Source: Candidatus Iainarchaeum sp. (GTDB lineage: Archaea > Iainarchaeota > Iainarchaeia > Iainarchaeales > JAFCCJ01). From it: a DNA stretch of 10,630 nt. Shown here in pieces: positions 1 to 10,630 of the stretch (position 1 is its first letter; the number at the start of each line of letters is the position of its first letter). The DNA is taken from positions 1 through 10,630 of the forward strand of contig JBDRHK010000091.1 in the NCBI GenBank assembly GCA_043816965.1, read 5' to 3'. The position numbers were made by a program, and so were the translations under genes. The notes beneath the pieces are model-generated. The model saw nothing but the letters and a program-made list of their open reading frames with translations. It ran no database searches and was not told the origin of the DNA.

Positions 1-13
1 TTTCTATTTAAGC

Positions 14-1099
14 ATGAAAATTGAAGCAAAGACATTGGTCACGCCAGATATGGTGAAGCCAACAAGGAAAAATTTCAGGATGAGGGGCGTTTTCAACCCT
101 TCTGCCGTAAGGCTGAAAAACAGGAAAATTCTCCTCTATGCAAGGGTTGCTGAAACTCCCTACCATGATGAAAAGACATTCCTCGCCCCAAGGTGCTGTG
201 GCACGCACAAGCTCGAGTGGCAGATTGAAAAGTTAAGCAGGAGAAAGATGACGCTTGCCCCCGACTATTTTTGGCTTTCTGATGAAATCTCAAGGCTCCC
301 CACAATTTCCCACTTCAGGAAAATACTTCTTGACAAAAGCGGCCTGGAAGTGGAAAAGGTAAGTGACAAGCCTGATTTTTATGGGATAAGGGATGACGGC
401 GATTTTGGTGTTGAGGATCCAAGGATCACTTATTTAAAAAATGAAAATAAATATGCGATGACCTATGTTTCTGTTTCTTTGCACAGCGGAGTTTCAACAT
501 CACTTGCAACTTCCAAAAACCTTAACAGCTGGAAAAGGGAGGGCATAATCTTCAGGCAGCAGAACAAGGATGTTGTGATCTTCCCCGAAAAAATTAATGG
601 CTATTATGTCGCCCTTCACCGACCTGAGGGAACTATGATTTTCAGCAAGCCAAGCATCTGGATTTCCTATTCAAAGGACCTCTTGTTCTGGGGAAGGGAC
701 AGGCCATTGCTTGACCCGAGAAACCATGCCTGGGATTATTTGCGGATTGGGGCAGGAACAGTCCCCCTAAAAACAGACGAGGGCTGGCTTGAGATTTACC
801 ATGGCGTTAAACTCACGAAAAAGAGGGACCCTGATTCACACAAAATTTACATGGCAGGAGCTCTCCTTTTTGACCTTAAGAACCCTGCAAAAGTGATAGG
901 AAGGACACGCGCAAAGGAACCATTGTTCGGTCCTGATCTTGACTCTGAAAAAAAAGGATTTAACGATAAGGTTGTATTCCCTTCGGGCTTAGTTCAAACT
1001 TCAGACAAAAAAAGCGTGCTCATTTATGGTGGCGGAGCTGATACTGTGATTACTGTTCGCAAGATGAGCATCAAAAGTGTTCTCAACTCGATGAAGTGA
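14..1099 (+). CDS. Glycoside hydrolase family 130 protein (five-bladed beta-propeller), probable beta-mannoside phosphorylase
   Basis: 361-aa ORF with GH130/DUF377 motifs in the expected order: VFNPSA, GVEDPRIT (catalytic Asp), YAMTY, NKDVVIFPEKING, LHRP, WD..RIGAG, WLEIYHG, VVFPSG, IYGGGAD. No signal peptide. Confidence 0.9.
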   Translation: MKIEAKTLVTPDMVKPTRKNFRMRGVFNPSAVRLKNRKILLYARVAETPYHDEKTFLAPRCCGTHKLEWQIEKLSRRKMTLAPDYFWLSDEISRLPTISHFRKILLDKSGLEVEKVSDKPDFYGIRDDGDFGVEDPRITYLKNENKYAMTYVSVSLHSGVSTSLATSKNLNSWKREGIIFRQQNKDVVIFPEKINGYYVALHRPEGTMIFSKPSIWISYSKDLLFWGRDRPLLDPRNHAWDYLRIGAGTVPLKTDEGWLEIYHGVKLTKKRDPDSHKIYMAGALLFDLKNPAKVIGRTRAKEPLFGPDLDSEKKGFNDKVVFPSGLVQTSDKKSVLIYGGGADTVITVRKMSIKSVLNSMK

Positions 1100-1151
1100 C
1101 AAAAATCGCCAGAGGTTATCTTTTTTATTTGTTTCACCCACTAAAGTATAC

Positions 1152-3359
1152 GTGTTGAATCTTTTTTCTTCAAGCAAGGTTGTCTTTCTCTCAACCTACC
1201 CGCCGAGGGAATGCGGCATCGCAACTTTTACTAAAGACCTCTCTGACGCAATCCACAAAAAGTTCGGTTCACATGTCCAGCCAAAAGTAATCGCCATGGA
1301 AGAGAACCAGTCCGAATTCAGGGTCTACAATAAAAAGGTTGTTTTCAATATAAATGAGGATGATCTGGAAAGTTATGGGGCCGCAGCAAAAAAAATAAAC
1401 TCCATGAGGAGCATAAAAATGCTGAATATACAGCATGAATTCGGCATTTTTGGCGGGGATTGGGGGGAGAATATCCTTCATCTGATGGAACTTGTCAAGA
1501 AAAAAATAATCGTCACCTTCCACACCGTTCTGGAGGAACCTGAAGAGGATTTGAAAAGAGTTGTGGAGCGTATATCTGAAAAGAGCGACAGAATTGTTGT
1601 AATGACAAACAATGCAAAGGAAATCCTTGCCAATGATTATGGAATTTCTGCTGAAAAGATTGTTGTCATCCCCCATGGCGGGCCAAACGTCAACTTCTCA
1701 AAGCAGAAAAACAGCCTGAAGAAAAAATATGGCCTTAAGAATTCAAAAGTTCTTCTCACCTTTGGCCTGTTAAGCAGGGGCAAGGGCGTGGAGTTGGTCA
1801 TAAAGGCAATGCCTGAAATACTTAAGAAGCATCCCGATGCCTTTTACCTTGTTATTGGGGAAACACATCCTAAAGTCAGGGAGGAGGAAGGGGAATCCTA
1901 CAGGCTTGAGCTTAAGGAACTTGCCAAAACACTGGGTGTCGAGAAATCCGTTAAATTCCTGGACAAATATCTCAGCCTTAATGAAATAGTGGATTTTTTG
2001 AATTTATCGGATGTTTATCTTGCGCCCTCAATAGACCCGAAGCAGATATGCAGCGGAACAGTTAGCTATGCCATGGCTGCAGGCAAGGCGATAATCTCGT
2101 CCCGAAACAAGTACAATGAGGAGGTCCTTGCAAATGGAAGGGGAATTATGTTAAAGCGAAACAACCCGAAAGTTTTTGCAAAGAGGGCAATCGAACTTCT
2201 GGATGATGGCAAGCTCAAGAGAAACTTTGAAATTAAGGCATTTGATTACAGCCGGAGAATGACCTGGCAGAATGTTTCGGCAAAGTACTACAATACATTT
2301 TCAAATCTTTTGCCTGGGGAGTTCAACTACTTTAGCAAGCTTCCAAGAATCAATTTTAGGCACTTTTACCACATGACTGATGATTTTGGGATGATACAGT
2401 TTGCGGATTACTCCAAACCACTGAGGGAGAGCGGTTACACCCTTGATGACAATGCAAGGGCGATTTCGGTCTCCGCGAAAGGTTATGGGATGTACAAATC
2501 ACAGAAGATGATCCGTGCGGCAGATACTTTTATGGGATTTATTGAAAAATGCCAGATAAGTGATGGGTATTTCCATAATGTCCTTGACATAAATCGGGAT
2601 TTTGCCGATGACAGGGGAAGCGAAGACAGCTTCGGAAGGGCAATACACGCTATGGGCAATGTGCTTAAAAGTTCCCTTCCTGAACAGTACAAGTTAAGGG
2701 CAAAGAAAGTTCTTGAGAAGGCGATTGGCAGGAGCGATGAACTGATTTCCCCCAGGGCGCAGGCCAACTCCCTGATAGGAATGGCCTATGCAAAGGATTT
2801 GTTGGATGTTAATCAGGAGGCAATTGAAAAAATTGCCAATTCCCTGGTTTCAAAATTTGAGGAAACCACCGATGGCAATTGGGAATGGTTTGAGAAATAT
2901 CTCACCTATGGGAACAGCATTATCCCTGAGGCCCTTTTTGAGGCCGGAAAATTTGATGAAACCGGAAAGACAGGGAAGGTCGCAGCGACTTCCATGGACT
3001 TTCTGACCAAAACCCATTTCATCGGGGAAAAGCTTGTCCCGATAGGCCAGGATGGCTGGTTTAAGAAAGACCAGGAAAGGTCCTTCTACGACCAGCAGCC
3101 CATTGAGGCAGGTGGAATGACTATCGCATACCTTAAGGCATATAATGCCACAGGCGACAGGGATTATCTGGCAAACTCAAGGAAATCATTTGAATGGTTT
3201 TTGGGAAGAAACTCCTCCAACCAGATGGTTTATGACGATTCAACAGGTGGCTGTTTTGATGGCATCACAAGCAACGGCGTAAACCTGAACCAGGGGGCGG
3301 AATCACTGCTGGCCTACCTCAACGCGAGATTGACGCTGCAGAAAGCGCTTGCGCATTAA
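1152..3359 (+). CDS. Glycosyltransferase family 4 (mannosyltransferase-like subgroup) fused to a C-terminal six-hairpin glycosidase-like domain
   Basis: 735 aa, GTG start. The N-terminal ~385 aa are GT-B: STYPPRECGIATFT, IQHEFGIFGG, TFHT, VIPHG, TFGLLSRGKG, GETHP, Q..SGTVSYAMAAGKAIISS. The C-terminal ~340 aa are helical with MTDDFGMIQFA, GYTLDDNARA, SEDSFGRA, WFE.YLTYGN, DQQPIEA, WFLGRN, GGCFDG, NQGAES. Confidence 0.88.
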   Translation: MLNLFSSSKVVFLSTYPPRECGIATFTKDLSDAIHKKFGSHVQPKVIAMEENQSEFRVYNKKVVFNINEDDLESYGAAAKKINSMRSIKMLNIQHEFGIFGGDWGENILHLMELVKKKIIVTFHTVLEEPEEDLKRVVERISEKSDRIVVMTNNAKEILANDYGISAEKIVVIPHGGPNVNFSKQKNSLKKKYGLKNSKVLLTFGLLSRGKGVELVIKAMPEILKKHPDAFYLVIGETHPKVREEEGESYRLELKELAKTLGVEKSVKFLDKYLSLNEIVDFLNLSDVYLAPSIDPKQICSGTVSYAMAAGKAIISSRNKYNEEVLANGRGIMLKRNNPKVFAKRAIELLDDGKLKRNFEIKAFDYSRRMTWQNVSAKYYNTFSNLLPGEFNYFSKLPRINFRHFYHMTDDFGMIQFADYSKPLRESGYTLDDNARAISVSAKGYGMYKSQKMIRAADTFMGFIEKCQISDGYFHNVLDINRDFADDRGSEDSFGRAIHAMGNVLKSSLPEQYKLRAKKVLEKAIGRSDELISPRAQANSLIGMAYAKDLLDVNQEAIEKIANSLVSKFEETTDGNWEWFEKYLTYGNSIIPEALFEAGKFDETGKTGKVAATSMDFLTKTHFIGEKLVPIGQDGWFKKDQERSFYDQQPIEAGGMTIAYLKAYNATGDRDYLANSRKSFEWFLGRNSSNQMVYDDSTGGCFDGITSNGVNLNQGAESLLAYLNARLTLQKALAH

Positions 3360-4103
3360 TCAGATTAATTTCCCCGCATCCTCATCCACGATAATTGTTG
3401 CGTTCTTGTGGTTCCTGAGAATTGAGGAAGGAATATTTTTATTTGGCTTGCCCTTCAGTGTTTTTGAAATCGCCTTCGCCTTCTCTGCGCCGCTCGCCGC
3501 AAGCACAATCCTTTTCGCTTTCATGAGTGTGCTTAGGCCGAGGGTGATTGCCCTTCTCGGCGGTCTGCCCTTCATCCCCTTTCTCTTCCTCTCAATCGTT
3601 GAGCGCTTCAGTTTCACCACACGGGTTTTGGAAACGAAACTTGCCCCAGGCTCATTGAAACCGATGTGTGCATTGGCACCGATGCCGAGCAGCAAAAGGT
3701 CAATTCCTTTGCGCGCAATAAACGATTCAAAACGCGCGCACTCTGTCCTCAAAGGTCGGTCAGTATTAAACAGCATAATATTTTTCTTTTTGAAATTAAA
3801 TTTCGCGAATAAATTCTTTTCGAAGTAATGTGTTAAAGTGTCCCTCTCATCACTTGCCCCTATGTATTCATCCAGTTCAACAAAGTATGCCCTTGAAAAG
3901 CTGACCTTCCTTTTCCCGTATGCCTTCGCCAATTCTTTGTAAGCCCCCCTTGGCGTATTACCTGAGGCAAGTGCAAGAACTGAAGAGGGTTTGCGTTTGA
4001 GTTGGCCAATAATTTCCTGAGCAATTTCCTTGGACAATTCAGCGTAATTTTTTACCTTTTTTACGCAAAGCATTATTTGCCTGTTCTCTTTATTTTGCCT
4101 CAT
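3360..4103 (-). CDS. nagB: Glucosamine-6-phosphate deaminase-like protein (NagB family)
   Basis: Motifs LALASGNTP, ELDEY (catalytic Asp), GIDLLLLGIGANAHIGFNEPG (catalytic His/Glu), AITLG....KAKRIVLAASG.EKA, P.SIL.NH. Start moved from the track's 4421 to the ATG at 4103 (alternative ATG at 4073), because the longer version lies antisense to the PIG-L gene and the NagB fold starts at about MLCVKKVKNY. Confidence 0.85.
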   Translation of the reverse strand: MRQNKENRQIMLCVKKVKNYAELSKEIAQEIIGQLKRKPSSVLALASGNTPRGAYKELAKAYGKRKVSFSRAYFVELDEYIGASDERDTLTHYFEKNLFAKFNFKKKNIMLFNTDRPLRTECARFESFIARKGIDLLLLGIGANAHIGFNEPGASFVSKTRVVKLKRSTIERKRKGMKGRPPRRAITLGLSTLMKAKRIVLAASGAEKAKAISKTLKGKPNKNIPSSILRNHKNATIIVDEDAGKLI

Positions 4104-4158
4104 ACCACCAAAAAAGAGGGAATAACAGTATTTATTACTTTGCCATAAATCCCTATAT
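4104..4158. promoter_or_regulatory. Divergent intergenic region with a shared, bidirectional archaeal TATA-like element
   Basis: 55-bp gap between the ATG at 4103 (-) and the ATG at 4159 (+). The AT block TATTTATTA at 4129-4137 reads TTTATTA on + and TAATAAATA on -, about 22-30 nt from each start. Confidence 0.5.
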
Positions 4159-4737
4159 ATGGTAAAGGCATTGGTAGTTGTTGCGCATCCTGATGATGAG
4201 ACAATCTGGATGGGTGGCAAGATTTTGCGGGAGAAGGGCTGGAATTGGACAATTCTCTCATTATGCAGAAAGGACGATAAGGACAGGAAGCCGAAATTTT
4301 TCAGGGTTTGTTCCGAGTTGAATGCGCGCGCTTTTATTTCAGATTTGGATGATGAGAATCCTGAAAAGAAACTTCCGCTTGATGAGGTGGTGAAGCGCGT
4401 TGAACCGATTGCGATGGACAAGGAGTTTGATTATGTTTTCACGCACGGAAAGAACGGCGAGTATGGCCACAACCGCCACATCGAAGCCAACAAAGCTGTC
4501 CGTGCAATGGTTAAGGACGGATTGGTTAAGTGCAAGGAGTTGTTCGAGTTTTCCTACACACACAAAGAAAATCCGTCTTGCTGCGTGCCGAACGCCCGCG
4601 CGCGCGAGATTTTTGTGCTGAATGCGCGCGAAATCAAAAAGAAAAGGTATTTAATAAACAAAGTCTACTGTTTTGATATGGGCAGCTTCGAATCACTGAG
4701 CTGTTCAGACAAAGAAACGTTCAACAAGGTTTTGTGA
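4159..4737 (+). CDS. PIG-L/LmbE family Zn-dependent N-acetyl-sugar deacetylase
   Basis: 192 aa. N-terminal LVVVAHPDDETIWMGG and second motif VFTHG..GEYGHNRH (H-x-x-H). Its TGA stop directly abuts the next ATG (TGAATG). Confidence 0.88.
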   Translation: MVKALVVVAHPDDETIWMGGKILREKGWNWTILSLCRKDDKDRKPKFFRVCSELNARAFISDLDDENPEKKLPLDEVVKRVEPIAMDKEFDYVFTHGKNGEYGHNRHIEANKAVRAMVKDGLVKCKELFEFSYTHKENPSCCVPNARAREIFVLNAREIKKKRYLINKVYCFDMGSFESLSCSDKETFNKVL

Positions 4738-5943
4738 ATGGAGATTGCAGAGACCGTTGCCGGAGAGCAACAAACAGATAAGAAAGACGCTTCAGAAAAA
4801 TTCAAGAGCGTTATCTTCTATCCTTTTCCTGCCGAACTCGATGGCGTGAGCCTGCAGGGAGATTTCCTTTATAAGGGGCTGAAAGAAAATGGATATCCTG
4901 TAAAGCCCTGCGACAGGGACGCCACCTTTGAGAAGGATGTGCTGTTCGGAAGTTTTAAACCAGATGTTTCAATCGGAATAGGCTTTTGGGGGGACACACC
5001 AAACATAATTATTGATCCAATGAAAAGGGGAATTACTCCTGTGCCATGGATTAATGCCGATGGATGGGTGGCGAATTATCATGATATTCTCAACGAACTC
5101 CCCCTGATAATGGTCACAAGCAATTGGGTTAAGGAAACCTATAGGAGAGACGGTGTTTTTAACCCGAATATGTATCCCATGCCAATAGGAATTGACACAA
5201 AACAAATGAGCCCTATCCCAAAAGATGACCCTAAAGTCGTTAAGATGCGCGAACTTCTTGGGGTTAAGCCTGATGAGAAACTAATCCTAACGATTGGGGG
5301 GGACACAACCAGCAAGGGCTTTCAGGAAGTTCTTAAGGCGCTGGGGAAGATAAATGGCGATTTCAGCAAGTGGAAATATGTGGGAAAAAGCTGGGAGGCA
5401 AAGGAGCCAAGGTACCATTATAGGGACGAGAGAAAAATAATTAAGGATGAAGACCTGCCCATGAAAAGGATAAAGTATATTGATGGCCCGATTTCAAGGG
5501 ATACCATGAGGACACTTATTTGTGCAGCCGATATCTATGCCGCCCCAAGCAGGATTGAGGGATTTGGAATGATTCAGGTTGAGGCGCAATCATGTGGAAT
5601 TCCTGTTCTGGGAATAGATGCAATGGGGGTAAAAGACACGGTTGTCCATGGTGAAACCGGCTTCCTTGCAAAAGTCGGGGAAACCATTGATTTGGAGGAG
5701 GAGTGGGTTTACAAAAACATGGGCTTCAAGGAAAAGCATATTGTAAAATTCGATGAGCCCAAAACTTTTGCCTGCAGGGCTGATGTCGATGATTTGGCGG
5801 AATATCTGCTAAAAATGCTTACTGATGATGAAATGATGCAAAAGATGGGTGAAAAGGCAAGGGAACATGCGGTAAAGAATTTTGATTACCATAAGGTTTC
5901 CCTGGATATTGCGCACCTGATTGAGGAAAAATTGAAAATTTAA
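4738..5943 (+). CDS. Glycosyltransferase family 4 protein (retaining GT-B)
   Basis: 401 aa. VTSNWVK, PIGID, SKGFQEVLKAL, AADIYAAPSRIEGFGMIQVEAQSCGIPV (intact E-x7-E), DTVVHGETGFL, MGEKAREHAVKNFDY. Confidence 0.92.
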   Translation: MEIAETVAGEQQTDKKDASEKFKSVIFYPFPAELDGVSLQGDFLYKGLKENGYPVKPCDRDATFEKDVLFGSFKPDVSIGIGFWGDTPNIIIDPMKRGITPVPWINADGWVANYHDILNELPLIMVTSNWVKETYRRDGVFNPNMYPMPIGIDTKQMSPIPKDDPKVVKMRELLGVKPDEKLILTIGGDTTSKGFQEVLKALGKINGDFSKWKYVGKSWEAKEPRYHYRDERKIIKDEDLPMKRIKYIDGPISRDTMRTLICAADIYAAPSRIEGFGMIQVEAQSCGIPVLGIDAMGVKDTVVHGETGFLAKVGETIDLEEEWVYKNMGFKEKHIVKFDEPKTFACRADVDDLAEYLLKMLTDDEMMQKMGEKAREHAVKNFDYHKVSLDIAHLIEEKLKI

Positions 5944-5983
5944 ATAATTCCCCCAAACACCAATCCTTTCGGAGTTCTGGAAT

Positions 5984-6553
5984 TCACATCTTAATTTTAT
6001 CTTTCACATATCTGGGGCATTTCCTAAGGTATTTTTTGAGCGTGTCCCTGTCGCTTCTTTTAAAAAGATTTCTCTCAACCTCTTCCGAAAGTGGCTCACG
6101 GAAATAAGCGAAATCTATGAGGGTTTTTTCAACGTCGGACACAGGAAGCCAGTAATCGTAGTATTTTACCGGCTCGAAGCCAAAAAACATCTTTCGGCTT
6201 ATCCTCCTCAATAAGGCATTAGTGCCCATAACCTCCCTAATTCCTGTGCGCACCTTTTTTGGCGTAATTATAACCGGATTTGTCTCCTGCTCCCAGAGGT
6301 TGCGCAGGGAAAGCGCTTCCTGAAGCCCATAATAAAATGGCGAAAAGGCAAAACCTGAAACACTTACATCATCCTTGAAGCTATAAAAGCCGCGTGTTAT
6401 CCTGTGTATTTCGCCACTACTTTCCAGATTGTGCAAAAGAAGCTGCGCATATCCCTTGCTGATGCCCTTTTTTGCCAGGAATATCCTTAAATCCCTTATT
6501 GAAAATGCGGGCTTCTCCCCAAAATGTTCCCTGACATATTTCACATATTTCAT
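5984..6553 (-). CDS. AbiEi-like type IV antitoxin / winged-helix transcriptional regulator
   Basis: 189 aa. N-terminal wHTH (FSIRDL...YAQLLLHNLESSGEIHRITRGFY), central YYGLQEALSLRNL, C-terminal VSDVEKTLIDF. 4-bp ATGA overlap with the upstream nucleotidyltransferase gene. Confidence 0.78.
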   Translation of the reverse strand: MKYVKYVREHFGEKPAFSIRDLRIFLAKKGISKGYAQLLLHNLESSGEIHRITRGFYSFKDDVSVSGFAFSPFYYGLQEALSLRNLWEQETNPVIITPKKVRTGIREVMGTNALLRRISRKMFFGFEPVKYYDYWLPVSDVEKTLIDFAYFREPLSEEVERNLFKRSDRDTLKKYLRKCPRYVKDKIKM

Positions 6554-7194
6554 TTCACAGGCCTCCCCAATGCATTAAGCATCTGCCCATAGGACGGTAT
6601 CGCGCCTGAATAGATTAATGTGCGGAGGTTTTTTTCATCAACAGGCCCTATTCCCCCGGCCAGCAAATCCCGAATGCCCTTTTTCACCGCCCCTCTTTCA
6701 GTTATCTTCATGTTGAGGAAATAGATATCATAAAAATCCCTGACAAGCTTCCTGTTACGGTATGCATCTATTTTCTCCAGCAGGAGGCTTTCCGGGGAAA
6801 GGGTAAAAACATCCATATGGCTTCCGTCTGCCTTCTCATATGCCCTCACAACAGGGTTTTTTGCTGTTCGCAGCGCCAGTTCAAGCCTGACCTCAACAAC
6901 CCCATTACTGACTGATGAAAAGATTGTGTTTGCTGTCTGCCTGAATTTCCGCAGCTCAAGCCCTGAGGAAAGCGCTCTTTTGCTGAATTCCTGCCTGAAA
7001 TTTTTTCCTGCTTTCAGGTAGAAATCAAGGTCTTCTGAAAACCTGTTGCCCTGGTAGCATCTCCATATTGCAGTGCCACCATGCAGCACCGCCCCCTGTG
7101 AGATTCCGTATACTATATCAACAACCTCGTCCTGCAGCAGGGCCAGGTCTCTGTGAAGCCTCTTTCTAAGCCTTTTGAATAGGGGAATTTTCAT
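6550..7194 (-). CDS. AbiEii/AbiGii (DUF1814) nucleotidyltransferase toxin
   Basis: 214 aa. Signature LHGGTAIWRCY...RFSEDLDF, followed by LLLEKIDA and RDFYDIY (conserved Lys and RD.YD motifs). Confidence 0.9.
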   Translation of the reverse strand: MKIPLFKRLRKRLHRDLALLQDEVVDIVYGISQGAVLHGGTAIWRCYQGNRFSEDLDFYLKAGKNFRQEFSKRALSSGLELRKFRQTANTIFSSVSNGVVEVRLELALRTAKNPVVRAYEKADGSHMDVFTLSPESLLLEKIDAYRNRKLVRDFYDIYFLNMKITERGAVKKGIRDLLAGGIGPVDEKNLRTLIYSGAIPSYGQMLNALGRPVK

Positions 7195-7207
7195 AATTAA
7201 TTAAATC

Positions 7208-7239
7208 AACCAAACTTATATAAAAGTATATGTTTGGTT
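7208..7239. promoter_or_regulatory. Inverted-repeat operator candidate enclosing the TATA box of the toxin-antitoxin operon
   Basis: AACCAAAC-t-TATA-taaaag-TATA-t-GTTTGGTT: 12 of 13 arm positions are complementary around a 6-nt centre. The minus strand reads TTTTATATAA at 7225-7216, 22-31 nt upstream of the toxin ATG at 7194. Confidence 0.7.
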
Positions 7240-7282
7240 TATTCTATATTTTTTAGCAATCATTAGAATCTGCGGCTATTTG

Positions 7283-7291
7283 AATTAAATA
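7283..7291 (+). promoter_or_regulatory. Candidate TATA box for the secreted-protein gene
   Basis: AATTAAATA ending 24 nt upstream of the ATG at 7315; positional argument only. Confidence 0.35.
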
Positions 7292-7314
7292 GGGGAAAGC
7301 ACTAATATTAAGCA

Positions 7315-8184
7315 ATGAAAAGAATAATTCTCTTGCTTTGCCTTTTAATTCTGGCAAATTCGGCACTTGCCTGCAGCAAGATTTACATAACAATAACTGC
7401 CGATGACAATCTGGAATTATTTTTTAATGGGCAATCCCTGGGATCACGCGAATACTGGCTGGAGGCAAAAACCTTCGAGGCAAAGCCAAAAATCGGGGTG
7501 AATGTCATTGCCGTGAAGGCAATAAACTCCACAGGTTCAAAAGGAATTCTTGTGGATGCCATCTACTGCGGGAATAAAGTTTATTCAGATGATACTTGGA
7601 AAGCCACCTCATCCTCAGTGGTAAACTGGTGGGCTGCCACAAGTTACAATGACAGTTCCTGGGGCTATGCAACTGATTTTGGCGCATATGGTGTTAAGCC
7701 CTGGGAAATGCTGGTCATTGGGTTTCCTGAGGAAACAGAGGCCCACTGGATTTGGGCAAGTTCAGGGGAAGTTGCATATTTTAGGAAAACCTTCACCCTA
7801 ATCGATGAGGAATGTGACGAAGAATGGTCCTGCACAGAATGGACTGAATGCATAAATGAAACCCAAAACAGAGAATGCACAGATTCCAACAAATGCGGGG
7901 AGATTTCATCAAGGCCTTCGCAGGAACAGATATGCCTTGAGGCGATTGAAATTGATTCATTTGGCTGCGAAATTTCCTCATCACAAGTGATAATGAACAC
8001 CTGCTCCCGCGAGGAACTTCAATACCAGTATGGATCGGCAGCAAGTGTAAGAAATATAGTCAAAAATTTAATTCCGGACATAAGATATGACATTACTATA
8101 GAAAACATCACTAAAAAAACAACCAGCACAGTTTCAATGAGAAGCAACAGTTCCGGAATTTTGGAATTCAGCCCAGGATTATAA
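7315..8184 (+). CDS. Secreted protein: signal peptide, galactose-binding-like (CBM67/rhamnosidase-N-like) lectin domain, six-Cys TSP1-like module, short beta-rich tail
   Basis: MKR + hydrophobic core + ALA cleavage site. Lectin-like motifs ITADDNLELFFNG, GVNVIAVKAIN..G.KG, SDDTWKA, YNDSSW..A, YGVKPW, AHWIW, YFRKTF. Then C.EEWSCTEWTEC...Q.REC.D.N.CG.....P...Q.C. No C-terminal TM helix. Confidence 0.7.
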   Translation: MKRIILLLCLLILANSALACSKIYITITADDNLELFFNGQSLGSREYWLEAKTFEAKPKIGVNVIAVKAINSTGSKGILVDAIYCGNKVYSDDTWKATSSSVVNWWAATSYNDSSWGYATDFGAYGVKPWEMLVIGFPEETEAHWIWASSGEVAYFRKTFTLIDEECDEEWSCTEWTECINETQNRECTDSNKCGEISSRPSQEQICLEAIEIDSFGCEISSSQVIMNTCSREELQYQYGSAASVRNIVKNLIPDIRYDITIENITKKTTSTVSMRSNSSGILEFSPGL

Positions 8185-9303
8185 TTTCAGCGGGTTCTTC
8201 CTGCTTTTCACCGCTTCATATGCGAGCAGATAACTTCCCGCACTCCATGCCTGGTGCCTGCTTCCTTCAGCCTTTTTAGTTTTTGGATGAATCCATTCAT
8301 TGAAATCCCAGTCAAACCTGTGCCCCAAGCTATTTGCTTTCGCAAGCCTTTCCAGTTCCTCTTCAGCCTGCGCATACTTCTTTGCCTCCACAAGGGCTGC
8401 CACATAAAACCCGCCGACAAATGGCCAGATTCCGCCATTGAGGTAGTCGCCAGGAGTTCCTGCCAAAGAGGCCTTGTAATAATCCTGCCATTCCTTTGAG
8501 CCCTTTTTTATTGGGGGATAAATAACCTTCATCGGGAACGGCCTGTCAATCCTTTTCCTGTGGACAAAGCCGAGTATTTTCCTCGCCTGTGCAGGGCTCG
8601 CAAGGCCAAAAACAATTGCAAGCATATTCCCCAGGGAATCAAACCATTCCTCCTTCTCGCTGTAATGCGGACCATGGTCCTTCCAGTGCCAGGGGAGGAA
8701 ATATTCCAATCCAGAATCCCACAAATAATAATCAACCTTTTTTTTGTATTCTTTCAAATCATTTGCATTTCCGCCCGCCTTCTTCGCCCCATAGTAAAGC
8801 GCCTGTGTGTTTATGCAGTGCCCATACCTGTGGGGGAAGCAGTCCATCCAGTCAGAGGTCGGAAGCTGTTCAGGGAGCATGTCCTCTCCCGCGTCCTGGA
8901 ATGCGGTCCACTGCATCGCTTTTTCAATATTCTTTTTGTGCCTGCCCCATAAATCGTTCCCGAATCTCTTTTTGTAAAAATAATTCCCTATCACAAACCA
9001 AAGCGAGGAATCCAAAGTCGCGAAAGTGACCAAATCCCTTTTCTCAAAAACATCAACACAGTTCGGAATCTGCCCGTTTTTGCTCTGGTGCTTTGCCAAA
9101 GTCCTCAAACTTGCCGCAAAAACCTTCCTGAATTTCTTCGTATGGGCGCTTGCGCCAATAAGGGAAATCATGGAATCCCTTGCCCAAACCGAGGCATATC
9201 CATACTTCCCCCCTGAGGCATAAAGCCCATTAGGGGTTGAGCAGATATCCATAACCTCTATAGCCTTCTCCCTGGCCTCCTCAATCAGTTTCCCGCCTTT
9301 CAT
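8179..9303 (-). CDS. Six-hairpin glycoside hydrolase, GH100 (neutral invertase)-like / amylo-alpha-1,6-glucosidase-like
   Basis: 374 aa. VWARDSMIS, GQIP, DSSLWFVIG, DWMD (putative catalytic Asp), NTQALYY, FDSLGN, YLNGGIWPFVGGFY, FNEW (putative catalytic Glu), QAWSAG. No signal peptide. Confidence 0.85.
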   Translation of the reverse strand: MKGGKLIEEAREKAIEVMDICSTPNGLYASGGKYGYASVWARDSMISLIGASAHTKKFRKVFAASLRTLAKHQSKNGQIPNCVDVFEKRDLVTFATLDSSLWFVIGNYFYKKRFGNDLWGRHKKNIEKAMQWTAFQDAGEDMLPEQLPTSDWMDCFPHRYGHCINTQALYYGAKKAGGNANDLKEYKKKVDYYLWDSGLEYFLPWHWKDHGPHYSEKEEWFDSLGNMLAIVFGLASPAQARKILGFVHRKRIDRPFPMKVIYPPIKKGSKEWQDYYKASLAGTPGDYLNGGIWPFVGGFYVAALVEAKKYAQAEEELERLAKANSLGHRFDWDFNEWIHPKTKKAEGSRHQAWSAGSYLLAYEAVKSRKNPLKL

Positions 9304-9325
9304 TGGAATGATTAAGTAGAAATAG

Positions 9326-9340
9326 AATATAATTGTTTGC
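9326..9340 (-). promoter_or_regulatory. Candidate BRE/TATA for the six-hairpin hydrolase gene
   Basis: Minus strand reads GCAAACAATTATATT; the TTATA core is about 25-29 nt upstream of the ATG at 9303. Confidence 0.4.
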
Positions 9341-9342
9341 TT

Positions 9343-9945
9343 TTACTTCTCATTTTCCCGCCATTCCCTTAGTTTCTGCCTTACTGCTTTCTGCCTCTCC
9401 TTCGGCAACTTTTTAATAAACGCAAGAACCTTTTCAGGCTCAATCCTGTCAACCTCAAACCAAACAGGCCTATTATTGTTGGCCCTGAATAAAACATTCA
9501 TTGGTCTTGGATTTACAATAATTCCTGCTTTTGCCATCTCCCCGACTATCCCCCTTGTTTCTCTCTCAACTTTCGCGGCGTGCGGAGCATAATCCGGATA
9601 TTTTGAATTGTCCACACTCCGTTTTCCTGCTTTTAGAATCTTTTTATAATACTCCTCAACAGCTTTCACACTTTCAGGAGTTGCTTTAACATGATAAGTT
9701 ACAATTTCCTGTGGGCCTGCCTTTGCACCAAGAACTACTTTAGCAATTTTACGGGGAAATAAAAGATTTCCAATTTGAAGCCTTAATTTTTTACCCTCAA
9801 TAATATCTGGAAAAAGCGGAATCACTTGCCTCCTAACAACTACATTCCTTCCCTTATGCCTGCCTAAATGGAAAACTCTTGCCTCTTCACCCTGAACAAT
9901 CAGATTAGGCCTTTTATTGTTAGGTCTTCTTTGCATAAGCCTCAC
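9343..9945 (-). CDS. Hypothetical basic protein with degenerate protein-kinase-like motifs
   Basis: 200-aa ORF filling the gap between neighbours (GTG at 9945, or ATG at 9936). LIVQGEEARVF, NVVVRR, EMAKAGIIVNPRPMNVL and PVWFEVD appear in the order of kinase subdomains I, II, VIb and VII. The gene is likely real; the fold call is tentative. Confidence 0.6.
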   Translation of the reverse strand: MRLMQRRPNNKRPNLIVQGEEARVFHLGRHKGRNVVVRRQVIPLFPDIIEGKKLRLQIGNLLFPRKIAKVVLGAKAGPQEIVTYHVKATPESVKAVEEYYKKILKAGKRSVDNSKYPDYAPHAAKVERETRGIVGEMAKAGIIVNPRPMNVLFRANNNRPVWFEVDRIEPEKVLAFIKKLPKERQKAVRQKLREWRENEK

Positions 9946-10028
9946 TTCTAATATCTTTGAATACTCTTATTAATATAATATAGGCCAAATCCAGAAGCTT
10001 TAAATTCTTGCCCGCAATTACTGATTAT
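9946..10028. promoter_or_regulatory. AT-rich divergent promoter region with two TATA-like boxes
   Basis: Plus strand CAGAAGC-TTTAAA (TTTAAA at 9999-10004, 25 nt before the ATG at 10029). Minus strand TATTATATTAATA at 9980-9968, about 25-35 nt before 9945. Confidence 0.5.
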
Positions 10029-10630
10029 ATGGAATTCTTTTTTCTCAAAGACCTTTCTAGGATAAGGCCTCGGTTTAATAATTTCGTAAACCAGCTTGCA
10101 GAAGTCGACCCTAAAAAATGGCCAAAGGAAACTATTCTTAAAGAATTGAAAGGAACCTATGATTGCCTTGTTGCAGTGGAAAAAGGAAAATTGCAGGGAT
10201 TTGTTTCCTTTAATAGGGATAGGGAGAATGGCAATACCCTAAGAGCTTTTGGCTGGTTTGATTTGGCCAGATATTTTTCCGATAAGCTTGCAGAGTCCGA
10301 GAGAAGTGGGAGCAAAAGGGAAATTGCGAAATACCGCCGGGAATTGGAGCAGGTCGGCGGAAAACCAAAACCGTCCAAGAATCCACTTTCATTCAAGCTT
10401 GCCCGCAAAATATTTGAGCTCGCCAGAAGAGAGGGGTTCAAAAGCATACAGATGGGCGAGACTGATAAGCCCACAAAGAAAATGCTTGAAATAGTCAGCA
10501 GGAACAAGGGAAGGTTTGATGTGTCAAAGGATGTAGAAGTAATTCCTGAGCGTAGAAGGATTGAATTTCCGGGGTTTAAGAGCGCCGCGATTGTCCTGGG
10601 CTGCTATGCCCTCCCTGGCGAAAAACTGCC
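10029..10630 (+). CDS. Hypothetical protein with a GNAT-like N-terminal domain; 3'-truncated by the window end
   Basis: Not in the ORF track (no stop in window). Manual translation gives 200 open codons: MEFFFLKDLSRIRPRFNNFVNQLAEVDPKKWPKETILKELKGTYDCLVAVEKGKLQGFVSFNRDRENGNTLRAFGWFDLARYFSDKLAESERSGSKREIAKYRRELEQVGGKPKPSKNPLSFKLARKIFELARREGFKSIQMGETDKPTKKMLEIVSRNKGRFDVSKDVEVIPERRRIEFPGFKSAAIVLGCYALPGEKL. A TATA-like box lies upstream. Confidence 0.75.
   Translation, partial: MEFFFLKDLSRIRPRFNNFVNQLAEVDPKKWPKETILKELKGTYDCLVAVEKGKLQGFVSFNRDRENGNTLRAFGWFDLARYFSDKLAESERSGSKREIAKYRRELEQVGGKPKPSKNPLSFKLARKIFELARREGFKSIQMGETDKPTKKMLEIVSRNKGRFDVSKDVEVIPERRRIEFPGFKSAAIVLGCYALPGEKL

Follow-up and report, generated by a model that had tools for sequence, protein, structure and literature searches.

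A cytoplasmic enzyme set of a DPANN archaeon that probably builds and recycles a compound containing mannose and glucosamine

The window, by which we mean the whole stretch of 10,630 nucleotides analysed here, is Iainarchaeota-like (84.5% nucleotide identity to a Ca. Iainarchaeum contig) and carries genes for six sugar-active enzymes, which raises the question whether these proteins serve a single pathway and, if so, for which compound. A sequence-only reading had described them as a six-enzyme route that builds and recycles one glycoside of mannose and glucosamine. Pfam and NCBIfam searches recovered all six families at the positions assigned to them; the gene inventory of the span was incomplete, as AbiEi, AbiEii and a secreted protein of 289 amino acids had been overlooked. 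In line with that reading, the six enzymes are cytosolic, showing no TM segment or signal in a crude test (no 19-residue stretch above 1.25 on the Kyte-Doolittle scale), and no transporter, flippase, polymerase or epimerase family is present among the 11 ORFs of at least 150 aa in the window, three of which are without any family match. Likewise, neither a phosphatase nor a nucleotide-sugar synthase nor a phosphomannomutase was found in the window. Taken together, the data presented below suggest that this enzyme set of a DPANN archaeon serves in the cytoplasm to assemble, and later to recycle, a compound that contains mannose and glucosamine.

The first gene (14..1099, + strand) encodes a GH130 protein of 361 aa, which Pfam and a PDB profile search mark as beta-1,2-mannoside-phosphorylase-like and a tree assigns to a 'type A' clade. 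The GH130 domain was matched by Pfam with E 2.9e-43 (148.5 bits, gathering cut-off 26), and the closest solved relative is Lin0857, a beta-1,2-mannobiose phosphorylase (1.4e-50). With the NCBIfam models for beta-1,2-mannobiose phosphorylase, the protein reached 255 and 180 bits, where equivalogs need 550 and 450; it thus resembles these phosphorylases without being an equivalog. In GH130 hydrolases, Glu replaces the basic phosphate-binding residues of the phosphorylases. The residues R137, K185, R203 and H263, among which the three phosphate ligands may lie, are kept in 57-58 of the 59 aligned homologues and, as far as a sequence alignment can tell, are identical in Lin0857. The pair E134-D135 is present in all 59 homologues and aligns with the motif of Lin0857, and in the beta-1,2 (GH130_NC) group the invariant catalytic Asp is preceded by Glu and not by Tyr (PMC4599007). 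The GH130 tree splits into two clades, with the window protein in a clade of seven (SH-aLRT 100).

The adjacent gene (1152..3359, +) encodes a fusion protein of 735 aa, the architecture of which was assigned by Pfam, PDB profiles and AlphaFold/Foldseek. Its GT-B (GT4-like) domain (1152..2333, +) matches Glycos_transf_1 with E 2.6e-23 (82.9 bits, cut-off 26.4), and the best PDB match is MshA (3c4q, 2.9e-13). The EX7E motif, the donor-binding motif of GT4 enzymes (PMC8760489), is replaced by Q298..SGT..Y306, and in the alignment to MshA Tyr306 faces the second Glu. This replacement is conserved: the first Glu position is Gln in 77/77 fusion homologues, 72 of which contain the exact Q..SGT..Y, and the second is taken by an aromatic residue. 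Lacking EX7E, the domain may therefore be no nucleotide-sugar transferase.

The remaining part of the fusion (2334..3359, +) is a YPO2471-like six-hairpin (alpha/alpha)6 domain for which Pfam holds no model of its own. Its profile matched 7tem with 1.7e-26 and a cellobiose 2-epimerase with 5e-4, and the AlphaFold model (pLDDT 95.4) likewise retrieved 7tem first in Foldseek (TMq 0.81), followed by cellobiose 2-epimerases, GlcNAc 2-epimerases and a mannose isomerase (TMq 0.68-0.74, E 2e-10 to 1e-8). The predicted structure thus indicates a sugar-2-epimerase (AGE)-like fold. Residues D432, D433, R436, R535, D703 and E717 occur in all 42 sequences compared, among which no histidine reaches 90% conservation. 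The sugar 2-epimerases and isomerases of the AGE superfamily employ a pair of catalytic histidines, one mutant of which, H247F, is named in the title of PDB entry 8wbu. We therefore rejected the domain as a member of this superfamily: the fold fits, but the conserved His pair is absent from the 42 sequences. The two domains of the earlier description, GT4 plus six-hairpin, thus stand, but the protein is no ordinary fusion of a GT4 with a glycosidase: EX7E is missing, and the six-hairpin fold is sugar-2-epimerase-like.

Downstream, a PIG-L/LmbE-like de-N-acetylase of 192 aa (4159..4737, +; Pfam PIG-L E 4.3e-11) is followed by a canonical GT4 of 401 aa, termed GT4b (4738..5943, +; Glycos_transf_1 E 3.2e-22, 79.3 bits, cut-off 26.4). 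The stop codon of the PIG-L gene abuts the start of GT4b, which is thereby translationally coupled to it. In the deacetylase, H10-P-D12-D13, H96, H104 and H107 are invariant in 9/9 sequences and fit the HXDD + H metal-binding motif of LmbE-like enzymes, although the spacer to H107 comprises 94 residues, slightly under the reviewed range of 97-148; all LmbE-like enzymes reviewed up to 2014 use a substrate with a GlcNAc core (PMC4101496). GT4b contains an EX7E motif (EGFGMIQVE), is 50-55% identical between DPANN and CPR copies, and retrieved sucrose-phosphate synthase 6kih (2.6e-19), a BshA-like protein (3e-16) and MshA (3e-14) from the PDB. The NCBIfam models for BshA and MshA scored 68 and 54 bits, both far under their cut-offs.

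The last enzyme of the set is a GH100-like (alpha/alpha)6 glycosidase of 374 aa (8179..9303, -), identified by Pfam and AlphaFold/Foldseek. The GH100 match (E 3.1e-17) is confined to residues 221-364, the C-terminal 145 aa, and GDE_C matches residues 35-357 about as well (E 9.3e-15). The closest folds to the AlphaFold model (pLDDT 93.9) are the GH100 invertases InvA, InvB and AtCINV, which occupy ranks 1-25 (TMq 0.74-0.79, E ~3e-15), whereas the families ranked after them reach ~1e-9, with GH63 mannosylglycerate hydrolase at TMq 0.70. Residue E336, kept in 48/48 sequences, aligns to InvB Glu415, and D154, kept in 47/48, aligns to the Asp of MIDRR in a weak stretch of the alignment (i-E 44); the catalytic residues of GH100 invertases are Asp188 and Glu414 in InvA numbering (PMC6995568). 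As only the C-terminal third matches and the protein is ~80 aa shorter than the invertases, we rejected it as a full-length GH100 member by sequence. Relatives of the protein carry fused sucrose-phosphate-phosphatase-like domains.

Between the two gene pairs, on the opposite strand, lies a gene for a probable NagB glucosamine-6-phosphate deaminase of 237 aa (3360..4073, -), recognised by PDB profile and NCBIfam. An ORF of 353 aa reaching 4421 was discarded as an ORF-calling artefact that overlaps PIG-L. The protein matches B. subtilis NagB (2bkv) over its full length (residues 5-236, 1.2e-44); the NCBIfam nagB models scored 204 and 184 bits, below the cut-offs of 326 and 237, and 6-phosphogluconolactonase, the second-best family, scored far lower (75 bits). 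Two relatives, L002 and L004, carry as orthologue a PfkB::NagB fusion of 536-544 aa, and in L014 a PfkB kinase adjoins PIG-L. The window protein has lost the kinase half found in its relatives. The fusion of NagB to a sugar kinase in two relatives points to salvage. The AT-rich 85 bp between the divergent NagB and PIG-L genes (4074..4158), read directly, probably hold the promoters of both; TTTATTA at 4131-4137, 22-28 nt upstream of the PIG-L ATG, may be an archaeal TATA box.

Two further elements lie outside the pathway. The AbiEi/AbiEii insertion of 1.32 kb (5957..7276, -), delimited by Pfam, PADLOC and alignment to the closest relative, L001, contains AbiEi (5984-6553, -; PADLOC 1.5e-14) and AbiEii (6550-7194, -; 4.7e-19), adjacent genes overlapping by 4 nt, as is found in AbiE type IV toxin-antitoxin systems. 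The pair is absent from L001, where window positions 1-5956 and 7277-8168 are contiguous. The secreted protein of 289 aa (7315..8184, +), with a hydrophobic N-terminus (KD 2.18) and a weak NCBIfam match to a rhamnosidase N-domain, occurs just in the window and L001; in L002 and L004, no such gene separates GT4b from GH100. In L001, no GH100-like gene was found within ~7.4 kb after GT4b.

The sequence-only reading had proposed recurrent co-location in DPANN and CPR genomes as a check on its claim. Our census comprised 80 loci, all picked via the fusion protein, in seven of which (L002, L004, L013, L014, L018, L032 and L071; four DPANN and three CPR lineages) GH130, fusion, PIG-L, GT4b and the GH100-like gene occur together in varying order. 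The arrangement is not due to chance, as other genomes repeatedly combine these families. The families fall into two modules. Module 1 is seen in 59/80 loci, spread over many phyla of bacteria and archaea, in which GH130 lies at most 4 kb from the fusion; the two genes usually share a strand, and -3 to ~200 nt separate them. In L030 a single ORF of 1091 aa comprises GH130, GT4 and the six-hairpin domain, and split forms of the fusion protein occur as well. Eleven loci contain a mannose-6-P-isomerase-like cupin, located directly upstream in L030, L033, L039 and L053. In module 2, PIG-L adjoins GT4b in 8/80 loci, the genes overlapping or abutting in the window and L013, and GH100-like genes are likewise found in eight loci. 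The latter gene is the next one after the fusion in three loci, at a distance of 5 nt in L018 and 32 nt in L032 and with an overlap of 4 nt (ATGA) in L071; in CPR the two are translationally coupled. Further neighbours encode a ROK kinase, an HddA-like GHMP kinase, TIM, aldolase, GAPDH, PGK and PGI/PMI. The proposed salvage into glycolysis thus gains support from glycolysis and mannose-phosphate neighbours and from the PfkB::NagB fusions. The six-enzyme unit, on the other hand, proved not to be constant: NagB is present in just 3/80 loci, all of them Iainarchaeota, and the pair of GH130 and fusion extends far beyond DPANN and CPR.

We tentatively propose that ultra-small archaea and bacteria share a conserved locus for cytosolic sugar cycling, made up of two linked modules, and that the window carries it in reduced form, a view to which we assign slightly less than an even chance. 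In module 1, GH130 would interconvert a beta-1,2-type mannoside and alpha-mannose-1-phosphate, while the fusion, with its non-canonical GT-B donor site and sugar-2-epimerase-like six-hairpin domain, might make or remodel the partner sugar. In module 2, GT4b would use a nucleotide sugar to attach GlcNAc to a small acceptor, PIG-L, to which it is coupled, would strip the acetyl group to yield a GlcN-glycoside, and the GH100-like glycosidase would later cleave it. The freed GlcN could then be converted to fructose-6-phosphate by a sugar kinase, lost in the window, and NagB. Of this scheme, the analysis shows the enzyme families with their key residues, the cytosolic nature of the proteins and their recurrent co-location, whereas the donor sugars, the acceptor, the step order and the service of both modules to one compound or pool are what we infer. 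The beta-mannoside on which GH130 would act is not a product that a retaining GT4 can form, and GlcN lacks the 2-OH that a beta-1,2 link requires; therefore, a single shared compound is not obvious. Thus, of the earlier claim that one mannose/glucosamine glycoside is built and recycled, the co-location is borne out, whereas the two modules have no evident common intermediate.

This lack also speaks for two independent pathways, a mannoside/mannose-phosphate cycle and a GlcN-glycoside cycle, that merely share a neighbourhood since both feed fructose-6-phosphate and sugar genes are packed together in very small genomes. In most module-1 loci (bacteria, Woesearchaeota) module 2 was not seen within 10 kb, in L014 it is separated from the fusion by 6.5 kb and glycolysis genes, and in L013 and L014 the window-type GH130 adjoins the GH100-like gene and GT4b rather than the fusion. 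We nevertheless regard such independence as rather doubtful, given that the GH100-like gene comes right after the fusion in three loci and that the five families hold together through several rearrangements in two domains of life. Moreover, among the 31 closest fusion clusters, 12 agree with a GT4b cluster in the length of their longest contig and may thus lie on the same contig. The pairwise identities of four proteins also co-vary (Spearman 0.41-0.72), a weak point, as relatedness alone could give this.

Alternatively, the locus might scavenge, degrading imported beta-mannosides and GlcNAc-oligosaccharides from a host or the environment, with the transferases re-using the sugars. The archaeal chitin route, in which a deacetylase of the PIG-L family acts with a kinase and a deaminase, counts in favour, as do the sole PDB match of the PIG-L profile, PH0499 (E 0.0035), and an MFS transporter gene that is flanked in L071 by the GH100-like gene and GT4b. 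In addition, a similar proposal was made for the Thermoanaerobacter GH130 cluster, which contains an ABC transporter and a GH5 (PMC4264767), and GH130 with a sugar 2-epimerase, the fold of which the six-hairpin domain shares, is a known mannan-catabolic pair (PMC12871903). Scavenging is nonetheless unlikely: transporters are lacking in the window and in 6/7 full loci, none of the six enzymes is a secreted glycosidase, the six-hairpin domain has no conserved histidines, and two transferases, one coupled to a deacetylase, suit synthesis more than breakdown. GT4 plus PIG-L also follows the logic of PIG-A/PIG-L, and many GT4 enzymes work on lipids at the membrane surface. The product could accordingly be the head group of a membrane glycolipid or cell-surface glycan, for example a GlcN-lipid similar to GPI or GlcN-phosphatidylglycerol to which mannose is added afterwards, and GT4b indeed weakly matches the GlcNAc-phosphatidylglycerol synthase model (46 bits, cut-off 480). 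We deem this very improbable, since neither the window nor the conserved neighbourhood contains a flippase, polymerase or membrane protein, GH130 phosphorylases are cytoplasmic and act on soluble sugars (PMC4599007), the neighbouring genes encode kinases, isomerases and glycolytic enzymes, and a sugar-phosphate phosphatase is fused to GH100-like relatives.

The preferred reading, a two-module sugar-cycling locus, can be compared with several known systems. A literature search retrieved no paper describing this enzyme set, in line with its earlier designation as undescribed; however, a cluster of GH130, GT4 and a hypothetical protein had already been drawn (PMC4264767). Teth514_1785-1796 of Thermoanaerobacter sp. 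X-514 encodes two GH130 proteins, Man-1-P guanylyltransferase, GT4, a hypothetical protein, an ABC transporter and GH5, and Chiku et al. (2014) proposed that phosphorolysis-derived Man-1-P feeds a mannosyltransferase (PMC4264767). Like the window, this cluster places cytosolic GH130 enzymes, which in Thermoanaerobacter are beta-1,2-mannoside phosphorylases, next to a GT4. Homologues of its 'hypothetical protein' are named 'glycosyltransferase' (Table S3, PMC4264767); likened by gene description, Teth514_1785/1786 is probably a split form of the fusion. Unlike the window, the Thermoanaerobacter cluster possesses the transporter, GH5 and guanylyltransferase and lacks PIG-L, a second GT4, a GH100-like gene and NagB.

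Module 2 shares with MshA/MshB, BshA/BshB and PIG-A/PIG-L the coupling of a canonical EX7E GT4 to an HXDD + H deacetylase, whereas the window has no cysteine ligase or later step; the joining of the pair to a hydrolase and a deaminase implies turnover. It is likewise reminiscent of the sucrose cycle (SPS, phosphatase and GH100 invertase): among solved structures, GT4b is closest to the SPS of T. elongatus (6kih), the GH100-like fold is nearest to InvA/InvB with catalytic Asp and Glu kept, and its relatives carry SPP-like fusions. In contrast to that cycle, the window contains no phosphatase, the glycosidase is shorter than the invertases (TMt 0.64-0.68), and, as PIG-L is always present, the sugar is probably GlcNAc/GlcN and not glucose.

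With regard to module 1, the mannan-catabolic pair of cellobiose/mannobiose 2-epimerase and GH130 mannosylglucose phosphorylase (PMC12871903) similarly places an (alpha/alpha)6 domain of the same fold beside GH130, to which it can be fused in relatives of the window. The window GH130, however, is of the beta-1,2 and not the beta-1,4 type, and the six-hairpin domain is GT-B-fused and without conserved His. Prokaryotes are not known to form a reserve of beta-1,2-mannan, and Chiku et al. found no source in Thermoanaerobacter (PMC4264767). The mannogen cycle of Leishmania differs in being eukaryotic and dependent on family GT108, with no GT4, six-hairpin, PIG-L or GH100 partners described. Yet it likewise builds and degrades beta-1,2-mannosides in the cytosol via Man-1-P by means of dual transferase-phosphorylases (PMC8950772), and beta-1,2 GH130 enzymes display weak GDP-Man transferase activity (PMC12814180).

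The window contains eleven plausible genes, six of which encode the enzymes that the sequence-only reading had recognized: a GH130 protein (14-1099, +), a 735-aa fusion of a GT4 domain with a six-hairpin domain (1152-3359, +), NagB (3360-4073, -), a PIG-L deacetylase (4159-4737, +), a second GT4 protein, termed GT4b (4738-5943, +), and a GH100-like protein (8179-9303, -). This inventory for the span was correct for the enzymes but passed over a toxin-antitoxin pair lying inside it, AbiEi (5984-6553, -) and AbiEii (6550-7194, -), both assigned by PADLOC, and a 289-aa protein with a signal-peptide-like N-terminus (7315-8184, +). The remaining two ORFs, one of 200 aa (9343-9945, -) and one of at least 207 aa with an open 3′-end (10008-10628, +), have neither a family match nor a relative among the 80 loci used for comparison; for the latter a very weak GNAT-acetyltransferase hint was obtained (E 0.087). 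Two further open frames were rejected as genes. The 353-aa version of NagB includes a 117-codon upstream extension (4074-4421, -) that overruns the PIG-L start and is open by chance, the NagB homology beginning at the ATG at position 4073, and the 159-aa ORF antisense to NagB (3349-3828, +) is likewise a chance open frame. A scan of the window for tRNAs and Rfam families yielded none.

The family of the fusion is unnamed and very large, with at least 7918 matches among 8000 candidates scored. Relatives are encoded in 590 of the 597 stretches matched in the genome collection, and the 80 best, all chosen through the fusion, were compared. They derive from DPANN, Bathyarchaeia and Asgard archaea, CPR, Bacteroidota, Verrucomicrobiota, Pseudomonadota, Cyanobacteriota and others. 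A GH130 relative was detected by tblastn in 60 of the 80 loci, in 59 within 4 kb of the fusion and in one at 8.3 kb; about half of the 20 loci without one have a flank of less than 1.6 kb. GH130 is usually the immediate same-strand neighbor of the fusion, often with a 4-nt overlap, and in a gammaproteobacterial MAG (locus L030, 1168-4838) a single ORF of 1091 aa comprises GH130, the GT4 domain and the six-hairpin domain. Split forms, with the GT4 and six-hairpin parts encoded by separate genes, occur as well. Moreover, eleven loci encode a mannose-6-phosphate-isomerase-type cupin of 110-130 aa, which lies directly upstream in L030, L033, L039 and L053. In six loci from other phyla (L010, L034, L037, L046, L061 and L062) an extra generic GT4 of ~346 aa, related to GT4b at the family level only, is found beside the fusion, suggesting that this GH130-fusion module may generally have a canonical transferase as partner.

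The fusion protein is not an ordinary GT4 plus a glycosidase. Its GT-B domain (window 1152-2333) has a good Glycos_transf_1 score, with MshA as the best solved relative. However, the motif Q298-x2-S-G-T-x2-Y306 (residues 298-306) stands where EX7E would be expected, with Tyr306 opposite the second Glu of EX7E in the MshA alignment. The Gln is present in 77 of 77 GT domains, the window included, and the exact pattern in 72. According to excerpts of PMC8760489, the two Glu residues of EX7E engage the donor, the first in contact with its sugar and the second at the ribose hydroxyls, their importance differing among enzymes. GT4b, by contrast, retains the motif as EGFGMIQVE. Near the Q298..Y306 site the fusion GT domains also keep an invariant Lys211, a candidate equivalent of the Lys that binds pyrophosphate in other GT4 enzymes.

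No Pfam model is dedicated to the six-hairpin domain. Its homolog in the PDB is entry 7tem (E 1.7e-26), an uncharacterized protein that is also the best match of the domain's AlphaFold model (pLDDT 95.4; TMq 0.81). Next, at TMq 0.64-0.74 and ahead of GH76 and GH9, come cellobiose 2-epimerases, GlcNAc 2-epimerases, mannose isomerase and YihS. The chemistry of sugar 2-epimerases is histidine-based. Among 42 sequences of the six-hairpin domain there is no conserved histidine, whereas D432, D433, R436, R535, D703 and E717 are invariant. The domain thus shares the fold but not the histidine-based chemistry of these enzymes, and we therefore did not file it in the 2-epimerase family. Membership in a known GH family is unsupported, as only weak partial Pfam matches were obtained (GH127 in 20, C5-epimerase in 19, GH88 in 16 and GH76 in 8 of the 42 sequences), and a paralogous relationship to the GH100-like protein was rejected on a profile-profile probability of 1%. 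A literature search for functional work on 7tem/YPO2471 returned no paper.

The best solved relative of the window GH130 is the beta-1,2-mannobiose phosphorylase Lin0857 (E 1.4e-50), followed by the 1,2-beta-oligomannan phosphorylase 9fj8 (E 9.9e-44) and Uhgb_MS (E 2.4e-42); NCBIfam models for beta-1,2-mannobiose phosphorylase match with scores under the equivalog cut-offs. Of the 63 GH130 ORFs from the loci, 59 were aligned; the four others are either fragments (two) or fused or over-long (two). The pair E134-D135 occurs in every aligned sequence, and R137, K185, R203 and H263 each in 57-58 of them. Such conservation would suit a phosphorylase better than the Glu-substituted hydrolases that appear in excerpts of PMC4599007. 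A quick IQ-TREE analysis set a clade of seven (SH-aLRT 100), comprising the GH130 proteins of the window, L001, L003, L004, L013, L014 and one of the copies of L061, apart from the other 52, the kind that usually partners the fusion. NCBIfam places the seven nearest the Lin0857-type model and the 52 others nearest the Teth514_1789-type model. In L013 and L014 the window-kind GH130 adjoins the GH100-like gene and GT4b, not the fusion.

The PIG-L, GT4b and GH100-like genes constitute a second module. PIG-L and GT4b occur together in eight of the 80 loci (L001, L002, L004, L013, L014, L018, L032 and L071), and their genes abut or overlap in the window and in L013. The PIG-L motif HXDD + H is invariant in all nine sequences; as stated in parts of PMC4101496, all LmbE-like enzymes characterized by 2014 act on substrates with a GlcNAc core. 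The GT4b profile is closest to the sucrose-phosphate synthase of T. elongatus (6kih, 2.6e-19), followed by BshA-like enzymes (3e-16) and MshA (3e-14), and its relatives at ≥53% identity form at least 120 DPANN and CPR clusters, none with an informative name. GH100-like genes are likewise present in eight loci (L002, L004, L013, L014, L018, L019, L032 and L071). In sequence, the GH100-like protein resembles GH100 over the last 145 residues only, whereas the GDE_C match is full-length. Among structures, the invertases InvA, InvB and AtCINV (TMq 0.74-0.79, E ~3e-15) come closest to its model (pLDDT 93.9), with GH63 mannosylglycerate hydrolase, amylo-1,6-glucosidase and glucosylglycerate hydrolase following at ~1e-8. 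E336 (48/48) and D154 (47/48) align to the catalytic Glu and Asp proposed in excerpts of PMC6995568, the Asp alignment being weak. With a threshold of E 1e-30, 199 of 1.84 billion representatives fall into the family. Four of the 199, more distant relatives (P0420, P0427, P0443 and P0508), are fusions, three with an N-terminal sucrose-phosphate-phosphatase-like HAD domain and one with a PRK-type kinase domain.

We found the five families GH130, fusion, PIG-L, GT4b and GH100-like together in seven of the 80 loci, namely in the Iainarchaeota-like L002 and L004, in L013 (titled only 'archaeon'), in L014 (Woesearchaeota) and in the CPR loci L018 (Liptonbacteria), L032 (Spechtbacteria) and L071 (Wolfebacteria); the sequence of L019 ends after its GH100-like gene. 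Recurrent co-location in DPANN and CPR, the check put forward with the sequence-only reading, thus comes out positive for five families; NagB is confined to L001, L002 and L004. Gene order varies among the seven. The CPR loci show GH130-fusion-GH100 facing GT4b-PIG-L, the GH100-like gene of L071 overlapping the fusion by ATGA, and L013 has fusion-PIG-L-GT4b, GH100 on the opposite strand and GH130 last. In addition, 12 of the 31 closest fusion clusters have a longest contig equal in length to that of a GT4b cluster and thus seem to lie on the same contigs. The second-module proteins of L018, L032 and L071 resemble the Iainarchaeota copies (42-55% identity) to about the same degree as do those of L013 (47-52%), the remaining DPANN locus that has the full trio. 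Archaeal and CPR copies of GT4b and of the GH100-like protein are 44-55% identical. These values suggest that the module moved between domains of life.

The closest locus to the window is L001, on a contig of a Candidatus Iainarchaeum archaeon; Iainarchaeota belong to the DPANN archaea (Nanobdellati). The two are 84.5% identical at the nucleotide level over 1-5956, and the alignment resumes over 7277-8168. Since L001 lacks window positions 5957-7276, the AbiEi/AbiEii pair represents a 1.32-kb insertion; a search for repeats around it revealed no clear target-site duplication. This type IV toxin-antitoxin pair interrupts the sugar cluster downstream of GT4b, ahead of the gene that follows. L002 and L004 have the GH100-like gene immediately after GT4b, indicating that the 289-aa gene is a later arrival common only to the window and L001. 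Its product is Cys-rich and appears secreted, with a lectin/rhamnosidase-N-like beta-sandwich suggested by weak matches. An ESM Atlas search with it gave nothing useful, and another such search, with a different query, returned only the query protein's own family. The counterpart in L001 (7810-8710) is followed at 8769-15208 by two ~1050-aa proteins with heparinase II/III-like and CBM96-like parts, which occupy the place of the GH100-like gene.

In L002 (2657-4267, -) and L004 (12187-13821, -) NagB makes up the C-terminal half of a protein of 536-544 aa, after an N-terminal PfkB sugar kinase (Pfam 1e-39; nearest ribokinase, under the cut-off). Of this protein only the NagB half remains in the window and L001, the kinase half having been lost. 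L014 encodes a stand-alone PfkB kinase (17765-18673, -), divergent from the adjoining PIG-L. The fusion of a kinase to a deaminase favors breakdown, that is, GlcN or Fru to Fru-6-P, over synthesis. In Woesearchaeota the genes around the fusion encode a ROK kinase, a GHMP kinase nearest the anomeric kinases HddA and fucokinase, a PMI-like cupin, TIM, a DeoC/LacD aldolase and a 2-hydroxyacid dehydrogenase. L013 also has GAPDH and PGK, and L018 a bifunctional PGI/PMI above the TIGR02128 cut-off.

We tentatively favor, with a confidence just short of even, that the window encodes a build-and-recycle system of the cytosol, one part of it handling a mannoside and the other a GlcN-glycoside, each of which would return sugar to fructose-6-phosphate; the product, donors and acceptor are putative. 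Against a strict unit, most loci with the GH130-fusion module lack the second module within 10 kb, the sequence covered in L001 has no GH100-like gene, and every locus was selected through the fusion. We consider it rather unlikely that the window holds two separate pathways that are merely neighbors. None of the six enzymes has a 19-residue Kyte-Doolittle segment above 1.25, a crude test that agrees with their earlier description as free of signal peptides and transmembrane segments. Scavenging of external glycans appears improbable to us, and glycolipid synthesis still more so.

It is conceivable, though distinctly doubtful, that many prokaryotes run a new type of cytosolic, ATP-sparing mannoside cycle, in which a GH130 phosphorylase would cooperate with an EX7E-less GT-B enzyme bearing an epimerase-fold domain and using mannose-1-phosphate or another non-nucleotide donor, and that in DPANN and CPR this cycle is joined to the making and breaking of a novel solute or reserve of the amino-disaccharide type, such as a GlcN-glycoside resembling sucrose or trehalose. 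If so, carbon and nitrogen would be stored together in one compound. DPANN and CPR have tiny genomes with few biosynthetic pathways, yet the locus is kept next to glycolysis genes. This retention, together with the cross-domain identity of GT4b and the GH100-like protein, argues for exchange of the entire module between domains and for an important sugar metabolite, still unnamed, and points to a reserve, a solute or a precursor. At least 590 species-level genomes, spread over many phyla, encode the unit of GH130, GT-B and six-hairpin domains, of which no member has been characterized. New carbohydrate chemistry, useful in glycoside synthesis, could emerge from the unit's non-canonical donor site and epimerase-like domain, and the locus supplies a clear enzyme set for expression and testing.

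Our search of the literature for GH130 with LmbE/PIG-L, GH100 and NagB, or for DPANN with GH130, returned catalogs only, and nowhere was the enzyme set found treated as a pathway; CAZy catalogs, as excerpted from PMC9868632 and PMC11606122, list the GH100 genes of CPR and Woesearchaeota as 'sucrose/polysaccharide' genes. In the known mannan-catabolic pair described in parts of PMC12871903, a GH130 gene stands beside a 2-epimerase gene, 2 bp apart in Cellvibrio. A Thermoanaerobacter cluster of GH130, a GT4 and a hypothetical protein is already in print (excerpts of PMC4264767), and from Table S3 of that paper we infer that Teth514_1785/1786 are homologous to the fusion.
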